Sequence record: MT884006.2
DNA from: Escherichia phage vb_EcoM_bov9_1
Strand: one strand, 5' to 3'
DNA length: 64,000 bases
Shown: piece by piece, positions 1-64,000 of the stretch
How positions within the stretch are numbered: position 1 is the stretch's first letter
How the letters are laid out: the number at the start of each line of letters is the position of its first letter
Made by a program: the position numbers and the translations under genes
Notes under the pieces: generated by a model
Told to the model about the DNA's origin: nothing
The model's database searches: none
The model's input: only the letters and a program-made list of their open reading frames with translations

Positions 1-2
1 TC

Positions 3-1769
3 TTGCAGTACGGAAATGACTTACGAGTTGTTCGTGCTGTTGATAGAGATACCGCTAAAAACTCATCGCCAATTGCTGGTAATATTGAATACACAATTTC
101 TACACCAGGTAGTAACTATGCAGTTGGAGATAAAATCACGGTCAAATATGTTTCAGATGATATTGAAACTGAAGGTAAAATTACCGAAGTAGACGCAGAT
201 GGAAAAATTAAGAAAATTAATATTCCTACTGCAAAAATTATCGCTAAAGCGAAAGAAGTCGGTGAATATCCAGCACTAGGTTCTAACTGGACTGCAGAAA
301 TTTCTTCGTCTTCCTCTGGTTTAGCTGCAGTAATAACTCTTGGAAAAATTATTACTGATTCTGGTATTTTATTAGCTGAAATTGAAAATGCTGAAGCTGC
401 TATGACAGCTGTTGACTTTCAAGCAAGTCTCGAAAAATATGGAATTCCAGGAGTAGTAGCTCTTTATCCAGGCGAATTAGGCGATAAAATTGAAATTGAA
501 ATCGTATCTAAAGCTGACTATGCAAAAGGAGCTTCTGCATTACTCCCAATTTATCCAGGTGGTGGTACTCGTGCATCTACTGCCAAAGCAGTGTTTGGAT
601 ATGGGCCGCAGACTGACTCACAGTACGCTATTATAGTTCGTCGAAATGATGCTATTGTTCAAAGCGTTGTTCTTTCAACTAAGCGTGGTGAAAAAGATAT
701 TTACGATAGTAACATCTATATCGATGACTTTTTCGCAAAAGGCGGCTCAGAATATATTTTTGCAACTGCACAAAACTGGCCAGAAGGCTTCTCTGGAATT
801 TTAACTCTGTCTGGTGGATTATCATCAAATGCTGAAGTAACAGCAGGAGATTTGATGGAAGCTTGGGACTTCTTTGCTGACCGTGAATCTGTTGATGTTC
901 AACTGTTTATTGCGGGTTCTTGTGCCGGTGAATCTTTGGAAACAGCATCTACTGTCCAAAAACACGTCGTTTCAATTGGTGATGCTCGCCAGGATTGCTT
1001 AGTATTGTGCTCACCACCGCGTGAAACTGTAGTTGGAATTCCTGTAACCCGTGCTGTTGACAACTTAGTCAATTGGAGAACTGCCGCAGGTTCATATACT
1101 GATAATAACTTTAATATTAGTTCAACCTACGCAGCAATTGATGGTAACTACAAATATCAGTATGACAAATATAATGATGTGAATCGTTGGGTTCCATTAG
1201 CAGCTGATATTGCTGGTTTATGCGCAAGAACTGATAACGTATCTCAGACTTGGATGTCACCAGCTGGTTATAATCGTGGCCAGATTCTTAACGTTATTAA
1301 ACTTGCTATTGAAACTCGCCAGGCACAACGTGACCGCTTATATCAAGAAGCTATCAACCCAGTAACTGGTACAGGTGGTGATGGTTACGTATTGTATGGT
1401 GATAAAACAGCTACTTCTGTTCCTTCTCCATTTGATCGTATTAACGTTCGTCGTCTGTTTAATATGTTGAAAACGAATATCGGACGTAGTTCAAAATATC
1501 GTTTGTTTGAATTAAACAACGCGTTTACTCGTTCTTCATTCCGTACAGAAACTGCTCAGTACTTGCAAGGAATTAAAGCTCTCGGTGGAATTTATGAATA
1601 TCGTGTAGTTTGCGATACAACAAATAACACTCCGTCAGTAATTGATAGAAATGAGTTTGTTGCAACATTCTACATCCAACCGGCGCGCAGTATAAATTAT
1701 ATCCAGCTTAACTTCGTTGCGACTGCTACTGGTGCAGATTTCGATGAGTTAACTGGTCTTGCTGGTTAA
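3..1769 (+). CDS. 18: Tail sheath protein gp18, C-terminal 588 aa (5' end lies outside window)
   Basis: ORF runs to window edge; sequence recognised as T4-type contractile sheath; position immediately upstream of tail tube gene 19. Confidence 0.9.
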   Translation: MQYGNDLRVVRAVDRDTAKNSSPIAGNIEYTISTPGSNYAVGDKITVKYVSDDIETEGKITEVDADGKIKKINIPTAKIIAKAKEVGEYPALGSNWTAEISSSSSGLAAVITLGKIITDSGILLAEIENAEAAMTAVDFQASLEKYGIPGVVALYPGELGDKIEIEIVSKADYAKGASALLPIYPGGGTRASTAKAVFGYGPQTDSQYAIIVRRNDAIVQSVVLSTKRGEKDIYDSNIYIDDFFAKGGSEYIFATAQNWPEGFSGILTLSGGLSSNAEVTAGDLMEAWDFFADRESVDVQLFIAGSCAGESLETASTVQKHVVSIGDARQDCLVLCSPPRETVVGIPVTRAVDNLVNWRTAAGSYTDNNFNISSTYAAIDGNYKYQYDKYNDVNRWVPLAADIAGLCARTDNVSQTWMSPAGYNRGQILNVIKLAIETRQAQRDRLYQEAINPVTGTGGDGYVLYGDKTATSVPSPFDRINVRRLFNMLKTNIGRSSKYRLFELNNAFTRSSFRTETAQYLQGIKALGGIYEYRVVCDTTNNTPSVIDRNEFVATFYIQPARSINYIQLNFVATATGADFDELTGLAG

Positions 1770-1785
1770 TACGGTGCATTCTAAA

Positions 1786-1803
1786 GGCCTGTTTCGACAG
1801 GCC
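1786..1803 (+). terminator. GC hairpin after gene 18 (GGCCTGT-TTCG-ACAGGCC)
   Basis: 7-bp stem, TTCG tetraloop; no U-tract, so may be a partial terminator or stability element. Confidence 0.4.
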
Positions 1804-1804
1804 A

Positions 1805-1812
1805 TATAAATA
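1805..1812 (+). promoter_or_regulatory. Late promoter motif TATAAATA
   Basis: Exact T4 late -10 consensus 75 nt upstream of gene 19. Confidence 0.5.
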
Positions 1813-1863
1813 CACTATATCCTTAATTCTTTAATTCTATATGCCCTAGGTTAAACATAGGGA

Positions 1864-1871
1864 TATAAATA
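1864..1871 (+). promoter_or_regulatory. Late promoter motif TATAAATA for gene 19
   Basis: Exact consensus 15 nt upstream of gene 19 ATG. Confidence 0.6.
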
Positions 1872-1885
1872 CTACAGAGGCTAAT

Positions 1886-2377
1886 ATGTTTGTAGATGAT
1901 GTAACACGAGCGTTTGAATCTGGTGATTTTGCTCGACCTAACTTATTCCAAGTAGAAATTTCTTATCTTGGACAAAATTTTACGTTCCAATGTAAAGCCA
2001 CTGCTTTACCAGCTGGTATTGTAGAAAAAATTCCAGTCGGATTTATGAACCGTAAAATTAACGTGGCAGGCGATCGTACATTCGATGACTGGACTGTTAC
2101 AGTAATGAACGATGAAGCTCATGATGCTCGCCAGAAGTTTGTTGATTGGCAAAGCATTGCCGCAGGACAAGGAAACGAAATTACTGGTGGAAAACCTGCA
2201 GAGTATAAAAAGAGCGCTATTGTTCGTCAATATGCTCGTGATGCTAAAACAGTAACAAAAGAAATTGAAATTAAAGGTCTGTGGCCTACTAACGTGGGTG
2301 AACTTCAATTAGATTGGGATTCAAACAATGAAATCCAAACCTTTGAAGTAACTCTTGCTCTCGATTATTGGGAATAA
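1886..2377 (+). CDS. 19: Tail tube protein gp19 (163 aa)
   Basis: 163 aa, same length as T4 gp19; synteny 18-19-20; preceded by late promoter motifs. Confidence 0.9.
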   Translation: MFVDDVTRAFESGDFARPNLFQVEISYLGQNFTFQCKATALPAGIVEKIPVGFMNRKINVAGDRTFDDWTVTVMNDEAHDARQKFVDWQSIAAGQGNEITGGKPAEYKKSAIVRQYARDAKTVTKEIEIKGLWPTNVGELQLDWDSNNEIQTFEVTLALDYWE

Positions 2378-2382
2378 AATGA

Positions 2383-2400
2383 ATGGGGAGAAATCCCCAT
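2383..2400 (+). terminator. Hairpin after gene 19 (ATGGGGA-GAAA-TCCCCAT)
   Basis: 7-bp stem with GAAA tetraloop. Confidence 0.45.
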
Positions 2401-2409
2401 CCTGCTTAA

Positions 2410-4034
<1,625 letters not shown>

Positions 4035-4035
<1 letters not shown>

Positions 4036-4274
4036 TGGAAGGTTTAATTGAAGCTATTAAATCAAACGACCTCGTAGCCGCTCGTAAATTATTTGCTGAA
4101 GCCATGGCTGCAAGAACGACTGATTTAATCAAAGAAGAAAAAATCACTATCGCTCGTAATTTCTTAATCGAGGGTGAAGAACCTGATGACGAGGATGAAG
4201 ATGACGACGACGATAATGATGATAAAGACGACAAAAAAGACAAAGACTCTGACGAAGACGAGGATGATGAATAA
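4035..4274 (+). CDS. 67: Prohead core protein gp67 with poly-acidic C-terminal tail
   Basis: 79 aa; TAATG stop/start overlap with gene 20; position 20-67-68-21 as in T4. Confidence 0.8.
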
Positions 4275-4699
4275 TGATTCTAATCCCTGAAACTCATGAA
4301 TTAGTTCTCGAGAATGTCGAAGCACTTATTCCTGAAGCACAGGGTCGCTTTGACGAGTTGTCTTCTGCTTTAAATAAAGACGATATAAATAAAATTATCG
4401 AGAATATGCTTGATGATGAAACTGATTTAGCGGTTGCATTAGCTTCTATTAATGAAAATATGCCGTTAAATGAATTCATCGTTAAACATGTTTCTGCCCG
4501 TGGTGAAATTACTCGCACTAAAGATCGCAAAACCCGCGAACGTAATGCATTTCAAACTACCGGGTTGTCTAAAGCAAAACGTAGACAAATTGCTCGTAAA
4601 GCTACCAAAACGAAGATTGCCAATCCAGCAGGTCAATCTCGTGCTCAGCGTAAGCGTAAAAAAGCTCTTAAACGCCGTAAAGCATTAGGATTAAGCTAA
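4274..4699 (+). CDS. 68: Prohead core protein gp68 (141 aa), basic C-terminus
   Basis: 141 aa; TAATG overlap with 67 and with 21; synteny. Confidence 0.8.
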
Positions 4700-5337
4700 T
4701 GAATGAACCCCAATTACTAATTGAAACTTGGGGTCAACCTGGCGAAATTATTGATGGCGTACCAATGCTTGAATCTCATGATGGAAAAGACTTAGGTTTA
4801 AAACCTGGTTTATACATCGAAGGAATATTTATGCAAGCGGAAGTCGTCAATAGAAATAAACGTCTTTATCCAAAACGTATATTAGAAAAAGCGGTAAAAG
4901 ACTATATCAATGAGCAAGTTTTAACTAAACAAGCTCTCGGAGAATTAAATCATCCTCCACGCGCTAATGTTGACCCAATGCAAGCCGCTATCATTATAGA
5001 AGATATGTGGTGGAAAGGAAATGACGTATACGGACGAGCTCGTGTTATTGAAGGTGACCACGGTCCTGGAGATAAATTAGCAGCTAATATTCGTGCCGGA
5101 TGGATTCCAGGAGTTTCTTCTCGTGGATTAGGTTCATTGACTGACACAAATGAAGGTTATCGTATCGTAAACGAAGGATTCAAATTAACTGTAGGTGTTG
5201 ATGCAGTATGGGGTCCAAGTGCTCCAGATGCATGGGTAACTCCTAAGGAAATTACCGAATCACAGACGGCGGAAGCCGATACAAGTGCCGATGACGCCTA
5301 TATGGCTCTCGCAGAGGCCATGAAAAAAGCGTTATAA
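4699..5337 (+). CDS. 21: Prohead core scaffold/protease gp21 (212 aa)
   Basis: 212 aa matches T4 gp21; synteny between 68 and 22. Confidence 0.9.
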   Translation: MNEPQLLIETWGQPGEIIDGVPMLESHDGKDLGLKPGLYIEGIFMQAEVVNRNKRLYPKRILEKAVKDYINEQVLTKQALGELNHPPRANVDPMQAAIIIEDMWWKGNDVYGRARVIEGDHGPGDKLAANIRAGWIPGVSSRGLGSLTDTNEGYRIVNEGFKLTVGVDAVWGPSAPDAWVTPKEITESQTAEADTSADDAYMALAEAMKKAL

Positions 5338-5340
5338 ATA
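5333..5340 (+). promoter_or_regulatory. Late promoter motif TATAAATA for gene 22
   Basis: Exact consensus overlapping gene 21 stop codon. Confidence 0.55.
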
Positions 5341-5367
5341 TTATTATCTAAACAACAGGACTACAAA

Positions 5368-6177
5368 ATGCTTAAAGAACAACTGATTGCCGAAGCGCAG
5401 AAAATTGATGCTTCCGTTGCTCTTGATAGTATTTTCGAATCAGTTAATATTTCTCCGGAAGCAAAAGAAACTTTCGGCACTGTATTCGAAGCTACCGTCA
5501 AGCAGCACGCCGTTAAATTAGCTGAATCTCATATCGCTAAAATTGCTGAAAAAGCAGAAGAAGAAGTAGAAAAAAATAAAGAAGAAGCAGAAGAAAAAGC
5601 TGAGAAGAAAATCGCTGAGCAAGCTTCTAAATTCCTTGACCATCTTGCAAAAGAATGGCTCACTGAAAATAAATTAGCAGTAGATAAAGGTATCAAAGCC
5701 GAACTGTTTGAATCCATGCTTGGTGGATTGAAAGAGCTCTTCGTTGAACACAACGTTGTTGTTCCAGAAGAATCAGTTGATGTTGTAGCTGAAATGGAAG
5801 AAGAGCTGCAAGAACATAAAGAAGAATCAGCTCGTCTGTTCGAAGAACTCAATAAGCGTGACGCATATATCAATTATGTGCAGCGTGAAGTGGCATTGAG
5901 CGAAAGTACTAAAGATCTGACTGAGTCTCAAAAAGAAAAAGTCTCTGCTCTGGTCGAAGGTATGGATTATTCAGATGCATTCTCAAGTAAATTGAGTGCA
6001 ATCGTAGAAATGGTGAAGAAGTCTAATAAAGATGAAAGCACTATTGCTGAGGGTATAAATACTCCTGATACTGAAGCAGCCGGACTAAATTTCGTCACTG
6101 AAGCTGTAGAAGATAAATCTGCACAAGGTGCAGAAGATATTGTAAGTGTATATGCGAAAGTCGCATCTCGTTTCTAA
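5368..6177 (+). CDS. 22: Major prohead scaffolding core protein gp22 (269 aa)
   Basis: 269 aa, acidic coiled-coil-like composition; immediately upstream of gp23. Confidence 0.9.
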   Translation: MLKEQLIAEAQKIDASVALDSIFESVNISPEAKETFGTVFEATVKQHAVKLAESHIAKIAEKAEEEVEKNKEEAEEKAEKKIAEQASKFLDHLAKEWLTENKLAVDKGIKAELFESMLGGLKELFVEHNVVVPEESVDVVAEMEEELQEHKEESARLFEELNKRDAYINYVQREVALSESTKDLTESQKEKVSALVEGMDYSDAFSSKLSAIVEMVKKSNKDESTIAEGINTPDTEAAGLNFVTEAVEDKSAQGAEDIVSVYAKVASRF

Positions 6178-6195
6178 TTTTAAAGGTTAACACAA

Positions 6196-7761
6196 ATGAC
6201 TATCAAAACTAAAGCTGAACTTTTGAACAAATGGAAGCCATTACTGGAAGGTGAAGGTTTACCGGAAATTGCTAATAGCAAACAAGCGATTATCGCTAAA
6301 ATCTTTGAAAACCAGGAAAAAGATTTCCAGACAGCTCCGGAATATAAAGACGAAAAAATTGCTCAGGCATTCGGTTCTTTCTTAACAGAAGCTGAAATCG
6401 GTGGTGACCACGGTTACAATGCTACCAACATCGCCGCAGGTCAGACTTCTGGCGCAGTAACTCAGATTGGCCCAGCTGTTATGGGTATGGTACGTCGTGC
6501 TATTCCTAACCTGATTGCTTTCGATATTTGCGGTGTTCAGCCGATGAACAGCCCGACTGGTCAGGTATTCGCACTGCGCGCAGTATATGGTAAAGACCCA
6601 ATCGCTTCCGGCGCTAAAGAAGCATTCCACCCAATGTATGGTCCAGATGCAATGTTCTCTGGTCAGGGTGCTGCTAAGAAATTCGCTGCTTTGAAAGCAA
6701 GTGATACTCTTGAAGTCGGAACTATTTACACCCACTTCTTCCAGGACACTGGTACTGTGTATCTGCAAGCTACAGCAGCTAAACAAATTGATTCAGGTGC
6801 ATCTGACGCAGACAAATTAGATGCTGAAATTAAGAAACAAATGGAAGCTGGTGTACTGGTAGAAATCGCTGAAGGTATGGCTACTTCTATCGCTGAACTT
6901 CAAGAAGGTTTTAACGGTTCTACCGATAACCCGTGGAATGAAATGGGCTTCCGTATCGATAAACAAGTTATCGAAGCTAAATCTCGTCAGCTGAAAGCTG
7001 CTTACTCTATTGAATTAGCACAAGACCTCCGCGCTGTTCACGGTATGGATGCTGATGCTGAACTGTCTGGTATTCTGGCTACAGAAATTATGCTGGAAAT
7101 TAACCGTGAAGTTGTTGATTGGATTAACTACTCAGCTCAGGTTGGTAAATCTGGTATGACCCTGACTCCGGGTTCTAAAGCTGGTGTATTTGACTTCCAG
7201 GACCCAATCGATATTCGTGGTGCTCGCTGGGCAGGTGAATCCTTTAAAGCTCTGTTGTTCCAGATTGACAAAGAAGCAGTTGAAATTGCTCGTCAGACCG
7301 GTCGTGGTGAAGGTAACTTCATTATCGCTTCCCGTAACGTAGTTAACGTTCTGGCTTCAGTTGATACCGGCATTTCTTATGCTGCACAGGGTCTGGCTAC
7401 CGGCTTTAACACTGATACTACCAAGTCAGTATTTGCTGGTGTTCTGGGTGGTAAATACCGCGTATATATCGACCAGTATGCTAAACAGGATTATTTCACT
7501 GTAGGTTATAAAGGTCCGAACGAAATGGATGCTGGTATTTACTATGCTCCATATGTAGCTCTGACTCCGCTGCGTGGTTCCGATCCGAAGAACTTCCAAC
7601 CTGTAATGGGATTCAAAACTCGTTACGGTATCGGTATCAACCCATTTGCAGAATCCGCTGCTCAGGCTCCGGCTTCTCGCATCCAGAGCGGTATGCCTTC
7701 TATTCTGAATAGCCTTGGTAAAAACGCTTACTTCCGCCGTGTATATGTTAAAGGTATCTAA
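6196..7761 (+). CDS. 23: Major capsid protein gp23 (521 aa)
   Basis: Sequence MTIKTKAELLNKWKPLLEGEG... recognised as T4 gp23; 521 aa. Confidence 0.95.
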   Translation: MTIKTKAELLNKWKPLLEGEGLPEIANSKQAIIAKIFENQEKDFQTAPEYKDEKIAQAFGSFLTEAEIGGDHGYNATNIAAGQTSGAVTQIGPAVMGMVRRAIPNLIAFDICGVQPMNSPTGQVFALRAVYGKDPIASGAKEAFHPMYGPDAMFSGQGAAKKFAALKASDTLEVGTIYTHFFQDTGTVYLQATAAKQIDSGASDADKLDAEIKKQMEAGVLVEIAEGMATSIAELQEGFNGSTDNPWNEMGFRIDKQVIEAKSRQLKAAYSIELAQDLRAVHGMDADAELSGILATEIMLEINREVVDWINYSAQVGKSGMTLTPGSKAGVFDFQDPIDIRGARWAGESFKALLFQIDKEAVEIARQTGRGEGNFIIASRNVVNVLASVDTGISYAAQGLATGFNTDTTKSVFAGVLGGKYRVYIDQYAKQDYFTVGYKGPNEMDAGIYYAPYVALTPLRGSDPKNFQPVMGFKTRYGIGINPFAESAAQAPASRIQSGMPSILNSLGKNAYFRRVYVKGI

Positions 7762-7776
7762 TCTTTGACGATTTAA

Positions 7777-7792
7777 GGGACCTTCGGGTCCC
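7777..7792 (+). terminator. Terminator hairpin after gene 23 (GGGACC-TTCG-GGTCCC)
   Basis: 6-bp GC stem, TTCG loop, followed by T-rich run. Confidence 0.6.
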
Positions 7793-7809
7793 TTTAGTTG
7801 TTTTTATGG

Positions 7810-7817
7810 TATAAATA
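7810..7817 (+). promoter_or_regulatory. Late promoter motif TATAAATA for gene 24
   Basis: Exact consensus 28 nt upstream of gene 24 ATG. Confidence 0.65.
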
Positions 7818-7844
7818 AATCATATAAACCAAAAGGAAAGCGCA

Positions 7845-9128
7845 ATGGCTAAAATCAACGAACTTCTGCGCGAATCAACCACAACGAATAGCAACTCAAT
7901 CGGTCGCCCAAATCTCGTTGCTTTGACTCGCGCTACCACTAAATTAATATATTCTGACATTGTAGCAACGCAAAGAACTAATCAACCTGTTGCTGCTTTT
8001 TATGGTATCAAATACCTTAACCCAGACAATGAATTTACATTTAAAACTGGTGCTACTTACGCTGGCGAAGCTGGATATGTAGACCGAGAACAAATCACAG
8101 AATTAACAGAAGAGTCTAAATTAACTCTCAATAAAGGCGATTTATTCAAATATAATAACATCGTTTATAAAGTATTAGAAGATACTCCATTCGCTGATAT
8201 TGAAGAAAGCGACTTAGAGTTAGCTCTTCAGATTGCAATTGTTCTTTTAAAGGTTCGTCTATTTTCTGACGCAGCGTCAACAAGCAAATTTGAAAGCTCT
8301 GATAGTGAAATTGCGGATGCTAGATTTCAGATTAATAAATGGCAAACCGCGGTTAAATCTCGTAAACTTAAAACTGGTATCACAGTTGAATTAGCGCAAG
8401 ATTTAGAAGCAAATGGATTCGATGCTCCTAATTTCTTGGAAGATTTGCTTGCAACTGAAATGGCAGATGAAATCAATAAAGATATTCTGCAGTCTTTGAT
8501 TACAGTGTCAAAACGCTATAAAGTTACAGGAATTACTGATAGTGGATTCATCGATTTGAGTTATGCATCTGCACCTGAAGCGGGTCGTTCATTATATCGA
8601 ATGGTATGTGAAATGGTTTCGCATATCCAAAAAGAATCAACTTATACAGCAACGTTCTGTGTTGCTTCAGCTCGTGCCGCTGCGATTCTTGCTGCATCAG
8701 GTTGGTTAAAACATAAACCAGAAGATGATAAATATCTTTCACAAAATGCCTACGGGTTCTTAGCTAATGGTTTACCGCTTTATTGCGATACTAACAGCCC
8801 ATTAGATTATGTAATCGTTGGTGTAGTAGAAAATATCGGTGAAAAAGAAATTGTTGGATCAATTTTCTATGCTCCGTATACAGAAGGTCTTGACTTAGAT
8901 GACCCTGAACATGTAGGTGCATTTAAAGTTGTTGTTGATCCAGAAAGCTTACAACCGTCTATCGGTTTATTAGTTAGATATGCTTTATCAGCAAATCCTT
9001 ATACCGTAGCAAAAGATGAAAAAGAAGCAAGAATAATTGATGGTGGAGACATGGATAAAATGGCGGGTCGTTCAGATTTGTCTGTTTTATTAGGTGTTAA
9101 ATTACCAAAAATTATTATTGATGAATAA
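7845..9128 (+). CDS. 24: Capsid vertex protein gp24 (427 aa)
   Basis: 427 aa matches T4 gp24; gp23-like fold paralog by position; late promoter TATAAATA 28 nt upstream. Confidence 0.9.
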   Translation: MAKINELLRESTTTNSNSIGRPNLVALTRATTKLIYSDIVATQRTNQPVAAFYGIKYLNPDNEFTFKTGATYAGEAGYVDREQITELTEESKLTLNKGDLFKYNNIVYKVLEDTPFADIEESDLELALQIAIVLLKVRLFSDAASTSKFESSDSEIADARFQINKWQTAVKSRKLKTGITVELAQDLEANGFDAPNFLEDLLATEMADEINKDILQSLITVSKRYKVTGITDSGFIDLSYASAPEAGRSLYRMVCEMVSHIQKESTYTATFCVASARAAAILAASGWLKHKPEDDKYLSQNAYGFLANGLPLYCDTNSPLDYVIVGVVENIGEKEIVGSIFYAPYTEGLDLDDPEHVGAFKVVVDPESLQPSIGLLVRYALSANPYTVAKDEKEARIIDGGDMDKMAGRSDLSVLLGVKLPKIIIDE

Positions 9129-9131
9129 AAC

Positions 9132-9153
9132 AAAGGGACCGAAAGGTCCCTTT
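9132..9153. terminator. Bidirectional terminator hairpin between gene 24 (+) and rnlB (-)
   Basis: AAAGGGACC-GAAA-GGTCCCTTT, A/T runs on both sides. Confidence 0.6.
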
Positions 9154-9157
9154 TTAT

Positions 9158-10165
9158 TTAGCTCACCAACTCAATCCAAGCTGGACGAAGTACATCTTGT
9201 ACCATTTTAACTAATTCCTTTTTAATCAAAGAAGGATTATCTGCTTGAGTTAGAGTAATACCTTCACGAGAAGTTTCTTCCAAAATATCTTGAACAGTTA
9301 GCCCCATCACCTTTCCAAAATCCTTTGGACCAATTTCGCCAATTTTAGAAATAACGTTATTTACGCGGTTTAGTGTAACGTAACAAGCTAAAATTCCAAC
9401 CAATTTGTTATCAGCTTCTGATAGTTCAACTTTAGCTTTAATAGGCTTATCAGACTTTTTCTTTTCACTAAATTTAGAGTTCTTGCATTTAATCGCTACA
9501 CGAGCACCGTTTGGCAGCCATTTAGGGAAACAAGGCTTCAGAACATAACCTTCTGCAGTATTATCACCAATAACATTAGCATCAAATACACAATTATTTG
9601 CTTCGACAAGGTCTTCCGATGCCGTAACGTTATAAGCGGCTAAGACGGAATCAAGGTCGTTTGGAATCATGATAAGAGCATCAAATGTTCCACGTCCAAG
9701 CATTGGTGCCATTTTAAAACCAAACGTATTACAGAAATCTTGCATTTCGTAATCACTCATGTAATAAGTATCACCGCTTTCCGTGTTTATGATGATATCG
9801 AATACATAGAAATCTTTTTCACCGTAGTCAACACCTTTCTGAATTCCACCACCAGCGAATTCACCAAAGACTTGATATGTCACCGGCACTGAAGTTGAAA
9901 TACTGTCCATGACTTCTTGAACGCCTTTAATAGCTTTATCATACTTTTTGAGTACTATTTCATAGCCATAAAAATCTTCAGCAGGAAGAATAGGACCAGT
10001 ACGTTTAGCGCAAGTCACTTTATCACGCTCAATAATCAACGAGAAATTTGTGCCGTGAATCTTTTCACGAGCTACCCATTCGCCGCCAGTCAATCCCAAG
10101 CTGTAAAGTTTTTCAATAAATTTAGAGTTGTAATGATTTTCAAGACTGCTATACTTTTTAAACAT
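9158..10165 (-). CDS. rnlB: RNA ligase 2 (Rnl2)
   Basis: 335 aa; nucleotidyltransferase motif I KIHGTNF (lysine adenylation site); position after gene 24 as T4 24.1/rnlB. Confidence 0.85.
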
Positions 10166-10174
10166 AATTAATCC

Positions 10175-10453
10175 TCAAAATGTAATTTCTAACCAATCAC
10201 CATCACGCTGATCACTATTGACTTTAAAGCTAAATCCTTCTTTTCTAAGCCAATCACCAATTTCTTCAGTAATCAATTTATCGCGAGCAGTACAATAATA
10301 ACTAAAATGTGTTTTACCTTGTTCAGCTGCTTTATTAGCAAGTTCCGAAAAATCTTTAATAAAACACTCTAGCTTAAACTGTTTACTTTTAAGTGCTTTT
10401 TCGCGTAATTGATTAGCAAAAGATTCATTTTCATAAAGATCATACTGTTCCAT
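10175..10453 (-). CDS. Hypothetical protein (T4 24.2 position)
   Basis: 92 aa ORF tightly packed downstream of rnlB start; synteny only. Confidence 0.6.
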   Translation of the reverse strand: MEQYDLYENESFANQLREKALKSKQFKLECFIKDFSELANKAAEQGKTHFSYYCTARDKLITEEIGDWLRKEGFSFKVNSDQRDGDWLEITF

Positions 10454-10655
10454 TTTTCACCTTTTTATTGATATGTCTTTTTCTATAGACAACTTTTTCT
10501 CGAGTTTCAAATTTATTCTTAGCAGTCATAGCTCGAGCCCATAATACAGCCACTTCTTTTGCCTGTAAGTTTAATTCACGAGCAATTTCAATGAATGACT
10601 TTCCAGACTCATGAAGAGTAAACACCACAACCTCAGTTCTCATAATCAATCTCAT
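10440..10655 (-). CDS. Hypothetical protein (T4 24.3 position)
   Basis: 71 aa ORF, overlaps previous by 14 nt; synteny only. Confidence 0.5.
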   Translation of the reverse strand: MRLIMRTEVVVFTLHESGKSFIEIARELNLQAKEVAVLWARAMTAKNKFETREKVVYRKRHINKKVKNGTV

Positions 10656-10723
10656 GTTATCGAGTTGGTGCCATTATATACATCATTTTCTGATTGTGTT
10701 TTGTGTGCTTTCAAAATGAAGAA

Positions 10724-10739
10724 AGGGGCCGAAGCCCCT
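10724..10739 (-). terminator. Terminator hairpin after hoc
   Basis: AGGGGC-CGAA-GCCCCT followed on minus strand by T-rich run. Confidence 0.55.
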
Positions 10740-10744
10740 TATGA

Positions 10745-11875
10745 TTATGGATAGGTATAGATGATACCAGTTTCTAAAGCAGTTTTATGAATGATATATC
10801 CATTACGCGATTCTTGGACATCAACTTCTGGATAGTCTTTCATCATCTTCTGAAGAGTGTAACGATGCAGGTAGTATTTACTATCTGGATCTTCAGTTTT
10901 CCAATCTTTACCTTCTTCAGTCATTTTTTGAATTTCATCCATAACCCACCAACCGCACCAGATGTAAGCTGAGCTACGGTGTGGAAGAGGATGAACATAA
11001 GGTAATTCACCTTCTGGTTCTGGAGCAACTTTATCAGTTACCTGAACTTGACCTTCTGCCGTAATAGTTTTGCTATCATAATCAGCAGCAGTAACAGTTG
11101 CAGTAACTTCAATAGTTTGACTTCCAATAGATGAGGTATCAACGGTATATACATTAGTTGACCCTTCTACAGGAGAAGAATCTTTCTTCCATGAATACTC
11201 AATTTGCGCTTCTTCTGGAGCATCAGTGACATTAGCAGTAAATGTAGCCGAAGCATCTTGTTGAACGTTAATAGAAGGAGGAGTCAATGTAACCTGTGGA
11301 TTCATTGTTTTCTTATTAACCGTTAATGATACTTCATTGGAAGTAACTTCCTTTTCATTGTAATTTTCAGCAGTTACTTGGGCTACGCATTTAATTCTTT
11401 TTACTCCACTTGTAGTTGGAGTATAGCTAAATGTAGAGTTAGTTTCTCCACCAACTTGTGAATCATCTACATACCACTGATACGTAGCAGATGCTCCATC
11501 AGGTTGAGAAACTAAGGCAGCGGTAAATTCAACAGCTGTTCCGATTACTCCAGCGTCAGGGCTATTAGGAGTTACAGCTAAGGTAGTCGTTTGTGTCTTA
11601 TTTTGAACTGTGATAGTTGTAGTAGCTTCTGCTGTTTCAGCATCAGTATCTGGAACTGTATTTGTTGCAACTACTTTAATAGTCTTTTGCCCAGCAGGTC
11701 CTTTTAATACATAATCAAAAGTTGCTTCAGCTCCATCTTGTGGAGCATCATCTACAGTCCAAGCATATGTAATAGTTCCGCCTCCAGTTTCACCACTGGG
11801 TGTAGCAGTAAACTGCTGAGTCTGATCTATAACTCCAGTAGGTGTTTTAGGAGTTATATCAACTGTAAAAGCCAT
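10745..11875 (-). CDS. hoc: Highly immunogenic outer capsid protein Hoc (376 aa)
   Basis: 376 aa as T4 Hoc; Thr/Val-rich repeated Ig-like segments; position between 24.x and inh. Confidence 0.85.
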   Translation of the reverse strand: MAFTVDITPKTPTGVIDQTQQFTATPSGETGGGTITYAWTVDDAPQDGAEATFDYVLKGPAGQKTIKVVATNTVPDTDAETAEATTTITVQNKTQTTTLAVTPNSPDAGVIGTAVEFTAALVSQPDGASATYQWYVDDSQVGGETNSTFSYTPTTSGVKRIKCVAQVTAENYNEKEVTSNEVSLTVNKKTMNPQVTLTPPSINVQQDASATFTANVTDAPEEAQIEYSWKKDSSPVEGSTNVYTVDTSSIGSQTIEVTATVTAADYDSKTITAEGQVQVTDKVAPEPEGELPYVHPLPHRSSAYIWCGWWVMDEIQKMTEEGKDWKTEDPDSKYYLHRYTLQKMMKDYPEVDVQESRNGYIIHKTALETGIIYTYP

Positions 11876-11884
11876 AAGTTATCC

Positions 11885-12565
11885 TTATTTTAATGTTACG
11901 AAAGAAGAATTGCGTGTTTCACGAATTAAAACTGATCCATCACGATTAATGTAATAAATTAAGCTAAATAAAGTTTGGTGTGCTGACGCGTGCTCAAAAC
12001 TTGTTGGGTGAGATTTCCAATCCGGAGTTTCAGCAATCCATTGATAAATCCACCAAGGAACAGTGCAGAATCCTGGATTTTTTCCAATCAACTGAAGATT
12101 CGGACTAAAGTTTTCCGGAAGAGTAAATACAGACGGCCTTTCAGATTCAATAATCTCAGCTACAGCCTGTTCGAATTTTTCTTCAACAAAAGGAGTATCT
12201 TCAATCAAAACATCGGTATTTTCAGGAATTTTATCCGTTTCTACTACTTCAATTTTAATGTCAGATTTAACCGGAGAATCAATCAGAAGTGCTGCTTCTG
12301 GATTGACTTCTTCATCGTCATATTTTAACCCCTCTGCAGCATCAGCAGCATCAATTAAGTCTTTAATAGATAACCCATCAGTCTCCGGCATAGGTTCACT
12401 AGCGAGCTTCTGGAGGGCTTCTTCAATATCAACAACGATATTATCAAAAGATTTATTCTTTTTGACCTTTATACCAAACTGTTCAGCATATTCAGCTAAT
12501 TTAGCTTTAGCTTCTTTATTATCATCAAGAGCCTTCAGCTCTGCAATATAATCTTTATCTATCAT
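11885..12565 (-). CDS. inh: Inh, inhibitor of prohead protease (226 aa)
   Basis: 226 aa as T4 Inh; position between hoc and uvsW. Confidence 0.7.
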   Translation of the reverse strand: MIDKDYIAELKALDDNKEAKAKLAEYAEQFGIKVKKNKSFDNIVVDIEEALQKLASEPMPETDGLSIKDLIDAADAAEGLKYDDEEVNPEAALLIDSPVKSDIKIEVVETDKIPENTDVLIEDTPFVEEKFEQAVAEIIESERPSVFTLPENFSPNLQLIGKNPGFCTVPWWIYQWIAETPDWKSHPTSFEHASAHQTLFSLIYYINRDGSVLIRETRNSSFVTLK

Positions 12566-12578
12566 AATATTTCCTCAG

Positions 12579-12586
12579 TATAAATA
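12579..12586 (+). promoter_or_regulatory. Late promoter motif TATAAATA for uvsW
   Basis: Exact consensus 30 nt upstream of uvsW ATG. Confidence 0.55.
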
Positions 12587-12615
12587 TAGATATATTTATT
12601 ACATGGTATTTAGAC

Positions 12616-14127
12616 ATGACTGACATTAAAGTACATTTTTATGATTTTAGTCACGTGAGAATTGATTGTGAAGAAAGTACATTTCATGAACTCCGTGATT
12701 TCTTTAGCTTTGAAGCTGATGGGTATCGTTTTAATCCGAAATACAAATATGGCCACTGGGATGGACGAATCCGTCTTTTAGATTATAATCGTCTTCTTCC
12801 ATTCGGCTTAGTCGGGCAAATTAAAAAGTTCTGTGATAATTTTGGCTATAAAGCCTGGATTGACCCGCAAATTAACGAAAAAGAAGAATTATCAAGAAAA
12901 GATTTTGATGAATGGCTTTCTAAATTAGAAATCTATTCAGGAAATAAAAGAATTGAACCGCACTGGTATCAAAAAGATGCAGTGTTCGAAGGATTAGTTA
13001 ATCGTCGTAGAATTCTTAATCTTCCAACATCTGCAGGTAAATCTTTAATTCAAGCTTTGCTTGCGCGATATTATTTGGAAAATTATGAAGGTAAAATTCT
13101 TATCATTGTTCCAACAACTGCTCTGACAACTCAGATGGCTGATGACTTTGTTGATTATCGTTTATTCAGTCATGCAATGATAAAGAAAATCGGTGGCGGA
13201 GCATCAAAAGATGATAAATATAAAAATGATGCACCAGTCGTCGTTGGTACATGGCAAACTGTAGTTAAACAACCAAAAGAATGGTTCTCACAGTTTGGAA
13301 TGATGATGAATGATGAATGCCATCTTGCTACAGGAAAAAGTATTTCATCTATCATATCAGGTTTAAATAACTGTATGTTTAAATTTGGTCTATCTGGTTC
13401 ATTACGTGATGGCAAAGCCAATATCATGCAGTATGTTGGAATGTTTGGTGAAATATTTAAGCCAGTAACGACTTCTAAGTTAATGGAAGATGGACAAGTA
13501 ACTGAGCTAAAAATTAATAGTATTTTTCTTCGCTATCCCGATGAGTTCACTACTAAATTAAAGGGAAAAACTTATCAAGAAGAAATAAAAATTATTACTG
13601 GGCTTAGTAAAAGAAATAAATGGATCGCTAAATTAGCTATTAAGCTTGCGCAAAAAGATGAAAACGCTTTTGTCATGTTTAAACATGTATCACATGGTAA
13701 AGCTATTTTCGATTTAATTAAAAATGAATACGATAAAGTTTATTACGTATCAGGGGAAGTTGATACCGAAACCCGCAATATAATGAAAACCTTAGCTGAA
13801 AATGGTAAAGGAATAATTATAGTAGCTAGTTATGGTGTATTTTCTACTGGTATTTCAGTTAAAAATCTGCATCACGTTGTTTTAGCGCACGGTGTTAAAT
13901 CAAAAATCATTGTATTACAAACAATCGGTCGTGTATTACGTAAGCATGGTTCTAAGACAATAGCAACCGTCTGGGACCTCATAGATGATTGTGGCGTTAA
14001 GCCAAAATCTGCTAATACGAAAAAGAAATATGTTCATTTGAACTATCTTTTAAAACACGGCATTGATCGTATTCAGCGCTACGCAGATGAAAAATTTAAT
14101 TACGTAATGAAAACAGTTAATTTATAA
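12616..14127 (+). CDS. uvsW: UvsW SF2 DNA/RNA helicase (503 aa)
   Basis: Walker A LPTSAGKS, DECH box NDECH; 503 aa; late promoter upstream. Confidence 0.9.
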   Translation: MTDIKVHFYDFSHVRIDCEESTFHELRDFFSFEADGYRFNPKYKYGHWDGRIRLLDYNRLLPFGLVGQIKKFCDNFGYKAWIDPQINEKEELSRKDFDEWLSKLEIYSGNKRIEPHWYQKDAVFEGLVNRRRILNLPTSAGKSLIQALLARYYLENYEGKILIIVPTTALTTQMADDFVDYRLFSHAMIKKIGGGASKDDKYKNDAPVVVGTWQTVVKQPKEWFSQFGMMMNDECHLATGKSISSIISGLNNCMFKFGLSGSLRDGKANIMQYVGMFGEIFKPVTTSKLMEDGQVTELKINSIFLRYPDEFTTKLKGKTYQEEIKIITGLSKRNKWIAKLAIKLAQKDENAFVMFKHVSHGKAIFDLIKNEYDKVYYVSGEVDTETRNIMKTLAENGKGIIIVASYGVFSTGISVKNLHHVVLAHGVKSKIIVLQTIGRVLRKHGSKTIATVWDLIDDCGVKPKSANTKKKYVHLNYLLKHGIDRIQRYADEKFNYVMKTVNL

Positions 14128-14139
14128 GGGCTTCGGCCC
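14128..14139 (+). terminator. Hairpin after uvsW (GGGC-TTCG-GCCC)
   Basis: Short GC stem with TTCG loop between uvsW and uvsW.1. Confidence 0.4.
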
Positions 14140-14152
14140 TTTGGAGAAAAAG

Positions 14153-14383
14153 ATGTTACTAGAATTTAAACAATTTCTTTATGAAGCTTCTATTGATGAA
14201 TTTATGGGTAAAATTGCCTCTTGTCAAACATTAGAAGGTTTAGAAGAACTTGAAGCTTATTATAAGAAAAGAGTTAAAGAAACTGAATTAAAAGATACTG
14301 ATGACATCTCTGTGAGAGATGCTTTGGCAGGAAAAAGAGCTGAATTAGAAGATTCAGATGATGAAGTAGAAGAAAGCTTTTAA
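14153..14383 (+). CDS. UvsW.1 small protein (76 aa)
   Basis: ORF track starts at TTG 14141; ATG at 14153 with GGAG 7 nt upstream gives 76 aa MLLEFKQ... Confidence 0.6.
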   Translation: MLLEFKQFLYEASIDEFMGKIASCQTLEGLEELEAYYKKRVKETELKDTDDISVRDALAGKRAELEDSDDEVEESF

Positions 14384-14438
14384 ATTAAAAAAGGCCCAAC
14401 CAAAAAGGAAGGGCCAAAACTATAGACTAAAGGTCACA

Positions 14439-14606
14439 CTATAGCAAAAGTTGTGTTTCATTTAATTGTTCTTCCGAACTTTCTGAAACTGGTAGTTCTT
14501 TAATGTAATTATAGCAAGGCCCAGGATGTACAGGACCTTTGTCTGTTTCAACAACCAATGCAGAATCGATTGGAGTTTTACAGACAACACAAATCTTATC
14601 TGACAT
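14439..14606 (-). CDS. Small Cys-rich ORF, 55 aa (MSDKICVVCKTPIDS...), below ORF-track cutoff
   Basis: Hand-translated; own late-type promoter TATAAATA about 26 nt upstream (14632-14639); CxxC plus downstream Cys suggests metal binding; T4 uvsY.-2 position. Confidence 0.4.
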   Translation of the reverse strand: MSDKICVVCKTPIDSALVVETDKGPVHPGPCYNYIKELPVSESSEEQLNETQLLL

Positions 14607-14631
14607 GATTGTCTCCTCTGAATTATATATC

Positions 14632-14639
14632 TATTTATA
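14632..14639 (-). promoter_or_regulatory. Late promoter motif (minus strand TATAAATA) upstream of small Cys-rich ORF
   Basis: Plus-strand TATTTATA 26 nt upstream of ATG 14606. Confidence 0.5.
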
Positions 14640-14859
14640 CAACTCTCATATGCATATCAATGCCCATATCTTTAGAATAAAAATATTCATCAAGATATCC
14701 AGCAAATTTTCCTTTAATATAAAGGACATCTTCACCACACGGGTGGTCGGCCAGGATACGAATATCCTGACGCTTAAGATTATACTTTTTCATTAAGAAT
14801 TGAATCTCAGTTTCAAATTCTTCTTCATAATTAAAAGCATCATCAATGCTATATCTCAT
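14635..14859 (-). CDS. Hypothetical protein (T4 uvsY.-1 position)
   Basis: 74 aa ORF directly downstream of uvsY, start codon overlaps uvsY stop. Confidence 0.55.
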   Translation of the reverse strand: MRYSIDDAFNYEEEFETEIQFLMKKYNLKRQDIRILADHPCGEDVLYIKGKFAGYLDEYFYSKDMGIDMHMRVV

Positions 14860-15272
14860 TATTTTCCAGCCTCAAATGCTCGCATGTCTTGAATGTGCTT
14901 AATAGCAAATCCACGTGATTTAATAGCATCAAGAGCTCCGCTACAGAAATCTAATAAAATCCCCCAATACTGTAACGAGGTATCAACCTTTAAAACATCC
15001 TTATCAGCTGATAGAACTGTCTTCATTTCTGATTTCTCGTAACGATCCATACTAAATTCATCACCATCTCCTCGTCCCGAGTAGTAGTCTAATTTAGCTT
15101 TAAGAGCAACTTTCTTTTGCGCGTCAATTCTAAGCATTTCCTTTTTAATACTTGAATGCTTATTAAGCCATTTACTATATAACATCACATTATTAGCTGC
15201 TTCATACTGTAATTTAGTCGAATCTATAAACACATCTTTCTTCAATTCTTCTTGAAGATCTTCTAATCTCAT
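14859..15272 (-). CDS. uvsY: UvsY recombination mediator (137 aa)
   Basis: 137 aa matches T4 UvsY; MotA-box middle promoter upstream. Confidence 0.9.
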   Translation of the reverse strand: MRLEDLQEELKKDVFIDSTKLQYEAANNVMLYSKWLNKHSSIKKEMLRIDAQKKVALKAKLDYYSGRGDGDEFSMDRYEKSEMKTVLSADKDVLKVDTSLQYWGILLDFCSGALDAIKSRGFAIKHIQDMRAFEAGK

Positions 15273-15311
15273 ATTGTTCTCTATTCAATTGTTATTGGAT
15301 GGACTTAGATT

Positions 15312-15342
15312 CATTATACCACGTTTTAACGTGAAGCATTAT
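15312..15342 (-). promoter_or_regulatory. Middle promoter candidate for uvsY (MotA box TGCTT plus TATAAT)
   Basis: Minus strand reads ATAATGCTTCA...13 nt...TATAAT, leader about 35 nt to uvsY ATG. Confidence 0.5.
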
Positions 15343-15737
15343 ACTCTATTACTAGAAGCCAGTTGCAGTTTTATCTGCTCAATATCATCAGGGTTATCGA
15401 TGACCGAAAAACGTATTTCTACTATCAGAGTATAATCATCATAAACGGGTATCACATTAACTGCTAATTTATCAATACGTGGCTCATAGTTTCTTACTGC
15501 GCTTTCGATATTACGCTCAACTGTGTCAGCAGTAAGAGGAGTCATATTTTCAAAAAGCTGGTCTGATAAATCACATCCAAATTCAGGGTCAAACGGTCTT
15601 GAACCTTTTCTTGTTGTAATAATTCCCAAAAGACTGTTTTTAATTGACCTTAATCCAAGTGATCTGGAAACGTCTTTGTTCCAATCCATTTTCATTTCCG
15701 GGTCAATGTCAGAATAAAGCTTATTAATATTTGACAT
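15339..15737 (-). CDS. 25: Baseplate wedge protein gp25 (132 aa)
   Basis: 132 aa as T4 gp25; synteny 25-26 divergent from 51. Confidence 0.9.
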   Translation of the reverse strand: MSNINKLYSDIDPEMKMDWNKDVSRSLGLRSIKNSLLGIITTRKGSRPFDPEFGCDLSDQLFENMTPLTADTVERNIESAVRNYEPRIDKLAVNVIPVYDDYTLIVEIRFSVIDNPDDIEQIKLQLASSNRV

Positions 15738-16363
15738 TATAGTAACTCAAAGAACTCTTTGAGGCCTCTTATTACGTGAGCATGGGTTTTTCCACACTCT
15801 GGACACTTAATTGGAACAGCCAAATAAACAGTAGGCTTTAAAAGCATATCTTTTATAGCTACAATATCTGACTCTGTGATGATAGAATATAAATCTTCTA
15901 GTTCCTTTTCATTTAAGTCTTCAACTGGAATGCTTTCCCCGTTAGCATGAATCGTTTCTATGCATGATACTATCATGTGGGCTATATTTTTATCATCAAA
16001 AATTTTAGGGTATCGGAATTTAATTTTAATGTCACCCAGTGTATACCAGAGGTCTTCTGGCGCATCTATTTGTGTATGTAATAGATTTATATGGGTTGGT
16101 ATTTCAGTTCCACAGGTGCACTTCCAGGAGTTTTCGTGATTAACTTCGCCGAGAGAATGTGCCCATAAATGAATCAACAATAGTTCTGATTCTTGGCGGT
16201 TTAAATCTTTTGCATTTGTGCAGTCTTTGATTAGCTTTTTAACAATTACTTCTACGGAACCATTATTTTTGGCAGTAATAAGTTCTAGATATTCTTTAAG
16301 AGTAAATGCGCGACAATTGATTATTTTAGAACCAACTCTCACATCAAATTTGTATTCATACAT
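15737..16363 (-). CDS. 26: Baseplate hub protein gp26 (208 aa)
   Basis: 208 aa; synteny; late promoter on minus strand at 16386-16393. Confidence 0.85.
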
Positions 16364-16385
16364 ATTTTAGCTCCTTTATTTATCA

Positions 16386-16393
16386 TATTTATA
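16386..16393 (-). promoter_or_regulatory. Late promoter (minus strand TATAAATA) for genes 26-25
   Basis: Plus-strand TATTTATA 23 nt upstream of gene 26 start. Confidence 0.55.
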
Positions 16394-16397
16394 AATA
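16390..16397 (+). promoter_or_regulatory. Late promoter TATAAATA for gene 51
   Basis: Exact consensus 18 nt upstream of gene 51 ATG; overlaps the opposite-strand late motif by 4 nt. Confidence 0.6.
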
Positions 16398-16414
16398 GAA
16401 TAAAAGGAGCATCT

Positions 16415-17164
16415 ATGGCAAACATTATTCGTTGTAAATTACCAGATGGTGTTCATCGTTTTAAACCATTTACGGTAGAAGATTATCGAGATTTTTTGTT
16501 AGTTCGAAACGATATAGAACATCGGTCACCACAAGAACAAAAAGAAATAATTACTGATTTAATTGATGATTATTTTGGAGACTATCCGAAGACTTGGCAA
16601 CCATTTATATTTTTGCAGGTATTTGTAGGGTCAATAGGTAAAACTAAAGTACCGGTCACATTTGTATGTCCAAAATGTAAAAAAGAAAAGACAGTTCCAT
16701 TTGAAATATATCAAAAAGAATTAAAGGAACCTGTTTTTGATGTAGCTAATGTTAAAATTAAATTAAAGTTTCCTTCTGAGTTTTATGAAAATAAAGCAAA
16801 GATGATTACTGAAAATATTCATTCTGTTCAAGTAGATGAAATATGGTATGATTGGAAGGAAATTAGTGAATCAAGCCAAATAGAACTTGTTGATGCCATC
16901 GAGATAGAAACATTAGAAAAAATTCTCGATGCAATGAATCCTATTAATTTAACTCTACATATGTCATGCTGTAATAAGTACATTAAAAAATACACTGATA
17001 TAGTAGACGTGTTTAAGCTATTAGTTAACCCAGATGAGATATTTACTTTTTATCAAATTAATCACACACTCGTAAAAAGTAATTATAGCTTAAATTCAAT
17101 AATGAAAATGATTCCTGCCGAGCGCGGATTCGTATTAAAACTGATTGAGAAGGATAAACAATAA
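16415..17164 (+). CDS. 51: Baseplate hub assembly protein gp51 (249 aa)
   Basis: 249 aa; Cys-pair motifs CPKCKK; synteny. Confidence 0.85.
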
Positions 17165-18339
17165 TGAGTATGTTGCAACGCCCCGGATATCCAAATCTCA
17201 GCGTTAAATTATTTGATAGCTACGACGCTTGGAGTAATAATAGATTTGTTGAATTAGCTGCTACTATTACCACATTAACTATGCGGGATTCTCTTTATGG
17301 CCGAAATGAAGGAATGCTGCAGTTTTATGATTCTAAAAACATCCATACAAAAATGGATGGAAATGAAATAATTCAGATTTCTGTAGCTAATGCAAATGAT
17401 ATTAATAATGTTAAAACACGAATTTATGGATGTAAGCATTTTTCCGTGTCAGTAGATTCAAAAGGTGATAACATCATTGCTATTGAATTGGGAACTATTC
17501 ATTCTATAGAAAATCTTAAATTTGGTAGACCATTTTTCCCTGATGCGGGTGAATCTATAAAAGAAATGCTTGGCGTCATTTATCAAGACCGTACATTATT
17601 AACTCCAGCGATAAATGCTATAAATGCTTATGTTCCTGATATTCCATGGACTAGCACATTTGAAAACTATTTGTCATATGTCAGAGAAGTTGCTCTAGCT
17701 GTAGGAAGCGACAAATTTGTATTTGTGTGGCAAGACATCATGGGAGTTAACATGATGGACTATGATATGATGATAAATCAAGAACCATATCCAATGATTG
17801 TCGGTGAGCCATCTTTAATAGGTCAATTTGTCCAAGAATTAAAATATCCATTAGCATATGATTTCGTTTGGTTGACTAAATCGAATCCTCACAAACGTGA
17901 CCCAATGAAAAACGCTACTATCTATGCGCATTCGTTTTTGGATTCTTCATTGCCAATGATTACTACAGGAAAAGGAGAAAACTCTATTGTAGTGTCAAGG
18001 TCAGGTGCTTATTCTGAAATGACTTATAGGAATGGATATGAAGAAGCTATTCGTCTTCAAACTATGGCACAATATGACGGCTATGCTAAATGTTCTACTG
18101 TCGGTAATTTTAACTTGACTCCTGGTGTTAAAATTATTTTTAATGATAGTAAAAACCAATTTAAAACAGAATTTTACGTTGATGAAGTTATCCATGAATT
18201 ATCAAATAATAATTCAGTAACTCATCTTTATATGTTCACTAATGCAACGAAACTGGAAACAATAGACCCAGTTAAGGTTAAAAATGAATTTAAATCTGAT
18301 ACTACCACTGAAGAAAGTAGTTCTTCCAATAAGCAATAA
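17164..18339 (+). CDS. 27: Baseplate hub protein gp27 (391 aa)
   Basis: 391 aa as T4 gp27; ATGA-type overlap with gene 51. Confidence 0.9.
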
Positions 18340-18817
18340 AGAAGTTTCTATTCCTAAAATGGGTCTTAAACATTATAACATTTTAAAGGATGTTAAAGGT
18401 CCTGATGAAAATTTAAAACTTCTTATTGATTCTATTTGTCCGAATTTATCACCGGCAGAAGTTGATTTCGTTTCTATTCATTTATTGGAATTTAATGGAA
18501 AGATTAAATCTCGTAAAGAAATAGATGGCTATACTTATGACATTAATGATGTCTATGTATGCCAAAGATTGGAATTTCAATACCAAGGAAATACATTTTA
18601 TTTTAGACCTCCTGGAAAATTTGAACAATTTTTAACGGTGAGCGATATGTTATCTAAATGCTTGCTTAAGGTCAACGATGAAGTTAAAGAAATTAATTTT
18701 CTTGAGATGCCAGCATTCGTTTTAAAATGGGCAAATGATATTTTTACAACTTTAGCAATTCCTGGCCCTAATGGTCCAATAACTGGAATTGGCAATATTA
18801 TTGGATTATTTGAATGA
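18284..18817 (+). CDS. 28: Baseplate hub distal protein gp28 (177 aa)
   Basis: 177 aa; ATG at 18284 lies 56 nt inside the 3' end of gene 27 (out of frame overlap). Confidence 0.8.
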
Positions 18818-20586
18818 AAAAGCCACAAGAAATGCAAACGATGCGTAGAAAAGTTATTTCAGATAATAAACCAACACAGGAAGCGGCTAAATCCGCTTCC
18901 AACACTTTATCTGGACTTAATGATATATCTACGAAATTGGATGATGCTCAAGCTGCTTCTGAATTAATAGCTCAAACTGTCGAAGAAAAATCGAATGAAA
19001 TAGTTGGAGCAATTGGTAACGTAGAAAGCGCAGTGAGTGATACTACTGCCGGTTCTGAGTTAATTGCTGAAACTGTCGAAATTGGCAACAATATTAATAA
19101 AGAAATCGGTGAATCACTCGGAAGCAAATTAGATAAATTAACAAGTTTACTAGAGCAAAAAATCCAGACAGCTGGAATTCAACAGACTGGAACTAGTTTA
19201 GCCACTGTTGAAAGCGCTATTCCTGTTAAAGTCGTTGAGGATGATACTGCCGAATCTGTGGGTCCTTTATTACCAGCTCCCGAAGCAGTTAATAATGATC
19301 CTGACGCTGATTTTTTCCCTACCCCTCAACCAGTTGAACCCAAACAAGAATCGTCAGAAGAAAAACAGAAAAAAGAAGCATTTAACTTAAAATTATCTCA
19401 AGCTTTAGATAAATTAACAAAGACTGTTGATTTTGGATTTAAGAAATCCATTTCAATTAGTGATAAAATATCAAGCATGTTATTTAAGTACACCATAAGT
19501 GCTGCTATTGAAGCTGCTAAAATGACTGCAATGATATTGGCTGTTGTTGTTGGAATAGACCTTTTGATGGTTCATTTTAAATACTGGTCAGATAAATTTT
19601 CAAAAGCCTGGGATTTATTTAATACTGACTTTACTAAATTCTCTAGCGAAACCGGAACATGGGGTCCTTTATTACAGAGCATCTTTGGTTCTATTGATAA
19701 AATTAGACAACTTTGGGAAAAGGGAGATTGGGGTGGATTGACAGTAGCTATTATAGAAGGGCTTGGAAAGGTTCTTTTTAATTTAGGAGAGCTTATTCAA
19801 TTAGGTATGGCTAAATTATCTGCTGCAATTCTTCGAGTTATTCCTGGCATGAAGGATACTGCTGATGAAGTAGAAGGAAGAGCACTGGAAAATTTCCAAA
19901 ATACTACAAATGCTTCTCTTAGCAAAGAAGATCAAGAAAAAGTTGCAAATTATCAATATAAAAGAATGAACGGAGATCTTGGTCCAATAGCAAAAGGATT
20001 AGACAAAATTGCGAACTGGAAAACTCGTGCTTCTAACTGGATTCGTGGTGTTGATAATAAAGAAGCACTAACGACTGATGAAGAGAGAGCAGAGGAAGAA
20101 GAAAAATTAAAGCAACTTTCTCCGGAAGAAGCTAAAATTGCTTTAATGAAAGCTAATGAAGCTCGTGCTGCTATGAATCGTTTTGAACAATATGCCGATT
20201 CAGCTGATATGAGTAAAGACTCAACGGTTAAATCAGTTGAAGCTGCCTATGAAGACCTTAAAAAACGGATGGATGACCCGGATTTAAATAATTCACCGGC
20301 AGTTAAAAAAGAACTTGCTGCTAGATTTTCTAAAATTGATGCTACTTATCAAGAGCTCAAGAAAAATCAGCCTAATGCCAAACCTGAAACTTCTGCTAAA
20401 TCACCAGAAGCAAAACAAGTCCAGGTAATAGAAAAGAACAAAGCACAGCAAGCTCCTGTTCAACAAGCATCTCCTTCAATCAATAATACTAATAATGTTA
20501 TTAAGAAAAATACTGTCGTTCATAATATGACACCTGTAACGAGCACGACTGCTCCTGGTGTATTTGGCGCGACTGGAGTTAATTAA
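18814..20586 (+). CDS. 29: Baseplate hub / tail length determinator gp29 (590 aa)
   Basis: 590 aa as T4 gp29; synteny. Confidence 0.85.
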   Translation: MKKPQEMQTMRRKVISDNKPTQEAAKSASNTLSGLNDISTKLDDAQAASELIAQTVEEKSNEIVGAIGNVESAVSDTTAGSELIAETVEIGNNINKEIGESLGSKLDKLTSLLEQKIQTAGIQQTGTSLATVESAIPVKVVEDDTAESVGPLLPAPEAVNNDPDADFFPTPQPVEPKQESSEEKQKKEAFNLKLSQALDKLTKTVDFGFKKSISISDKISSMLFKYTISAAIEAAKMTAMILAVVVGIDLLMVHFKYWSDKFSKAWDLFNTDFTKFSSETGTWGPLLQSIFGSIDKIRQLWEKGDWGGLTVAIIEGLGKVLFNLGELIQLGMAKLSAAILRVIPGMKDTADEVEGRALENFQNTTNASLSKEDQEKVANYQYKRMNGDLGPIAKGLDKIANWKTRASNWIRGVDNKEALTTDEERAEEEEKLKQLSPEEAKIALMKANEARAAMNRFEQYADSADMSKDSTVKSVEAAYEDLKKRMDDPDLNNSPAVKKELAARFSKIDATYQELKKNQPNAKPETSAKSPEAKQVQVIEKNKAQQAPVQQASPSINNTNNVIKKNTVVHNMTPVTSTTAPGVFGATGVN

Positions 20587-20594
20587 GGAATAAT

Positions 20595-21689
20595 ATGGCA
20601 ATTGTTAAAGAAATAACTGCTGATTTAATTAAAAAGTCCGGTGAGAAAATTTCAGCCGGACAGAGTACTAAATCAGAAGTAGGAACTAAAACATACACTG
20701 CCCAGTTTCCAACTGGGCGTGCTAGTGGTAATGACACTACAGGGGACTTCCAGGTAACAGATCTATATAAGAATGGATTATTATTTACTGCATACAATAT
20801 GTCATCTAGGGATTCTGGAAGTCTTAGATCGATGAGATCTAACTACTCTTCTTCATCTTCGAGTATTTTACGTACAGCAAGAAACACTATTAGTAGTACA
20901 GTATCAAAACTATCAAATGGATTAATATCAAATAATAATTCAGGAACAATAAGTAAATCTCCTATCGCAAACATTCTTTTACCGAGATCTAAATCTGATG
21001 TTGATACATCATCACATAGATTTAATGATGTTCAAGAAAGCCTTATTAGTAGAGGCGGAGGTACTGCTACTGGAGTGCTAAGTAATATTGCTTCAACCGC
21101 AGTATTTGGGGCGTTGGAAAGTATAACACAAGGTATAATGGCTGATAATAATGAACAGATTTATACGACAGCCAGAAGTATGTATGGTGGTGCTGAAAAT
21201 AGAACTAAAGTGTTTACATGGGATTTGACTCCACGTTCAACGGAAGATTTGATGGCTATTATTAATATCTATCAATATTTTAACTATTTTTCTTATGGTG
21301 AAACGGGTAAATCTCAATATGCTGCTGAAATAAAGGGGTATTTAGATGATTGGTATCGTTCTACGTTAATTGAACCTTTATCTCCGGAAGACGCAGCTAA
21401 AAATAAAACACTATTTGAGAAAATGACATCGAGTTTAACTAACGTTCTAGTGGTTTCAAACCCGACAATTTGGATGGTGAAAAACTTTGGTGCAACATCT
21501 AAGTTTGATGGAAAAACGGAAATATTTGGCCCATGCCAAATACAGAGCATCAGATTTGATAAAACACCCAATGGTAACTTTAACGGATTAGCTATTGCTC
21601 CAAACCTCCCTAGTACATTTACTCTCGAGATTACTATGAGAGAAATTATCACGTTAAACCGTGCTTCTTTATATGCGGGGACTTTTTAA
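20595..21689 (+). CDS. 48: Baseplate tail tube cap gp48 (364 aa)
   Basis: 364 aa; synteny. Confidence 0.85.
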   Translation: MAIVKEITADLIKKSGEKISAGQSTKSEVGTKTYTAQFPTGRASGNDTTGDFQVTDLYKNGLLFTAYNMSSRDSGSLRSMRSNYSSSSSSILRTARNTISSTVSKLSNGLISNNNSGTISKSPIANILLPRSKSDVDTSSHRFNDVQESLISRGGGTATGVLSNIASTAVFGALESITQGIMADNNEQIYTTARSMYGGAENRTKVFTWDLTPRSTEDLMAIINIYQYFNYFSYGETGKSQYAAEIKGYLDDWYRSTLIEPLSPEDAAKNKTLFEKMTSSLTNVLVVSNPTIWMVKNFGATSKFDGKTEIFGPCQIQSIRFDKTPNGNFNGLAIAPNLPSTFTLEITMREIITLNRASLYAGTF

Positions 21690-22654
21690 TGTATTCTTTA
21701 GAGGAATTTAATAATCAAGCAATAAACGCAGATTTCCAACGTAATAATATGTTTAGCTGCGTTTTTGCAACAACTCCATCAACTAAAAGCTCTTCGTTGA
21801 TAAGTTCAATTAGCAACTTTTCTTATAATAACTTGGGCCTAAATTCAGATTGGTTAGGATTAACTCAAGGCGATATTAATCAGGGAATTACCACGCTAAT
21901 TACAGCTGGCACACAAAAACTGATAAGAAAATCAGGTGTTAGTAAATATCTTATTGGTGCCATGAGTCAACGTACAGTTCAAAGTTTATTAGGCTCATTT
22001 ACAGTTGGTACATATTTAATTGACTTCTTTAACATGGCATATAACTCATCTGGATTGATGATATACTCTGTAAAAATGCCAGAGAATAGATTATCCTATG
22101 AAACTGACTGGAACTATAATTCTCCTAATATTCGTATAACTGGGAGAGAATTAGACCCTTTGGTTATTTCATTTAGAATGGATTCAGAAGCTTGTAACTA
22201 TCGTGCAATGCAAGACTGGGTTAACTCTGTTCAAGACCCAGTAACTGGATTGCGTGCTTTGCCGCAAGATGTCGAGGCAGATATTCAGGTTAATCTTCAT
22301 TCTCGCAATGGATTACCTCATACTGCGGTGATGTTCACCGGATGCATTCCAATATCAGTGAGCGCTCCTGAGTTATCATATGATGGAGATAACCAAATAA
22401 CTACATTTGATGTTACTTTTGCGTACAGAGTGATGCAGGCTGGAGCAGTTGATAGGCAAGCTGCGCTTGAATGGCTTGAATCTGCTGCTATAAATGGTAT
22501 TCAAAGCGTTCTCGGAAATAGTGGAGGTGTTACTGGACTATCTAATTCGCTTTCACGACTCAGTAGATTAGGGGGAACTGCAGGAAGCATTTCAAACATT
22601 AATACTATGACAGGAATTGTCAATTCGCAGAGTAAAATATTAGGAGCAATATAA
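21689..22654 (+). CDS. 54: Baseplate tail tube initiator gp54 (321 aa)
   Basis: 321 aa; tube-like domain; synteny; followed by terminator hairpin. Confidence 0.85.
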   Translation: MYSLEEFNNQAINADFQRNNMFSCVFATTPSTKSSSLISSISNFSYNNLGLNSDWLGLTQGDINQGITTLITAGTQKLIRKSGVSKYLIGAMSQRTVQSLLGSFTVGTYLIDFFNMAYNSSGLMIYSVKMPENRLSYETDWNYNSPNIRITGRELDPLVISFRMDSEACNYRAMQDWVNSVQDPVTGLRALPQDVEADIQVNLHSRNGLPHTAVMFTGCIPISVSAPELSYDGDNQITTFDVTFAYRVMQAGAVDRQAALEWLESAAINGIQSVLGNSGGVTGLSNSLSRLSRLGGTAGSISNINTMTGIVNSQSKILGAI

Positions 22655-22657
22655 CAA

Positions 22658-22677
22658 TGGGGACCTTTCGGTCCCCA
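22658..22677 (+). terminator. Terminator hairpin after gene 54
   Basis: TGGGGACC-TTTC-GGTCCCCA followed by TATTTTTATTT. Confidence 0.55.
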
Positions 22678-22682
22678 TATTT

Positions 22683-22973
22683 TTATTTACGGAATGAAAT
22701 GAAAGCAGAAACTGAAGCAACTAAACTGTCTTCAATATAAACTTCAATTTTTACCGGAGCTTCTGACTCAAATTTACCTGTTACTACACCCTGAAAAATG
22801 CTTTCAGTCTGTTCTGGCTTTGAAAAATTTTCAGAAGGGAAAATTCCGAACTTTTTATCTGTTCCAAAAATTTTAATAAATTCATCGTAAACTGCTTCAT
22901 TAAAAGCGTTATCAGCAGGAATAACGCCTTCAACTACAAGTTCTTGACCTAAAAAGCGCAAAGAAGATTTCAT
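22683..22973 (-). CDS. Hypothetical protein, 96 aa (T4 alt.-x position)
   Basis: ORF preceded by conserved early-promoter cassette and GAGGA RBS. Confidence 0.55.
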   Translation of the reverse strand: MKSSLRFLGQELVVEGVIPADNAFNEAVYDEFIKIFGTDKKFGIFPSENFSKPEQTESIFQGVVTGKFESEAPVKIEVYIEDSLVASVSAFISFRK

Positions 22974-22980
22974 TTTGTGT

Positions 22981-23034
22981 TCCTCATGTTATGTCAGTAA
23001 GACTACTATAACACAACATAAGGAACTTGTAAAC
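22981..23034 (-). promoter_or_regulatory. Early promoter cassette (GTTTACA -35, 17-nt spacer, TATAGT -10, GAGGA RBS), copy A
   Basis: sigma70-like elements on minus strand; 51/54 nt identical to copy at 37956-38009. Confidence 0.55.
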
Positions 23035-25091
23035 TACATTTTGAACTTTTTAGACATTCCGTTGATGTTAACCAAAGAAGCTAAGATTTGAGAAACTTCG
23101 TTTTCCTCTTCTTTTGATTCTTCTACAAGGAATTGATTAAATCCAGCCATTGGACGAACTTCACCAGTTTCCATCAGATGGTCGCCATCATATACTGATT
23201 CTTCTAATTGTTCAGAAGGAGGAACGATTGTACCTTCGATTAGATACTTGTTATAAGCAGTTTCTTTCATCATGTACGTACTTACTTTATTAATCTTCAG
23301 TAAAATTCCACGCGGCAAAATAACTTCAGCTTCGGATGGAAATCCTGATAAATGACCTGGAACGATAACTTTAACTCGTTCAGCTCCTTTAATTACCATA
23401 CCTACATTAGTTTCAGCGTCTTCATTCGCATATGTAGAATGACTACCCATATGCATTAAATCTTCAGCATCAACTGAACCTTCTCCTTCACCAGAAAATA
23501 CTGCTCCGGAATCATCTAAGGCCATATAATTTTTACCATATTCACCGAAGATATTTGGCTTGAGTGAAGTAGATACAAAGTTCTTGAAATAGAACATTTT
23601 ATTTTCTATATTATGACGTAAAGTTTTAAAGGTAACTTCTTGCCCACGATAAAGAGTAGTTCCTGGAGGAAGAACTGAACCTTTAGAAAATGCAGAATCC
23701 AGCGTCTCAATATGTTTAATAGCTCGTTCCATATATTCTTCACGGGTAGAATCAGGTTTACCTAGAAGGAACGAGTTCATTTCAACATATGAATCTGCGC
23801 AATAATCTTCAATTACATCAGACTCAGCCTGAGTTAATCCTTTTGGAGTTACTTCAGTGCTTGCATATTCATATGCCTGAGCAGCAGATTCATCAATTAA
23901 TTTATAAATTCCATTCATTACAAATTGAATAATAGCTGTCTTTTCATCTGGTGTAGCTTTAGAACCTTTAACTAAATCATTGACAATTTTCTTAATAACA
24001 TCAAAGCTATTAGAAATATTAATGTCAGCAAGATCGCTTAAAATTTTATCAGTTTTATAATCAAAGAATTCTTTATTCTTTAAATATTCTTGAGAACCTT
24101 GATATGTTATATCGCTCTGCAGCTTGATAGATGGATCGCGTAAACGTGCATGGGCCAATGCAATATGATTTCGGAAGCTTTCGAGTTCATAATCACTAGA
24201 TTTAAAACGAGAAGCACTTCTCATACCACCGATAGCTCCTTTGCTAAAGTTTGAACCAACCTGAATAACGCCAGAGTTCATTGGTCCTTCTGCTTTATAT
24301 ACCGGAACTTTAGATTCAAACTCTTGATATTTCTTAGCAGCGAAGCTATCACCCTGAAGTGAAGCATCAACAGTAGAATATTGAGCTTGTGCTGCTAATC
24401 GACGACTAATTTTAGTTTTCTGAATAACAGCTTGATCCGTGCGCTTATCATTTTCTAAAGCAATAGAAGCAGCAACAGCAACAGCTTTAGGAACAGCATT
24501 ACCTGTTTTAACGTCTACATAAACATCACCAACCTTTGATTCAACTTTTGTGAATAACTCGGTTGAAATAGGAGGTACACCTGGAATGTCTTCTAAATTG
24601 GCATTTTTACGGTAAACCATAATATATGCGTACTTTTTATCATAATCCCAGATTTCCTTTAAAAGAACATATCGACCTGCTCCTTTAGTACGTACTAAAC
24701 GGTCAGCAATAACTTGCATTTGCCGAGCAGCGCCATTTGTTTTACTTTTTAGTACGCGGAATAAGCATGCATCAATTTTATACTGTTTCATTGTTTGAAG
24801 AGCAGTATCAAAAACAGCATTAATGACGCCAATTGGATTTCCACCCAAGTTTTTAAGCTTAACTAATGATAGTTTCTCATTAACACCTATCATTACGATA
24901 TGCATCATTTTGTCGCCTGGCTTAACGTTTTTATTCGTATCACCGCCAGAGGTGTATGTACAAAATCTAAATCCAGGAAGCACGCTTTCTTCACCTGCTT
25001 GAATAGCAAAAATTTGAGGTATTTTATGCTTAGGATTTAAGTTAACAACCGGCGCCGAAGCGCCGTCAAATAATTCTGTAATAAGTTCCAT
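23034..25091 (-). CDS. Alt-family mono-ADP-ribosyltransferase paralog (685 aa)
   Basis: N-terminal about 230 aa near-identical to adjacent Alt; C-terminal ART signature R (LYRGQ), STS (FVSTSL), ExE (SEAEVILPRG). Confidence 0.8.
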   Translation of the reverse strand: MELITELFDGASAPVVNLNPKHKIPQIFAIQAGEESVLPGFRFCTYTSGGDTNKNVKPGDKMMHIVMIGVNEKLSLVKLKNLGGNPIGVINAVFDTALQTMKQYKIDACLFRVLKSKTNGAARQMQVIADRLVRTKGAGRYVLLKEIWDYDKKYAYIMVYRKNANLEDIPGVPPISTELFTKVESKVGDVYVDVKTGNAVPKAVAVAASIALENDKRTDQAVIQKTKISRRLAAQAQYSTVDASLQGDSFAAKKYQEFESKVPVYKAEGPMNSGVIQVGSNFSKGAIGGMRSASRFKSSDYELESFRNHIALAHARLRDPSIKLQSDITYQGSQEYLKNKEFFDYKTDKILSDLADINISNSFDVIKKIVNDLVKGSKATPDEKTAIIQFVMNGIYKLIDESAAQAYEYASTEVTPKGLTQAESDVIEDYCADSYVEMNSFLLGKPDSTREEYMERAIKHIETLDSAFSKGSVLPPGTTLYRGQEVTFKTLRHNIENKMFYFKNFVSTSLKPNIFGEYGKNYMALDDSGAVFSGEGEGSVDAEDLMHMGSHSTYANEDAETNVGMVIKGAERVKVIVPGHLSGFPSEAEVILPRGILLKINKVSTYMMKETAYNKYLIEGTIVPPSEQLEESVYDGDHLMETGEVRPMAGFNQFLVEESKEEENEVSQILASLVNINGMSKKFKM

Positions 25092-25094
25092 GAT

Positions 25095-27188
25095 TTATCC
25101 TTGAACGAACTTGTAAGGCATGTTTGTAATATCTATGCAAGACGCAATAATTCCAAGAGATGATTCTACTTTCTGTTTAATATTTGATGAAACAAATGAT
25201 GCAAAGTCAACTCTGTCTTCTATTTCAATATCACCTGTCATTGCAGCCAATTCACCAGTTTCCATTAAATGGTCTCCATCATAGATTACCGATTCGGTGA
25301 GCTCTTCCGTGGTCATAACTTCAGCTTGAATGAGTTTTGTATTATTAGATGTTGTTCCGTCATTATTAGAAGCATCGGTTATTTTATTAACTTTGACCAT
25401 CAATCCACGCGGTAGAATAACTTCAGCTTCTGTTGCTATTCCGAGACTTCCTGGATATACAACATTAACTTTATGAGCTCCATCAATTGCCCATCCTATT
25501 TGAACTTTAACATATTCAGGATTTTCTTTATACGCTCTTATTTCGTTTGGATTAATAGTTATTCCTTCTTCATTTTTATCAACTGTTAATTCATTGCGAG
25601 CTTCTGGTTCTAAAAGACCAATACCAGCATGTGTGATTCCAAAACGTCCAAAAATGATAGGAGTTAAAGAAGTAGATACAAAATTTCTGAAGTAGAACAC
25701 TTTATTTTTAACTAACGCTTCATATATAGGAGCAGTCATACTTTGAGCACGATAAACTGTAATGCCTTCTGGTATACGGTCACCATTTTCAAAAGCTGAA
25801 TCTAAGTTATTTATAGCAGATTCAATTTCTTTTTCACTCATTACATCGTATCGTTCTGGATTGTAACGACCTAAAAGAAGATTATTGATGTCAGTATATC
25901 CTGATCCACAATACTCTCTAATGCCGCGCTTTTGCGATGGAGTATATTTAGAACCATCACGTGCAATGGTAATATCAATCATTGGACCTGCACCAATTCC
26001 AGAAAAGCTATAAATCATTCGTTTGAGGAATTTAGTTTTTGCTGCGTTCCAGGAATTTTTAGTTATTTCTTCCCAGACTTCATCTGGCTGCCCTTTACGA
26101 GTTTTATTATGTTTATCAAGCCAATTATCTTTATATTCTTCAAATAATTGATTAACAGCTGCTGCGTATTTCTCTAAACATTTTATTGAAGTAGTTGGTT
26201 CATTTTTAATCGCATTAAGAATTACATCTTTAATTTTTTCAGAAACTTCATTAACCTCACTTTTTAAAAAGAATTTATAGTCATAGTGAAGTTCATCTGC
26301 GGTTCCTTCGGCAATAATTTTTGCTGCCTTAGTTTTAGAAGCTAATGAATTAATTCCAAGCTTCATTTCTTCTGCTTCGGGAATTAAAGGAGCTGTAGCA
26401 GGTTTATTGAAATTAGCTGCGGTAGATTCATATTTCTGGAATAATTCGCTTTCAAATCTAGAAGATTCTAATGACTGACTTTGTGCAATTGCTCTACGGG
26501 AAATTTTAACTTTAACGATAACAGCTTGGTCAGAGCGTTTATCATTTTCTTGTGCAATAGATGCTGCAATTGCCTCATTTTTAGTTACTTGAGCTCCAGT
26601 ATCTTTATTGATATAAACATCGCCGACTTTCGATTCAACCTTAGTAAAGAGCTCGGTACTAATTTCAGGAACTCCTGGAATGTCTTCTAGTGATACATTT
26701 TTGCGATGTATAAGAATATATGCGTACTTTTTATCATAATCCCAGAGTTCCTTAAGAAGGACGTATCTGCCACCTGAACGACTACGGATAAGTCTATCAG
26801 CAATAACTTGAATTTGTCGAGCTTGACCAGCAGTTTTAGACTTAAGAATACGAAGCATACAGGCATCAATTTTATACTGACGCATCGTCTGCATTGCAAC
26901 AGTAAAAACTGAATTGATGTAATTAATTGGGCTTGGACCGAGACCTTTTAATTTAGCAATTGAACCTTTAGCAGTTAATGTAAAAGGAACAATATGCATC
27001 ATTTTATCGCCCATTTTTAAATCGCGATTAGTATCACCTCCAGATGTATAGGTACATAAACGAAAGCCTGGTTGTTCAATTGCATCATCAACATGAACTG
27101 AAAAAATTTGTGGTATTTTCTTCTTTGGATTTAAGTTTGTAATCGGAAGAGTAGTATCTTCGTCAAATAATTCTGTAATAAGTTCCAT
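25095..27188 (-). CDS. alt: Alt ADP-ribosyltransferase (697 aa), capsid-packaged internal protein
   Basis: ART motifs VYRAQ, FVSTSL, TEAEVILPRG; N-terminus MELITELFD...; late promoter TATAAATA at 27213-27220; position next to gene 30. Confidence 0.8.
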   Translation of the reverse strand: MELITELFDEDTTLPITNLNPKKKIPQIFSVHVDDAIEQPGFRLCTYTSGGDTNRDLKMGDKMMHIVPFTLTAKGSIAKLKGLGPSPINYINSVFTVAMQTMRQYKIDACMLRILKSKTAGQARQIQVIADRLIRSRSGGRYVLLKELWDYDKKYAYILIHRKNVSLEDIPGVPEISTELFTKVESKVGDVYINKDTGAQVTKNEAIAASIAQENDKRSDQAVIVKVKISRRAIAQSQSLESSRFESELFQKYESTAANFNKPATAPLIPEAEEMKLGINSLASKTKAAKIIAEGTADELHYDYKFFLKSEVNEVSEKIKDVILNAIKNEPTTSIKCLEKYAAAVNQLFEEYKDNWLDKHNKTRKGQPDEVWEEITKNSWNAAKTKFLKRMIYSFSGIGAGPMIDITIARDGSKYTPSQKRGIREYCGSGYTDINNLLLGRYNPERYDVMSEKEIESAINNLDSAFENGDRIPEGITVYRAQSMTAPIYEALVKNKVFYFRNFVSTSLTPIIFGRFGITHAGIGLLEPEARNELTVDKNEEGITINPNEIRAYKENPEYVKVQIGWAIDGAHKVNVVYPGSLGIATEAEVILPRGLMVKVNKITDASNNDGTTSNNTKLIQAEVMTTEELTESVIYDGDHLMETGELAAMTGDIEIEDRVDFASFVSSNIKQKVESSLGIIASCIDITNMPYKFVQG

Positions 27189-27212
27189 GTTATCCTCTCT
27201 AGTGTTTATTCT

Positions 27213-27220
27213 ATTTATAA
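27213..27220 (-). promoter_or_regulatory. Late promoter (minus strand TATAAATA) for alt
   Basis: Plus-strand TATTTATA 25 nt upstream of alt start 27188. Confidence 0.55.
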
Positions 27221-27225
27221 AATTA

Positions 27226-27243
27226 AAGGCCCGAAGGCCTTTA
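27226..27243 (-). terminator. Terminator hairpin ending the gene 30 operon
   Basis: AAAGGCC-CGAA-GGCCTTT immediately after stop of 61-aa ORF. Confidence 0.5.
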
Positions 27244-27244
27244 A

Positions 27245-27430
27245 TTAATAGAGAGCTAAAAGAGTACGATATACTTCAAACTTTGGACCTTTTTCATATG
27301 GATCAAATCTTTCCGTGAATTCATCATATGCTAGTTTATCTGGGAATTCAAGAATAACCTGCGATACCGCAGTGGAAACATCTCCACCTTCTTTTTGAGC
27401 CACGACAATTGTTTCTAAGTAAGCTTTCAT
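27245..27430 (-). CDS. Hypothetical protein, 61 aa
   Basis: ATGA overlap with stop of DNA ligase gene; followed by terminator hairpin. Confidence 0.5.
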   Translation of the reverse strand: MKAYLETIVVAQKEGGDVSTAVSQVILEFPDKLAYDEFTERFDPYEKGPKFEVYRTLLALY

Positions 27431-28890
27431 AAACCAGTTACCTCATGAAAATCGCCAAATACATCTTCGAACGTATTAGCTTTAGTTTTATCTTCACGTA
27501 AACGAATTGCAATTGGAAGAAATAGCTTAACGTAATCAGTACGTCCATCTAATTTTACCCAGCCGTTGCATTCGCACTCTAGAATTTTTCCAATATAATA
27601 ATTTTGGTTTTCCATAATGCGAGTACGGTCAAGTTCATGCGATTTTACGCCGGCTTTATCTTTTAAGCCTGAACCAGCATTTACTTTAATTTTTCCACAC
27701 TCTGATTCAAGAATGAAACCACCTGCTTTAGTAGGGTCTTTACGGTGAGGATAAATTCCTACAATTTTTAAATCAACATCAATTACTTCTTTAAATTTAT
27801 AAAGATTTTTTGAACGAGCATTTTCCCATAATCCATCGATATTTTTGAGAATAATACCTTCAAGACCTTGGTCAATATACTTTTTGTAAATTACCTTAGC
27901 TTCATCTAGGTTATTTACTACTTGGTTTTCAATTAAAATTACTTTATCATAGCCTGATGTCATTTGTTCTAGTTTAGAAAAACGTACATCATATTTTAAA
28001 CGAAACGCCGGAAGACCGTATATTTCTACCAACGGAACATAATCCCAGACCTGAAACTTCATGCATTGAGCTTCTTTTTCTGAAATAGTTCCCTTTAAAG
28101 ATTTATTAGCGATTCCATTAGAAGTAGTACGTGATTCAGCTACTTCGGCGAATTCTTTAGCTTTACTAATTTCAGGATAAGCATCAAAAAGAAAATCTAG
28201 GCCTTCTGGCTCCTTTTCAACTTGCTCATGGTATACCAATTCGCCATCAATTAACACACCTTCTGGATGAATCTGGCGAGCTTCTGCAGTCATTTTGATT
28301 AACTCTTCTTTGAGAAGATCTAATCCTAGATATTCATTACCAGCTCGTGATAAAAGACGAACATCATCTAATTCATCACCTCTGACTTCAGCAAAGCACC
28401 GAGCTCCATCAGCTTTTAATTGGGCAAAGGCTGGAAATTTAATATTCTTGCTAATGCCTTTTTCATCATAAGAACTTGCCAGCATTTGAGGTTGTTCAGG
28501 AATTAAACCTGGCCAAACTTTGTTTGCAATAGATACTGATGCACCGCATTCAAGGTCTCGCATCATCACCCGACGCAAAACTTCAACATCATCTTTTTTA
28601 CCGTCAGTAATATATCCAGTTAATTCCTCAATTGCCGCATTTCCAGTCAATTTCCGAGTAGCTAATGTGAATTCAATGAAGTCAAGCATATCGGTAAGAG
28701 TCAACATTCCAAAACTCTGGGTAGCAATACCAGGTTTAGGCCATTTCTTGATATAATACTGTAACCCACGAGAATAAGTCAGACGATATACTCGTTTGAG
28801 CAATTCATTATCTTTATTCTTTTCAAGAATTGCTTGCTTTTGCTTAGTTGAACCAATAGATGCTATTTCATTCAGAATTTTAAGAATCAT
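27427..28890 (-). CDS. 30: ATP-dependent DNA ligase gp30 (487 aa)
   Basis: 487 aa; adenylation motif KADGAR; sequence MILKILNEIASIGSTKQKQ... recognised as T4 DNA ligase. Confidence 0.95.
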   Translation of the reverse strand: MILKILNEIASIGSTKQKQAILEKNKDNELLKRVYRLTYSRGLQYYIKKWPKPGIATQSFGMLTLTDMLDFIEFTLATRKLTGNAAIEELTGYITDGKKDDVEVLRRVMMRDLECGASVSIANKVWPGLIPEQPQMLASSYDEKGISKNIKFPAFAQLKADGARCFAEVRGDELDDVRLLSRAGNEYLGLDLLKEELIKMTAEARQIHPEGVLIDGELVYHEQVEKEPEGLDFLFDAYPEISKAKEFAEVAESRTTSNGIANKSLKGTISEKEAQCMKFQVWDYVPLVEIYGLPAFRLKYDVRFSKLEQMTSGYDKVILIENQVVNNLDEAKVIYKKYIDQGLEGIILKNIDGLWENARSKNLYKFKEVIDVDLKIVGIYPHRKDPTKAGGFILESECGKIKVNAGSGLKDKAGVKSHELDRTRIMENQNYYIGKILECECNGWVKLDGRTDYVKLFLPIAIRLREDKTKANTFEDVFGDFHEVTGL

Positions 28891-29156
28891 TGTTCATCCT
28901 TTAGAGTTTGGTTTACAGCTCTATTATAAATCAATTCATCATTAAGCTCAGTCAAAGACCTGTGGTACGTGGTTCTAACTTTATTTCCTTGCATCCAGTG
29001 CTTGACGTAAATGAAACCTTGCTCTACACATTTTTTAAAAATTCGTTCGTCTTTTTGAGCTCGGAATTCTGGATTGCATCTAAAAAATTGATTTACGTGA
29101 CCGTAATCACGTGTAGTATTACCTTCATTTTCATAAATAGTGTAAACGACAAACAT
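28887..29156 (-). CDS. Hypothetical protein (T4 30.1 position)
   Basis: 89 aa; overlaps ligase start by 4 nt. Confidence 0.55.
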   Translation of the reverse strand: MFVVYTIYENEGNTTRDYGHVNQFFRCNPEFRAQKDERIFKKCVEQGFIYVKHWMQGNKVRTTYHRSLTELNDELIYNRAVNQTLKDEQ

Positions 29157-29992
29157 TAGAATGCTCCTTGGAAAATATTATCACCACTAGTAGGTCTATT
29201 ATACAAATACTCTATGCCACCGGGTTTAATATAGTTCCATGTCTGAAACGGATGCGTCTGATATGGATGATATAGATTATAAGGATTAAATCCAGGAGTT
29301 CTCCAGGTAGTGTTCCAAGGAAAAGAATCATTTTTAATCATCTTTTCAATTACATCTTTTATAGCTTTTTCACTATCAAAACTTTCTTTATTTTCATTCG
29401 ATGGAAAAAGCTTATTCTCTACATCATTCCATGTATAAACTCGCTGTGCAGTTTTTGGAATACTGTCACGCTCCCCTCGAGCCATCCAATAAACAGGAAC
29501 ATTTAATATTTCACTCGCATGATCGCAGTGGTGAGCGAGATCGTCAATATAACAAATTACGTTATATTTCTCTTTTGCCTTTTTGAACAACTCTTCTTTT
29601 GAAGAATCATGACCACACATCAATACTTCTGAGAAGGCACCAGGAAAAAGAGCATTCAAATTAAATTGACGATTCAGCAGAGCGTCAATAGAATCACCCA
29701 GTGCTGTAACAGCTACAAAATTATAATCTTCTTTTAATTTGTTAATTACACACAGGGCATCTTTATATGGAGACAAATAGCGAATAAAATCTGAACGATT
29801 ATACTTTTCGATTAATTTAACACCAAGTTCTTCATCGCAATTAAAGAGCTTACCAGGAGAAATAAATTTTTCGTCCTGAATCATTTTTAAAATATGTTCC
29901 AACGGAAGATTATATTTTTGGGCAAAATAAGGAAGGCCCGATTGCCAGCTTAAACACACCCCGTCAATATCAGTCAAAATAGTAGGCTTCAT
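29156..29992 (-). CDS. HAD-superfamily-like phosphatase/nucleotidase candidate (278 aa)
   Basis: N-terminal DIDGV (HAD motif I DxDGx), later VAVTA, K-rich segment and YIDD (motif IV-like); C-terminal about 100 aa Trp/Tyr/Pro-rich extension. Confidence 0.55.
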   Translation of the reverse strand: MKPTILTDIDGVCLSWQSGLPYFAQKYNLPLEHILKMIQDEKFISPGKLFNCDEELGVKLIEKYNRSDFIRYLSPYKDALCVINKLKEDYNFVAVTALGDSIDALLNRQFNLNALFPGAFSEVLMCGHDSSKEELFKKAKEKYNVICYIDDLAHHCDHASEILNVPVYWMARGERDSIPKTAQRVYTWNDVENKLFPSNENKESFDSEKAIKDVIEKMIKNDSFPWNTTWRTPGFNPYNLYHPYQTHPFQTWNYIKPGGIEYLYNRPTSGDNIFQGAF

Positions 29993-30453
29993 AGAGAGTC
30001 TCTTAATAGGTTTAACACATCAATAAATTCAGCTTCGGTTAGTATTGTATCATCTTTTGTTAGACCACTAGCCATGCTATGCTTCAAAATTTTTCCTTTA
30101 GAGGCTTGTAAGGCATCACGAAACCCCTTGTTTTGAATCGCTGCTTCAAAATATGCATTTGTATACAACTCTTTCCATGCTGCAGAGTATCTTGAAAAGG
30201 GAATTCCAAGCCAGAAAAGCGTCCCACGGTCCGCAGCTCTTGCATAAGCTCTTCCACTTTGCTGGGCGGCCAAGCCGGAGAGCCCAAATATACGTTTTTG
30301 TTGTTCAACATTTTTCACCTTGCATCCTTGGAGGAATCCTTCAAGACCTCCGAATTGAATACCATCCATGACGAAAGGCCATTGGGCGAAATTACTTAAT
30401 GCACACGATGGCCATCTAAAATTGCTTCTAATCTCTAACTCAGACATTTTCAA
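29989..30453 (-). CDS. NADAR/YbiA-like (DUF1768) domain protein (154 aa)
   Basis: Signature ALSNFAQWPFVMDGIQFGGLEGFLQGCK resembles the YbiA/NADAR core (LSNF...P...DG...E..FQ..K) as I recall it. Confidence 0.6.
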   Translation of the reverse strand: MKMSELEIRSNFRWPSCALSNFAQWPFVMDGIQFGGLEGFLQGCKVKNVEQQKRIFGLSGLAAQQSGRAYARAADRGTLFWLGIPFSRYSAAWKELYTNAYFEAAIQNKGFRDALQASKGKILKHSMASGLTKDDTILTEAEFIDVLNLLRDSL

Positions 30454-30646
30454 TACTTATAATTTCAACATCAGCCCAATGACCATAGCAAGGAAGACGA
30501 AATTCAACTGGCCAGTTAGGGTCCTTTTCTAATATAATAGACTCAACTTGTGGTTCTTCATGTTCATCAGTATATGGATTTTTATCTGTTACTTTATATG
30601 TGACCTTAATGTACTGAATTCCAAAAATCTTATTAATTATATTCAT
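30440..30646 (-). CDS. Hypothetical protein, 68 aa (30.x cluster)
   Basis: ORF in tightly overlapping operon; synteny only. Confidence 0.45.
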   Translation of the reverse strand: MNIINKIFGIQYIKVTYKVTDKNPYTDEHEEPQVESIILEKDPNWPVEFRLPCYGHWADVEIISIENV

Positions 30647-30840
30647 ACTAATTCCTTTAATCCGTAAATAGGAGACAATTCATCACCCATACGAAGGTCT
30701 TCATTTCCATCTACCCAGGAAACAATATAAGCCTCTTTTATTTGAACACCACTCCATTTAAATGGAGGTAGAACCTTAGAAATTAATCCAGGTATACCAA
30801 CTCCCTTTAATTCAACAGTTTGACCTAAAAAGAATTTCAT
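30643..30840 (-). CDS. Hypothetical protein, 65 aa (30.x cluster)
   Basis: ORF with 4-nt overlap to neighbours. Confidence 0.45.
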   Translation of the reverse strand: MKFFLGQTVELKGVGIPGLISKVLPPFKWSGVQIKEAYIVSWVDGNEDLRMGDELSPIYGLKELV

Positions 30841-31127
30841 TAGAACCTCATCTGAAAACCATGCGATTTAACATTACCGCCGCCAATATCAGAAATATTA
30901 ATTTCACGCGCAATTGAAGGGTCAATGTCAATTTCACGATTAAGTTTAGCGATAGCTAAAGTATCACGCCCATTTACTGTACGGAATTCTAAAGGACAAA
31001 CCACATCAACGTAATTTTTAATCGATTCACTGGTAAGCTGCAAATGAGCAGGAAGGTCTTTAGGTGCCTTTGAGAAAACCACTTCACAAAAATTTTTGCG
31101 GGTGTCAAAATAAGTAGTCATAAACAT
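30840..31127 (-). CDS. Hypothetical protein, 95 aa (30.x cluster)
   Basis: ORF with GAGG RBS; preceded by GC hairpin. Confidence 0.5.
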   Translation of the reverse strand: MFMTTYFDTRKNFCEVVFSKAPKDLPAHLQLTSESIKNYVDVVCPLEFRTVNGRDTLAIAKLNREIDIDPSIAREINISDIGGGNVKSHGFQMRF

Positions 31128-31143
31128 AATATTTTCCTCAGTA

Positions 31144-31159
31144 AGGGGCCGAAGCCCCT
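31144..31159. terminator. Intercistronic GC hairpin (AGGGGC-CGAA-GCCCCT)
   Basis: Between two 30.x ORFs, just upstream of RBS of the downstream gene. Confidence 0.35.
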
Positions 31160-31168
31160 CATTTTATT

Positions 31169-31534
31169 TTAAATATCAAATTCGTTAAGAACTACATCAA
31201 AGATTGCTTCAAGATGCTCAGGTTTAGCTCTGTTACTCAGAATATGACGAATCCAAGTTTTAACCAAAAGCTTGCGATTATCACCATTCCAGCAAGGATG
31301 AGTCCCTAAATCGCGTTGACGAAAATCATCATCTAAAGCGATTTTAAAATTTGAACCTTCCATTGTGATTGAAACCGTGATGCCATTTTCAAATCGCATA
31401 TAAACGTAGTTAGGAGTCATATACTGTTCAATTTCGCATACTGATCCATTTTGATGTTTCCAAAGGCAAATAGTATCAATAGAACCTGCAATACCATTAG
31501 AAACATATTTACGTTCAAAGTTGATGTAGTTCAT
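31169..31534 (-). CDS. Hypothetical protein, 121 aa (30.x cluster)
   Basis: ORF; upstream palindrome/early promoter at 31561-31600. Confidence 0.5.
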   Translation of the reverse strand: MNYINFERKYVSNGIAGSIDTICLWKHQNGSVCEIEQYMTPNYVYMRFENGITVSITMEGSNFKIALDDDFRQRDLGTHPCWNGDNRKLLVKTWIRHILSNRAKPEHLEAIFDVVLNEFDI

Positions 31535-31560
31535 TTTTGTTCTCCGAGATGTTTAATTGC

Positions 31561-31600
31561 GGTACAGGTATATAATATCATATCCTGTACCAAAGTAAAC
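31561..31600 (-). promoter_or_regulatory. Early promoter (GTTTAC...TATTAT) overlapped by 8-bp inverted repeat GGTACAGG/CCTGTACC
   Basis: Inverted repeat flanks the -10 region; between two 30.x ORFs. Confidence 0.4.
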
Positions 31601-31602
31601 AA

Positions 31603-31935
31603 TTATTTTACTACTTTCCAGTGCTTCATGTCAAGTTTACCGACTTTTTTCATCTTCTCAATTAAGCGTTCGGCACGTTGGCGAGCTGTAACATAATACC
31701 ATTCACCTAATTCATTTTGTTCAATTTTTCCAACGATTACTGTATTCAATTCATAAATCCAACCAGTAAAGAAATTATGAACTTGAATTGTAAAGGTGAA
31801 ATCTGTTCCCATACCTTCTGTTGTTTCTACTTCAATAATATCACCTTCAACTGCCATTAAGAACCACATAGTTTCGTTATATTCACCATTGAAGCATTTA
31901 GCTTTAACTGCAGCGTTCAGATTAATCGTTTTCAT
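31603..31935 (-). CDS. Hypothetical protein, 110 aa (30.x cluster)
   Basis: ORF with early promoter (GTTTAC...17...TAGTAT) about 30 nt upstream. Confidence 0.5.
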   Translation of the reverse strand: MKTINLNAAVKAKCFNGEYNETMWFLMAVEGDIIEVETTEGMGTDFTFTIQVHNFFTGWIYELNTVIVGKIEQNELGEWYYVTARQRAERLIEKMKKVGKLDMKHWKVVK

Positions 31936-31962
31936 TTTATTCTCCTTTGTTTGTGTAAGATA

Positions 31963-31992
31963 ATACTATCACAAAGGAACCATACTGTAAAC
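31963..31992 (-). promoter_or_regulatory. Early promoter (TTTACA -35, 17-nt spacer, TAGTAT -10)
   Basis: Located between terminator 32023-32040 and ORF 31603-31935. Confidence 0.5.
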
Positions 31993-32022
31993 AACTTTAT
32001 GCAATCTTTGGAAAATAAAAAA

Positions 32023-32040
32023 GGACTCCCGAAGGAGTCC
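32023..32040 (-). terminator. Rho-independent terminator after small basic protein gene
   Basis: GGACTCC-CGAA-GGAGTCC followed on minus strand by TTTTTTATTTT. Confidence 0.6.
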
Positions 32041-32045
32041 TCAAC

Positions 32046-32264
32046 TTATGCTTTCTGCTTACCAAAACGAGAAGCATCATCTCGAAGAACCGCACGTGCT
32101 CGGCGCATGATCTTCTCAACAGTTTGATTGATACGAGAGTTCGACCCACGCTTGTAGCCAGCGCGTTTAGAATCACCAACTTTCTTTTCAACTGCTTTCT
32201 TTGCTTTAGCTTGTTTTGCCATTATAAATTCTCTTTTAAATGAAAATGCAGGACTTATTGGCAT
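32046..32264 (-). CDS. Small highly basic protein (Lys/Arg-rich; 72 aa or 58 aa from second ATG at 32222)
   Basis: Two in-frame ATGs; strong terminator hairpin just downstream of stop. Confidence 0.45.
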   Translation of the reverse strand: MPISPAFSFKREFIMAKQAKAKKAVEKKVGDSKRAGYKRGSNSRINQTVEKIMRRARAVLRDDASRFGKQKA

Positions 32265-32467
32265 TGCCTGCGCAAGCCCTCAAGGGGAACATAGGTTTTT
32301 GGGTATTTAACGACCAGGATAACCATAAACCCGTCATCATTCACATTCAAGAGGTACACCATAAAACTGCCGGGGTCTTAAAACTATAATGATTCGCAAA
32401 TCATTAATCAGACAGTTCGATGGCTCCTCGATTTTAGCTCACACTAAGGCAGTGAATCTCCAATAAA

Positions 32468-32716
32468 TTACTTCAATGTTACCACAAAGTGACGAACTGC
32501 TTTTCGTGCAGCAGAAGCCAGAGGCTTAGCATACTTAAGTTCATCTTTTTCCTGAAGCTCAGCAGCTAATGCAGTTTGAGCAGGATTTAGATGTTTGAAA
32601 TAACGCAGGATTTCAAGAGCTTCGGCTTCAACATCAATAGATGCGCCATAGTTTTCGTGACCATTATTCCATGCGTTTCGTTGCAGTTCAAGAGCGTGTT
32701 GTAATTGTTTAATCAT
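32468..32716 (-). CDS. rIII: Probable rIII lysis-inhibition accessory protein (82 aa)
   Basis: 82 aa equals T4 rIII length; position between 30.x cluster and gene 31; late promoter upstream. Confidence 0.5.
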   Translation of the reverse strand: MIKQLQHALELQRNAWNNGHENYGASIDVEAEALEILRYFKHLNPAQTALAAELQEKDELKYAKPLASAARKAVRHFVVTLK

Positions 32717-32855
32717 TTAAAAATTCTCGTTAGAGATTAAAACTCGGTAGTCACGTTCTTCTGAATTTCATCTTCTTTCGACAGATCTCTCAGTTGTAGA
32801 CTACCACATAGAATTGTTCGGTTAACTTATTATTCCGACACCCAATTCATATTAT

Positions 32856-32863
32856 TATTTATA
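32856..32863 (-). promoter_or_regulatory. Late promoter (minus strand TATAAATA) upstream of rIII
   Basis: Plus-strand TATTTATA immediately downstream of gene 31 stop. Confidence 0.5.
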
Positions 32864-33199
32864 TCACTTATAAAGACACGGAATAGCTTTATAGTGACAG
32901 GTAACAAATTTTTGTTTAATTTCTTTTGGCTGCTTAAGACCCAGAGCTACAAAAGGATGCGGAACGTTTCGAATTTGACCAACTGGAAGAGAAGTCAAAT
33001 CACCAACTTCGCAGAAACCTTCAGGAACATCAGGACCAACAGAGTGAACTACACACAGTTCAGGAACTTCACCTTGAACACGTTTACCGATAATAAGTCC
33101 TGATTCTGTAACTTCTTCATCACCAGCCTGTGCAGGTTCAGAAACTAAAATAACATATTCACCGACAGCACGAATTGGTAGCTGTTGTACTTCAGACAT
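32864..33199 (-). CDS. 31: Co-chaperonin gp31 (GroES analogue, 111 aa)
   Basis: 111 aa; recognised as T4 gp31; MotA-box middle promoter candidate upstream. Confidence 0.9.
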
Positions 33200-33224
33200 C
33201 GTTTTTCCTTTTTGTTAACAGATG

Positions 33225-33258
33225 AATTAATAATAACAAATAATTCTTAAAGCATTTA
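33225..33258 (-). promoter_or_regulatory. Middle promoter candidate for gene 31 (MotA box AAATGCTTTA plus TATTAT)
   Basis: Minus strand AAATGCTTTAAGAATTATTTGTTATTAT about 30 nt upstream of gene 31 ATG. Confidence 0.4.
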
Positions 33259-33564
33259 TTTACCAATAAATTGAAGCAAATGCTCAACTTTCATACCATT
33301 AACAGAAATCAATTTGTCAATAGAAAAACCTCGCCATGCGCCAAGTTCAACATCAAATACTGGAATCATGTCAGTAGATTCTTTCCGAGTAGATTCAGTC
33401 AATTTACCAGTTTGCATGGTTGGCATAAAGTCTGCATCACGAGTACCTTTCATAGTACGAATAGTACCATCAGACTTTTCAAAAACTACGTTTGAAACAC
33501 CCATGGACAATTTGGTTTTCAAAATTTCGCGAATTGCTACTTTCTGCTCAGTTGTCAGTTTCAT
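33256..33564 (-). CDS. Hypothetical protein, 102 aa (31.1 position)
   Basis: ORF; synteny. Confidence 0.5.
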   Translation of the reverse strand: MKLTTEQKVAIREILKTKLSMGVSNVVFEKSDGTIRTMKGTRDADFMPTMQTGKLTESTRKESTDMIPVFDVELGAWRGFSIDKLISVNGMKVEHLLQFIGK

Positions 33565-33801
33565 TTATTTACCTATTACAGTTTTAATATGAGTTGTTCC
33601 ACGTTCTTTAAGGGTGGAAAGTAATTTTTGGCATTTTTCTAAATCAGATTTCCAACTATACGGTCTATCAATACAAACCCATTCTGACTTATAATACTGC
33701 TTCCATTTAGAGAAAAAATATTTCTTATACTCTACAGCAAATGAAATGTTCTCGTTAGAATAAGAACTAATTGCTGTGAGCTGTACCAAACGAAATTTCA
33801 T
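33565..33801 (-). CDS. Hypothetical protein, 78 aa (31.2 position)
   Basis: ORF abutting cd. Confidence 0.5.
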   Translation of the reverse strand: MKFRLVQLTAISSYSNENISFAVEYKKYFFSKWKQYYKSEWVCIDRPYSWKSDLEKCQKLLSTLKERGTTHIKTVIGK

Positions 33802-34382
33802 TATTCACCACAGAATTCGTTGATATTTTCCCAGTTTAACTTATTCAAGTTTTTCTTAGGAACATTAAACACTTCAATACCTGCATTTCGCAGAATATCA
33901 TCCCAACCAGGTTTATTTTTATCGTATGTTTCGCAATAAACCAGCTTTTTAATTCCAGATTGAGCTATCGCTTTTGCACAATCTGGACAAGGAGAAAGTG
34001 TTACATACATAGTAGCACCTTCAATAGAAGAACCATTTCGTGCAGCAAACAAAATTGCATTTAGTTCAGCATGAATTTCATTTTTAGATGACCATTCCGA
34101 GTGAGCACTACGATGTTCTTTTGCCAAGACAAAACGATCAGTTGAACCAAATGATACGCATTCAGGCTTATGGCCTTGAATGATAGTATGTTTAGGCTTA
34201 TTCAACAACCATCCTTGCTCAGCAGCATAATCACAACAGTTCACACCCCCTGCGGGTGAACCATTATACCCAGTAGAAATAATACGTCCATTCTTTTCAA
34301 TTACTGCTCCTACCTTCCAGGAGCAACATTTTGATTCTTGTGATACTAAATATGCAATTTGAAGTACTGTACTCGCTTTCAT
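33801..34382 (-). CDS. cd: dCMP deaminase (193 aa)
   Basis: Zinc-binding deaminase motifs HAELNAI and PCPDCAKAI; 193 aa as T4 Cd. Confidence 0.9.
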   Translation of the reverse strand: MKASTVLQIAYLVSQESKCCSWKVGAVIEKNGRIISTGYNGSPAGGVNCCDYAAEQGWLLNKPKHTIIQGHKPECVSFGSTDRFVLAKEHRSAHSEWSSKNEIHAELNAILFAARNGSSIEGATMYVTLSPCPDCAKAIAQSGIKKLVYCETYDKNKPGWDDILRNAGIEVFNVPKKNLNKLNWENINEFCGE

Positions 34383-34717
34383 TTCATAATCACCAGATAA
34401 GCAGATTTAGCAGTTTCAACACGATAAATTTCGTGACGAAGTTTAGTTATACTTTTAATAACAGAACTAATTATATTCTGCCCATCTTTAAAGCGGTTTT
34501 TCTTGTCAATAAAAATTGCACCAACCATCTTTTTGTGAAGCTCAACTGGATACTTCGTCACAATAATAGCATCATATACAGAAGGATGAATACTATTCAC
34601 CAGAGTGTCATTCATTAAAGTTATTCTAATGAACTGTGCTGTTTCAGAGTCAAGCGCTCTATGATCGCCAGTATCATTTTCAAGACAATTATCAATTATA
34701 TCAGTTAAATTCATCAT
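34379..34717 (-). CDS. Hypothetical protein, 112 aa (cd.x cluster)
   Basis: ORF with ATGA overlap to cd. Confidence 0.5.
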   Translation of the reverse strand: MMNLTDIIDNCLENDTGDHRALDSETAQFIRITLMNDTLVNSIHPSVYDAIIVTKYPVELHKKMVGAIFIDKKNRFKDGQNIISSVIKSITKLRHEIYRVETAKSAYLVIMK

Positions 34718-34953
34718 AGTACGCCATACACCCTTTGTGCTTCAACTAATCCATCAAAATCCAGTTTAAGATGCGATATTTGATCGCCATCGCCTGGATT
34801 CACAATTACTAATACTGAACGAGGAGTTTCGGTAATAACACGAACCGATGTTTCAGGAAATCGTTCAGAAACCTTATTTACCAATTCCTGAGCAAATAGT
34901 TTAACTTTTTCTTGGAATTCTTTAACAGTAATTGGTTTTTCACTTAGCAGCAT
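34714..34953 (-). CDS. Hypothetical protein, about 80 aa (cd.x cluster)
   Basis: ORF track extends to TTG 35049; ATG at 34953 with GAGG RBS and an early promoter at 34983-35012 favour the shorter product. Confidence 0.45.
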   Translation of the reverse strand: MLLSEKPITVKEFQEKVKLFAQELVNKVSERFPETSVRVITETPRSVLVIVNPGDGDQISHLKLDFDGLVEAQRVYGVL

Positions 34954-34982
34954 TTTGTTTTCCTCATTTGTTTGGTAGAGCC

Positions 34983-35012
34983 ATAATATCACAACTCTAC
35001 CGTAAAGTAAAC
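34983..35012 (-). promoter_or_regulatory. Early promoter candidate (GTTTAC...ATATTA)
   Basis: sigma70-like -35/-10 with 17-18 nt spacer upstream of ATG 34953. Confidence 0.45.
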
Positions 35013-35014
35013 TA

Positions 35015-35290
35015 TTAAATCGCTTTGAATTCTGCTGTCTGCGATTCAAAACGAATGTCGCCTTTGATAACTAGCTCAGCATCAAGACCGAATACAACAA
35101 TGATATGCGCTGAACCTGGATACAACGTAATTGCAATAGAATCCACTTGGTCTGGAAGCAAAGTATTCAATACATGAGTCACTTGAGCATGAATTCGAAG
35201 CTCGGCTGCGTTATCAAGCTTTTCAAACATATTATTAGCGATAATTTGGCTAAACACTACTTCTACGATTTTAGAGTAAGTCGGAAACAT
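35015..35290 (-). CDS. Hypothetical protein, 91 aa (cd.x cluster)
   Basis: ORF; synteny. Confidence 0.45.
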   Translation of the reverse strand: MFPTYSKIVEVVFSQIIANNMFEKLDNAAELRIHAQVTHVLNTLLPDQVDSIAITLYPGSAHIIVVFGLDAELVIKGDIRFESQTAEFKAI

Positions 35291-35354
35291 ATTTACCTCA
35301 CATAATTTTCTTCAAGCCAATTAATAATATCCCAAGTTTCATGGTGCCAAGCCA

Positions 35355-36580
<1,226 letters not shown>

Positions 36581-36583
36581 TTA

Positions 36584-36814
36584 TTATTTCTCAACCAATG
36601 ATTGAATATAATCATGCAAGTCTTTAGATGCTTTACCCCACTTATTTTGGTATTCATTTTTAAGATTAGCCCGAGATTGAGCTAATAAAACATCATTAGT
36701 TGGAGGTAAAGATTCTAATCGTTGAATCTGGCGTCCATAAATCATTGCAGCCATCTCGGATTCATAAATCAATCCTTTGAGATGTTCAAATTGATGCCAT
36801 GAAATCATTTGCAT
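36584..36814 (-). CDS. Hypothetical protein, 76 aa
   Basis: ORF; synteny. Confidence 0.45.
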   Translation of the reverse strand: MQMISWHQFEHLKGLIYESEMAAMIYGRQIQRLESLPPTNDVLLAQSRANLKNEYQNKWGKASKDLHDYIQSLVEK

Positions 36815-37104
36815 TTATCCTCTTTTAGCTCTTGACGATAATAACATATCATAGTTTTTTGGTCATGTACATATCGTTTTACATCATTAAGCCAAATACG
36901 AAATTCCTGGGAATCTTCAAATGGCATACCGACCCAAGCTTTACCATCAATAACTTTAACTTGCCAAGATAGTTTAGCTTCATCATATGACTTTATTTGT
37001 ACAGGCCAATTAGGATGAACTGTTTCTTTCTTTACTTCTAGAGGCTTTGTCGAACAACCAACTAGAAGACCAATAGATAATATTACTGCTGATAGTTTAA
37101 TCAT
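36805..37104 (-). CDS. Outer-membrane spanin candidate (lipoprotein, 99 aa)
   Basis: Signal peptide with lipobox LVGC near N-terminus; directly downstream of i-spanin-like gene with ATGA overlap. Confidence 0.6.
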   Translation of the reverse strand: MIKLSAVILSIGLLVGCSTKPLEVKKETVHPNWPVQIKSYDEAKLSWQVKVIDGKAWVGMPFEDSQEFRIWLNDVKRYVHDQKTMICYYRQELKEDKCK

Positions 37105-37454
37105 TTAGAAAGGTCCTGGATGTCTTCTGCGAACTTGTTGAAGGAGTTGTTGATTTGTTTTTCAACCAATCCTGGCTTATGAGCCACCACATCCGCCTTC
37201 TTTGCGTCTTTGCGCAGTTTTTCATTTTCACGCTCAATAGCAGCAATTGCCTCACGATTTTTATTATTCATCGCATCAATATAATTATACTGAATTCGCA
37301 AATTATTTAATGCTAAAGCGTTTTCATTGGCTGTTTTTGTAATTTCGGTAACTGATGTTTCTAATCTTTCTACCTTATTTTTTAAAATAATAGATGTTCC
37401 GCCAAATGCTATTACAAGTAATAGCAATCCAGCTGTAAAATTACTTACATGCAT
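37101..37454 (-). CDS. Inner-membrane spanin candidate (117 aa)
   Basis: N-terminal TM helix (GLLLLVIAFGG) followed by coiled-coil-like periplasmic region. Confidence 0.6.
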   Translation of the reverse strand: MHVSNFTAGLLLLVIAFGGTSIILKNKVERLETSVTEITKTANENALALNNLRIQYNYIDAMNNKNREAIAAIERENEKLRKDAKKADVVAHKPGLVEKQINNSFNKFAEDIQDLSK

Positions 37455-37951
37455 AAAGTTTTAATAACCTCTATAATATCGTCTTGAGAAAGACCGTTAA
37501 TTAAAATATGATGTTCAGCTGGAGATTTAGAAATTTTAAAGCATGCCTCAACATCTTCTGCCATATCCGATGCACTACGATTTGGATTACTAATACCAAG
37601 GCGGTGTTTTCCCGTCAAAGGATTAACGATGATATAGCATTTGCAGCTATTGATATGAACATTAGGTTGAGTCTGATTAATGAACACTTCACAATCATAC
37701 TTAGCGAGTTGATTTTCTAAAAAGACTTTCATCTCTTCAACCGCATCAGGAAGCATATCACGGGCTTGCTCAAGACGACGATTTCGATATTCTTTAATGG
37801 TCGTTTTCCGCTTGACTTGCTTAGCTAAATCTTTCTTAAGATCGGTGATATATCCAACTCGACGATTTCCTTTAAATACAGAAATCCCATCTGTAGTATC
37901 ACCGTATGCTTCAACGACCATTTCAGTAGTAATAAGCTGCAAATCCATCAT
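37445..37951 (-). CDS. alc: Probable Alc (inhibitor of host transcription on dC-DNA), about 167 aa
   Basis: Length and position between spanin/pseT.x genes and rnlA; early promoter cassette upstream. Confidence 0.55.
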   Translation of the reverse strand: MMDLQLITTEMVVEAYGDTTDGISVFKGNRRVGYITDLKKDLAKQVKRKTTIKEYRNRRLEQARDMLPDAVEEMKVFLENQLAKYDCEVFINQTQPNVHINSCKCYIIVNPLTGKHRLGISNPNRSASDMAEDVEACFKISKSPAEHHILINGLSQDDIIEVIKTLCM

Positions 37952-37955
37952 AAAG

Positions 37956-38009
37956 TCCTCATGTTATGTCAGTAAGACTACTATAACACAACACGAGGGA
38001 CTTGTAAAC
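37956..38009 (-). promoter_or_regulatory. Early promoter cassette, copy B (upstream of alc)
   Basis: Same 54-nt architecture as copy A; GTTTACA...TATAGT...GAGGA then alc ATG. Confidence 0.55.
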
Positions 38010-38012
38010 AGC

Positions 38013-39600
<1,588 letters not shown>

Positions 39601-39607
39601 AATAAAA

Positions 39608-39623
39608 TGGGCCTTACGGCCCA
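39608..39623 (-). terminator. Intercistronic hairpin between nrdB and denA (TGGGCC-TTAC-GGCCCA)
   Basis: 6-bp GC stem in the 27-nt gap. Confidence 0.4.
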
Positions 39624-39627
39624 CTCC

Positions 39628-40806
39628 TTAAAAGTATTTTTTAAAACTCATCATAACTTTATCATCAACATCATTATCAATCTGTGCAACAAGATAAGAT
39701 GACAGTTCTACTTCTTGTGGCGCGGATTGAACATTATCAGAATTAAGATATTCACGAATCCAAGGATATGGATGTTTAACCGGAGCATCGGTAATTGGGC
39801 ATGGAAGACCGCACTGTTTCATACGAGATACAGTTAAGTAATCAATAAAGCTCCACATGCTATTTGTATTTAATCCAGGAACATCGCCATCTTTAAATAA
39901 ATGAACTGCCCAATCTTTTTCTTGGCGGTTAACTTCCATGAAAATATCAACTGCTTCTTGTTCACACTCTTGAGCAATTTTAACCCATTCATCGCCATCA
40001 GTACCAGATTGAAGTTGACGAATAATATATTGGGTGCCTTTAAGGTGAAGCTGTTCATCGCGTGCAATGAACTTCATAATCTTGGCATTACCTTCCATGA
40101 TTTCCATGTTTTTATGGAAGTTAAAGGTACATGCGAAAGATACATAAAAACGAATAGCTTCCAATGCGTTGATTACATGCAAACAGAGGTAAAGAGATTT
40201 CATTAGCTCATGCTTCCAATATGTCTCATGCTCAATAGCATCTTCAATAACGTCTTCGTCTGCATTAATTTCTTTTTGGTATTCGATATCAGCTTTAGCG
40301 TTTTCCCAATAACGAGTTTTAATCAGAACATCATCATAATAACGTCCAATGGATTCAGCACGTTTCATAATAGCTTCATCTAATACAATTTCATCAAATA
40401 CCTTCGATGGATCAGTATAAAGATTTCGCATGATATGTGTATATGAACGGCTGTGAATAGTTTCACTAAAAGTCCACGTAGCAACCCATGTATCAAGGCT
40501 TGGGTCTGAAATTAATGACATAAGTACAGCAGACGGCGCACGACCCTGAATGCTATCCAAAAGTGATTGATACTTCAGGTTATTAGTAAAAATATTTTGC
40601 TGATACTGAGGAAGCTTATTAAACTGTGCAGCATCCATCATTAAGTTTACTTCTTCAGGCCGCCAGAAAAATGATAATTGCTTTTCGGTCAAATCTTCAA
40701 AAACTTTATGGCGTTGAATATCATAACGCGCAATACCAAGACCTGAACCAAAAAACATAGGTTCTTTTAAAACATCAACTGGATTTGTATTAAAAACTGT
40801 AGACAT
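39628..40806 (-). CDS. nrdB: Ribonucleotide reductase small subunit NrdB, uninterrupted (no intron)
   Basis: Continuous about 392 aa ORF from MSTVFNTNP; di-iron RNR small subunit composition; start overlaps HNH gene stop (TAATG). Confidence 0.9.
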   Translation of the reverse strand: MSTVFNTNPVDVLKEPMFFGSGLGIARYDIQRHKVFEDLTEKQLSFFWRPEEVNLMMDAAQFNKLPQYQQNIFTNNLKYQSLLDSIQGRAPSAVLMSLISDPSLDTWVATWTFSETIHSRSYTHIMRNLYTDPSKVFDEIVLDEAIMKRAESIGRYYDDVLIKTRYWENAKADIEYQKEINADEDVIEDAIEHETYWKHELMKSLYLCLHVINALEAIRFYVSFACTFNFHKNMEIMEGNAKIMKFIARDEQLHLKGTQYIIRQLQSGTDGDEWVKIAQECEQEAVDIFMEVNRQEKDWAVHLFKDGDVPGLNTNSMWSFIDYLTVSRMKQCGLPCPITDAPVKHPYPWIREYLNSDNVQSAPQEVELSSYLVAQIDNDVDDKVMMSFKKYF

Positions 40807-41537
40807 TAATTTTTCCTCTTTAAAATTCTGCCGTGTTTCCAACCTGGCGGTATAATATCATCTTTACCTATAAGCGTGCATTCACTTCCATTATTAATCC
40901 ATTTCTTACCACGAATTCCTTTATAATCTCTTGGTTTTATTTTGTCAAACTTTGCATCAAGTTGATATGCCCATCTAAATCCATAGGCATATTGAAATTT
41001 ACCCTCAGCACAATATTTGATATTTGACCCGTTTCCATTAACTGACCGGGACGCTTCCGCGATAGAGTGAAATGTTTCTATAAAATCCCCATCTAATGAG
41101 AATTTATGTATTTCGATAGATGGACATGCATACCTATTCACGTTTGATACATGTTGTTTAGTTTCGTTTTTATGATGCTTGCCTAACATTCCTCTAGGAT
41201 GAGGATTATTTTTCCAATATTTCTTAAAGAAATCAGAATTAGCTTTAGCAAATAATTTTCTGTGCAAGCTATACAATCTGTTATTAATTCTATTACCAGC
41301 TTTATCTGTTGCCATTAACGTTAACGCAGAGGCAAGCCCAAAATGGCCTTCATTTATCTTACATAGTAATAGATGCGCTATAAAATGTTCTCTAGCTGTT
41401 AATTCAACTAAATTTTCTTTATCATCAGAACCTCCCATGCATTTAGGGACTATATGATGTGTCTCTTTATATTCGGATAAAGGTTCCCGAGCCTGAGCTC
41501 GGGAAATTAGGTCATTATAGATTTTTTGATAATTCAT
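40806..41537 (-). CDS. mobE: HNH homing-endonuclease-like protein (243 aa), mobE-like by position
   Basis: N-terminal HNH motif HHIVPKCMGGSDDKENLVELTAREHFIAH; nested between nrdA and nrdB with 1-nt TAATG overlaps at both ends. Confidence 0.55.
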   Translation of the reverse strand: MNYQKIYNDLISRAQAREPLSEYKETHHIVPKCMGGSDDKENLVELTAREHFIAHLLLCKINEGHFGLASALTLMATDKAGNRINNRLYSLHRKLFAKANSDFFKKYWKNNPHPRGMLGKHHKNETKQHVSNVNRYACPSIEIHKFSLDGDFIETFHSIAEASRSVNGNGSNIKYCAEGKFQYAYGFRWAYQLDAKFDKIKPRDYKGIRGKKWINNGSECTLIGKDDIIPPGWKHGRILKRKN

Positions 41538-43801
41538 TACAATTTACACGCTGCACAATCGTCGGCTTTAGGAGTTTCTATTTCATAATCATCAGTACCA
41601 GAACCATCACGGGTATTATGATAATAGAAATTTTTAATGCCATAATACCATCCGTATAGCATGTCATCAATCATTATTGACATTGGAACCTTTCCTTTTG
41701 GAAAAATCTGCGGGTCATAGTATGTATTAGCTGAAGCTGATTGACATACCCATTTCAGCATAATAGCTACTTGCGTAAGATAAGGTTTATTACCTTTCTT
41801 AGCTAATTTCCATGTATAATCATAGAGGTCTATGTTATGCTCAATATTGGGCACGACTTGATTAAAGGAGCCCTCTTTTGATTCTTTAACAGAGACTGGT
41901 CCACGTGGAGGCTCGATACCGTTTGTACTGTTAGAAACTTGGGAAGATGACTCACATGGCATAAGTGCTGATAATGTGCTATTACGGATGCCAAAGAGCT
42001 TAAGGTCTTCCCGCAGCGACGACCAGTCACAAACGTATTTTGGAGCTGCGATTTGGTCAATCTTTTTATTGTACCAGTCGATAGGTAATTCGCCTCGAGA
42101 CCAACGAGTGTCTGAATAATATTCGCAAGGTCCTTTTTCTTTGGCGAGCTTAATGGATGCTTTAATGAGTCCATACTGCAATCTCTCAAATAGTTCATGT
42201 GTTAAATCGTTAGCATCTTCATAAGAAGCAAAATTACTTGCCAGCCAAGCTGCATAGTTAGTAACACCTACGCCAAGGTTTCGACGCTTTTTAGCTTTTT
42301 CTGCTTCAGGAACTGGATATCCTTGGTAGTCCAAAAGATTATCAAGAGCACGAACTTGGACTTCTGCCAATTCATTAATTTTATCTTGGTCTTGCCAATC
42401 GAAGTTATCTAACACAAATGCAGATAATGTACACAATCCAATTTCAGCATCAGGACTATTCACATCATTTGTTGGAATAGCAATTTCACAACACAAGTTA
42501 CTCTGACGAATAGGTGCCTTTTCACGAATAAATGGAGTATAGTTATTCGTATTATCAATGAACTGTACATAAATCCTTGCTGTTCCTGATCGTTCAGTCA
42601 TGAGCAATTCAAACAGTTCACGGGCTTTAATACGCTTTTTGCGAATATTAGGGTCTTTTTCTGCGGCTTCGTATAATTCACGGAAACGGTCTTGGTCTTT
42701 AAAATAAGAATAATAAAGCTCGCCACCCATTTCGTGTGGACTGAACAAAGTAATGTAGTCGTTCTTTCCAAAACGTTCCATCATTAGGTCATTCAGTTGA
42801 ACGCCATAATCCATATGACGGATACGGTTTTCTTCTACGCCTTTGTTATTTTTCAAAACGAGAAGATTTTCAACTTCCAAATGCCAAATAGGATAATAAG
42901 CAGTAGCAGCGCCGCCACGAATTCCACCCTGTGAGCATGATTTAACTGCAGTCTGAAAATGTTTCCAAAAAGGAATAACACCAGTATGGCGTACTTCACC
43001 TGTGCCAATCTTAGAACCTTCGGCACGAATCATACCAACGTTAATACCAATTCCAGCGCGTTTGGAGATATATTCAACAATTGAAGCAGAAGCCTTATTG
43101 ATAGACTTTAATGAATCACCTGCCTCAATAACAACGCATGAACTAAACTGCCGAGTTGGAGTACGGCAACCAGCCATAATAGGAGTTGGCAGTGAAATCT
43201 GTCGAGTAGATACTGCTTCATAAAAACGGATAACGTGTTTTAATCTATCAACAGGTTCATCTTGATGCAATGCCATTCCAATAGTCATAAATGCAAACTG
43301 TGGAGTTTCATAAATTTGACCAGTGGTTTTATCTTTAACTAGATATTTTTCTTTTAATTGCATCGCCCCGGAATAAGTAAATTCCATATCCCGCTCATGC
43401 TTAATTTTTGATTCTAAAAATGTAATTTCTTCGGCAGAATATTTTAACAACAATTCAGGGTCGTATTTACCTTCATTTACACAGTAAGAAATATGATCAA
43501 TAAATGAACGTGGTTCATACTGCCCATAAACATGCTTACGAAGAGCGAACATTAAACAGCGTGCAGCTACATATTGATAATCAGGCTCTTCAACTGAAAT
43601 AGAATTCGCAGCAGCCTTAATTACAATAGTTTGAATGTCATCAGTTGTCATTCCATCACGGAGATATGATTTAATATTTTCATATAATTCATAAGGATCT
43701 ACAGATGTTCCTTCAGCTGCCCAAGATAAAACTTTAATAATTTTTTGCGGGTCAAAGCTCTGAGAAACACCACTACTTTTGATAACATTAATTAATTGCA
43801 T
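41537..43801 (-). CDS. nrdA: Ribonucleotide reductase large subunit NrdA (754 aa)
   Basis: 754 aa; class Ia RNR alpha; C-terminal Cys pair. Confidence 0.95.
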   Translation of the reverse strand: MQLINVIKSSGVSQSFDPQKIIKVLSWAAEGTSVDPYELYENIKSYLRDGMTTDDIQTIVIKAAANSISVEEPDYQYVAARCLMFALRKHVYGQYEPRSFIDHISYCVNEGKYDPELLLKYSAEEITFLESKIKHERDMEFTYSGAMQLKEKYLVKDKTTGQIYETPQFAFMTIGMALHQDEPVDRLKHVIRFYEAVSTRQISLPTPIMAGCRTPTRQFSSCVVIEAGDSLKSINKASASIVEYISKRAGIGINVGMIRAEGSKIGTGEVRHTGVIPFWKHFQTAVKSCSQGGIRGGAATAYYPIWHLEVENLLVLKNNKGVEENRIRHMDYGVQLNDLMMERFGKNDYITLFSPHEMGGELYYSYFKDQDRFRELYEAAEKDPNIRKKRIKARELFELLMTERSGTARIYVQFIDNTNNYTPFIREKAPIRQSNLCCEIAIPTNDVNSPDAEIGLCTLSAFVLDNFDWQDQDKINELAEVQVRALDNLLDYQGYPVPEAEKAKKRRNLGVGVTNYAAWLASNFASYEDANDLTHELFERLQYGLIKASIKLAKEKGPCEYYSDTRWSRGELPIDWYNKKIDQIAAPKYVCDWSSLREDLKLFGIRNSTLSALMPCESSSQVSNSTNGIEPPRGPVSVKESKEGSFNQVVPNIEHNIDLYDYTWKLAKKGNKPYLTQVAIMLKWVCQSASANTYYDPQIFPKGKVPMSIMIDDMLYGWYYGIKNFYYHNTRDGSGTDDYEIETPKADDCAACKL

Positions 43802-44118
43802 AAGTCCTCAACTTGAAAATCGTCTTTAAACAATCGGTTAACTATATGAGCTATTATATCACCATGACACGGCTTTGGTTTACATGTGCATCCTAGCCTC
43901 ATTCCACGTAAAGGCTCTAAATGTGCTTTAGTTATTTCTCCGGATTTAATTCGACGTATAAAATCTTTTTTGAATAATTCAATGGCAGCCTCCCGGCTGC
44001 CAGCATCTTTACCGACGTAATTTCCCCAAAATGTACCACGGTGAATATTAACATCAAAGTCGGATTTATATTTATTCACTACCCGGCATAGACGGCCCGC
44101 GCGGTAATAGTTCGTCAT
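43792..44118 (-). CDS. Hypothetical Cys/His-motif protein, 108 aa (nrdA.1 position)
   Basis: Motif [12 protein letters not shown] near C-terminus; overlaps nrdA start by 10 nt. Confidence 0.5.
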
Positions 44119-44347
44119 ATTGTTTTTCCGTTAAAACAGTAATATCATAATAACAATCTGAAGAAGTTTTAACTGTAGAAATTTTATTGTCAAAATACTC
44201 ACGAGTCATTTTATGAGTATAATATTTTTTGCCATAAATGATAATAGGCTGTTCTGGCCCTGGAACTTCTAACTCGCTTGGATTAGGAAGTGTAAAAAGA
44301 ACAACACCAGAAGTATCCTTAAATCGTAAAATCATATATCCTCTCAA
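44072..44347 (-). CDS. Hypothetical protein, 91 aa (nrdA.2 position)
   Basis: ORF overlapping neighbour by 47 nt; synteny. Confidence 0.45.
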
Positions 44348-44358
44348 TTAAATTAAAA

Positions 44359-45219
44359 TTACACCGCCATCTTTCCTTTCAAGACACCATGGGACTGATA
44401 ATCTTTGAGAACGAAATCTCGTGCTGTCATATATTCAGTTAACCAATACATTTGAGTTTCAGTATCGCATTGACTGAATCCATTAGGCCAATTAATACTA
44501 AGTTTGCATAGATCCATAGGAGTTCTATTTAATATCTCTTTGCATTGCTCAATATGGTTAGAATAAATGTGTGTATTACCACCCGAGAATACCAAATCGC
44601 CCGGAACTAGTTCACACATATCAGCAACAATATGCAAAAGAGCAGCATAACTCGCGATGTTAAATGGAAGACCGAGGAAAACATCTACCGAACGTTGATA
44701 CCATTGGAGGTCAAGGTATCCGTTACGCACATTAAACTGATAGAACATATGACAAGGAGGTAATGCCATCTGCTTGAGTTCAGCTGGATTCCATGCCGAC
44801 ACAATTTGACGCCTATCGTTGGGAAATGTTTTAATACGATTAACAACTTCTACAATTTGATCTACACCACCAAAATCACGCCACTGTTTTCCGTAAATTG
44901 GACCAAGTTCACCGCTATGATAACCTAAGTCTTTGGCCTGGTTTTCGTAGTTTTCATCCCAAATTGTTTTTCCTGCAATTAAAGATCCATGAGTACGTTG
45001 ACGTAAATCATTTACGTTAGTACTTCCTGATAAGAACCACAATAACTCAGAAATACATGCATTCCAGGCGAGCTTCTTAGTCGTTACTGCAGGAAAACCT
45101 TTAGTTAAATCCCAGCGTAATTTAGTACCGAACAAAGCAATTGTTCCTGTGCCTGTTCGGTCATCAGTTTCATAGCCATTTTCAAAAATGTCTTTAATTA
45201 AATCTTGGTATTGTTTCAT
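44359..45219 (-). CDS. td: Thymidylate synthase, uninterrupted (286 aa, no intron)
   Basis: 286 aa continuous ORF; TS active-site region PPCH; recognised as T4 Td exon-joined sequence. Confidence 0.95.
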   Translation of the reverse strand: MKQYQDLIKDIFENGYETDDRTGTGTIALFGTKLRWDLTKGFPAVTTKKLAWNACISELLWFLSGSTNVNDLRQRTHGSLIAGKTIWDENYENQAKDLGYHSGELGPIYGKQWRDFGGVDQIVEVVNRIKTFPNDRRQIVSAWNPAELKQMALPPCHMFYQFNVRNGYLDLQWYQRSVDVFLGLPFNIASYAALLHIVADMCELVPGDLVFSGGNTHIYSNHIEQCKEILNRTPMDLCKLSINWPNGFSQCDTETQMYWLTEYMTARDFVLKDYQSHGVLKGKMAV

Positions 45220-45263
45220 TTAGTACCTTATATAAATTATAATACATTTTATGAAGCTAATAA

Positions 45264-45611
45264 TCAATACGGTTTAGCATCAAATTTTCTTTCAATTTCA
45301 GGCGTAAAATACAATTCTTTACCACGCTTGGAAAAGCGACCAATAATATGATAATTATTCTCATCAAACGTGATATTGCCGATATCCATAGCTTTCAACC
45401 AAATATCGATATTTCTGTCAAGCTTTATATCAAAATTCCAATACGGAGAACTATTACCGAAAATACTACAAGCGGATTCAGTGAAACAACTGCTATAAAT
45501 CTTGTCTTTAGGAACTACTAATTGATAGACGCCTTTAATAAACTGAGGACCCTGCCAATTTGGTTGTTTCGCGTCTTTTTCTAATAGAATAGGGTAATAA
45601 TTAAAATTCAT
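45264..45611 (-). CDS. Hypothetical protein, 115 aa, lying between frd and td
   Basis: ORF fills the 411-nt frd-td gap; no recognisable motif. Confidence 0.5.
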   Translation of the reverse strand: MNFNYYPILLEKDAKQPNWQGPQFIKGVYQLVVPKDKIYSSCFTESACSIFGNSSPYWNFDIKLDRNIDIWLKAMDIGNITFDENNYHIIGRFSKRGKELYFTPEIERKFDAKPY

Positions 45612-45630
45612 ATTTTCCGTCAGTGTTATT

Positions 45631-46457
<827 letters not shown>

Positions 46458-46465
46458 ATTATCTC

Positions 46466-46801
46466 CTAATATAAAGGATCGGGAACATATCCACTGGCTT
46501 TAATCATTTTGATTAACGTTAGCAGTCCTTTATTAACTGCTTGTGAGATTTCATTAAAAACTTCATCACTAAAAAGTTCTAGCACACCCTTCTGAACTTT
46601 TAATTTACAGCCAACAATTTCGTCATCGCCTATAGTAAATTCGTTTCCGCCAATTCCACCGAAAAACTTAATTACGCCAGTTAACTGTGTTCCACGAGAA
46701 TATGGGTCGTGTGATAAAGTAATATGAGTCACCCCAGGTACAGTTTTAAATTGACAGCGGATGTTTACTTGAGCAATTCCAGTTACATGAATGTCAGACA
46801 T
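46466..46801 (-). CDS. Hypothetical protein, 111 aa (frd.2 position)
   Basis: ORF; synteny. Confidence 0.5.
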   Translation of the reverse strand: MSDIHVTGIAQVNIRCQFKTVPGVTHITLSHDPYSRGTQLTGVIKFFGGIGGNEFTIGDDEIVGCKLKVQKGVLELFSDEVFNEISQAVNKGLLTLIKMIKASGYVPDPLY

Positions 46802-46811
46802 AATATTTTCC

Positions 46812-47054
46812 TCAAACAGACTTTTTCACAATTTTCCAATCAGCTTTAAACTGATCAACGTCAGAATGGTAAATCCAGAATCCTGCGCTTTCTCCATCCT
46901 CATAAAGAGGGCATCCATCGCATTCATCTTCCCATCCCATATCACGCAAAAGACGTTCAGCTTTTTCAACAAGTTCAGAATCTTTACCGATGATATTAAA
47001 ATACCATTTACCTCTAACTTCTGAATCTTTAATGCTCTGACGTTGTAATCTCAT
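46812..47054 (-). CDS. Hypothetical protein, 80 aa (frd.3 position)
   Basis: ORF with early promoter about 30 nt upstream. Confidence 0.5.
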   Translation of the reverse strand: MRLQRQSIKDSEVRGKWYFNIIGKDSELVEKAERLLRDMGWEDECDGCPLYEDGESAGFWIYHSDVDQFKADWKIVKKSV

Positions 47055-47079
47055 TTTATTCTCCTTAGTTGATAGGGTA

Positions 47080-47109
47080 ATAGTATCACACTACTACCCT
47101 TCTGTAAAC
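47080..47109 (-). promoter_or_regulatory. Early promoter (TTTACA -35, 17 nt, TACTAT -10)
   Basis: Upstream of ORF 46812-47054 with AGGAG RBS. Confidence 0.5.
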
Positions 47110-47489
47110 TACTTTTTGAAAGTTTTTCGCAAAAGTTCAATGATTTCGTCTACATTATTTTCGTCAACAATGCAGTGAATTTTTGTTACGCCAGAAACCT
47201 TGTCTTTGACTTCATCTTCTTCAGAAGTCGGTTCTTTATACTCACGAAAACAATGAAATTCATCTTCGCAAATTTCTAAAAGTCTATCTTTGAGGTAAAA
47301 ATGCTTTCCATTAGCACATTCAATATGTTTTACCGCTTTAAATCCATTAGTAAAGAAAACTTCTTTAACTTCAAACCACCCGCCATTTTCTCGAATAATT
47401 TTAACTATTGACGCGTTGGATCGTGGGCTATAATTAATAAATGTATCAATAAGTCTTGGAACAAGTTCATACTTTTTGCCAATATACAT
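47109..47489 (-). CDS. Hypothetical protein, 126 aa
   Basis: ORF; Cys/His pairs (HIECANGKH, EFHCF) may bind metal. Confidence 0.5.
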   Translation of the reverse strand: MYIGKKYELVPRLIDTFINYSPRSNASIVKIIRENGGWFEVKEVFFTNGFKAVKHIECANGKHFYLKDRLLEICEDEFHCFREYKEPTSEEDEVKDKVSGVTKIHCIVDENNVDEIIELLRKTFKK

Positions 47490-47533
47490 TACGTTTTCCT
47501 CATTTTAACGGGGCTGTAATAGCCCCTTGATAA

Positions 47534-47785
47534 TTATTGTTCAATCAGTCCCATGTAAAATTCTGCATCTTCAGAATCCATGCCGTCACAATACTCATTA
47601 GCCATAAAGCGGGTGAGGTCTTCAAGAGGACCTTCAATGACAATAGAAAAATTGCAATAATTGGGATCATCGTGAATACTTGTGATACTAAGTTCAGGAT
47701 AACGATTACGAATAATTTCTTCAATATATTCAAAATCAACGATGTCAATATCAACTTTAGCCATATTATTTTCCTCTTTAATCAT
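47534..47785 (-). CDS. Hypothetical protein, 83 aa
   Basis: ORF with early promoter upstream (47808-47837). Confidence 0.5.
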
Positions 47786-47807
47786 CAGCAGTATTGCCGA
47801 TAGTTGT

Positions 47808-47837
47808 ATAGTACCACAGTATGCTTTGGTTGTAAAC
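47808..47837 (-). promoter_or_regulatory. Early promoter (TTTACA -35, 17 nt, TACTAT -10)
   Basis: Upstream of ORF 47534-47785; just downstream of gene 32 terminator. Confidence 0.5.
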
Positions 47838-47868
47838 CGTTTTGTGAAAAAATTTTTGAAATAAAAAA

Positions 47869-47887
47869 GGGGACCTCTAGGGTCCCC
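47869..47887 (-). terminator. Gene 32 rho-independent terminator
   Basis: GGGGACC-TCTAG-GGTCCCC followed on minus strand by TTTTTTATTTC; 22 nt after gene 32 stop. Confidence 0.6.
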
Positions 47888-47909
47888 AATTAATTAGTAA
47901 TATAATCTA

Positions 47910-48818
47910 TTAAAGGTCATTCAAAAGGTCATCCAGGTCCGTGTCATCAGCACTAGATGAACTGCCAGAGCTTGAGCTCATAAAATCATCTTCAGTTTTT
48001 GTTTTGAAGTCATCAACATTGAATGCATCCAAATCATCAGCAACTTTATCAGCTTTCTTAGCGGCAGTTGCTGCGGCACCGCCCATAGCAGCAGTTCCCA
48101 TAACTTGACTGAACTTAGTGTTCAGTTCTTCAAACGATTTGAATTTATCTTTAGAAGTCATTTCAGAAAGATCAACCATTTGTTCGAACAGTTCTTTCTG
48201 GAAAGATTCATCATCAATGTTTGGAATCGCAGATTGATTCAGGAATTTAGATTCGTCGTAGTTACTAAAACCAGAAACTTGTTTAACTTTCAGTACAAAG
48301 TTAGCACCTTCCCACGGACAAGTTACATCAACCGGAGTTTCACCCATTTCAACATCAACTGCAATCATTGCATTGATTTTATCCCAGATTTTCTTACCGA
48401 AGCGGTATTTAAATACTTTACCTTCATTTTCTGGAGCAGCTGGGTCTTTTACTACAAGAATGTTAGCCCAGTAAGAAGTTTTACGTTTAACAAGACCGTA
48501 CTCTTTATTGTCAGTGTTATACAAATCATTTTTACTGATGTACTGACATACTGGACAAGAATCGTAATCACCGTGAGTAGATGAACAGTTTTCGATATAC
48601 CATTTACCATTTTTCTTGAAACCGTGATTTACAAGAATTGCGAATGGTGCTTGTTCATCATTTTTAGACGGAAGAAAACGAATTACTGCTTGACCGTTAC
48701 CCGCATTGTCGAGTTTCAGTTTCCACTCGCCTTTATCTTCAGAAGAAAAACCACCTTTATTTCCAGCCAGTTTAGCCATTTGTGCAGCGAGTTCAGCAGT
48801 AGATTTACGTTTAAACAT
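47910..48818 (-). CDS. 32: Single-stranded DNA-binding protein gp32
   Basis: Recognised T4 gp32 sequence incl. zinc site and acidic C-terminal tail; translational operator upstream; terminator downstream. Confidence 0.95.
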
Positions 48819-48900
48819 TTTTATTTCCTTTTTAATTTAATTAACAGTTGGTGCTATGACGATGTATGACCTCATAGCTGGTCAGTGAGATAATTATAAT
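48819..48900 (-). promoter_or_regulatory. Gene 32 translational operator (pseudoknot plus UUAAA-rich unstructured leader)
   Basis: Leader reads ...GCUAUGAGGUCAUACAUCGUCAUAGCAC...UUAAUUAAAUUAAAAAGGAAAUAAAAAUG, matching known gp32 autoregulatory site architecture. Confidence 0.6.
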
Positions 48901-48901
48901 C

Positions 48902-48909
48902 TATTTATA
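48902..48909 (-). promoter_or_regulatory. Late promoter (minus strand TATAAATA) for gene 32
   Basis: Plus-strand TATTTATA 9 nt downstream of gene 59 stop. Confidence 0.55.
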
Positions 48910-48917
48910 ATAAGCAA

Positions 48918-49571
48918 TTAATACTTACAAGATTTCACAGTTTCAATGAAAACATTTTTAGCTTTCTGTGAATCAATATTTAAAATTTTTCTATAAGCCT
49001 TTAACTTTATAGAATAATTATTCCAGACTAAATTATCAGTCTGTTCATCATGTTTATCAATTATATTTAAAAACGAATCAAGCAAGATAAACGTTTCAAA
49101 CGAAATTATGTTCGATTGAAGCAGTTTAAAAATATAACTTGATTGAACTTTTGGATTATATTCAAAGATTTCTTTAAAAGCAGAAACTTCAACTTTTTTA
49201 CTAAAATAATAAATGTTGCGAATATCTTCTTCAAACTTAAATTTAATTTGCTTTAAGCGTCCGATATATTCACGATAAAACACAAGTGCATCAGCGTCAG
49301 AGATGTCACCAATCCAAGCATCTTGGTTAGCAACCAAATTACTTATAAAGATTAAAGCAAGTTCCTTTAATTTATATTTTTCTGATAACTTCTGGAAAAA
49401 ATACTTATCCCTTCGCTTTTGATAAGCGGCATCAGACACCCGCATGCACCAATTATACTTAATAACATCATACTTTCCATTCATATGTTGTTTTATCATT
49501 AAGTATAATTTATAAACTGATTTACCATCAATGTATCTTTCACCACCAGCAGGCATGCGGAGTTTAATCAT
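48918..49571 (-). CDS. 59: Helicase loader gp59 (217 aa)
   Basis: 217 aa; recognised as T4 gp59. Confidence 0.9.
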   Translation of the reverse strand: MIKLRMPAGGERYIDGKSVYKLYLMIKQHMNGKYDVIKYNWCMRVSDAAYQKRRDKYFFQKLSEKYKLKELALIFISNLVANQDAWIGDISDADALVFYREYIGRLKQIKFKFEEDIRNIYYFSKKVEVSAFKEIFEYNPKVQSSYIFKLLQSNIISFETFILLDSFLNIIDKHDEQTDNLVWNNYSIKLKAYRKILNIDSQKAKNVFIETVKSCKY

Positions 49572-49906
49572 AGTAGAAAATCTAATGTATTAGTTTTTTC
49601 ACAACGAACAACAGAAGGACGTAAAAGATTTTCGTCAATAGCTTCTGACTGAATTTTTTCAATTATACCCGAAGGAATAAATTTAGCAAATTGAGTTTCA
49701 GGAATAGAATTTTCTTCTAGGAATGCTGTTGTAGCTTCAAGATAACTCATTCCAAACTCTTCTACCATTTTTTCAATAATAAATCCATTTTCTTGACGAT
49801 CAAGAAGCTTTGCTATTTCATCCTTTTCTTTCTTGATTGAAAGTTCTTTTTCTGAAAGACCGGTCTCATCGACCGGACGAATATCATTTAGAGAAAACTG
49901 TGTCAT
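49568..49906 (-). CDS. 33: Late transcription co-activator gp33 (112 aa)
   Basis: ATG at 49906 gives 112 aa MTQFSLNDIRP...; ORF-track start is TTG. Confidence 0.85.
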   Translation of the reverse strand: MTQFSLNDIRPVDETGLSEKELSIKKEKDEIAKLLDRQENGFIIEKMVEEFGMSYLEATTAFLEENSIPETQFAKFIPSGIIEKIQSEAIDENLLRPSVVRCEKTNTLDFLL

Positions 49907-50153
49907 AAAGTTCAACTACCTCTTCAGTTTCAGCTTCAAACACATCACGGTTATCTTTATGATACAAAGCTAACAGACGATTAAACATCTTACCATCAAC
50001 GCCAAGTTCATCTTTAGCACGAATTCGAATATCTTTAATCAGTTCATTATAACCGGAAATTTTCAGTTTATGATCAGATGCTTCTTTAATAAATTTAGCC
50101 AAGTCTTCGCCATGGATAGCTTCATCAAATTCAACCATTTCTTTTTTAGCCAT
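49884..50153 (-). CDS. dsbA: dsDNA-binding protein DsbA (89 aa)
   Basis: 89 aa; synteny between rnh and 33. Confidence 0.85.
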   Translation of the reverse strand: MAKKEMVEFDEAIHGEDLAKFIKEASDHKLKISGYNELIKDIRIRAKDELGVDGKMFNRLLALYHKDNRDVFEAETEEVVELYDTVFSK

Positions 50154-50161
50154 TATTCACC

Positions 50162-51079
50162 TCAAAATTCATTAATGCTATTAGTTAATTTAGAAAGACC
50201 CGCTTTTACAAAATATGAATAAATTTTGCCACGCGGTGGTAATTTATATGAATTATAGTAATTCACAATGTTTGAAGCAATATTATCAGGAATATAATCA
50301 AAATCAATTAGAACTAAATTTTCTTTATAACGATTATATTCAGATTCTGTGAGAAGCACCTTAGCTTGCTCACGGTCATTAGCAATGGCTTCAACGATTG
50401 AAGTTTTCATTGAAGGAGTTCGTTCACCTTCAACTCTGGTAAACCAAAAGTCAGATCGTACTTTAACTGAAGCAACGTTATCCTTTTTGTCGCCTTTAAG
50501 GATTTTAGTCATACAGTCAATTTCAGCAGAACCGTTTTTAATTTTAACCCATTTCTTATGCATCGGCGACCATTGCTTGACATTTGGATATTTGTGAAGC
50601 TGCGTAAAGTCACCATCCGACGAAATGATTAAAATCTTATGTCCTTCTAAAGAGAACTTTTTAACAAGAACGGCAATATGGTCATCTGCTTCATACTTAT
50701 CAATATCCATAACAATGTATGGCATATAAGCTTTCAATTCATCTATAACTTTATGACTGGATTCAAAATAACCTTCCCAGTCCCAAGTAGATTCTTCTCG
50801 TGCTTTTCCACGGTTTTTCTTATAATAATAAGCGAAATCACGACGCCAATATCCAGATTTCGCATTATCAATACACAGTACAATTTTAGTGTATCCAAGA
50901 GTTTTTGCTTTTTTGACATTAAACTTAATTGAGTTCAATATCAAATGACGAACCATTGATAAATTAATTTTTTCTTTATCTGGGAAGTTTACCAAAGCAG
51001 TTGAAAGCGCAATTTGACTAAAGTCAATTAAGCAAATTCCTTCTTTGTAATCTTCATCCAGCATCATTTCTAAATCCAT
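50162..51079 (-). CDS. rnh: RNase H / 5'-3' flap exonuclease (305 aa)
   Basis: ATG at 51079 with GAGG RBS gives 305 aa MDLEMMLDE...; FEN-family acidic residues. Confidence 0.9.
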   Translation of the reverse strand: MDLEMMLDEDYKEGICLIDFSQIALSTALVNFPDKEKINLSMVRHLILNSIKFNVKKAKTLGYTKIVLCIDNAKSGYWRRDFAYYYKKNRGKAREESTWDWEGYFESSHKVIDELKAYMPYIVMDIDKYEADDHIAVLVKKFSLEGHKILIISSDGDFTQLHKYPNVKQWSPMHKKWVKIKNGSAEIDCMTKILKGDKKDNVASVKVRSDFWFTRVEGERTPSMKTSIVEAIANDREQAKVLLTESEYNRYKENLVLIDFDYIPDNIASNIVNYYNSYKLPPRGKIYSYFVKAGLSKLTNSINEF

Positions 51080-51141
51080 ATGAACCTCGTTCAATTAGTG
51101 AGATTTCTATTATATACCATCCAAATCTTAAAGTAAACAAG

Positions 51142-51149
51142 TATAAATA
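51142..51149 (+). promoter_or_regulatory. Late promoter TATAAATA for gene 34
   Basis: Exact consensus 35 nt upstream of gene 34 ATG. Confidence 0.6.
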
Positions 51150-51183
51150 CTTATTATTGAAAACACAATAGGAGCCCGGGAGA

Positions 51184-54100
51184 ATGGCCGAGATTAAAAG
51201 AAAGTTCAGAGCAGAAGATGGTCTGGACGCAGGTGGTGATAAAATAATCAACGTAGCTTTAGCTGATCGTGCCGTAGGAACTGACGGTGTTAACGTTGAT
51301 TACTTAATTCAAGAAAACACAGTTCAACAATACGATCCAACTCGTGGATATTTAAAAGATTTTGTAATCATTTATGATAACCGCTTTTGGGCTGCTATAA
51401 ATGATATTCCAAAACCGGCAGGAGCTTTTAATAGCGGACGCTGGAGAGCATTACGTACCGATGCTAACTGGATTACAGTCTCATCTGGTTCATATCAATT
51501 AAAATCCGGTGAAGCAATTTCGGTTAACACCGCAGCTGGAAATGACATCACGTTTACTTTACCATCTTCTCCAATTGATGGCGATACTATCGTTCTCCAA
51601 GATATTGGAGGAAAACCTGGAGTTAACCAAGTTTTAATTGTAGCTCCAGTACAAAGTATTGTAAACTTTAGAGGTGAACAGGTACGTTCAGTACTAATGA
51701 CCCATCCAAAGTCACAGCTAGTTTTAATTTTTAGTAATCGTCTGTGGCAAATGTATGTTGCTGATTATAGTAGAGAAGCTGTAATTGTAACACCAGCGAA
51801 TACTTATCAAGCGCAATCAAATGATTTTATCGTACGTAGATTTACTTCTGCTGCACCAATTAATGTTAAACTTCCAAGATTTGCTAATCATGGCGATATT
51901 ATTAATTTCGTTGATTTAGATAAACTGAATCCACTTTATCATACAATTGTTACTACATACGATGAAACGACTTCAGTACAAGAAGTTGGAACTCATTCCA
52001 TTGAAGGCCGTACATCGATTGACGGTTTCTTGATGTTCGATGATAATGAGAAATTGTGGAGATTGTTTGACGGGGATAGTAAAGCGCGTTTACGCATTAT
52101 AACGACTAATTCTAATATTCGTCCAAATGAAGAAGTTATGGTATTTGGTGCGAATAACGGAACAACTCAAACAATTGAGCTTCAGCTTCCTACTGATATT
52201 TCCGTTGGTGATACTGTTAAAATTTCCATGAATTACATGAGAAAAGGACAAACAGTTAAAATCAAGGCTGCGGGCGAAGATAAAATTGCTTCTTCAGTTC
52301 AATTACTGCAATTCCCAAAACGCTCAGAATATCCGCCTGAGGCTGAATGGGTAACAGTTCAAGAATTAGTTTTTAACGGTGAAACTAATTATGTTCCAGT
52401 TTTGGAGCTTGCTTACATAGAAGATTCTGATGGAAAATACTGGGTTGTGCAACAAAATGTTCCAACTGTAGAAAGAGTAGATTCTTTAAATGATTCTACT
52501 AGAGCAAGATTAGGCGTAATTGCTTTAGCTACACAAGCTCAAGCTAATGTCGATTTAGAAAATTCTCCACAAAAAGAATTAGCAATTACTCCAGAAACGT
52601 TAGCTAATCGTACTGCTACTGAAACTCGCAGAGGTATTGCAAGAATAGCAACTACTGCTCAAGTAAATCAGAACACAACATTCTCTTTTGCTGACGATAT
52701 TATCATCACTCCTAAAAAGCTGAATGAAAGAACGGCTACTGAAACTCGTAGAGGTGTTGCTGAAATTGCTACGCAGCAGGAAACTAATACAGGAACCGAT
52801 GATACTACAATCATTACTCCTAAAAAGCTTCAAGCTCGTCAAGGTTCTGAATCATTATCTGGTATTGTAACTTTTGTATCTACTGCAGGTGCTACTCCAG
52901 CTTCTAGCCGTGAATTAAATGGTACGAATGTTTATAATAAAAACACTAATAATTTAGTTGTTTCACCTAAAGCTTTGGACCAGTATAAAGCTACTCCAAC
53001 ACAGCAAGGTGCAGTAATTTTAGCAGTTGAAAGTGAAGTAATTGCTGGACAAAGTCAACAAGGATGGGCAAATGCTGTTGTAACGCCAGAAACGTTACAT
53101 AAAAAGACATCAACTGATGGAAGAATTGGTTTAATTGAAATTGCTACGCAAAGTGAAGTTAATACAGGAACTGATTATACTCGTGCAGTCACTCCTAAAA
53201 CTTTAAATGACCGTAGAGCAACTGAAAGTTTAAGTGGTATAGCTGAAATTGCTACACAAGTTGAATTCGACGCAGGCGTCGACGATACTCGTATCTCTAC
53301 ACCATTAAAAATTAAAACTAGATTTAATAGTACTGATCGTACTTCTGTTGTTGCTCTATCTGGATTAGTTGAATCAGGAACTCTCTGGGACCATTATACC
53401 CTTAATATTCTTGAAGCAAATGAGACACAGCGTGGTACACTTCGTGTAGCTACACAGGTTGAAGCTGCTGCAGGAACATTAGATAATGTTTTAATAACTC
53501 CTAAAAAGCTTTTAGGTACTAAATCTACCGAATCACAAGAAGGTGTTATTAAAGTTGCAACTCAGTCTGAAACTGTGACTGGAACATCAGCAAATACTGC
53601 TGTATCTCCAAAAAATTTAAAATGGATTGTGCAGAGTGAACCTACCTGGGCAGCTACTACTGCGGTAAGAGGTTTTGTTAAAACTTCATCTGGTTCAATT
53701 ACATTCGTTGGTAATGATACAGTAGGTTCTACACAGAACTTAGAGCTATACGAGAAAAATAGCTATGCAGTATCACCGTATGAATTAAACCGTGTATTAG
53801 CAAATTACTTGCCATTAAAAGCAAAAGCTGCTGACACGAATTTATTGGATGGTCTAGATTCATCTCAGTTCATTCGTAGGGACATTGCACAGACGGTTAA
53901 TGGTTCACTAACCTTAACCCAACAAACGAATCTGAGTGCCCCTCTTGTATCATCTAGTACTGCTACGTTTGGTGGTTCAGTTTCGGCAAATAGTACATTA
54001 ACTATTTCTAATACTGGTACGTCTTCTTCTCGATTTACATTTGAGAAGGGCCCTGCTTCTGGTAGTAATGCTGATTCTGCATTGCATGTTCGTGTATGGG

Positions 54101-55056
54101 GTAATAAGTACAGCGGCGGTTCTGATGTAACTCGCGCAACGATTATAGAATTCTATGATGCTTCCGGCACTCATTTCTATTCTCAAAGAGATACGTCAAA
54201 TAATGTGTTGTTCAACATTTCAGGTACAATGCAATCAGTCCATGCTAGCGTTCGTGGTGTTCTGAACGTTACAGGTGTCTCAACATTTGGTAGATCAGTT
54301 ACTGCTAATGGTGAATTCATCAGCAAATCATCGAATGCTTTCAGAGCAATTAGTGGTGATTATGGATTCTTTATTCGCAATGATGCTGCTAATACCTATT
54401 TTATGCTCACTGCATCAGGTGATCAGACTGGCGGATTTAATGGATTACGTCCTTTGGCTATTAATAATGCATCTGGCCAAGTAACGATTGGTGAAGGCTT
54501 AATCATCGCCAAAGGTGCTACTATAAATTCAGGTGGTTTGACTGTTAACTCGAGAATTCGTTCTCAGGGTAATAAAACATCTGATTTATATACCCGTGCG
54601 CCAACATCTGATACTGTAGGATTCTGGTCAATTGATATTAACGATTCAGCCACTTATAACCAGTTCCCGGGTTATTTTAAAATGGTTGAAAAAACTAATG
54701 AAGTGACTGGTCTTCCATATTTAGAACGTGGCGAAGAAGTTAAATCTCCTGGTACACTGACTCAGTTTGGTAACACACTTGATTCGCTTTACCAAGATTG
54801 GATTACTTATCCAACAACTCCAGAAGCGCGTACCACTCGTTGGACCCGCACATGGCAGAAAACCAAAAATTCTTGGTCAAGTTTTGTTCAGGTATTTGAT
54901 GGAGGTAACCCTCCTCAACCGTCTGATATCGGTGCTTTACCATCTGATAATGCTACAATGGGTAATCTTACTATTCGTGATTTCTTACGAATTGGTAATG
55001 TTCGCATTATTCCTGACCCAGTGAATAAAACTGTTAAATTTGAATGGGTTGAATAA
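51184..55056 (+). CDS. 34: Long tail fibre proximal subunit gp34 (1290 aa)
   Basis: Length and repeat-rich fibre sequence; late promoter at 51142-51149. Confidence 0.9.
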   Translation: MAEIKRKFRAEDGLDAGGDKIINVALADRAVGTDGVNVDYLIQENTVQQYDPTRGYLKDFVIIYDNRFWAAINDIPKPAGAFNSGRWRALRTDANWITVSSGSYQLKSGEAISVNTAAGNDITFTLPSSPIDGDTIVLQDIGGKPGVNQVLIVAPVQSIVNFRGEQVRSVLMTHPKSQLVLIFSNRLWQMYVADYSREAVIVTPANTYQAQSNDFIVRRFTSAAPINVKLPRFANHGDIINFVDLDKLNPLYHTIVTTYDETTSVQEVGTHSIEGRTSIDGFLMFDDNEKLWRLFDGDSKARLRIITTNSNIRPNEEVMVFGANNGTTQTIELQLPTDISVGDTVKISMNYMRKGQTVKIKAAGEDKIASSVQLLQFPKRSEYPPEAEWVTVQELVFNGETNYVPVLELAYIEDSDGKYWVVQQNVPTVERVDSLNDSTRARLGVIALATQAQANVDLENSPQKELAITPETLANRTATETRRGIARIATTAQVNQNTTFSFADDIIITPKKLNERTATETRRGVAEIATQQETNTGTDDTTIITPKKLQARQGSESLSGIVTFVSTAGATPASSRELNGTNVYNKNTNNLVVSPKALDQYKATPTQQGAVILAVESEVIAGQSQQGWANAVVTPETLHKKTSTDGRIGLIEIATQSEVNTGTDYTRAVTPKTLNDRRATESLSGIAEIATQVEFDAGVDDTRISTPLKIKTRFNSTDRTSVVALSGLVESGTLWDHYTLNILEANETQRGTLRVATQVEAAAGTLDNVLITPKKLLGTKSTESQEGVIKVATQSETVTGTSANTAVSPKNLKWIVQSEPTWAATTAVRGFVKTSSGSITFVGNDTVGSTQNLELYEKNSYAVSPYELNRVLANYLPLKAKAADTNLLDGLDSSQFIRRDIAQTVNGSLTLTQQTNLSAPLVSSSTATFGGSVSANSTLTISNTGTSSSRFTFEKGPASGSNADSALHVRVWGNKYSGGSDVTRATIIEFYDASGTHFYSQRDTSNNVLFNISGTMQSVHASVRGVLNVTGVSTFGRSVTANGEFISKSSNAFRAISGDYGFFIRNDAANTYFMLTASGDQTGGFNGLRPLAINNASGQVTIGEGLIIAKGATINSGGLTVNSRIRSQGNKTSDLYTRAPTSDTVGFWSIDINDSATYNQFPGYFKMVEKTNEVTGLPYLERGEEVKSPGTLTQFGNTLDSLYQDWITYPTTPEARTTRWTRTWQKTKNSWSSFVQVFDGGNPPQPSDIGALPSDNATMGNLTIRDFLRIGNVRIIPDPVNKTVKFEWVE

Positions 55057-55064
55057 GAGGTATT

Positions 55065-56180
55065 ATGGAAAAATTTATGGCAGAGTTTGGACAAGGATAT
55101 GTCCAAACGCCATTTTTATCGGAAAGCAATTCAGTAAGATATAAAATAAGTATAGCGGGTTCTTGCCCGCTTTCTACCGCAGGACCATACGTTAAATTTC
55201 AGGATAATCCTGTAGGAAGTCAAACATTTAGTGCAGGTCTTCATTTAAGAGTTTTTGACCCTTCCACGGGAGCATTGGTTGATAGTAAGTCATATGTTTT
55301 TTCGACTTCAAATGATACTACATCAGCTGCTTTTGTTAGTTTCATGAATTCTTTTTCAAGCAATAGACTTGTTGCCATATTAACTAGCGGAAAGGTTAAT
55401 TTTCCTCCTGAAGTAGTATCTTGGTTAAGAACGGCAGGAACATCTGCTTTTCCATCTGATTCTTTATTGTCAAGATTTGATGTATCATATGCTGCCTTTT
55501 ACACTTCTTCTAAAAGAGCTATCGCACTAGAGCATGTTAAACTGAGTAACAGAAAAAGCACAGATGACTATCAAACTATATTAGATGTAGTATTTGACAG
55601 TTTAGAAGATGTTGGAGCGACAGGATTTCCTAAAAGAACATATGAAAGCGTTGAGCAATTTATGTCAGCTGTTGGTGGAACTAATAACGAAATTGCACGT
55701 CTACCTACAGCATCTGCAATAAGTAAACTTTCTGACTATAATTTAATTCCTGGAGATGTTCTTTATCTTAAAGCACAACTATATGCTGATGCTGATTTAC
55801 TTGCTCTTGGAACTACAAATATATCTATCCGTTTTTATAATGCATCAAATGGATATATTTCCTCGACACAAGCTGAGTTTACCGGACAAGCTGGGTCTTG
55901 GGAATTAAAAGAAGATTATGTAGTTGTTCCTGAAAATGCAGTAGGATTTACGATATACGCACAGAGAACTGCACAAGCGGGTCAAGGCGGTATGAGAAAT
56001 TTAAGCTTTTCTGAAGTGTCAAGAAATGGCGGCATTTCAAAACCTGCTGAGTTTGGCGTCAATGGTATTCGAGTTAATTATATCTGCGAATCTGCTTCAC
56101 CTCCAGATATAATGGTACTTCCTACGCAAGCATCGTCTAAAACTGGTAAAGTGTTTGGGCAAGAATTTAGAGAAGTTTAA
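55065..56180 (+). CDS. 35: Long tail fibre hinge connector gp35 (371 aa)
   Basis: 371 aa; synteny 34-35-36-37. Confidence 0.85.
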   Translation: MEKFMAEFGQGYVQTPFLSESNSVRYKISIAGSCPLSTAGPYVKFQDNPVGSQTFSAGLHLRVFDPSTGALVDSKSYVFSTSNDTTSAAFVSFMNSFSSNRLVAILTSGKVNFPPEVVSWLRTAGTSAFPSDSLLSRFDVSYAAFYTSSKRAIALEHVKLSNRKSTDDYQTILDVVFDSLEDVGATGFPKRTYESVEQFMSAVGGTNNEIARLPTASAISKLSDYNLIPGDVLYLKAQLYADADLLALGTTNISIRFYNASNGYISSTQAEFTGQAGSWELKEDYVVVPENAVGFTIYAQRTAQAGQGGMRNLSFSEVSRNGGISKPAEFGVNGIRVNYICESASPPDIMVLPTQASSKTGKVFGQEFREV

Positions 56181-56185
56181 ATTGA

Positions 56186-56203
56186 GGGAGCCTTCGGGCT
56201 CCC
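56186..56203 (+). terminator. Terminator hairpin after gene 35
   Basis: GGGAGCC-TTCG-GGCTCCC followed by TTTTTC. Confidence 0.6.
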
Positions 56204-56211
56204 TTTTTCTT

Positions 56212-56219
56212 TATAAATA
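56212..56219 (+). promoter_or_regulatory. Late promoter TATAAATA for gene 36
   Basis: Exact consensus 24 nt upstream of gene 36 ATG. Confidence 0.6.
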
Positions 56220-56242
56220 CTATTAAAATAAAGGGGCATACA

Positions 56243-56899
56243 ATGGCTGATTTAAAAGTAGGTTCAACAACTGGAGGCTCTGTCATTTGGCATCAAGGAA
56301 ATTTTCCATTGAATCCAGCCGGTGACGATGTACTCTATAAATCATTTAAAATATATTCAGAATATAATAAACCACAAGCTGCTGATAACGATTTCGTTTC
56401 TAAAGCTAATGGTGGTACATATTTAAATAAAGTAATTTTTAATAAAGGAATGACTGTTCCTGGTGCTGGGTCAGGTGACAACGGTATTTTTGCCGGTCCT
56501 GGTGATAATGCCACATATGATACTACAAATATGGATATTGTTTCATGGTATGGTATCGGCTTTAAATCATCACAAGGGGCAGCAGGTAGAACTGTAGTAA
56601 TTAACACACGAAACGGAGATATTAGCTCAAAGGGTGTAATTGAAGCATCACAAATACGCGCAACTTCGTTATCACCAGTAAATAATTATGACCTTACGAG
56701 AAAAGATTATGTTGATGGAGCAATAAATATTGTTACAACAAATGCAAACTCTAGAGTATTACGCTCTGGAGACACTATGACAGGAAATTTAACTGCGCCA
56801 AACCTTTTTTCACAGAATCCTGCATCTCAACCCTCGCATGTTCCACGATTTGACCAAATCGTAATTAAGGATTCTGTTCAAGATTTCGGCTATTATTAA
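56243..56899 (+). CDS. 36: Long tail fibre distal connector gp36 (218 aa)
   Basis: 218 aa; late promoter and terminator flank. Confidence 0.85.
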   Translation: MADLKVGSTTGGSVIWHQGNFPLNPAGDDVLYKSFKIYSEYNKPQAADNDFVSKANGGTYLNKVIFNKGMTVPGAGSGDNGIFAGPGDNATYDTTNMDIVSWYGIGFKSSQGAAGRTVVINTRNGDISSKGVIEASQIRATSLSPVNNYDLTRKDYVDGAINIVTTNANSRVLRSGDTMTGNLTAPNLFSQNPASQPSHVPRFDQIVIKDSVQDFGYY

Positions 56900-56907
56900 G
56901 AGGACTT

Positions 56908-59900
56908 ATGGCTACTTTAAAACAAATACAATTTAAAAGAAGCAAAACTGCAGGAGCACGTCCTGCCGCTTCAGTATTAGCCGAAGGTGAATTGGCTATA
57001 AACTTAAAAGACCGTGTACTTTTTACTAAAGATGACCAAGGAAATATTATTGATCTGGGTTTTGCTAAAGGCGGTAGCATTGACGGGAATGTTATTCATA
57101 TAGGAAACTATAATCAAACTGGTGATTATACTTTAAATGGCACCTTCACTCAGACAGGTAATTTTAATTTAACTGGTATTGCTCGAGTAACTCGCGATAT
57201 TATTGCCGCCGGGCAGATTATGACTGAAGGCGGAGAACTTATTACAAAAAGTTCAGGTACAGCACATGTTCGTTTTTTCGATGGCAATAGTCGCGAACGT
57301 GGAATCATTTATGCCCCGGCTAATGACGGTTTAACTACACAAGTACTTAATATCAGGGTTCAAGACTACGCCGCTGGTGATGAAAGCACCTATGCATTTT
57401 CGGGCAGTGGACTATTTACTTCACCTGAAGTATCAGCATGGAAATCTATTTCGTCTCCGCAAATTCTGACTGATAAAGTTATTACAAATGGGAAGAAGAC
57501 CGGCGATTATGATATCTATTCATTAGCAAATAACACTCCATTGGCAGAAAGCAAAACGGCTATTAACCACCTCCGTGTTATGCGAAATGCCGTAGGATCT
57601 GGTATATTCCATGAAGTTAAAGATAACGACGGGATAACCTGGTACGCCGGTGATGGGTTAGATGCCTATCTTTGGTCGTTTACCTGGTCCGGTGGATTGA
57701 AAGCAGGCCATTCTATTTCTGTTGGTACTCCTGGTGGCAATAAAGGATACTCTGAATTAGGGACTGCTTCAATTTCTCTTGGTGATAATGATACTGGATT
57801 TAAATGGCATCAGGATGGATATTTCCATACAGTAAACAACGGAACAAGAACTTTCATTTACGGTCCTGCGGAAACACAAAGCCTTAGAAAAATGGTTATG
57901 GGTTATTCTCCGGATGGTGTTCTTATGACAACGCCACCGACAGAAAACTATGCTTTGGCTACTGTTGTTACTTACCATGATAATAATGCATACGGCGATG
58001 GTCAAACACTTTTAGGATATTATCAAGGTGGTAATTACCATCATTATTTTCGCGGTAAGGGTACTACAAACATTAATACTCACGGCGGTTTGTTAGTTAC
58101 TCCAGGTAATATTGATGTTATTGGCGGTTCTGTTAATATCGATGGTAGAAATAATGCTTCTACACTGATGTTTAGAGGTAACACAACTGGTAGTAGTTCA
58201 GTTGATAATATGACAATTTCCGTTTGGGGCAATACGTTTACTAATCCTAGTGTAGGTAATCGTAAAAACGTCATGGAAATTTCTGATGCAACTAGCTGGA
58301 TGAGTTATATTCAAAGACTTACTACTGGCGAAGTAGAAATGAACGTTAATGGTTCATTTGAATCATCTGGTGTTACTGCTGGAGATAGAGGAGTTCACAC
58401 AACAGGTGAAATTTCATCTGGAGCAGTGAATGCTCTTCGTATTTGGAACGCAGATTATGGAGCCATTTTTAGACGTTCAGAAGGAAGTCTTCATATTATT
58501 CCAACTGCTTATGGCGAAGGCAAAGATGGCGATATTGGTCCACTTCGCCCATTTAGTATGGCTTTAGATACTGGTAAAGTTACTATTCCAGATTTACAAT
58601 CAAGTTACAATACGTTCGCTGCTAACGGTTATATTAAATTTGTTGGTCATGGAGCGGGTGCCGGCGGTTATGACATTCAATATGCTCAAGCGGCTCCTAT
58701 TTTCCAGGAAATTGATGATGATGCTGTAAGCAAATATTATCCTATTGTTAAACAGAAGTTTTTAAACGGTAAATCTGTTTGGTCTTTAGGTACCGAAATT
58801 GAATCAGGTACATTCGTTATTCATCATCTGAAAGAAGATGGTTCACAAGGCCATACATCAAGATTTAATATGGATGGTACAGTTAATTTCCCTGATAATG
58901 TTCTGGTCGGTGGTGGTGAAGCTGCTATTGCTCGTAATGGTAATATTTTCTCGGATATTTGGAAAACGTTTACTTCTGCAGGCGACGTAACTAATATTCG
59001 CGATGCAATAGCTACTCGTGTTGCCAAAGAAGGTGATACGATGACCGGCACTCTTTGGATTAATAAAGATGCTGCTGGAATAGTTCTTAATCCTCCTTTG
59101 GCCAGTGATTCATCATTTATTCGTTCCGATACGGCCGGGGTCAATAATTGGTATATTGGTAAAGGCGGTGCCGACAATGGTCTAGGTTTTTACAGTTATG
59201 TTACACAAGGCGGTGTATATATAACAAATAACGGAGAAATATCACTTTCTCCTCAAGGACAAGGAACATTTAATTTTAATAGAGACCGCCTCCATATAAA
59301 CGGTACACAATGGACCGCACATCAAGCTGGTGACTGGGCTAACCAATGGCGTCAAGAAGCACCGGTATTTGTAGATTTTGGTAATGTCGGTAATGATAGT
59401 TATTATCCTATTATTAAAGGAAAATCCGGTATTACTGATGAAGGATACATATCTGGTGTAGATTTTGGTATGCGACGCATTACTAATACATGGGCACAAG
59501 GTATTATCCGTGTAGGTAATCAGGAAAACGGTTCCGACCCACAAGCTATCTATGAATTTCACTCTAATGGTACTTTTTATGCTCCGAGCTTACTTAAGAG
59601 CGGTAGAGTATCAGCTGGTGGTGGTGACCCTGCATGGGGCGGGCCGTGTATTGTACTTGGAGATAACGATACCGGTTTGCTTTGGGAAAACGATGGTATT
59701 TTCAACGCATATGCAAACGGCCAAGGTGTGTTTAGTTTTAGACCTGGTTTAGCTCAGACATTCGGTGATGTTAACTTCCACTGTAATGCAGGTATGTATG
59801 TTCGTGATAACATTGATGTTAACGACGTTTATATTCGTTCTGATATTCGTTGTAAGTCGGAAATTAAGCTTATTAAGAACGCTCAAGAGAAATCTAAACT

Positions 59901-60159
59901 ATTGGGCGGTTATACTTATCTGGTTAAAAACTCTGTTACAGACGAAGTTAAACCGTCCGCAGGTTTAATTGCTCAGGAAGTTCAAGAAGTATTACCTGAA
60001 CTTGTTTCTGAAGATAAAGAGACCGGACTGCTTCGTTTGAACTATAACGGTATTATTGGTTTAAATACAGCTACAATCAACGAGCATACAGATGAAATCA
60101 AGGAATTGAAATCTGAAATTGCTGAATTGAAAGCATTAATTAAATCATTGATAAAATAA
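56908..60159 (+). CDS. 37: Long tail fibre distal subunit gp37 (1083 aa) with C-terminal chaperone-like domain
   Basis: 1083 aa; N-terminus conserved with T-even gp37; C-terminal coiled-coil plus SDIRCK motif region. Confidence 0.9.
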   Translation: MATLKQIQFKRSKTAGARPAASVLAEGELAINLKDRVLFTKDDQGNIIDLGFAKGGSIDGNVIHIGNYNQTGDYTLNGTFTQTGNFNLTGIARVTRDIIAAGQIMTEGGELITKSSGTAHVRFFDGNSRERGIIYAPANDGLTTQVLNIRVQDYAAGDESTYAFSGSGLFTSPEVSAWKSISSPQILTDKVITNGKKTGDYDIYSLANNTPLAESKTAINHLRVMRNAVGSGIFHEVKDNDGITWYAGDGLDAYLWSFTWSGGLKAGHSISVGTPGGNKGYSELGTASISLGDNDTGFKWHQDGYFHTVNNGTRTFIYGPAETQSLRKMVMGYSPDGVLMTTPPTENYALATVVTYHDNNAYGDGQTLLGYYQGGNYHHYFRGKGTTNINTHGGLLVTPGNIDVIGGSVNIDGRNNASTLMFRGNTTGSSSVDNMTISVWGNTFTNPSVGNRKNVMEISDATSWMSYIQRLTTGEVEMNVNGSFESSGVTAGDRGVHTTGEISSGAVNALRIWNADYGAIFRRSEGSLHIIPTAYGEGKDGDIGPLRPFSMALDTGKVTIPDLQSSYNTFAANGYIKFVGHGAGAGGYDIQYAQAAPIFQEIDDDAVSKYYPIVKQKFLNGKSVWSLGTEIESGTFVIHHLKEDGSQGHTSRFNMDGTVNFPDNVLVGGGEAAIARNGNIFSDIWKTFTSAGDVTNIRDAIATRVAKEGDTMTGTLWINKDAAGIVLNPPLASDSSFIRSDTAGVNNWYIGKGGADNGLGFYSYVTQGGVYITNNGEISLSPQGQGTFNFNRDRLHINGTQWTAHQAGDWANQWRQEAPVFVDFGNVGNDSYYPIIKGKSGITDEGYISGVDFGMRRITNTWAQGIIRVGNQENGSDPQAIYEFHSNGTFYAPSLLKSGRVSAGGGDPAWGGPCIVLGDNDTGLLWENDGIFNAYANGQGVFSFRPGLAQTFGDVNFHCNAGMYVRDNIDVNDVYIRSDIRCKSEIKLIKNAQEKSKLLGGYTYLVKNSVTDEVKPSAGLIAQEVQEVLPELVSEDKETGLLRLNYNGIIGLNTATINEHTDEIKELKSEIAELKALIKSLIK

Positions 60160-60162
60160 TAA

Positions 60163-60972
<810 letters not shown>

Positions 60973-61004
60973 TTTTTGAATAAATATCCTTAAAAGGAGG
61001 GTCT

Positions 61005-61661
61005 ATGGCAGCACCTAGAATATCATTTTCGCCCTCTGATATTCTATTTGGTGTTCTAGATCGCTTGTTCAAAGATAACGCTACCGGGAAAGTTCTTGCT
61101 TCCCGGGTAGCTGTCGTAATTCTTTTGTTTATGATGGCGATTGTTTGGTATAGGGGAGATAGTTTCTTTGAGTACTATAAGCAATCAAAGTATGAAACAT
61201 ACAGTGAAATTATTGAAAAGGAAAGAAATGCACGCTTTGAATCTGTCGCCCTGGAACAACTCCAGATAGTTCACATATCATCTGAGGCAGACTTTAGTGC
61301 GGTGTATTCTTTCCGCCCTAAAAACTTAAACTATTTTGTCGATATTATAGCATATGAAGGAAAATTACCTTCAACAATAAGTGAAAAATCACTTGGAGGA
61401 TATCCTGTTGATAAAACTATGGATGAATATGCAGTTCATTTAAATGGACGTCATTATTATTCCAACTCAAAATTTGCTTTTTTACCAACTAAAAAGCCTA
61501 CTCCCGAAATAAACTACATGTACAGTTGTCCATATTTTAATTTGGATAATATCTATGCTGGAACGATAACCATGTACTGGTATAGAAATGATCATATAAG
61601 TAATGACCGCCTTGAATCAATATGCGCCCAGGCGGCCAGAATATTAGGAAGGGCTAAATAA
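61005..61661 (+). CDS. t: Holin T (218 aa)
   Basis: 218 aa; single N-terminal TM segment with large periplasmic domain; recognised as T4 holin. Confidence 0.9.
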   Translation: MAAPRISFSPSDILFGVLDRLFKDNATGKVLASRVAVVILLFMMAIVWYRGDSFFEYYKQSKYETYSEIIEKERNARFESVALEQLQIVHISSEADFSAVYSFRPKNLNYFVDIIAYEGKLPSTISEKSLGGYPVDKTMDEYAVHLNGRHYYSNSKFAFLPTKKPTPEINYMYSCPYFNLDNIYAGTITMYWYRNDHISNDRLESICAQAARILGRAK

Positions 61662-61934
61662 TTATTTGTTCGTATACATCTCTAGATATCGATATACACC
61701 CTCAAAACCCTCGTTGAATTCGTCGATGAGGGTTTTCTTATCTTCTTGAGTTAATTCAGAAACAATTTTACGGAATGAATTCTGATTTAATTTTCTACCT
61801 TCATGTGTTACTCCAATCTCATTCAGAAATGCAATAAAATTAGCACGATTTTCAACAATATCTTCTCTGGAAAATTTAATCAAAATAGACGCAACAGTAA
61901 TAATTTCACGAACTGTATCAATATTTTTATTCAT
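61662..61934 (-). CDS. asiA: Anti-sigma70 factor AsiA (90 aa)
   Basis: Sequence MNKNIDTVREIITVASILIKFSRED... recognised as T4 AsiA. Confidence 0.9.
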   Translation of the reverse strand: MNKNIDTVREIITVASILIKFSREDIVENRANFIAFLNEIGVTHEGRKLNQNSFRKIVSELTQEDKKTLIDEFNEGFEGVYRYLEMYTNK

Positions 61935-61946
61935 TAACTATACCAC

Positions 61947-62099
61947 TCAATTAGTTGACTTTGTTATAATATCATCAGACGCTTGATTTGTAAACTGGTC
62001 TGTGTTATTTTCTTCAAAAATTTTTTCTACGAATTCCTTGAACGACTTACGTTCCTGAGCTACATTATGCTCGATTACTTTTTCAAGATTATGACTCAT
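61947..62099 (-). CDS. Small ORF, 50 aa (MSHNLEKVIEHNVAQERKSFKEF...), below ORF-track cutoff
   Basis: Hand-translated; ATG overlaps arn stop (ATGA); ends 12 nt before asiA start. Confidence 0.4.
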   Translation of the reverse strand: MSHNLEKVIEHNVAQERKSFKEFVEKIFEENNTDQFTNQASDDIITKSTN

Positions 62100-62374
62100 T
62101 CGAAATAATCTTCAATTTCATAATCATGGACGTAAATCATTATAGTTTTTAATACATCATCAATACTTTTTCCTGGAGCTGGAATTACGTAAAAATATCC
62201 TGCTTTTGAAATGTCTTTATAAGTTCCAATCAAGAAATCATTATTCTCGAGATGTAATTCTTCAACTAATTCATTAACAATTGAGTGGTATAAATTTGGT
62301 AGAAACTTATATAGCTTTTCTAGAATATCAATTTTGATTGTGTATTGAACCACAGACTGAGAATCAATAATCAT
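62096..62374 (-). CDS. arn: Probable Arn anti-restriction protein (92 aa)
   Basis: 92 aa, acidic; position next to asiA as in T4. Confidence 0.65.
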   Translation of the reverse strand: MIIDSQSVVQYTIKIDILEKLYKFLPNLYHSIVNELVEELHLENNDFLIGTYKDISKAGYFYVIPAPGKSIDDVLKTIMIYVHDYEIEDYFE

Positions 62375-62457
62375 AGACCTTCCCCTTATGTTTCTGTTTG
62401 CGATTAGATTCTTTAAACGCTTTCTTCTTATCCTTATGAACAGAAGCTTTATTAAAA

Positions 62458-62676
62458 TTATGTTTTGCGACTAAATTGTTCATAATGCTGAATTACCTCT
62501 CTTAAACATTTGCATGTGAATGAGAACTTTTTAGCTACACCACATTCAAATATATGTTCTCTTAAATCACGTGTATCAGTATATCCCATCTCAACAATAA
62601 AATGCCTTATTAGATTTTTATCTTTATCATTGAGAGAATTAAAATAATCGGATTTTGAATTAATTTCCCTGGCCAA
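62458..62676 (-). CDS. Hypothetical protein, 72 aa (arn.x cluster)
   Basis: ORF; Cys pair CGVAKKFSFTCKC. Confidence 0.45.
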   Translation of the reverse strand: MAREINSKSDYFNSLNDKDKNLIRHFIVEMGYTDTRDLREHIFECGVAKKFSFTCKCLREVIQHYEQFSRKT

Positions 62677-62956
62677 ATTGAATCACCTTCAGTTGACGTT
62701 TTAGTTCTTTTATCATTTCTTCGTTCATCGCAATATAAAGATCGCGTAAAGCAGGTTTTAACATTCCATTTACTGGAGAACTAAATGGGCATACATAATC
62801 TTTTCCTACGAGCTTTTTAGTTAATTCCATGTCACAAAACTGAAATGCTGGTTCATTGGCATAAATTCCCCAATTAGTTGACATCATTTTATTGGCATAT
62901 TCTAATGCCTGGATTTGATTAGTAATTCCGTCAATTTGAAACTTTTTAATATTCAT
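62660..62956 (-). CDS. Hypothetical protein, 98 aa (arn.x cluster)
   Basis: ORF; synteny. Confidence 0.45.
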   Translation of the reverse strand: MNIKKFQIDGITNQIQALEYANKMMSTNWGIYANEPAFQFCDMELTKKLVGKDYVCPFSSPVNGMLKPALRDLYIAMNEEMIKELKRQLKVIQFGQGN

Positions 62957-63417
62957 TAGTAAAGGTCCTCAGAGTAAAGTTCTTTTTCACTACCACCGCG
63001 TTCAATACGTACTTGTCCAGCGTAAGTTGCAATAATCATTGCTTCTTCACGTGTCCAATAATTACTATATTGGTCAATAAACCCTTGGTCATCATCACAA
63101 ACTTGCTGAGTAACTAATTGCGGTTTAACTACATCTAAAACTTCTGCCATATCTTTAGAATAATGACGAGCACCCGGAATAATAAGAGTTCGTCCATCTT
63201 TTAATTTAAAACGGTTGGCTGCGCAAACAATTCGTCGTTGATACTTTTGGTTTTCATCCCAGTATGCAGACTGCCAGCAAATTTCAGGAACTTCTTTCAG
63301 AATATCTTCTTCTGTGCATTTATAACCATGTGCTTTAAATTTTTGAACAAGACTTTCTGGAGTCTCACGAGATAAAGGAACATTCAACATTTTTAAACGA
63401 TTAATAAATGGGTTCAT
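62956..63417 (-). CDS. Hypothetical protein, 153 aa (arn.x cluster)
   Basis: ORF with ATGA-type overlaps. Confidence 0.5.
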
Positions 63418-63743
63418 TTAAACCATCCTTTAATACGCTGCCACAAAGTTTTCTGTTGAGCTTTGTTAACACCAATTGAGCGAATAACTGGTTGAGATTC
63501 CTGGAATTCTTTATAATCAGCAAGGTAAATTTCGTAAGCTGCATCCGTAAATGAACTTATCGCTGCCATAAAATTATTGCGAATACCTACTGGAGCATCT
63601 TTACTTTCACGAATAATCATGTATTTACCAGTCTTAATCTTTACAATAGTTCCAAGATAAGCTCCATGGTACCAAATATCCCAACCCTCTTGAGTAGGTT
63701 CTGCACAACGACGAAGTTCATTGACAATTTCTAACTTGTTCAT
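63414..63743 (-). CDS. Hypothetical protein, 109 aa
   Basis: ORF; start 11 nt downstream of motA stop. Confidence 0.5.
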
Positions 63744-63753
63744 TATTTATTCC

Positions 63754-64000
63754 TCACAGTTCAGATGCTACAGTGATTACTGCTTCAATGTTTTCTGCCG
63801 AGCGTTTAATATCAAGATACACATTACCGTTTTTAGCGATTTTACATGACATTCCGATGTCAGTAAATTTCTGAATATGGTGTTCCATCATTTTGTATCC
63901 AAAAATTCGCATATTTCCATTGTTGTTAATTTCAAAATTACGAATTCCGTGAGTGCGTTTTTCTAAAATAGCGAGATAGTTACTACGATAAGTTTCAACC
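63754..64000 (-). CDS. motA: MotA middle-transcription activator, C-terminal DNA-binding part (5' end outside window)
   Basis: Hand-translated open frame to window edge ending ...IAKNGNVYLDIKRSAENIEAVITVASEL; matches my recollection of the MotA C-terminus. Confidence 0.55.
   Translation of the reverse strand, partial: VETYRSNYLAILEKRTHGIRNFEINNNGNMRIFGYKMMEHHIQKFTDIGMSCKIAKNGNVYLDIKRSAENIEAVITVASEL

What the first reader, a model, noticed from the sequence alone, without database searches (positions are those of the whole stretch)
9132..9153. Recurrent GC-rich tetraloop hairpin family at gene junctions
At least a dozen intergenic sites have a 5-8 bp G/C stem of the form GGG(G)(A/C)CC with a TTCG, GAAA or CGAA tetraloop: 1786, 2383, 7777, 9132, 10724, 14128, 22658, 27226, 31144, 32023, 39608, 47510, 47869, 56186, 60164. 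Some have U-tracts (true terminators), others do not and sit directly before an RBS. The shared stem sequence suggests a common origin or a shared RNA-binding or processing factor.
Basis: seen in the sequence. Interest (0 to 1): 0.35.

Follow-up and report, generated by a model that had tools for sequence, protein, structure and literature searches.

The report
T4-type tetraloop terminator and mRNA hairpins
The recurring GC-rich hairpins are real, but they are the long-known UUCG/GNRA-capped RNA hairpins that end and stabilise transcripts between genes of phage T4 and its relatives, so the finding is ordinary.

Summary
The window is 100% identical to Escherichia phage vb_EcoM_bov10K1, a T4-like Tequatrovirus, covering genes 18 to motA. 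All 15 listed sites carry perfect 6-11 bp GC-rich stems. Non-coding DNA (4.8% of the window) holds 16 such hairpins against 0.65 expected from shuffles. Nine sites are UUCG, four are GNRA and two are pentaloops.

About nine sites have U-rich tails, so they look like intrinsic terminators; 9132 and 22657 are bidirectional ones between convergent genes. Six lack a U-tract. Five hairpins abut or precede a late promoter (TATAAATA). One lies between a Shine-Dalgarno sequence and the denA start codon.

T4 has the same hairpins at the same junctions. Relatives down to about 60% protein identity keep a hairpin there, but with different, fully compensated stems, so structure is selected and sequence is not.

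I found no good evidence for a common origin or a sequence-specific factor. The class has been described since Tuerk et al. 1988.

Three side observations may be new: a G-run-first stem polarity absent from E. coli hairpins, repeated single-step loop inversions between close relatives, and a conserved split-SD arrangement at denA.

The parts
1786..1803 (+). Hairpin GGCCUGU-UUCG-ACAGGCC, 16 nt after the gene 18 stop. It has no U-tract, and the late promoter motif TATAAATA (1805-1812) for gene 19 directly abuts it.
   Evidence: T4 has the same hairpin with a U.G closing pair. The hairpin-then-ATAAATA arrangement is conserved with unrelated stems out to relatives with 180-245 kb genomes.
2383..2400 (+). 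Hairpin AUGGGGA-GAAA-UCCCCAU, 5 nt after the gene 19 stop. It has no U-tract, and TATAAATA follows about 30 nt downstream (gene 20).
   Evidence: Identical in T4. Orthologues carry other stems, and in some the late promoter precedes the hairpin.
7775..7794 (+). Terminator-like hairpin AAGGGACC-UUCG-GGUCCCUU followed by UAGUUGUUUUUA, after gene 23. The late promoter GTATAAATA for gene 24 follows.
   Evidence: z = -5.1. Orthologues have compensated stems GGAGCC, GGGAGAC and GGGAACC. Intrinsic terminators flanking T4 segD, which sits at this junction, are mentioned in PMC2988022.
9132..9153 (.). The target site: a bidirectional intrinsic terminator, AAAGGGACC-GAAA-GGUCCCUUU, between convergent gene 24 (+) and rnlB (-). 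U-rich tails are present on both strands.
   Evidence: z = -3.7 on + and -5.7 on -. Orthologues keep the hairpin with stems GGGCC, GGGACC or GGGAACC and loops GAAA, TTTC, AAAA, TCAC, TTAC or GCGA. T4 has the loop inverted, TTTC.
10723..10740 (-). Hairpin AAGGGGC-UUCG-GCCCCUU followed by UCUUCAUUUU, 4 nt after the hoc stop. A terminator with a weak U-tract.
   Evidence: Orthologues have stems GGAGCC, GGGCUCC and GGACUCC.
14126..14141 (+). Hairpin AAGGGC-UUCG-GCCCUU overlapping the uvsW stop codon. It is followed at once by UGGAG (SD) and the uvsW.1 start, with no U-tract.
   Evidence: Present only in the T4 clade and one other relative. The T4 record lacks 2 nt inside it.
22657..22678 (.). Bidirectional terminator AUGGGGACC-UUUC-GGUCCCCAU (GAAA on the minus strand) between convergent gene 54 (+) and alt.-3 (-).
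   Evidence: All 24 orthologous loci have a strong hairpin here with many different stems, and close relatives differ by loop inversion.
27221..27246 (-). Hairpin (AAUUA)AAGGCC-UUCG-GGCCUU(UAAUU) overlapping the alt.1 stop. It is followed by UUUAUAAAUA, a late promoter TATAAATA for alt.
   Evidence: z = -4.0. Orthologues have stems GAGCC and GGGGC, each followed by ATAAATA.
31144..31159 (-). Hairpin AGGGGC-UUCG-GCCCCU, 9 nt after the 30.7 stop. It is followed by UACUGAGGAAAAUAUUAUG (the SD and start of 30.6), with no U-tract.
   Evidence: T4 has a UUCA loop here.
32022..32041 (-). Canonical intrinsic terminator AGGACUCC-UUCG-GGAGUCCU followed by UUUUUAUUUU, after 30.9.
   Evidence: Identical in T4.
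39608..39623 (-). Hairpin UGGGCC-GUAA-GGCCCA between UAAGGAG (the nrdB stop plus an SD) and UUUUAUU-AUG (the denA start). It reads as a terminator-like element and also as a candidate split-SD translation initiation region.
   Evidence: The denA start MKEIATEY equals the start of the PDB 2WSH construct. T4 gene 38 has the same layout, and that case is documented in PMC3014915.
47510..47526 (-). Hairpin GGGGCU-AUUAC-AGCCCC, 7 nt after the frd.3 stop. It is followed by GUUAAAAUGAGGAAA (SD) and the frd.2 start, with no U-tract.
   Evidence: Conserved only in close relatives.
47869..47887 (-). The gene 32 terminator: GGGGACC-CUAGA-GGUCCCC followed by UUUUUUAUUU.
   Evidence: There is covariation across 26 orthologous loci. 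Identical in T4.
56185..56204 (+). Canonical terminator AGGGAGCC-UUCG-GGCUCCCU followed by UUUUCUUUAUAAAUA. The tail runs into the late promoter TATAAATA of gene 36.
   Evidence: T4 and relatives differ by compensatory and wobble changes.
60164..60179 (+). Hairpin AGGGCC-UUCG-GGCCCU, 4 nt after the gene 37 stop, directly abutting GGAGG (SD) and the start of the T2-type gene 38. No U-tract.
   Evidence: Relatives have a hairpin with other stems (AAGGGGC, AGAGGGC) at the same place before the SD.
14393..14415 (.).

Best explanation
These sites are not copies of one element. They are a functional class of very stable RNA hairpins, capped by UUCG or GNRA tetraloops, that punctuate the transcription units of T4-type phages. 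They act on the RNA strand.

(a) Where a U-rich tail follows, the hairpin is a Rho-independent terminator for host RNA polymerase. This applies to 7775, 9132, 10723, 22657, 32022, 47869 and 56185, and less clearly to 27221 and 39608. At convergent gene pairs (9132, 22657) it works in both directions.

(b) Where no U-tract follows (1786, 2383, 14126, 31144, 47510, 60164), the hairpin most likely does not terminate efficiently. Instead it marks the 3' end of the upstream cistron as a barrier to 3'-to-5' exonucleases. It may also insulate the next ribosome-binding site from upstream structure.

(c) At several late-gene junctions the hairpin sits next to a late promoter TATAAATA: directly abutting it at 1786 and 27221, within about 10 nt at 56185, and 20-30 nt upstream at 7775 and 2383. 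This forms an 'end of one unit, start of the next' module.

(d) At nrdB/denA the hairpin sits between the SD and the AUG. It probably shortens their effective spacing, as shown experimentally for T4 genes 38 and 25.

What is shown here: the structures, their enrichment, their strand orientation, and their conservation with covariation. What is inferred: termination, RNA stabilisation and the translational roles.
For: Identity: the window is 100% identical to a Tequatrovirus, and T4 itself has the same hairpins at the same junctions.

Enrichment: 16 hairpins observed against 0.65 expected in intergenic DNA.

Strand: all 9 TTCG/CGAA sites in the window read UUCG on the transcribed strand. Across relatives, unique stem/loop combinations at co-directional junctions give 29 UUCG against 1 CGAA.

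Selection on structure: downstream of genes 23, 24, 32, 35, 37, 54, hoc, alt.1 and nrdB, relatives keep a hairpin with different, compensated stems. For gene 32, 98.8% of cells pair, 6 of 9 pairs change on both sides, and 0 of 500 shuffles reach the observed values.

Position: most hairpins start within about 5 nt of the upstream stop codon, with gaps from -2 to 22 nt.

Literature:
- CUUCGG hairpins are especially abundant in T4 intergenic regions (Tuerk et al. 1988, as cited in PMC8948821).
- T4 intrinsic terminators are described as a GC-rich stem, a 4-nt loop and poly(U), and many have been predicted (PMC2988022).
- Intergenic stem-loops such as terminators often carry UUCG (PMC1702504).
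- Split-SD hairpins are documented for genes 38 and 25 (PMC3014915).
Against: No transcript 3'-end or stability data for this phage or for T4 were available to me, so termination and exonuclease blocking are inferred.

Six hairpins lack U-tracts, so 'terminator' cannot cover the whole set.

Two of the no-U-tract hairpins (14126, 47510) are confined to close relatives and may be dispensable.

The strong G-run-first polarity of the stems is not explained by this model: G>C in the 5' arm in 52 unique stems against 5, compared with 15 against 13 for E. coli intergenic hairpins.
Confidence: 0.85

Rival explanations
1. The hairpins are copies of one ancestral element. They would have been spread by transposition, or homogenised by gene conversion between sites, like the REP/BIME extragenic palindromes of enterobacteria.
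For: Four sites share exactly GGGACC...GGTCCC, and these hairpins hold 8 of the window's 10 GGGACC copies. Other clades reuse GGAGCC at several junctions. Within-genome core sharing is nominally higher than between-genome sharing, 9.0% against 5.2%.
Against: The excess is not significant (p = 0.065). The sequence space allowed by the style is so small that chance identity is frequent. Copies share no flanking sequence, and stem lengths and loops differ. Orthologous sites diverge freely while staying paired.
Confidence: 0.06
2. The hairpins are recognition sites for a shared trans-acting RNA-binding or processing factor, from phage or host. That factor would read the G-run/C-run stem together with the tetraloop.
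For: The stem style (A-run, G-run, C closing the UUCG loop) holds in about 35 T4-like genomes but not in host hairpins: 52 G>C against 5 in phage, 15 against 13 in E. coli, Fisher p = 1e-4. The UUCG orientation is strongly maintained.
Against: Stem sequences co-vary freely, so no base-specific contact in the stem is conserved. UUCG and GNRA are intrinsically stabilising loops and need no protein. No such factor appears in the T4 post-transcriptional reviews I read. Rfam has no matching family.
Confidence: 0.08
3. The inverted repeats act at the DNA level, as cruciforms or single-strand hairpins for replication, recombination or packaging, rather than in RNA.
For: Covariation alone cannot tell a DNA palindrome from an RNA hairpin. 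Repeated loop inversions show that the palindromes do engage in DNA-level template switching.
Against: The 29:1 orientation of UUCG on the transcribed strand is not expected for a strand-symmetric DNA function. So is the placement just after stop codons, with U-tails on the transcribed side.
Confidence: 0.02

Closest known systems
C(UUCG)G and GNRA tetraloop hairpins of phage T4 intercistronic regions (Tuerk et al. 1988, PNAS 85:1364; the paper itself is not held and is cited through PMC8948821)
   Same: The phage genus is the same, and the hairpins sit at the same junctions as in T4. They share the intergenic location, the UUCG loop closed by a C-G pair, and the extreme stability.
   Different: Nothing essential differs. 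This phage differs from T4 by a few compensatory or loop changes, two inverted loops (9132, 22657) and a different gene 37/38 junction.
Rho-independent (intrinsic) terminators of E. coli
   Same: A GC-rich stem, a short loop, a 3' U-tract, an A-tract upstream at bidirectional sites, and a position after stop codons. About nine of the 15 sites fit this description.
   Different: Six sites lack the U-tract. The stems have a G-run in the 5' arm and a C-run in the 3' arm, whereas E. coli hairpins in 200 kb show no such polarity.
Split Shine-Dalgarno initiation regions of T4 genes 38 and 25 (Nivinskas et al. 1999; Malys and Nivinskas 2009; reviewed in PMC3014915)
   Same: Site 39608 reads UAAGGAG, hairpin, 7 nt, AUG. 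This is the same layout as T4 gene 38, which reads UAAGGAG, hairpin, AAAU, AUG. The layout is conserved in about 30 relatives.
   Different: The gene is different (denA). I found no experimental test of it. The U-rich tail means the same hairpin could also terminate nrdB transcripts.
Intercistronic stabiliser hairpins and REP elements that block 3' exonucleases in polycistronic mRNAs (general knowledge of E. coli mRNA decay)
   Same: The proposed role of the U-tract-less hairpins is the same: a stable stem-loop just after a cistron that protects the upstream RNA segment.
   Different: REP elements are a true sequence family with conserved sequence. These hairpins are short, unrelated in sequence and capped by special tetraloops.

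Membership tests
Intrinsic (Rho-independent) terminator | GC-rich RNA hairpin on the transcribed strand | tested here: met
   All 15 sites qualify.
Intrinsic (Rho-independent) terminator | U-rich tract immediately 3' of the stem | tested here: inconclusive
   Met at 7775, 9132 (both strands), 10723, 22657 (both strands), 32022, 39608, 47869 and 56185, each with at least 5 U in the first 8 nt. 27221 is borderline. Not met at 1786, 2383, 14126, 31144, 47510 and 60164.
Intrinsic (Rho-independent) terminator | Transcripts actually end there | not testable with these tools
   I found no 3'-end mapping data for T4.
T4 C(UUCG)G / GNRA intercistronic hairpins | UUCG (or GNRA) tetraloop on the RNA strand, with C-G closing the UUCG loop | tested here: met
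   Nine sites are UUCG, eight of them with a C-G closing pair (1786 has U-A). Four are GNRA and two are pentaloops. Orientation across relatives is 29:1.
T4 C(UUCG)G / GNRA intercistronic hairpins | Located between genes of a T4-type phage | tested here: met
   The window is a Tequatrovirus. Intergenic density is 5.2 per kb against 0.30 per kb in coding DNA. T4 has the same hairpins.
Dispersed repeat family of common descent (REP/MITE-like) | Copies share sequence beyond what the structure requires, including flanks | tested here: not met
   Stems, loops and flanks differ between sites. Orthologues co-vary freely.
Dispersed repeat family of common descent (REP/MITE-like) | Copies within a genome are more alike than copies between genomes | tested here: inconclusive
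   15/166 within against 71/1374 between, permutation p = 0.065.
Split-SD translation initiation region (T4 genes 38 and 25 type), for site 39608 only | SD upstream of a hairpin that brings it to a functional distance from the AUG, with no SD next to the AUG | tested here: met
   The sequence is UAAGGAG, a 16-nt hairpin, UUUUAUU, then AUG. The spacing falls from 23 nt to 7 nt when the hairpin folds. The layout is conserved in about 30 phages.
Split-SD translation initiation region (T4 genes 38 and 25 type), for site 39608 only | Destabilising the hairpin lowers translation | not testable with these tools
   This needs reporter or toeprint assays.
Any curated RNA family (Rfam 15) | A match at or above the gathering score | tested here: not met
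   No matches anywhere in the window.

The most novel reading that the evidence does not exclude
T4-like phages use a lineage-wide hairpin 'grammar' that differs from their host's terminators. The 5' arm is polypurine (A-run then G-run) and the 3' arm is polypyrimidine. UUCG is kept on the transcribed strand at co-directional junctions. At convergent junctions the loops are freely inverting GNRA/YNNC types. On this reading the grammar reflects an undescribed constraint. Candidates are a phage factor or phage-modified RNA polymerase that reads the hairpins, or selection for co-transcriptional folding in purine-rich mRNAs. The frequent loop inversions would be a palindrome template-switch process that can be seen in natural phage populations.
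Probability: 0.12. Interest if true: 0.45.

Novelty: already known. Interest (0 to 1): 0.15.

Why it matters
For annotation, these hairpins mark the ends of transcription units and the boundaries of late-promoter modules in T4-like genomes, and public records do not annotate them. They also locate errors and doubtful gene starts. The T4 reference lacks 2 nt inside two of them, and one of these gaps fuses uvsW with uvsW.1. T4 denA is annotated from a GTG inside a hairpin.

Biologically the class is textbook T4 material. Only the side observations (stem polarity, loop inversions, the denA split SD) might add something.

Tried and rejected
- Common origin or concerted evolution: a permutation test on loop-proximal stem cores across 11 clade representatives was not significant (p about 0.065).
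- G/C arm polarity as a general terminator property: rejected. E. coli hairpins from 200 kb show none, whether selected by U-tract or by intergenic position.
- Rfam search of the whole window: no matches.
- Literature: the original papers (Tuerk 1988, Miller 2003) are not held. Searches for T4 Term-seq or 3'-end data, for loop inversion in phage terminators and for a denA split SD found nothing specific.
- The T4 GenBank record carries no terminator features.
- The hairpin at 43983 first looked like a 16th intergenic member. It lies inside the T4-annotated nrdA.1 ORF, so I excluded it.
- My first impression that UUCG is never flipped at co-directional sites was wrong. One CGAA case exists downstream of hoc in L013.
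- The apparent rule 'UUCG at co-directional junctions, GNRA at convergent ones' rests on only two or three convergent junctions. It is confounded by orthology, so I do not claim it.
- The repeat finder with a 9-nt seed missed the imperfect promoter-embedded inverted repeats.

Full report
**What the window is.** Bases 7000-12000 match Escherichia phage vb_EcoM_bov10K1 (MT884007.2, Tequatrovirus, Straboviridae) at 100% identity, and hundreds of T4-like phages at 80-98%. The window corresponds to record positions 96002-160001. It runs from gene 18 (tail sheath) to motA, and its gene order is collinear with T4. Coding density is 95.2%, which leaves 3075 non-coding bases.

**Checking the observation.**
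- The target, 9132-9153, reads AAAGGGACC-GAAA-GGTCCCTTT followed by TTATTT. It sits 3 nt after the gp24 stop and 4 nt from the stop of the convergent rnlB gene.
- Every one of the 15 listed positions holds a perfect stem of 6-11 bp. The bare hairpins fold at -8.8 to -17.2 kcal/mol. All of them persist in the MFE and centroid folds when about 30 nt of flank are included.
- A mechanical search used perfect stems of at least 5 bp, at least 4 G/C pairs and loops of 3-8 nt. It finds 34 hairpins in the window, and 16 lie in or at the edge of the 4.8% of annotated non-coding DNA.
- One thousand dinucleotide shuffles of the intergenic segments give 0.65 +/- 0.80 hairpins and 0.14 tetraloops, against 16 and 14 observed. 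Density is 5.2 per kb intergenic against 0.30 per kb coding.

**Corrections to the description.**
- Read on the strand that is transcribed, every 'CGAA' loop is UUCG.
- The census is nine UUCG sites (1786, 7775, 10723, 14126, 27221, 31144, 32022, 56185, 60164) and four GNRA sites. The GNRA sites are 2383 (GAAA), 9132 (GAAA on +), 22657 (GAAA on -) and 39608 (GUAA). Two sites, 47510 and 47869, are pentaloops.
Four share exactly GGGACC.
- A further bidirectional hairpin lies between uvsW.1 and uvsY.-2 at about 14393-14415.
- A GNRA-capped hairpin at 43983 lies within the nrdA.1 ORF, which T4 annotates and this record does not.

**Two anatomical classes.**
- *U-rich tails.* Sites 7775, 9132, 10723, 22657, 32022, 39608, 47869 and 56185 have at least 5 U in the first 8 nt after the stem, and 27221 is borderline. 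Sites 9132 and 22657 lie between convergent genes. They have A-runs and U-runs on both sides, so they read as terminators in both directions.
- *No U-tract.* Sites 1786, 2383, 14126, 31144, 47510 and 60164 lack one. Four of them (14126, 31144, 47510, 60164) end 1-12 nt before a Shine-Dalgarno sequence.
- In both classes the hairpin usually starts within about 5 nt of the upstream stop codon, with gaps from -2 to 22 nt. This ties it to the end of the upstream cistron.
- At five late-gene junctions the T4 late-promoter motif TATAAATA abuts or closely follows the hairpin: 1786, 2383, 7775, 27221 and 56185.
- At the 18/19 junction the hairpin-then-ATAAATA arrangement persists with unrelated stems in relatives that have 180-245 kb genomes.

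**Evidence from relatives.**
- T4 carries the same hairpins at the same junctions. It differs only by a few compensatory, wobble or loop changes.
- I collected loci from IMG/VR around genes 24, 35, 32, 54, 19, denA and uvsW. A hairpin is present downstream of genes 23, 24, hoc, 32, 35, 37, 54, alt.1 and nrdB in phages down to about 60% protein identity.
- The stems differ between phages. Examples are GGGGACC, GGAGCC, GGGAGAC, GGAACC, GGACUC and GGCUACUC.
- For nine distinct gene 32 terminators, 98.8% of cells are paired and 6 of 9 pairs change on both sides. No shuffle out of 500 and no slid register comes close.
- Structure is therefore what selection keeps, not sequence.
- Orientation shows the structure matters in RNA. 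At co-directional junctions, unique stem/loop combinations read UUCG on the transcribed strand 29 times and CGAA once.
- Two of the U-tract-less hairpins (14126, 47510) are limited to close relatives.

Its first half, terminators plus pre-RBS hairpins, holds. Its second half, common origin or a shared factor, is not supported.
- Non-orthologous hairpins share no flanks.
- Orthologues drift freely while staying paired.
- Identical stem cores are not significantly more frequent within a genome than between genomes of different clades (15/166 against 71/1374, p = 0.065).
- The resemblance is a shared style: an A-run, a G-run, a C closing the UUCG loop, then the mirror image ending in a U-run.
- That style is real. 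Among 70 unique 5' arms from T4-like phages, 52 have G>C and 5 have G<C. In E. coli intergenic hairpins found by the same procedure the counts are 15 and 13 (Fisher p = 1e-4).
- I cannot explain the polarity. It leaves a small opening for a structure-reading factor or a folding constraint.

**Most likely mechanism.**
- The U-tract hairpins are intrinsic terminators for host RNA polymerase.
- The others are most plausibly barriers to 3' exonucleases that set the stability of the upstream cistron, and insulators of the next initiation region.
- Next to TATAAATA they close one late unit where the next begins.
- At nrdB/denA the hairpin lies between UAAGGAG and the AUG. This is exactly the layout of T4 gene 38, where a hairpin is documented to bring a distant SD to a functional distance (PMC3014915).
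- These roles are inferred. I found no 3'-end mapping for T4.

**Comparison with what is known.**
- This is the class described by Tuerk et al. (1988). CUUCGG hairpins are especially abundant in T4, mainly between genes (as cited in PMC8948821).
- Reviews describe T4 terminators as a GC-rich stem with a 4-nt loop and poly(U), and say many have been predicted computationally (PMC2988022).
- Another paper notes UUCG-capped intergenic stem-loops such as terminators (PMC1702504).
- Rfam has no family for them, as expected for generic terminators.
- The finding is a correct rediscovery of a known feature.

**Side observations.**
- *Loop inversions.* Close relatives with identical stems often carry reverse-complemented loops at the same junction. 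Examples are GAAA/TTTC at 24/rnlB and 54/alt.-3 (including T4 against this phage at both), plus ATA/TAT, GTAT/ATAC, TTAC/GTAA, TTA/TAA, TTCG/CGAA and CAAG/CTTG. That makes at least nine events, each needing 3-4 simultaneous substitutions. A one-step inversion of the spacer of a perfect inverted repeat is therefore likely, as in quasipalindrome template switching (general mechanism in PMC7202029).
- *denA split SD.* The arrangement is conserved in about 30 phages with compensated stems. The T4 record starts denA at a GTG inside the hairpin, whereas the crystallised protein starts at the downstream Met.
- *T4 reference gaps.* The T4 reference lacks 2 nt inside hairpins 14126 and 22657, and the first gap fuses uvsW with uvsW.1.
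- *A second hairpin class.* Five early-promoter-like cassettes (GTTTAC, spacer, TGTGATATTAT) are overlapped by long inverted repeats, and in some of them the 3' arm contains the next SD.

**Verdict.** The feature is already known, and interest is low.

Noticed in passing
window 9141-9144 and 22666-22669; loci L004-L009, L107-L126, L007/L008/L012/L013: Close relatives with identical stems carry reverse-complemented loops at the same junction. Examples are GAAA/TTTC, ATA/TAT, GTAT/ATAC, TTAC/GTAA, TTA/TAA, TTCG/CGAA and CAAG/CTTG. T4 differs from this phage in this way at both convergent junctions. There are at least nine independent events, which suggests one-step inversion of the spacer of a perfect inverted repeat by template switching. 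I found no description of this for phage terminators in the held literature.
   Followed up: partly
window 39600-39630 (minus strand); loci L151-L185; T4 locus L131 25940-25960: The nrdB/denA junction reads UAAGGAG (nrdB stop plus SD), a hairpin, 5-10 U-rich nt, then AUG, with no SD next to the AUG. The layout is conserved in about 30 T4-like phages with compensated stems. It is the same as the documented split-SD of T4 gene 38. The T4 record annotates denA from a GTG inside the hairpin (144 aa), while the PDB 2WSH construct starts at the downstream Met (136 aa).
   Followed up: partly
all intergenic hairpins of the window and of about 35 T4-like genomes (loci L003-L131): Stems are polar, with a G-run in the 5' arm and a C-run in the 3' arm. 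G>C holds in 52 of 57 unique arms that are not tied. E. coli intergenic hairpins from 200 kb show no polarity (15 against 13). The cause is unexplained.
   Followed up: partly
window 1805-1812, about 2431-2438, about 7810-7817, about 27208-27215 (minus strand), about 56213-56220: The T4 late-promoter motif TATAAATA abuts or closely follows five of the hairpins, forming hairpin-then-late-promoter modules. In some relatives (L144, L147) the promoter precedes the hairpin at the 19/20 junction, which would put the hairpin at the 5' end of the late transcript.
   Followed up: partly
window 22974-23033, 31535-31602, 34954-35014, 37952-38012, 47055-47108 (minus strand): Five early-promoter-like cassettes (GTTTAC, about 17 nt, TGTGATATTAT or TGTGTTATAGT) are each overlapped by a long inverted repeat of -15 to -27 kcal/mol. 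The -10 element is in or near the loop, and in some the next SD lies in the 3' arm. Two of them (22974 and 37952) share about 45 nt almost exactly. They may sequester the RBS in read-through transcripts.
   Followed up: partly
T4 locus L131 around 2190-2200 and 10720-10735, against window 14126-14141 and 22657-22678: The T4 reference AF158101 lacks 2 nt inside each of these two GC hairpins relative to this phage. This is probably a sequencing compression artefact. The first gap coincides with the single fused uvsW ORF in AF158101, where this phage has separate uvsW and uvsW.1.
   Followed up: no
window 43792-44118 (minus strand): A 108-aa ORF corresponding to T4 nrdA.1 is not annotated in MT884007.2. 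It contains a perfect 8-bp hairpin with a GGGA loop at 43983-44002.
   Followed up: no
window 14393-14415: A bidirectional terminator-like hairpin (GGCCC, a 13-nt loop, GGGCC, with an A-run and a U-run) lies between convergent uvsW.1 and uvsY.-2. Its large loop sets it apart from the tetraloop set.
   Followed up: no
window 32223-32467: The longest intergenic gap (245 nt, in the 30.9/rIII region) folds at -62.8 kcal/mol on the minus strand. I did not examine it further.
   Followed up: no

Follow-up and report, generated by a model that had tools for sequence, protein, structure and literature searches.

The 55-aa open reading frame (ORF) at 14439..14606 on the minus strand of Escherichia phage vb_EcoM_bov9_1 (record MT884006.2; positions refer to the 64,000-nucleotide stretch that we analysed, hereafter the window) is the long-annotated T4 gene uvsY.-2. 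It is a conserved and translated gene for a 6.1 kDa protein and not a new gene. A preliminary description made from the sequence alone had presented it as an unannotated, Cys-rich ORF with its own late promoter. The value as a discovery is small, given that the T4 reference annotation already includes the gene, a Pfam family covers its product, and mass spectrometry (MS) detection and a knockdown phenotype have been published. Still, uvsY.-2 is one of the few function-unassigned T4 genes that are conserved on many host genera and measurably important for infection. As a whole, we find it reasonably probable that its product is an adaptor with a zinc-stabilised CCHC head and a docking tail, expressed by middle read-through and from a late promoter of its own.

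Results

The ORF listing of the window contains an ATG-initiated frame of 55 codons plus a TAG stop (14441..14439), and its translation, MSDKICVVCKTPIDSALVVETDKGPVHPGPCYNYIKELPVSESSEEQLNETQLLL, is exactly the one given in the preliminary description. The protein is 100% identical over 55 aa to T4 UvsY.-2 (T4p185; NP_049797.1 / AAD42525.1; UniProt Q00778), and the T4 reference records annotate the ORF as uvsY.-2 at 114496..114663 on the minus strand, flanked by uvsY.-1 and the convergent uvsW. Position, orientation and the flanking promoter and terminator are the same in the two phages, and while the proteins do not differ at all, the window DNA has a 2-nt (AT) insertion relative to T4 between the late box and the Shine-Dalgarno sequence. 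The protein matches Pfam family DUF2685 (PF10886) over its full length (E=9e-35, 119 bits against a curated cut-off of 25), with residues 3-55 aligned on profile positions 1-55 of 55, and is also a full-length match to phrog_1043 (E=3.9e-31). Searches of NCBIfam, PADLOC and Rfam gave no match.

The source phage belongs to Tequatrovirus. A 601-base stretch around the ORF matches Escherichia phage vB_EcoM_G10400 at 100% identity and hundreds of T4-like phages at 95-99%, and nearly all annotated relatives carry a uvsY.-2 CDS, so the ORF cannot be called unannotated. Other records name the product in SwissProt style, as ‘uncharacterized 6.1 kDa protein in uvsW-uvsY intergenic region’. A minority of records lack the CDS, GiZh (KT184311) and vB_KpnM_GF being examples; in the GiZh record, a bare gap extends from uvsY.-1 to the annotated terminator.

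Spurious ORFs of similar size are numerous in the same region, and the length of this one alone is not above chance. A frame opened by chance in AT-rich DNA, or a region that acts as RNA or DNA and not as protein, would therefore be a natural reading of an ORF so short, and a single TATAAATA upstream could likewise be chance. What lifts uvsY.-2 above chance is conservation, since neither ORF length nor the box alone suffices. By tblastn, uvsY.-2 is present in 1,257 phage records, which range from Escherichia, Klebsiella and Salmonella phages to T4-like phages of Acinetobacter, Aeromonas and Vibrio. The sequences from an exhaustive profile search form 65 clusters at 50% identity; almost all are 51-66 aa long and match end to end. 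We attribute the odd lengths of P0001, P0019, P0025 and P0027 to artefacts of gene calling, frameshifts or read-through, and regard P0069 and P0085 as spurious repeat matches. Comparison with a Dhakavirus (dS 0.79) gives a dN/dS ratio of 0.13, and comparison with a Klebsiella phage (dS 1.47) one of 0.12, the latter near synonymous saturation. At greater distances synonymous sites are saturated and the protein is retained, with amino-acid-level conservation reaching down to ~35% identity and with invariant Cys, His and Glu. Across the 12 lineages compared, the uvsY.-2 frame is the sole frame open in all, and no Rfam family that would point to an RNA element matches the region.

Published data on the identical T4 protein agree with this. 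A time-resolved multi-omics study of T4 places uvsY.-2 (Q00778) in the class ‘middle-RNA_late-Protein’, which implies that mass spectrometry detected the protein and that it is a late-appearing one (PMC9697503). In a dCas13d CRISPRi-ART screen in T4, the gene was classed as ‘Semi-Fit’, with three guides at ~2.1-2.3, a gene score of 1.12 and a pooled-screen KS p-value of 0.12 (PMC11879866). Single-guide knockdown gave an efficiency of plating (EOP) of ~5e9 versus 1e10 for the control and smaller plaques, and complementation in trans restored both EOP and plaque size (PMC11879866). The knockdown phenotype is mild (PMC11879866). Hence, uvsY.-2 is a genuine protein-coding gene under purifying selection, and the chance or non-protein reading is refuted. 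The preliminary description had proposed to look for the reading frame and its Cys positions in T-even genomes and for the protein by MS in late-infected cells: frame and Cys positions are indeed kept across T4-like genomes, and MS detection has already been published for the identical T4 protein.

The preliminary description had placed the ORF between uvsW.1 and uvsY, which is imprecise because uvsY.-1 intervenes between the ORF and uvsY. The transcription unit begins with uvsY (137 aa, recombination mediator; 14859..15272, minus strand), followed by uvsY.-1 (74 aa; 14635..14859, minus strand; phrog_1541; T4p186), the gene directly upstream of uvsY.-2. On the other side lies the convergent uvsW.1 (76 aa from its ATG; 14153..14383, plus strand; Pfam UvsW-1). 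The uvsY/oriF middle promoter occupies 15338..15313 on the minus strand, with a MotA box TGCTTCA at 15338..15332, a 13-nt spacer and a -10 element TATAAT at 15318..15313. T4 carries an identical MotA box upstream of uvsY, and oriF has a MotA-dependent promoter (PMC3016281). Neither a terminator scanner nor reading of the sequence found a terminator between this promoter and uvsY.-2, and read-through from it would explain the ‘middle’ RNA class of the gene.

The unit ends at an intrinsic terminator on the minus strand (14415..14387), made of a hairpin at 14415..14393 and a T6 run at 14392..14387, which lies in the 55-nt gap common to uvsY.-2 and uvsW.1. Direct folding gives a GGCCC..GGGCC stem with an internal loop and a dG of -14.8 kcal/mol. 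The consensus terminator scanner missed this element because of the internal loop and the 5-nt loop within a split stem. The GiZh annotation lists the identical element as a rho-independent terminator, and a GC hairpin with a T-run is kept downstream of uvsY.-2 in most lineages.

Gene order around uvsY.-2 is strongly conserved on the downstream side, where uvsW or uvsW.1 lies on the opposite strand in 29 of 29 loci. Upstream, uvsY adjoins uvsY.-2 in 21/29 loci and uvsY.-1 in two (L013 and L019). The gene always sits in the gap between uvsY or gp25 and uvsW; in 44RR, avDM10 and Acinetobacter phages, uvsY is elsewhere and genes 26 and 25 immediately precede uvsY.-2. This synteny is compatible with a link between UvsY.-2 and UvsW, but it counts for little, as T4-like core regions keep their gene order throughout.

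The minus-strand sequence upstream of the uvsY.-2 ATG is gagagttgTATAAATAgatatataattcaGAGGAGacaatcATG. It contains a late-promoter box, the perfect 8-mer TATAAATA (-13 to -6), at 14639..14632 on the minus strand. Counted from its last A (14632), the box stands 26 nt ahead of the first base of the ATG (14606), with 25 nt in between, which is where the preliminary description had seen it. In T4, the late promoter consensus TATAAATA spans -13 to -6 and is gp55-, gp33- and gp45-dependent (PMC2988020). The box at uvsY.-2 overlaps the TAA stop of uvsY.-1 (14637..14635) and is followed directly by the AT-rich stretch gatatataatt; T4 late promoters do without a -35 element. From the geometry of the box, transcription is predicted to start at the A at 14626 (close to 114,681 in T4 coordinates), leaving a 20-nt leader. 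A strong Shine-Dalgarno sequence, GAGGAG (14618..14613, minus strand), stands 6 nt before the ATG, and a similar element occurs in most orthologous loci.

The window holds 18 copies of TATAAATA versus 8.9 +/- 2.9 in shuffles (~2-fold enrichment). Eleven of the 18 sit 14-34 nt before the ATG of an ORF on the same strand, including the copy at uvsY.-2 (25 nt), and boxes are similarly placed upstream of uvsW, gene 26 and gene 51. Among distinct uvsY.-2 lineages, 13 of 26 have [T/A]ATAAATA at -23 to -37, against a chance expectation of ~1% per locus as estimated from the shuffle frequency. Seven of these 13 boxes are perfect and six have A(-13), the commonest natural variant of the late promoter (9/50 listed T4 sites; PMC2988020). 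In several box-bearing lineages, the sequence around the box is not alignable. No late box was found upstream of the gene in the other 13 lineages, which comprise Aeromonas, Vibrio, Krischvirus and Providencia/Morganella-type phages and some Acinetobacter phages; there, the gene abuts or overlaps the upstream gene.

In its perfect 8-mer, AT-rich downstream sequence and ~20 nt leader the uvsY.-2 box is like T4 late promoters, but it is atypical in that it overlaps the preceding stop codon and belongs to an operon with a middle promoter further upstream. At uvsY.-2, the T4 GenBank records list no promoter. Judging from these signals, we infer that the late promoter is active. The claim of an ‘own late promoter’ thus holds in part: the box has T4 late-promoter geometry and recurs in half of the lineages, but it is absent from the other half and the gene has another likely transcript source upstream.

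Codons 1-37 (14496..14606, minus strand) encode a predicted single-zinc CCHC head, as suggested by conserved ligands and an AF2 model. The candidate ligand codons are C6 (14591..14589), C9 (14582..14580), H27 (14528..14526) and C31 (14516..14514), all on the minus strand. In a 70-sequence alignment, C6 and C9 are each present in 69/70 sequences, the single exception being a frameshift-like artefact, and C31 is present in all 70. H27 is kept in 67/70, and two of the three exceptions are His-to-Cys, the swap expected of a metal ligand. K10, G24, V26 and G29 are nearly invariant in the same alignment. The pattern C-x2-C-x15-20-[H/C]-x3-C occurs in all 57 clean representatives, two of them with the His-to-Cys swap. 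From the CxxC and a distal Cys, the preliminary description had proposed a small zinc-binding module; those three residues (C6, C9 and C31) are there and the module is likely, but the fourth ligand, His27, had been overlooked. Taking alignment and model together, a zinc site at C6, C9, H27 and C31 is quite probable.

The AF2 model, built from a 57-sequence alignment, has a pLDDT of 83-90 over residues 1-40. Short strands flank the CxxC knuckle, a hairpin (19-21/24-26) ends at H27, and a helix spans residues 30-37 with C31 at its start. Foldseek found no significant neighbour in the PDB with either of two models (best E 0.37); the best local superpositions, none of them significant, are all on single-zinc modules, namely LIM half-fingers (rmsd 1.7 A over 29 columns, probability 0.94), L24e/Rlp24, RING and GATA. 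In BFVD, the significant matches are uncharacterised family members only, followed by weak matches to the zinc proteins RING, gamma-b and TRASH. A profile search of PDB sequences gave one borderline match, running from the knuckle to the His, to the C-terminal zinc finger of VPS39 (E=0.0017). That finger has predicted ligands C841, C844, H863 and C866, its crystal structure is a non-native fold, and it is discussed in the context of protein-protein assembly (PMC7384125). Pfam zinc-finger families gave no match to UvsY.-2 at E<=1. A single-sequence search for solved structures was set aside, as it turned up nothing beyond lysostaphin repeats, a low-complexity artefact, and weak Mlc matches.

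LIM half-fingers, VPS39/Pcf11 and L24e/Rlp24 resemble UvsY.-2 in ligand order and spacing (C-x2-C, ~17 residues, H/C-x2-3-C) and in topology, with a knuckle, a β-hairpin and a short helix. In contrast to these families, UvsY.-2 is a stand-alone 55-aa phage protein with one zinc site, where LIM has two, and its acidic tail is found in none of them. The resemblance is probably analogous, or else too remote to call.

Codons 38-55 (14442..14495, minus strand) encode an acidic tail that is predicted to be disordered (AF2 pLDDT 56-69). It contains an invariant Glu, E42 (14483..14481; 70/70 sequences), within a hydrophobic-x-E-S motif and, after a linker of variable length, the C-terminal motif L48-x-E50-(T/V)-(Q/E)-L53-L54-hydrophobic55, in which L48 is kept in 52, E50 in 54, L53 in 61 and L54 in 59 of the 70 sequences. 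Averaged over 57 representatives, the head carries a net charge of -1.7 and the tail one of -3.8, and an acidic character throughout makes binding to protein more likely than binding to nucleic acid.

Docking by C-terminal tails has precedents in T4. The C-termini of gp43, gp55 and gp33 bind the clamp (PMC2988020), and gp32 requires its acidic C-terminal tail to contact UvsW, gp59 and gp41 (PMC10391720). In UvsY.-2, as in these proteins, a folded domain is followed by a disordered linker of variable length and an extreme C-terminus that is both acidic and hydrophobic. Its tail motif differs from those of both gp32 and gp43/gp55/gp33, and it may work in a similar way as a member of neither class. 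The clamp-binding tails (gp43 ASLDFLFG, gp55 PSLDFLYEAND, gp33 NTLDFLL) have (S/T)LDFL(F/Y/L) in common, and on direct comparison UvsY.-2 LNETQLLL has no L-D-F-L core, which led us to reject membership of this motif class. Mimicry of the gp32 tail was rejected as well: gp32 DLDDLLNDL scores 3/7 on the UvsY.-2 tail profile, with only acidity and Leu content in common. When the window and 16 kb of T4 (80 kb in total) were scanned with the tail profile, no other ORF of at least 40 aa matched. Hence, the motif comparisons and the scan point to no partner. We consider the chances that the tail serves docking about evenly balanced, and any specific partner is doubtful at best. By analogy with tail docking elsewhere in T4, and given the constant place of the gene beside uvsW/uvsW.1 and uvsY, our leading guess would be a late replication, recombination or transcription protein.

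Discussion

The signals described here, together with the published expression classes, suggest a scheme in which uvsY.-2 would be transcribed as the last gene of the uvsY / uvsY.-1 / uvsY.-2 unit by read-through from the MotA-dependent uvsY/oriF promoter. T-even-like lineages would gain extra transcription from the gp55-type late promoter TATAAATA, and all transcripts would end at the hairpin and T6 that also serve the convergent uvsW.1. Invariant ligands, ligand-preserving substitutions and the predicted fold argue for residues 1-37 folding around one Zn2+ (Cys6, Cys9, His27 and Cys31) as a CCHC finger of the knuckle / β-hairpin / helix type. Residues 38-55 would stay disordered, with Glu42 and the C-terminal motif together serving as the short linear motif that docks on a partner, itself conserved across T4-like phages.

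Three other readings are less well supported than this zinc head with a docking tail. Many phage inhibitors are small and acidic and combine a folded head with a disordered tail, which is also how UvsY.-2 looks, and it could be an anti-defence or host-takeover protein that blocks host immunity or a housekeeping protein, the knockdown cost then reflecting the defences of the screening strain. Such genes are typically accessory, fast-evolving and early-expressed, whereas uvsY.-2 is found at the same syntenic place in all lineages examined, with hosts ranging from E. coli to Vibrio, Aeromonas and Acinetobacter, and is under strong purifying selection with a nearly invariant tail motif. The authors of the CRISPRi-ART screen do suggest that function-unassigned Fit and Semi-Fit genes, uvsY.-2 among them, may inhibit host defence (PMC11879866), but the protein appears late (PMC9697503). 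The absence of a PADLOC match says nothing here, as that library is made of defence and not counter-defence proteins. On the other evidence we regard an anti-defence role as unlikely.

Late expression would fit a morphogenesis factor, that is, a small chaperone or minor component of the baseplate or tail made late with genes 25, 26 and 51. The late-type promoter, the place right after genes 26 and 25 in the phages that have uvsY elsewhere (44RR, avDM10 and Acinetobacter phages), the small plaques on knockdown (PMC11879866) and a late protein class that includes 57A, 57B, gp2, gp11, gp34, gp35 and gp37 (PMC9697503) all point this way. The papers cited here do not name UvsY.-2 as a virion or assembly protein, and the adjacency to genes 25/26 is conserved no better than that to uvsW. 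To our knowledge, the known T4 assembly chaperones do not typically have an acidic disordered tail with a docking motif at its end, and we find a morphogenesis role quite improbable. Some single-zinc folds bind DNA or RNA, GATA and L24e/Rlp24 are among the weak structural matches, and the gene adjoins oriF and the R-loop helicase gene uvsW, all of which could suggest a nucleic-acid-binding zinc-finger regulator, for example at oriF R-loops or on late mRNAs. The negative mean charge of both head and tail leaves no basic surface for such binding, and among local matches LIM half-fingers and the VPS39 finger rank first, the latter tied to protein-protein assembly (PMC7384125), which makes a regulator of this kind very unlikely.

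The adaptor with a zinc head and a docking tail could be taken one step further, to a family-wide accessory factor of late T4 DNA metabolism that docks by its tail on a core protein, for instance the UvsW helicase or some other component of replication, recombination or late transcription. This extension is speculative and we give it only a small chance. If true, UvsY.-2 would modulate recombination-dependent replication or the way it is coupled to late gene expression, and the small-plaque knockdown phenotype would be explained. Four candidate metal ligands, the invariant Glu42, the eight-residue C-terminal motif and the predicted late transcription start are the experimental handles on the gene.

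Relative to T4 (locus L003), the window has two inserted nucleotides (AT) in the stretch that separates the late box of uvsY.-2 from its Shine-Dalgarno sequence (14621..14631, minus strand), and the distance from box to ATG, counted with the first T as start, is 33 nt in the window versus 31 nt in T4. Two further perfect late boxes, TATAAATA, lie on opposite strands between baseplate genes 26 and 51, which are divergently oriented, one at 16386..16393 on the minus strand, 22 nt before gene 26, and the other at 16390..16397 on the plus strand, 17 nt before gene 51. The two boxes share 4 nt, and together (16386..16397) they make up a compact back-to-back pair of predicted late promoters.

In two orthologous loci of one lineage (L031 and L032, about 5770..6150), the complete UvsY.-2 module, with its internal Met kept, is in frame with an N-terminal domain of approximately 70 aa in an uninterrupted ORF of 123–126 aa (family protein P0030; phrog_26998). 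This domain stands where uvsY.-1 would be, has no detectable similarity to uvsY.-1 and finds no match in NCBIfam. The ORF could be a true fusion or two coupled genes without a stop between them. Aeromonas phages 44RR and avDM10 and Vibrio phages have, directly upstream of or near uvsY.-2, a gene whose GatB/YqeY-like product bears the annotation ‘tRNA amidotransferase’ (loci L004 and L010, about 2004..2483; L005, 1913..2326); in T-evens this position is filled by uvsY.-1.

UvsW (503 aa, 12616..14127) and UvsW.1 (76 aa, 14153..14383) are encoded by two separate plus-strand ORFs in the window, in contrast to the RefSeq and GenBank records of T4, which give a single fused uvsW of 587 aa and 1,764 nt (L003, 678..2441). 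The fused entry bears a note on sequence discrepancies. In several relatives, UvsW.1 is labelled ‘DNA helicase’; the Vibrio and Acinetobacter loci yielded no detectable homologue of UvsW.1. Vibrio phage vB_ValM_R10Z (MT612988) encodes a full-length UvsW homologue with 54% identity by tblastn (L005, 2822..4336, minus strand), a stretch over which its public record has no gene entered.

On the other side of uvsW, a gap of approximately 50 nt (12566..12615), containing a late box at 12579..12586, separates it from inh (11885..12565, minus strand). In T4 (NC_000866), these two genes flank the homing-endonuclease gene segE (112057..112674), which the window lacks. The relatives STML-198, Roth77 and Lazarus have other homing endonucleases close to uvsW.

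Some database host labels look doubtful. ‘Pseudomonas phage vB_PSGBLB0006’ (142 kb) and ‘Serratia phage PhiZZ30’ are each 99% identical to T4-type coliphages in this region. A partial DUF2685 protein (P0003) is filed under Enterococcus faecalis, where it is probably contamination.

Follow-up and report, generated by a model that had tools for sequence, protein, structure and literature searches.

The stretch of DNA analysed here, referred to as the window, comprises 64,000 nt from Escherichia phage vb_EcoM_bov9_1 (MT884006.2), and from gene 18 to motA its genes are arranged as in T4. Upstream of uvsY (site 1, PuvsY) and of gene 31 (site 2, P31), we found a MotA box followed by a -10 element, in both cases on the minus strand, which is the coding strand of both genes (Table 1). 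Read 5' to 3' on this strand, site 1 consists of the box TAATGCTTCA, the spacer CGTTAAAACGTGG and TATAAT, and site 2 of the box AAATGCTTTA, the spacer AGAATTATTTGT and TATTAT. The initial annotation had described TGCTT-containing MotA boxes with these two hexamers, and both are present on the minus strand, where the limits it gave, 15312-15342 and 33225-33258, enclose exactly the box and the -10 element of each site. Each box overlaps the stop codon of the preceding gene, namely the TAA of gene 25 (15341-15339) at PuvsY and the TAA of gene 31.1 (33258-33256) at P31. The start codons of the two genes, both of which are pre-replicative, lie 34 nt (uvsY) and 24 nt (gene 31) downstream of the predicted transcription starts, the latter distance being the P31 leader. 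In the Tequatrovirus bov10K1 (MT884007.2), 2 kb around site 1 are 100% identical, and window positions correspond to the coordinates of that record minus 96001.

Table 1 Positions of promoter elements, transcripts and genes in the window
Feature	Position	Strand	Remarks
MotA box of PuvsY, TAATGCTTCA	15341-15332	minus	identical to T4; fits the published consensus
TGCTT of the PuvsY box	15338-15334	minus	-32 to -28
PuvsY spacer, 13 nt, CGTTAAAACGTGG	15331-15319	minus	
TGn extended -10 of PuvsY, TGG	15321-15319	minus	within the spacer
-10 element of PuvsY, TATAAT	15318-15313	minus	-12 to -7
Predicted start (A) of the uvsY mRNA/oriF primer RNA	15306	minus	by orthology to T4 start 115371
PuvsY leader, 34 nt	15306-15273	minus	predicted start to uvsY start codon
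Region downstream of PuvsY	15207-15305	minus	rest of the leader and 5' end of uvsY
uvsY coding sequence, 137 aa	14859-15272	minus	135/137 identical to T4 UvsY
MotA box of P31, AAATGCTTTA	33257-33248	minus	same box as T4 P31
TGCTT of the P31 box	33254-33250	minus	-31 to -27
P31 spacer, 12 nt, AGAATTATTTGT	33247-33236	minus	
TGn extended -10 of P31, TGT	33238-33236	minus	within the spacer
-10 element of P31, TATTAT	33235-33230	minus	-12 to -7
Predicted start (A) of the gene 31 middle transcript	33223	minus	by orthology to T4 start 131540
Gene 31 coding sequence (GroES-like co-chaperonin)	32864-33199	minus	111/111 identical to T4 gp31
uvsW	12616-14127		
rnh	50162-51079		
asiA (anti-sigma-70 co-activator), complete	61662-61934	minus	90/90 identical to T4 AsiA
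motA 3' part, C-terminal 81 codons and stop	63754-64000	minus	79/81 identical to T4 MotA

The published consensus of T4 middle promoters, (a/t)(a/t)(a/t)TGCTTtA at 12 ± 1 bp from a TAtaaT -10 element (Hinton 2010, PMC2988021), is matched at both sites, with the box near position -30 and the -10 element following after 13 nt in PuvsY and after 12 nt in P31. Both sites carry a TGn extended -10, an element found in about half of the T4 middle promoters (PMC2988021). A generic scan for sigma-70 -35/-10 promoters called neither site and found no acceptable -35 at either, as is expected of an activator-dependent promoter. Directly upstream of uvsY and of gene 31, no late promoter (TATAAATA) was found.

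Further sequence features were noticed close to the two sites. The last two bases of the PuvsY box together with its spacer form a perfect 14-nt palindrome, CACGTTAAAACGTG (15333-15320, minus), a central base of which is altered in phage RB33 while the arms are kept, and which is lacking in Mosigvirus. The sequence GTATAATG occurs twice, 25 nt apart (15337-15344 and 15312-15319); the downstream copy is the PuvsY -10 element, and the upstream copy, which overlaps the MotA box and represents the Val-stop end of gene 25, is probably coincidental. We rejected the TATAAT in this upstream copy (15343-15338) as an alternative -10 element, as it has neither a -35 nor a well-spaced upstream box (a GGCTTCT is just 10 nt off), corresponds to the Val and stop codons of gene 25 and lacks conservation in other genera. 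We likewise discarded a further TGCTT ahead of P31 (33277 region), which is part of the 31.1 coding sequence; Mosigvirus and Dhakavirus keep no -10 element at the right spacing from it.

A short A+T-rich consensus can be matched fortuitously, and in the window, which is 64% A+T, the loose pattern TGCTT-N13-15-TANNNT was indeed common, with 25 matches against ~15 expected. This enrichment is weak, so that a TGCTT combined with a -10-like hexamer is unconvincing unless the full box, the spacing and orthology are also considered. The strict pattern WWTGCTTYA-N11-13-TANNNT, in contrast, was matched four times on the minus strand and not at all on the plus strand, whereas 200 dinucleotide shuffles of the window gave ~0.5 matches per strand and not one of them reached four on the minus strand. 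The strict pattern is thus enriched ~8-fold, on the minus strand only, and its four matches are the orthologues of the T4 promoters PuvsY, P31, PdsbA and P34i.

The correspondence with T4 is close. Transcription in T4 has been reported to start at 115371 for PuvsY and at 131540 for P31 (Hinton 2010, PMC2988021, Table 1), and when we extracted T4 positions -40 to +6 at these coordinates, we obtained these same promoter sequences, with an A as +1 located 7 nt after the -10 element; the two starts map to positions 15306 and 33223 of the window. For PuvsY, the identity with T4 is 100% between the end of gene 25 and +20, box, spacer and -10 element included, and the 13-nt spacer, the TGn, the palindrome and the placement after the gene 25 stop codon and ahead of uvsY are all shared. 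P31 has in common with its T4 counterpart the box AAATGCTTTA, the 12-nt spacer, TATTAT, the 24-nt leader and the location at the 31.1 stop codon, and differs from it by one substitution only, at spacer position -20 (33243), which is a T here and a C in T4. More widely, 14 of the 17 middle promoters listed for T4 between 109 and 153 kb have an orthologous sequence in the window; the three without one are PI-TevIII, PnrdB and P32, which stand in T4-specific intron or homing-endonuclease contexts. We infer by orthology that the transcription starts and the MotA dependence of both promoters carry over from T4 to this phage.

In other genera, the functional elements were retained to a greater extent than the bases adjoining them. 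The P31 elements ATGCTTTA and TATTATTAAT are invariant across Tequatrovirus, Mosigvirus and Dhakavirus, and the spacer length of 12 nt is unchanged in the latter two, while the sequences of spacer and leader vary. In Mosigvirus, the megablast homology to the gene 31 region extends up to position 33258, adjacent to the upstream end of the P31 box, so that gene 31 and its promoter travel together. For PuvsY, a comparison of seven phages from five genera showed that TATAATG is invariant, as is the GCT of the box, the core of which reads TGCTT in Tequatrovirus and Mosigvirus, CGCTT in Gelderlandvirus and Karamvirus and TGCTA in Jiaodavirus; the spacer and the leader, for their part, differ between the phages not only in sequence but also in length. 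In the phage collection, the 46-nt P31 core was present with at least 99% identity in 431 records and the PuvsY core as an exact match in 120 records. The PuvsY core of RB33 has a single deviating base in the middle of the spacer palindrome, and a change at this position would block the 28-nt exact word required by megablast, which may explain the lower count for PuvsY. Exact-pattern scans of IMG/VR, a collection with few Tequatroviruses, returned 2 and 3 contigs.

We further made use of published T4 RNA-seq data obtained 5 min post infection with wild type and a motA amber mutant (James et al. 2018, PMC6024815, Table S1). In these data, uvsY had 11,917 reads in the wild type and 165 in the motA amber mutant (log2FC -6.30, adjusted p 3e-171), a drop of ~79-fold, and the reads of uvsY.-1 (3,348 vs 34, ~100-fold lower) and uvsY.-2 (3,344 vs 48, ~75-fold lower) fell with it. 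Gene 25, directly upstream of uvsY, had just 199 reads in the wild type and 12 in the mutant (log2FC -3.93), and at the gene 25/uvsY boundary the T4 RNA level steps up 60-fold (PMC6024815). High uvsY RNA next to low gene 25 RNA, together with the loss of uvsY RNA in the mutant, means that a strong MotA-dependent start has to lie between both genes in T4. Because the upstream genes are all late, essentially all pre-replicative RNA of uvsY, uvsY.-1 and uvsY.-2 would originate from PuvsY. Against this step-up, the strand-specific enrichment of the strict pattern, the match of both sites to T4 promoters with listed starts (in P31 save for one spacer base) and the conservation of box and -10 element amid varying bases, we consider the probability that the motifs resemble a short A+T-rich consensus by chance and have no promoter function to be negligible.

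The response of gene 31 was far smaller. Its reads decreased from 31,441 in the wild type to 23,439 in the motA amber mutant (log2FC -0.61, ~1.5-fold), a modest drop because early read-through also supplies this gene, and the reads of the upstream gene 31.1 went from 9,845 to 14,503 (log2FC +0.36; PMC6024815). Judged from gene-level RNA-seq, the contribution of P31 to gene 31 RNA appears small or partly MotA-independent. The weak response could also mean that one or both sites are TGn-containing sigma-70 promoters which fire mostly without MotA and AsiA, early in infection or constitutively, and in which the box is incidental. This would be likeliest for P31, since read-through confounds the gene-level data there, and at both sites the TGn stands right upstream of a good -10 hexamer, which in principle makes some activator-independent initiation possible. 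However, the RNA of both 31.1 and cd rises in the motA amber mutant, which identifies the residual gene 31 RNA as read-through from upstream, and the per-nucleotide step-up from 31.1 to 31 amounts to ~2.9x in the wild type and to ~1.5x without MotA (PMC6024815), that is, it halves. Moreover, polymerase bound by AsiA prevails after the first minutes of infection, the P31 box is conserved in three genera, and P31 is listed among the identified middle promoters (PMC2988021); at PuvsY, such a mode is hard to reconcile with the extent of the loss of uvsY RNA. We therefore regard mostly MotA-independent firing of either site as improbable.

Judging by sequence and orthology, both sites are very probably MotA/AsiA-dependent middle promoters that work by sigma appropriation and are direct orthologues of T4 PuvsY and P31. 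The middle-mode reading of uvsY and gene 31 put forward initially is thereby supported. The initial annotation had treated the two sites as equivalent, which they are not: their MotA dependence in T4 is unequal, and in these phages uvsY should depend almost wholly on MotA, whereas gene 31 should not. It made no mention of the TGn extended -10 elements, of the overlap of PuvsY with oriF or of the core that P31 shares with a tRNA promoter, the last two of which are described below.

On the model established for T4, AsiA would bind and remodel region 4 of the host sigma-70 early in infection, so that the polymerase no longer reads the -35 element. The C-terminal domain of MotA would then contact the TGCTT box near -30 and its N-terminal domain the far C-terminus of sigma-70, while region 2 of sigma-70 would recognise the -10 hexamer, here strengthened by the TGn extended -10. 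Initiation would take place at the A 7 nt past the -10 element (window 15306 and 33223), and P31 would provide a modest boost to gene 31 RNA over the read-through from upstream early promoters. Of the two regulators involved, asiA is complete in the window, whereas only the last 246 nt of motA are in it, so that the claim of a locally complete regulatory circuit holds for the genome but just partly for the window. The 3' part of motA encodes part of the DNA-binding domain, and the gene runs past the window end; the genome contains the whole gene, encoding a MotA of 211 codons that is 206/211 identical to that of T4.

A further relationship emerged for P31. Its core in the window (33254-33227, minus; from the box to 3 nt past the -10 element), TGCTTTAAGAATTATTTGTTATTATTAA, recurs without a mismatch over all 28 nt in PtRNA, the mapped middle promoter of the tRNA cluster, where it is found at 72597-72624 in T4, at 70327-70354 in bov10K1 (MT884007.2) and also in Mosigvirus LF82-9. 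The start predicted from TGCTTTAAGAATTATTTGTTATTATTAA for T4 PtRNA, 72593, equals the published value (PMC2988021, Table 1). The PtRNA copy is ~59 kb away from P31, outside the window, and most Tequatrovirus records have the 46-nt P31 core at two places; in the window, in T4 99-169 kb and in RB33 within +/-20 kb, no second copy was present. In Mosigvirus LF82-9, the second place is just upstream of the tRNA cluster. At position -20, P31 of the window has the PtRNA allele (T), and it is T4 P31 that is one base off the shared core (C). Upstream of the box, PtRNA of bov10K1 and LF82-9 diverges from P31 at once, while T4 PtRNA has TGGTAAAT in common with P31; downstream of the core, one mismatch is followed in all copies by TCAT or TTAT and then by divergence. 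For other pairs of T4 middle promoters in the region, the exact match does not exceed 11 bases, and against this background an identity over 28 nt argues that P31 and PtRNA are homologous copies and not two mere matches to the consensus. Tentatively, such a distribution could mean that middle promoters are short portable cassettes able to spread, or that gene conversion homogenises them. In the literature searched, which covered few of the older T4 papers, we found no published description of the core shared by P31 and PtRNA.

PuvsY is also of interest with regard to replication. Both T4 records annotate a replication origin, oriF or ori(uvsY), at the uvsY promoter, with the uvsY transcript as primer RNA. 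T4 oriF consists of a middle promoter and a downstream unwinding element (DUE), at which a persistent R-loop arises; RNase H probably trims the transcript to the leading-strand primer, and UvsW unwinds the R-loop late in infection (Kreuzer & Brister 2010, PMC3016281). By orthology with T4, PuvsY most likely doubles as the oriF promoter in this phage. In the A+T-rich and purine-rich region immediately downstream, its transcript would give rise to a persistent R-loop, from which RNase H would generate a leading-strand replication primer and which the helicase UvsW would dismantle late; both uvsW and rnh are located in the window (Table 1). Over the 100 nt downstream of +1, the A+T content is 71% (90th percentile of the window), and purines make up 63% of the RNA-like strand (99th percentile). 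When the segment length was varied, A+T was 70-71% (74th-90th percentile) and the purine content ranged from the 94th to the 99th percentile, with the first 40-60 nt reaching just the 74th-80th percentile for A+T. We infer that this composition is compatible with a stable RNA-DNA hybrid.

The origin function bears on the question of what site 1 is conserved for. Its annotation as oriF in T4, the requirement of oriF for a middle promoter as well as a DUE (PMC3016281) and the purine-rich downstream strand would all fit a scenario in which site 1 is maintained mainly as the promoter of the R-loop primer, uvsY expression being secondary. This scenario is compatible with a MotA/AsiA-dependent promoter at the site, and we consider it possible, though rather doubtful: uvsY has no other pre-replicative promoter, so selection for its expression suffices alone, the DUE varies in sequence between genera and, according to published work, can be replaced by heterologous unwinding elements (PMC3016281), and origin activity has been demonstrated in T4 only.

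Some observations concern neighbouring regions and existing annotations. T4 P32 has no BLAST orthologue here because in T4 segG lies between genes 59 and 32, and segG is absent from this phage; upstream of gene 32 (48893-48916, minus), the window has another box-like site, TGCTTATTATAAATAGATTATAAT, which overlaps a late-promoter-like TATAAATA. The regions 40806-41537 and 39628-40806 contain no counterpart of T4 PI-TevIII and PnrdB, nrdB is seemingly intron-less, and a different homing endonuclease gene is located between nrdA and nrdB; the nrdA/nrdB region thus shows that mobile elements reshuffle the set of middle promoters. In the alt region (23034-27188), we noticed two long ORFs of about 685 and 697 aa, where T4 has one alt gene plus the short duplication remnants alt.-1 and alt.-2; apparently two alt paralogues are retained at full length here, as in RB33. 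The GenBank record MT884007.2 contains no promoter or origin features, and its naming of several small T4 ORFs (32046-32222, 33256-33801, 36805-37104) is implausible, with 30.9 named glycogen branching enzyme, 31.1 and 31.2 tail fibers protein and pseT.2 Rz1. PuvsY/oriF, P31, PdsbA and P34i/oriG can be annotated by orthology, which has little significance beyond correct annotation, and the oriF overlap, the unequal MotA dependence and the P31/PtRNA cassette are likewise useful annotations rather than discoveries.

PuvsY and P31 are already known from T4, and their presence in a relative that is 95-99% identical is expected. The oriF leader of T4 has a tandem pair of CCAATAACAA and is 44 nt long, whereas the leader in the window has one copy and a length of 34 nt; the T4 tandem is a perfect duplication of a 10-bp unit and constitutes the sole difference between the oriF region of the window and that of T4. 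A single CCAATAACAA copy was found in 33 of 34 Tequatrovirus records in a spread listing and in all 40 top records, the latter count resting on record spans (60 nt vs the 70-nt query), as BLAST split the alignments in two. Among the sequences compared, the single-copy leader is the common Tequatrovirus state and T4 the outlier. Origin strength could differ from that of T4 owing to the single copy, and the atypical T4 leader is relevant when T4 origin studies are generalised. PtRNA shares its core with P31 and drives tRNA genes, while P31 drives a protein gene. A second T4 origin, oriG or ori(34), uses the middle promoter P34i, the orthologue of which lies in the window at 53420-53393 (minus), antisense inside gene 34, with one spacer mismatch to T4, so that promoters of both R-loop origins (PuvsY/oriF and P34i/oriG) are present. 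P34i follows the same origin logic as oriF, but in contrast to PuvsY it is situated within a late (long-tail-fibre) gene, on the strand opposite to that gene, and serves no downstream protein gene.

Follow-up and report, generated by a model that had tools for sequence, protein, structure and literature searches.

The window analysed here is the whole 64,000-nt stretch of Escherichia phage vb_EcoM_bov9_1 DNA (MT884006.2), which matches Escherichia phage vb_EcoM_bov10K1 (Tequatrovirus) at 100% identity. Two adjacent ORFs of 697 and 685 aa, hereafter Alt1 and Alt2, lie on its minus strand (Table 1); their exact coordinates were recovered as given in an earlier, sequence-only reading of this DNA, and both start with MELITELFD. 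The 3 nt that this reading had placed between them are the ATC at 25092-25094, from the Alt1 stop to the Alt2 ATG. In record MT884007.2, both alt genes are labelled merely "hypothetical protein".

Table 1. Genes, domains and signals of the alt locus (window coordinates).
Feature	Position	Strand	Remarks
Hairpin AAAGGCC-TTCG-GGCCTTT	27225..27242	(-)	GC-rich; directly past alt.1 stop; read from sequence
T4-type late promoter consensus TATAAATA	27212-27219	(-)	24 nt ahead of the Alt1 ATG
Shine-Dalgarno GAGAGGA of Alt1	27193..27199	(-)	read from sequence
Alt1, upstream gene, 697 aa	25095-27188	(-)	positional orthologue of T4 alt, T2/T6-type allele
Alt1 propeptide, aa 1-6	27171-27188	(-)	
Alt1 N-domain, aa 7-239	26472-27170	(-)	
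Alt1 helical middle, aa 240-410	25959-26471	(-)	
Alt1 ART, aa 411-632	25293-25958	(-)	R480, S505-T-S507, E587/E589
Second TATAAATA	25808-25815	(-)	within Alt1 coding sequence, codons A-I-N-N
Alt1 acidic C-tail, aa 633-697	25098-25292	(-)	
Shine-Dalgarno AAGGA of Alt2	25098..25102	(-)	inside the last codons of Alt1
Alt2, downstream gene, 685 aa	23034-25091	(-)	paralogue largely deleted in T4
Alt2 propeptide, aa 1-6	25074-25091	(-)	
Alt2 N-domain, aa 7-238	24378-25073	(-)	
9-bp direct repeat CTAAAAAGT, upstream copy	24744..24752	(-)	codons V-L-K-S; left end-point of T4 deletion
Alt2 helical middle, aa 239-410	23862-24377	(-)	
Alt2 ART, aa 411-631	23199-23861	(-)	R482, S507-T-S509, E587/E589
Alt2 acidic C-tail, aa 632-685	23037-23198	(-)	
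9-bp direct repeat CTAAAAAGT, downstream copy	23045..23053	(-)	codons S-K-K-F near Alt2 C-terminus; right end-point
Sigma-70-like promoter TTTACA, 17-nt spacer, TG-TATAGT	23005..23033	(-)	Alt2/alt.-3 intergenic; 10/12 matches, extended -10
alt.-3 homologue, 96 aa	22683..22973	(-)	PHROG 1739; last gene of the minus-strand block
Bidirectional terminator hairpin	22657..22678	both	between alt.-3 and converging gene 54; 9-bp stem, 6 GC pairs

Transcription and translation signals

The late promoter TATAAATA in front of Alt1 occupies the same position in T4, T2, T6, AR1, pSs-1, PYps11T, EO1, sutha, Elenatom and PST, and is kept in every Tequatrovirus alt locus examined. A scan for TATAAATA, promoters and terminators between Alt1 and Alt2 returned none, in agreement with the earlier proposal that one late promoter serves the pair; in T4, the alt transcript and protein appear late (PMC9697503). 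The hairpin preceding the promoter resembles a terminator that would shield the alt genes from upstream early and middle transcription; it is missing from our consensus-scan list because its T-run is interrupted. A predicted terminator upstream of alt is kept in five of six T4-like genomes (Nolan 2006; PMC1524935).

Of the phages with the T2/T6-type allele, only some have the second TATAAATA inside Alt1 (T2, T6, EO1 and this phage); sutha lacks it, as do those carrying the T4-type allele. The motif may be incidental, or it may serve Alt2 as an additional late promoter. Downstream of Alt2, the sigma-70-like promoter is probably the early promoter of alt.-3. Since no hairpin was found between Alt2 and alt.-3, late transcripts probably read through alt.-3.

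Family, catalytic residues and processing motifs

The assignment of both ORFs to the Alt family of ADP-ribosyltransferases, made previously from the sequence, is supported by PHROG 802, "Alt-like RNA polymerase ADP-ribosyltransferase", which both match from end to end (E = 4.5e-257 and 4.9e-272), and by hits of both to PF03496, the Pfam family ADPrib_exo_Tox (E = 1.8e-20 and 9.3e-38). The precomputed assignments of a 98%-identical cluster are PF03496 and PF26846, the latter named Tevenvirinae_ADPRT. The catalytic arginine is found in LYRGQ (R482) in Alt2 and in VYRAQ (R480) in Alt1, FVSTS occupies residues 505-509 and 503-507, respectively, and EAEVILPRG, with E587 and E589, is present in both. 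The R / S-T-S / E-x-E motifs are therefore intact, as had been claimed, and neither copy has lost catalytic residues. The second glutamate of E-x-E aligns with E577 of T4 Alt (numbering from the MM start), whose substitution by alanine abolishes activity (PMC11404850).

For Alt2 (AF2 model, pLDDT 75), Foldseek pairs the ART domain with Vis, C3bot, CDTa and VIP2 (probability 1.0, TM about 0.6 on target). As for the Alt N-terminal domain, a solved structural homologue was not found, and the domain is not an ART-like adaptor. Only 69 clusters among 1.84 billion representatives make up its family, in which the domain always occupies residues 1 to about 240; an ART domain is also present in 57 of the 59 longer members that were scanned, Alt2 itself included.

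T4 Alt has two documented propeptides, an N-terminal one of 6 residues, cut after ITE-6, and a C-terminal one of 63 residues (PMC5694885). ITE-6 is identical in Alt1 and Alt2, and toward the C-terminus both keep an LxE (LTE-632 in Alt1, LEE-631 in Alt2) that precedes S-V-(I)-YDGDHLMETGE; these motifs match those at ITE-6 and LTE-619, where the cuts in T4 Alt have been mapped. In the AF2 model, each of the two sites is located in a segment with pLDDT below 50.

Constant and variable modules of Alt1 and Alt2

Alt1 and Alt2 are homologous end to end (BLASTP E = 4e-165, 42% identity). The architecture described in the sequence-only reading, a shared N-domain followed by diverged catalytic halves, is borne out by pairwise alignment; however, the approximately 230 N-terminal residues described there as near-identical are in fact about 238 homologous residues with 67% identity at both the protein and the DNA level (dS 1.37). 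Past residue 238, the middle region has 19% identity and the ART domain 33%; identity climbs again near the conserved S-V-(I)-YDGDHLMETGE block of the C-terminal tail. The least conserved part of the ART domain is the stretch from S-T-S to E-x-E (20% identity), which in C3-like ARTs holds the substrate-recognition loops. It is plausible that this divergence gives the two proteins different target specificities.

As judged from sequence comparisons, each paralogue has an N-domain that hardly varies from phage to phage, whereas the catalytic module varies and is exchanged between phages. Indeed, the Alt1 N-domain stays 99.6-100% identical even between phages with only 62% identity in the ART domain, and a Dhakavirus alt shares with Alt1 93% identity in the ART domain, 46% in the N-domain and 58-70% in the flanking genes. 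The suggestion that the N-terminus is the capsid-targeting region is plausible and in line with the extreme conservation of the N-domain.

Distribution, deletion in T4 and selection

Of about 540 related phage records, 401, T2 and T6 included, have the catalytic half of Alt2 at nearly full length, with 93-100% DNA identity, and the pair is often annotated alt_1/alt_2. The tandem pair is thus real but already known, being the usual, annotated state of Tequatrovirus, to which T4 is the exception; the number of alt genes per array varies from 1 to 3.

Whether T4 has both copies had been left open: it does not, having alt plus a deleted, frameshifted remnant, alt.-1/alt.-2 (NP_049810, NP_049809). 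This remnant is orthologous to the opening ~115 codons of Alt2, and its DNA is nearly identical to window positions 25100-24740. In T4, a 1,699-bp deletion between the two CTAAAAAGT repeats removes the rest of Alt2, and a 1-nt deletion splits the frame. The remnant is annotated as "an old duplication of the first part of gene alt"; because Alt2 is complete here, the T4 state is better explained by loss from a once complete gene than by a duplication that was partial from the start. The exact junction occurs in 91 records (T4 and 90 others). Furthermore, Alt2 is reduced to a 38-codon remnant in phage sutha and frameshifted in Elenatom, while phage PST has one chimeric alt gene that keeps only the Alt2 catalytic half. 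Since natural isolates can lack either gene, neither is essential, and their functions may overlap.

Purifying selection on Alt2 is strong: all seven phages examined in detail have an unbroken 685-codon frame, the catalytic and protease-site residues are invariant among them, and dN/dS across seven phages is 0.046 for the gene and 0.041 for its ART domain. Alt1 is also constrained (dN/dS = 0.061).

Proposed roles of the two proteins

Our preferred interpretation, to which we assign a probability of about 0.7, is that Alt1 and Alt2 are two functional, paralogous Alt-type mono-ARTs, packaged and injected, that act on different host targets and constitute the normal two-gene locus of Tequatrovirus. 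For both proteins we infer co-transcription, packaging, cleavage, injection, enzymatic activity and distinct targets; neither virion proteomics of a two-alt Tequatrovirus nor direct evidence that Alt2 is produced, packaged, cleaved or active was found in the searchable literature. Both genes would be transcribed late from the single TATAAATA at 27212-27219 and translated each from a separate Shine-Dalgarno, yielding precursors of about 76 and 78 kDa. Each precursor has a 6-residue propeptide ending in I-T-E, followed by a basic Alt-specific N-domain (PF26846), a helical middle and a C3/VIP2-class R-S-ExE ART; an L-x-E site then leads into the acidic tail, about 55-65 residues long. If the analogy with T4 Alt holds, the two proteins would become part of the prohead core, lose both ends to gp21 protease cuts after E6 and E632 (Alt1) or E631 (Alt2), leaving about 69-70 kDa, and be injected with the DNA, so that, we propose, host arginines would be ADP-ribosylated before any phage gene is expressed. 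The N-domain would represent the constant, phage-facing module, probably serving packaging or ejection, and the catalytic module the variable, host-facing one; therefore, the two enzymes most likely modify different sets of host proteins.

Alternatively, Alt2 could be a redundant dosage duplicate repeating the job of Alt1 on RNA polymerase alpha and the same secondary targets, and retained solely because it raises or buffers the amount of injected enzyme. We consider this unlikely. The catalytic half of either gene is lost in natural isolates (the 91 T4-type records, sutha and the PST chimera), and the two proteins have in common their architecture, processing motifs and the E-x-E typical of arginine-specific (C2/C3-like) ARTs, but the divergence of their ART domains, greatest between S-T-S and E-x-E, argues against a common task, and no sign of gene conversion between Alt1 and Alt2 was seen. 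Moreover, the duplication is old, as indicated by the N-domain dS, yet within each paralogue conservation is tight (dN/dS about 0.05), which suggests distinct roles, since redundancy would more likely have led to decay or homogenisation.

Slightly less probable still is that Alt2 is mainly a counter-defence effector, injected against a host toxin or immunity protein, in the manner of T4 Alt and MazF, and not a transcription modifier, in which case its presence or absence would track host defence repertoires. T4 Alt reportedly ADP-ribosylates many proteins besides RNA polymerase and inactivates MazF (Depping 2005 and Alawneh 2016, as cited elsewhere). The swapping of the ART module between phage genera and the variable number of alt genes, both typical of arms-race loci, also point in this direction, as does the neighbouring alt.-3, the T4 locus of escape from the CmdTAC defence; on the other hand, Alt2 is nearly monomorphic across the 401 records, compared with a polymorphic Alt1, which is unusual for a fast arms-race effector. 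Finally, a decaying or non-functional Alt2, or one expressed but unpackaged, with T4-like loss as the direction of the lineage, is very improbable: independent losses or disruptions did occur in T4-type phages, sutha and Elenatom, and T4 grows well on laboratory hosts without Alt2, but the near-complete catalytic half in 401 records, the intact frames, the low dN/dS, the gene's own Shine-Dalgarno and the ITE-6 and LxE sites as in packaged T4 Alt all argue against it.

Comparison with known systems

T4 Alt (gpAlt, NP_049811; 682 aa) is a head-packaged, injected NAD+:arginine mono-ADP-ribosyltransferase. The pair shares with T4 alt the locus (gene 30/alt.1 to alt.-3/gene 54), the late promoter and the domain order, and the three proteins have ITE-6, the C-terminal cleavage motif and R / S-T-S / E-x-E in common, with E-M-E in T4 Alt and E-A-E in both window proteins. 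Alt1 is 99.6% identical to T4 Alt in the N-domain, 32% in the middle region and 62% in the ART domain, the latter two regions belonging to a different allele that T2 and T6 share. RNA polymerase alpha Arg265, the target of the biochemically studied T4 enzyme, can be assigned to Alt1 only by extrapolation. Against the upstream alt of T2 and T6, every region of Alt1 shows 95-100% identity apart from the C-tail, with 93%. Alt2 reaches only about 42% overall identity with T4-type Alt proteins, and 33% with T4 Alt when the ART domains are compared.

The same two genes, with no substantial difference, are paired in T2 (XUQ82852/XUQ82853), T6 (AXN58233/AXN58232), AR1, UFV-AREG1 (alt_1/alt_2) and hundreds of other Tequatroviruses, where proteins of 697 or 682-684 aa are paired with one of 685 aa, with 3-nt spacing and 95-100% protein identity. 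Duplications of alt have also been described in the T4-like phages 44RR (ORF187c/188c), RB49 (ORF183c), JS98, Bp7 and Acinetobacter Ac42 and ZZ1 (2006: PMC1524935; 2014: PMC4177764), and a Dhakavirus has three copies. In these other genera, too, tandem Alt paralogues lie beside baseplate genes, but the copy number ranges from 1 to 3 and the ZZ1 genes are split.

ModA and ModB of T4 are paralogous R-S-E ARTs of the same phage group, and ModA also modifies RNA polymerase alpha Arg265; they differ in being small, early-expressed and unpackaged, and have neither the PF26846 N-domain nor propeptides. The modA and modB genes lie outside the region studied. Among bacterial mono-ARTs, the C3 exoenzyme, Vis, VIP2, iota-Ia and CDTa (R-S-ExE, "Alt/VIP2 clade") resemble Alt1 and Alt2 in ART fold and active-site motifs, and Alt has been placed in the R-S-E-2 clade (Iyer et al., 2017; PMC5512222). 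The difference lies in delivery: C3/VIP2-type toxins use secretion or a binary-toxin pore, whereas the Alt type relies on packaging in the phage head and ejection with the DNA.

Organization of the alt locus

The alt region of the window contains two consecutive ORFs, Alt1 (upstream, at the position of T4 alt) and Alt2 (downstream). Their sizes, their common MELITELFD start, the 3-nt spacer and the single late promoter in front of the pair are exactly as described in the sequence-only reading, and no promoter or hairpin is seen in the sequence between the two genes. The late-promoter motif, which follows the T4-type consensus TATAAATA, and the synteny from DNA ligase/alt.1 to alt.-3/gene 54 are common to the window, T4, T2 and T6, and late expression of both genes from this motif is predicted on these two grounds. 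A second perfect TATAAATA lies within the codons of Alt1 and is found only in some carriers of the T2/T6-type Alt1 allele (T2, T6, EO1 and the window phage), being missing in phage sutha. The motif may provide Alt2 with an additional late start or may have arisen by chance; since it is restricted to some allele carriers and located within codons, a dedicated Alt2 promoter at this place is at most a possibility. Scanning the entire window for tRNAs and Rfam families gave no matches.

Features of the alt locus in the window
Feature	Position	Strand	Description
GC-rich hairpin, 5' of Alt1, past the alt.1 stop	27225-27242	(-)	
Late promoter TATAAATA, between the hairpin and the Alt1 ribosome-binding site	27212-27219	(-)	T4 late-promoter consensus
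Ribosome-binding site of Alt1, 3' of TATAAATA		(-)	GAGAGGA (sequence)
Alt1 start, single ATG AACATGGAA	27186-27191	(-)	ATGATGGAA in T4, T2, T6 and most relatives
Alt1	25095-27188	(-)	697 aa ORF, begins MELITELFD
Second perfect TATAAATA, within Alt1 codons	25808-25815	(-)	~715 nt 5' of Alt2 start
Ribosome-binding site of Alt2, within the final Alt1 codons		(-)	AAGGA (sequence)
Spacer between Alt1 stop and Alt2 ATG	25092-25094	(-)	ATC (sequence)
Alt2	23034-25091	(-)	685 aa ORF, begins MELITELFD
Sigma-70-like promoter, extended -10, downstream of Alt2	23005-23033	(-)	
alt.-3 homologue, directly 3' of Alt2	22683-22973	(-)	96 aa
Bidirectional terminator facing gene 54	22657-22678		

The different Alt1 starts, AACATGGAA versus ATGATGGAA, account for the two residue numberings of T4 Alt used in the literature (E576 versus E577; 6- versus 7-residue propeptide). 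At the other end of the locus, the small gene alt.-3 has its own sigma-70-like promoter and is probably also present on the late alt transcript. Escape of T4 from the CmdTAC anti-phage system has been found only through mutations that lengthen the C-terminus of Alt.-3 (PMC11618068).

Distribution of the tandem pair and origin of the T4 arrangement

The window region is 100% identical to that of Escherichia phage vb_EcoM_bov10K1 (MT884007.2, Tequatrovirus), in whose record both alt genes are labelled "hypothetical protein". The region is matched by 543 phage records, and 401 records carry the Alt2-specific half almost complete (80% or more of the query, 93-100% identity); the pair is often annotated as alt_1/alt_2 or "Alt-like ... 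(x2)". The same 697 + 685 aa pair occurs in both T2 and T6, and alt duplications in T4-like phages have been described by Nolan et al. 2006 (PMC1524935) and Jin et al. 2014 (PMC4177764). Given these hundreds of annotated records, the T2 and T6 genomes and a literature that starts in 2006, the tandem pair is known and typical of Tequatrovirus, and its arrangement in the window is the ordinary state of the genus.

Whether the T4 reference has both copies had been left undecided by the sequence-only reading. It does not: T4 alt is followed by alt.-1 and alt.-2, two short ORFs of 61 and 67 aa that GenBank attributes to an old duplication of the initial part of alt. The alignment of these ORFs to the first ~115 Alt2 codons is almost perfect, with a 1-nt deletion splitting the frame. 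The T4 sequence then skips from ~24744 to ~23053, each end lying exactly on a copy of the 9-bp direct repeat CTAAAAAGT. This gap is a 1,699-bp microhomology-mediated deletion; its junction is present in 91 records, among which are T4 strains as well as independent isolates. As most records have the full gene and the junction bears a deletion signature, T4 has lost the greater part of a second alt gene that was once complete, and alt.-1/alt.-2 are best read as the remnant of this deletion rather than as a partial duplication.

Other states of the array were found in relatives, whose loci are given in their own numbering. Yersinia phage PST (L011, 4887-6947) has a single alt gene of 686 aa, a clean Alt1/Alt2 chimera which is Alt1-type up to residue ~99 and Alt2-type from ~103, so that the crossover falls within the N-domain. 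Such a gene would be expected if the two N-domain repeats recombined unequally, and PST, with only the Alt2-type catalytic half, is the mirror image of T4. Two further phages have independent disruptions of Alt2. In sutha (L005, 5001-5117) Alt1 is kept and a deletion leaves the last 38 codons of Alt2, while in Elenatom (L006, 4501-6544) a frameshift, possibly a sequencing error, divides Alt2 into ORFs of 544 and 140 aa. Finally, the Dhakavirus Salmonella phage vB_SalD_ABTNLS3 (L012, 2231-8343) carries three tandem alt-like genes of 631, 693 and 707 aa. Together, these four states indicate that the alt array consists of one to three genes and that either catalytic half is dispensable.

Catalytic domain and divergence of the two paralogues

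Assignment of the pair to the Alt family was right, as both ORFs match PHROG 802 ("Alt-like RNA polymerase ADP-ribosyltransferase") over their full length (E = 4.5e-257 and 4.9e-272). The ADP-ribosyltransferase (ART) family PF03496 (ADPrib_exo_Tox) is matched above its gathering score by Alt2 (E = 1.8e-20) and Alt1 (E = 9.3e-38), and PF26846 (Tevenvirinae_ADPRT) covers the N-terminal residues ~1-240, as precomputed on the 98%-identical protein cluster P0007. The R-S-E catalytic motifs are indeed intact in both proteins: R482, S507-T-S509 and E587-A-E589 in Alt2; R480, S505-T-S507 and E587-A-E589 in Alt1. The second Glu of each E-A-E is the counterpart of T4 Alt E577 (numbered from the MM start), whose replacement by Ala abolishes activity (PMC11404850). 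The E-x-E motif suggests NAD-dependent transfer to arginine by both enzymes.

A search of PDB sequences for a solved Alt structure found none, with no match for Alt2 and only weak CdtA and iota Ia matches for Alt1. The AlphaFold2 model of Alt2 (mean pLDDT 75) comprises an alpha/beta N-domain (~12-227), a disordered linker (228-240), a confident helical region (241-470), the ART core (470-628) and a low-confidence tail (629-685). The modelled ART region resembles Vis, C3bot, CDTa, VIP2 and iota-Ia (Foldseek E 1e-7 to 1e-4, probability 1.0, best target TM up to 0.67) and has the fold of the C2/C3-like, arginine-specific R-S-ExE mono-ADP-ribosyltransferases ("Alt/VIP2 clade"), namely a helical N-terminal subdomain and a beta-sandwich core.

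Alt1 and Alt2 are homologous from end to end (BLASTP, E = 4e-165, 42% identity). Their N-terminal parts, initially described as near-identical, are clearly homologous, but the identity over residues 1-238 is only 67%, in protein and DNA alike. The divergence noted beyond this point is real: identity falls to 19% in residues 239-410 and is 33% in the ART domain (411-634) and 36% in the tail. Since the N-domain DNA is 67% identical, with a dS of 1.37, the duplication must be old; recent gene conversion between the two N-domains is ruled out by the same values. Within the ART domain, conservation is lowest (20% identity) in the stretch from S-T-S to E-x-E, which in C3-like ARTs contains the PN and ARTT substrate-recognition loops. 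Because the ART identity to the T4 enzyme is 62% for Alt1 and 33% for Alt2, the target of T4 Alt cannot be assumed for either protein.

Predicted processing and proposed pathway

T4 Alt is a late protein (PMC9697503), present in the prohead core in ~40 copies and cut by the prohead protease gp21 after ITE-6 and LTE-619 (PMC5694885). [quoted passage not shown] The gp21 motifs are kept in the window pair, with ITE-6 in both proteins, LEE-631 in Alt2 and LTE-632 in Alt1; each C-terminal LxE motif is followed by a conserved S-V-(I)-YDGDHLMETGE block, and both kinds of motif lie in disordered segments of the AlphaFold2 model. Cleavage at these motifs, which bracket the predicted mature proteins, would give products of 69.1 and 70.1 kDa, masses so close that the two would hardly separate on gels. 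The basic N-domains (pI ~9.6) contrast with acidic tails (pI 4.2-4.6). Our literature searches turned up neither virion proteomics nor functional work on a second Alt paralogue, and no virion mass spectrometry of a two-alt Tequatrovirus; a paper on Klebsiella phages describes a single detected ART (PMC13119998).

The pathway best supported by these features is the following, whose steps beyond the sequence-level features we infer. A single late transcript from 27212-27219 would cover Alt1, Alt2 and probably alt.-3; both precursors would enter the prohead via their common phage-facing parts, be trimmed by gp21 and be injected, and their divergent ART modules would then most likely modify different host proteins.

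A constant N-domain combined with variable catalytic modules

At least two Alt1 alleles exist, T4-type (682-684 aa, E-M-E) and T2/T6-type (697 aa, E-A-E), the latter being that of the window. They are 99.6-100% identical in the N-domain, 32-34% in the middle region and 62% in the ART domain. Alt2, on the other hand, is nearly monomorphic, with 95-100% protein identity in every region. Selection on both genes is strongly purifying: dN/dS is 0.061 for Alt1 (0.008 in the N-domain) and, over 7 intact full-length copies, 0.046 for Alt2 (0.022 in the N-domain, 0.041 in the ART domain). The product of the middle alt gene of ABTNLS3 is 93% identical to window Alt1 in the ART domain and only 46% in the N-domain, and the flanking genes are 58-70% identical; this pattern suggests that the ART module has recently been exchanged across genera.

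The N-domain family is small and specific. When 1.84 billion representatives were scanned exhaustively with HMMER, 69 N-domain clusters were retrieved, in which the domain always occupies residues 1-~240 of proteins mostly 600-712 aa long; an ART domain is also present in 57 of the 59 longer members scanned, Alt2 included. A metagenome scaffold (ENA; L013, 1439-4809) has tandem genes that both encode the PF26846 Alt N-domain, the first with a weak ART match. The second encodes P0190 (541 aa), whose C-terminal part spans ~370 aa and which resembles another protein, P0189 (485 aa); the C-terminal parts of these two found no match in Pfam, PHROG or PDB, and neither protein has an ART match, so that the N-domain may also be fused to non-ART modules.

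When the Alt2 N-domain model (residues 1-240; 24372-25091, minus strand) was compared with viral predicted structures using Foldseek, Alt homologues were returned. Weaker matches (E 1e-9 to 1e-4, TM ~0.4-0.55, ~14% identity) were to long proteins, as yet uncharacterised, from unrelated large phages, namely Dickeya, Erwinia, Shigella (MK-13), Vibrio and Agrobacterium jumbo phages. Some of these proteins carry a zeta-toxin, cytidine deaminase or ParB/Srx annotation. As the aligned positions were not displayed for these fold matches, they are no more than a hint that the Alt N-domain could be a wider "delivery domain" beyond the ART family.

We tentatively read the alt locus as a polymorphic-effector cassette, in which a nearly invariant N-module, specific to these phages, would serve head packaging and ejection while catalytic modules are swapped among paralogues, alleles and genera, the targets of Alt2 differing from those of T4 Alt; we give this reading a probability of roughly 0.35. 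It would possibly add a counter-defence function for Alt2, an enzyme that, on this reading, has escaped study because T4, the model phage, lost it in a natural deletion. Such a function is possible in its own right, given that T4 Alt inactivates MazF and that the adjoining alt.-3 is the CmdTAC escape locus (PMC11618068), although near-monomorphic Alt2 argues against a fast arms race at this gene. Simple redundancy of Alt1 and Alt2 is suggested by natural isolates that have lost one or the other catalytic half; it is a poor match for a duplication that is old, with each copy tightly conserved and the recognition-loop region down to 20% identity. That Alt2 is a pseudogene in the making is contradicted by its low dN/dS over the 7 intact copies and by the catalytic half persisting nearly full-length in 401 records.

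Comparison with T4

As a genome feature the tandem pair adds little; its value lies in the interpretation of Alt. The polymorphic-effector reading aside, the contrast between a constant N-domain and a variable ART domain offers a handle on how a large protein is targeted to, and ejected from, a T4-type head. Both enzymes of the common T2/T6-type pair appear to be uncharacterised. The Alt of T4 and Alt1 of the window differ in catalytic allele, E-M-E in the former and E-A-E in the latter, as in T2 and T6. Because T4 has this different Alt1 allele and is without Alt2, what is known of T4 "Alt" is not simply transferable to T2, T6 or therapeutic Tequatroviruses: T4, the reference for all Alt biochemistry, has itself lost the second enzyme through a natural deletion.

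Follow-up and report, generated by a model that had tools for sequence, protein, structure and literature searches.

A duplicated early-promoter cassette in a T4-like phage is predicted to fold over its own ribosome-binding site

Two copies of one early-promoter cassette

The consensus of the T4 early promoters (Pe) covers the contacts of RNA polymerase only. Why, then, are two early promoters ~15 kb apart in one phage genome near-identical across spacer and leader as well, an identity that the consensus leaves unexplained? We addressed this question in a 64,000-nucleotide stretch of Escherichia phage vb_EcoM_bov9_1 (MT884006.2), referred to here as the window. The window sequence is identical in the Tequatrovirus phage vb_EcoM_bov10K1 (MT884007.2), where the record coordinate is the window coordinate + 96001. 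The features of the two loci are as follows.

22981..23034, minus strand: cassette copy 1, from the -35 to the SD, upstream of alt.-3
23033-23028, minus strand: copy 1 -35, TTTACA
23010-23005, minus strand: copy 1 -10, TATAGT
near 22998, minus strand: copy 1 putative transcription start, placed by promoter geometry ~7 nt after the -10
22985-22981, minus strand: copy 1 SD, GAGGA
22683..22973, minus strand: alt.-3 homolog, 96 aa, DUF5498 (Pfam), the gene served by copy 1
23034..25091, minus strand: Alt paralog, an ADP-ribosyltransferase, whose stop codon includes base 1 of copy 1 and whose mRNA would supply read-through into alt.-3
27212..27219, minus strand: late-promoter consensus TATAAATA, immediately upstream of alt
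22657..22678, unstranded: bidirectional terminator-like hairpin between the convergent genes 54 and alt.-3
37956..38009, minus strand: cassette copy 2, from the -35 to the SD, upstream of alc
38008-38003, minus strand: copy 2 -35
37985-37980, minus strand: copy 2 -10, TATAGT
near 37973, minus strand: copy 2 putative transcription start
37960-37956, minus strand: copy 2 SD, GAGGA
37445..37951, minus strand: alc, host transcription inhibitor, PF17527, the gene served by copy 2
38013..39137, minus strand: rnlA, the upstream gene, whose transcripts are predicted to read into the alc cassette

An earlier note on this DNA had described a near-identical 54-nt pair with a 38-nt core, and every detail of that description is borne out. 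The segments 22981-23034 and 37956-38009 are identical at 51 of 54 nt, both by direct reading and by a repeat finder (family D10), and the exact core TCCTCATGTTATGTCAGTAAGACTACTATAACACAACA occurs twice in the window. A search for the core with up to three mismatches allowed returned no match in 100 dinucleotide shuffles. The three differences between the copies (repeat positions 39, 40 and 44 on the plus strand) fall in the promoter spacer. When 34 promoter-like sites in the window were compared, the cassette pair scored 51/54 and the runner-up pair 33/54, in line with the note's statement that other early promoters share only the hexamers. Within the pair, identity extends well beyond the -35 and -10: homology runs from the G of GTTTAC through the last A of GAGGA, with unrelated flanks on either side. 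Copy 1 adjoins the Alt paralog, whose TAG stop (23036-23034) shares its G with GTTTAC, and copy 2 begins 3 nt past the rnlA stop; the genes surrounding both copies all lie on the minus strand. BLAST found exactly two cassette places in MT884007.2, which gives the copy number genome-wide. T4 itself carries the same pair (NC_000866 123040-123093 and 136283-136336, minus strand), one base apart at 53/54 identity, supporting the suggestion of a duplicated module. The repeat is ordinary from the standpoint of genome annotation, and is neither an assembly artefact nor a mobile element.

Both copies contain TTTACA, a 17-nt spacer with TG, and TATAGT (10/12 consensus matches), followed by a leader of ~13 nt and a GAGGA placed 7 nt ahead of the start codon; alc has two in-frame ATGs, at 37951 and 37948. 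An A/T-rich stretch inside coding sequence precedes each promoter, directly upstream of the -35 in copy 1 (AAAAAGTTCAAAATGTA) and ~12-30 nt upstream of it in copy 2 (AAAAAATTTATCCCAGAAGG). The GTTTAC -35, 17-nt spacer, TGn and TAnnnT -10 are those of a T4 Pe promoter (UP/-35/TGn/-10 type), and the A/T-rich stretches may be UP-like elements. Both copies are annotated as T4 early promoters in phage SA21RB by another annotator, which agrees with the note's name of early-promoter cassette, as does the presence of the pair in T4. Judged by their sequence, both are strong sigma-70 promoters of the T4 early type.

Upstream of copy 1 the window holds tandem full-length Alt-like ADP-ribosyltransferase genes (23034-27188, minus strand), seen as repeats spaced ~2094 nt with 71-80% identity. 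In T4 only fragments of the second Alt-like gene are present, alt.-1 and alt.-2, and the alt.-2 ORF ends at the TAG within the TATAGT -10 of the alt.-3 promoter. The terminator-like hairpin at 22657-22678, annotated as a terminator in SA21RB too, is the end of the alt/alt.-3 transcription unit.

The spacer is complementary to the leader and SD

The main feature of the cassette, absent from the earlier note, is that the promoter spacer is the reverse complement of the leader and SD, a relation that covaries across genera. The cassette is an imperfect inverted repeat in which spacer positions 9-25 pair with leader and SD positions 40-56.

22979..23026, minus strand: hairpin of copy 1; 5' arm = spacer GUUCCUUAUGUUGUGUU, 3' arm = leader + SD ACUGACAUAACAUGAGGAAC
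37953..38003, minus strand: hairpin of copy 2; same core, base extended by AAGUCC/GGACUU with one bulged C

The RNA hairpin of copy 1, with the -10 near its tip, has a minimum free energy (MFE) of -25.7 kcal/mol (z ~ -6; DNA fold z -3.6) and that of copy 2 an MFE of -24.4 kcal/mol (z -6.5). Of the window's ten GTTTAC cassettes, these two form the strongest hairpins. When up to 250 nt of upstream sequence is included in the fold, predicted pair probabilities are 1.00, and the predicted probability that the SD is unpaired in read-through contexts is 0.001-0.03. The putative start site falls in the 3' arm of the hairpin, and opening the ribosome site is predicted to cost 13-15 kcal/mol in read-through RNA vs 3.7 in RNA starting ~7 nt after the -10. 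In RNA initiated at the alt.-3 promoter, the SD is predicted to pair weakly with codons 3-4.

An intrinsic terminator combines a G+C-rich hairpin with a U-run. The hairpins here end in ACACAAAAUG and UAUGAUGG, with no U-run, and a terminator scan made no terminator-like call at either cassette. With copy 1 as the query, Rfam 15 returned two matches only, both at chance level (22-23 bits vs cut-offs of 50 and 140). We also considered a DNA cruciform or a palindromic protein site and rejected both: the arms covary and are not conserved, and the G-T pairs are valid on one strand only. As G-U pairs in the stem, they are compatible with a structure in the sense-strand RNA.

One further early-promoter cassette of the window, at 31992-31935 (minus strand), has complementarity between its spacer, TTCCTTTG, and its SD region, CAAAGGAG. 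Stems of 6-8 bp at three others (31600, 35012 and 47109) bracket the -10 and leave the SD uncovered.

Covariation of the pairing upstream of alc

In 11 lineages the alc spacer is complementary to the leader and SD although the sequences themselves differ. We assembled a covariation set of 15 sequences from at least nine genera, including Tequatro-, Dhaka-, Gelderland-, Karam-, Kanagawa-, Jiaoda-, Winkler- and Kagamiyamavirus. Arms from outside Tequatrovirus are listed below, with contig labels where needed.

Kagamiyamavirus-like contig L036: 5' arm ATCCTCATTTTGTTG, 3' arm CAACAAAATGAGGAT, 15 bp
Winklervirus: 5' arm TCCTCATTTCGTT, 3' arm AACGAAATGAGGA
Dhakavirus: 5' arm TCTCCTCAT, 3' arm ATGAGGAGA
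L040: 5' arm TCTCCTCAG, 3' arm CTGAGGAGA
Gelderlandvirus: 5' arm ATCTCCGTTT, 3' arm AAACGGAGAT
Karamvirus: 5' arm TCTCCATTTGGTT, 3' arm AACCAAATGGAGA
L042: 5' arm AACCTCTCATTTT, 3' arm AAAATGAGAGGTT
Klebsiella phage: 5' arm ATCCTCATCAG, 3' arm CTGATGAGGAT

In the alignment of these arms 84% of cells are paired, 15 of the 16 pairs have changed on both sides, none of 500 shuffles reached this level of pairing, and slid registers gave 36-48%. Cognate arms paired in 190 of 225 cells vs 150 +/- 6 with arms swapped between lineages (0/20000 permutations); the arms were aligned at the SD-adjacent pair and thus anchored on the stem, so that these numbers lean towards structure. Single compensatory pairs are visible in the sequences themselves, and the pairing tracks changes in the SD itself: GAGGA with CCTC, GGAGA with TCTCC, GAGAGG with CCTCTC and GGGGA with TCCC. 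The register of the stem with respect to the -35 and -10 differs from lineage to lineage, and for this reason RNAalifold predicted no pairs when given 12 alc cassettes aligned by MAFFT alone.

Five alc lineages (Mosigvirus, L054, L041/L053, PEi20 and Lazarusvirus) do not cover the SD; their stem brackets the -10 only or lies inside the spacer. Masking of the SD upstream of alc, as predicted from these sequences, is common and not universal. The covariation across at least nine genera indicates, at the level of sequence, that the alc pairing is under selection in some respect.

The Gaprivervirus-like contigs L038, L039 and L056 have an alc promoter of another type, ~60-100 nt upstream of alc (start 601). 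It contains a G4/C4 hairpin, AAAGGGGTGTACAAGCCCCTT, with a TGTACA -35-like hexamer in the loop, and resembles the stem of the RB49-type promoter-early stem-loop (PeSL) cassettes.

Variation and origin of the two copies in Tequatrovirus

A BLAST search with copy 1 found two places in each of ~499 Tequatrovirus records. Exact-pattern scans of the IMG/VR and JGI metagenomes yielded 5-8 T4-like loci, too few for a population survey, and variation was sampled in GenBank phages instead. The 12 genomes with both copies have 0-5 bases between the paralogs and no fixed difference, and in some the paralogs match at 54/54; phage Ge15 was sampled for copy 1 only. Across the 12 genomes the consensus common to both copies is GTTTACAAGTCCCTCGTGTTGTGTTATAGTAGTCTTACTGACATAACATGAGGA, and the variable sites are spacer positions 11-16, -10/loop positions 27-34 and three singletons in the leader. 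The three differences seen in the window make up a spacer haplotype, TTCCTTATG, also found in T2, T6 and one metagenomic phage. Its C-to-T change at position 11 closes a mismatch from the alt.-3-specific flank, and its helix is the most regular among all variants. The alt.-3 copy is more variable than the alc copy (3.18 vs 1.58). The hairpin is retained in every natural Tequatrovirus variant, with energies of -15 to -26 kcal/mol. About six of the substitutions within the genus keep pairing and four break it, a pattern that is not clearly compensatory, and these substitutions are uninformative for structure.

Two of the sampled records have features of their own. Ge15 (PP359696.1; L024 10210-11244) carries annotations of an IS2-like transposase, InsC/InsD, in the gene 30.x region between the cassettes. 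In Shigella phage sb4 (PQ666542.1; L023) alt, the ligase gene, rnlA and others are broken into short ORFs, which suggests frameshift errors of assembly rather than biology.

Outside Tequatrovirus the alt.-3 promoter differs. Dhaka-, Marfa-, Kagamiyama-, Mosig- and Gaprivervirus share a small spacer hairpin of the CCACAAGGATGTGG type, and we found no anti-SD in the alt.-3 promoters of these five outgroup genera. The flanks of the Tequatrovirus alt.-3 cassette (..TTCAAAATGTA / ACACAAAATGAAATC) are orthologous to the outgroup alt.-3 loci. The simplest reading of these sequences is that, in the ancestor of Tequatrovirus, an alc-type cassette replaced the ancestral alt.-3 promoter between GTTTACAAG and CATGAGGA. 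Replacement could have proceeded by recombination at these short shared ends, GTTTACAAG and CATGAGGA, after which divergence of both copies would have been slow, with promoter, hairpin and SD jointly constraining the sequence. Cassette identity is 40-43/54 to outgroup alc and 34-41/54 to outgroup alt.-3 and leaves the direction of transfer unsettled; we deduce the direction from promoter architecture, not from overall identity.

A Dhakavirus genome (IMGVR_UViG_2706795356) has 32 nt of alt.-3 leader, up to the start codon, at alc, and this leader is single-copy in seven other Dhakavirus-like contigs. From its sequence we read this case as an independent partial exchange in the opposite direction, from alt.-3 to alc. 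The earlier note had raised a recombination substrate as one meaning of the repeat: as history this stands, given the outgroup alt.-3 promoters and the Dhakavirus transfer, and as ongoing exchange within Tequatrovirus it does not, the test having been negative.

The only type of BLAST match outside Tequatrovirus lies in Mosigvirus JS09 (L017 1486-1545), upstream of ndd.1, an unrelated gene. Its -10, leader, SD and SD-to-ATG spacer, GTATAGTAGTCCTACTGAAACATGAGGAACACAAAATG, resemble those of the Tequatrovirus alt.-3 cassette.

A model in which the promoter of origin sets translation, and its alternatives

We favour, with some reserve, the reading that one compact cassette stands at two loci, that it places an early promoter inside an SD-masking hairpin and so makes translation depend on the promoter of origin, and that it reached alt.-3 through a historical replacement from alc. 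Any RNA containing the whole cassette would form a 20-23-bp hairpin with the SD buried in it. RNA from the cassette promoter would start past the -10 and lack the 5' arm, leaving the SD open. Alc and Alt.-3 would thus be made from their own immediate-early transcripts, with little or no synthesis from longer transcripts that enter from upstream.

Such transcripts may have different sources at the two loci. At alc they would be delayed-early or middle rnlA/denA/nrdB RNAs, and at alt.-3 late alt RNAs that traverse the two alt genes. As a head protein that is packaged, Alt is made late (PMC2988021), and the TATAAATA at 27212-27219, a match to the late-promoter consensus, is the probable origin of late transcripts reaching the alt.-3 cassette. 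We found no terminator-like site between rnlA and alc, nor at copy 1, and extension of early transcripts is a normal mode in T4 (PMC2988021); from this arrangement, read-through is expected at both loci. We infer the translational effect, the read-through RNA and the start sites alike from the sequence and its predicted folds.

In its general form the proposal is more tentative: the cassette may be a portable design in which an early promoter sits in an SD-masking hairpin, the gene is translated only from the RNAs of that promoter, and recombination at the -35 and SD ends lets the unit move between genes, the step from alc to alt.-3 in the T4 lineage being one example. If it is correct, protein synthesis would be tied to the brief window of early-promoter activity independently of RegB, and early genes would be kept silent on the delayed-early, middle or late transcripts that cross them, a mirror image of the late-promoter control of lysozyme and I-TevI. 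T4 early protein synthesis stops ~3-4 min after infection, which RegB, ModA and AsiA explain in part (PMC2988021, PMC3014915); a cis-acting hairpin would add a simple extra mechanism to this early shut-off. One of the two genes concerned encodes Alc, a key host-takeover protein.

The stem-loop might instead act as an attenuator or terminator, or as a stabiliser of the 3' end of the upstream mRNA, as in the PeSL model, with inclusion of the SD a by-product of the short intergenic region. PeSL stem-loops of RB49 and phi1 overlap the -10 or spacer, and one acted as a strong terminator in a reporter (PMC2839356). The stems at 31600, 35012 and 47109 likewise have no contact with the SD, as in the five alc lineages in which it is uncovered. 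A terminator is at odds with the missing U-run and the empty terminator scan at both cassettes, and neither function would need a spacer that changes to match the SD between genera. We regard this explanation as unlikely, and note that terminator or stabiliser roles and SD masking are not mutually exclusive. A further possibility is that the hairpin is a translational-coupling device, in which the SD of read-through RNA is opened only by a ribosome finishing the Alt paralog or RnlA. The upstream stops lie 0 and 3 nt from the -35, and a ribosome terminating there could melt the base of the stem and partly expose the SD; from the size of its footprint it would cover the first ~12 nt of the cassette, including bases that pair with the GGA of the SD. 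Most of the stem, including the pairs with the first G and A of GAGGA, lies beyond that footprint and is predicted to stay closed, and we think coupling improbable. Under such coupling, the output of Alc and Alt.-3 from long transcripts would scale with upstream translation instead of being shut down.

Ongoing gene conversion or recombination between the copies (concerted evolution) would account for the lack of fixed paralog differences in the 12 genomes and for paralogs that match at 54/54. T2 and SA21RB each carry the variant GTAATC in both copies, and T4 recombination, according to work cited in PMC2839356, acts on ~50 bp patches. Paralogs within a genome are nevertheless about as distant as copies from different genomes (2.67 vs 2.76; permutation p 0.37), the shared GTAATC variant is not significant (~0.13, by hand calculation), and a crossover between the direct repeats would delete essential genes, e.g. 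30 and 31. It is thus very doubtful that the copies are held identical in this way. The earlier note had also offered a shared regulator or RNA-processing site. Two copies with the same leader would be bound or processed alike, and RegB inactivates T4 early mRNAs at GGAG (PMC3014915), but the cassette has GAGGA without that motif and copy 1 found no match in Rfam. What is conserved across genera is complementarity and not sequence, the signature of a structure rather than of a sequence-specific site, and we give this suggestion almost no weight.

Relation to known cassettes and hairpins

The closest described elements are the PeSL cassettes of T4-like phages (Arbiol et al. 2010, PMC2839356; Comeau et al. 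2014, PMC4122927). PeSLs consist of an upstream stop, an A/T-rich region, a sigma-70 early promoter, a stem-loop over the spacer or -10, and an SD and start codon at the 3' end (PMC2839356), and both copies show this composite anatomy. PeSLs are described as genomic repeats at which recombination occurs, the crossovers falling between the -10 and the SD; here there are two copies per genome, a replaced alt.-3 promoter and the 32-nt leader transfer in Dhakavirus. The T4/PST consensus given there, TTTACW-N17-TAYWAT, is nearly matched by the cassette. There are also differences. PeSLs are placed mainly in hyperplastic regions, beside ORFans, and have been interpreted as terminators or attenuators, whereas alc and alt.-3 are conserved genes with conserved neighbours, found in many genera (1136 and 836 phage records, respectively). 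The PST stem is said to sit just upstream of the promoter, whereas the stem of the cassette reaches from the spacer to the SD and covaries with the latter, lacks a U-tract and is used at two conserved genes. We conclude that the cassette belongs with the PeSL-type promoter cassettes. The stems around the -10 at other early promoters of the window agree with the PeSL concept as set out in PMC2839356. What our analysis adds to this concept is an SD-covering stem with cross-genus covariation at alc, and the copying of the unit to alt.-3, though an earlier mention of these points, of the two promoters or of early-promoter hairpins is possible. The pair is a clean case of a whole promoter-leader-SD unit copied between T4 genes and supports the PeSL view of genome rewiring.

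Hairpins that sequester the ribosome site and contain an internal promoter have been described for the T4 genes e, soc, 49, I-TevI and segB and for Aeh1 mobE (PMC3014915, PMC2988022). In this class, as in the model above, RNAs from upstream promoters mask the SD, and RNA from the internal promoter, without the 5' arm, is translated (PMC3014915, PMC2988022). By prediction the SD of both copies lies in a stable helix, and the promoter lies inside that helix, with the -10 near the hairpin tip and a start site placed by geometry. The described cases differ in using late promoters (TATAAATA) and late-time translation; the promoter of the cassette is of the early sigma-70 type, and two reviews list late-gene cases only (PMC3014915, PMC2988022). 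The cassette thus looks like an early-promoter variant of the SD-masking class and not a member of it, with a function that we infer from predicted folds. Since its internal promoter is early, translation is predicted to be confined to the first minutes of infection, the immediate-early period. RegB would have the same outcome as that proposed here, an end to early-gene translation soon after the early promoters are shut off; it acts by endonuclease cleavage, whereas the cassette, which in Tequatrovirus lacks GGAG, would act by a structure in cis.

Other observations

A likeness of the cassette to a RegA operator (TTGTTATGTAA-like) was found on the non-transcribed plus strand only and was dismissed as coincidence. 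Some product names in MT884007.2 (window positions 32047-32223 and 33257-33802) are doubtful on comparison with T2: a 58-aa ORF is named "glycogen branching enzyme", and the 31.1 and 31.2 homologs are labelled tail fibre proteins. Window positions 52585-53255 (plus strand) contain 3-4 diverged copies of a 35-68-nt unit spaced 108-483 nt apart (families D1, D3 and D14), with the pattern ACTCC.GAAAC..TA......CG.AC.GC.ACTGA...; these repeats probably encode a peptide motif repeated inside a structural gene.
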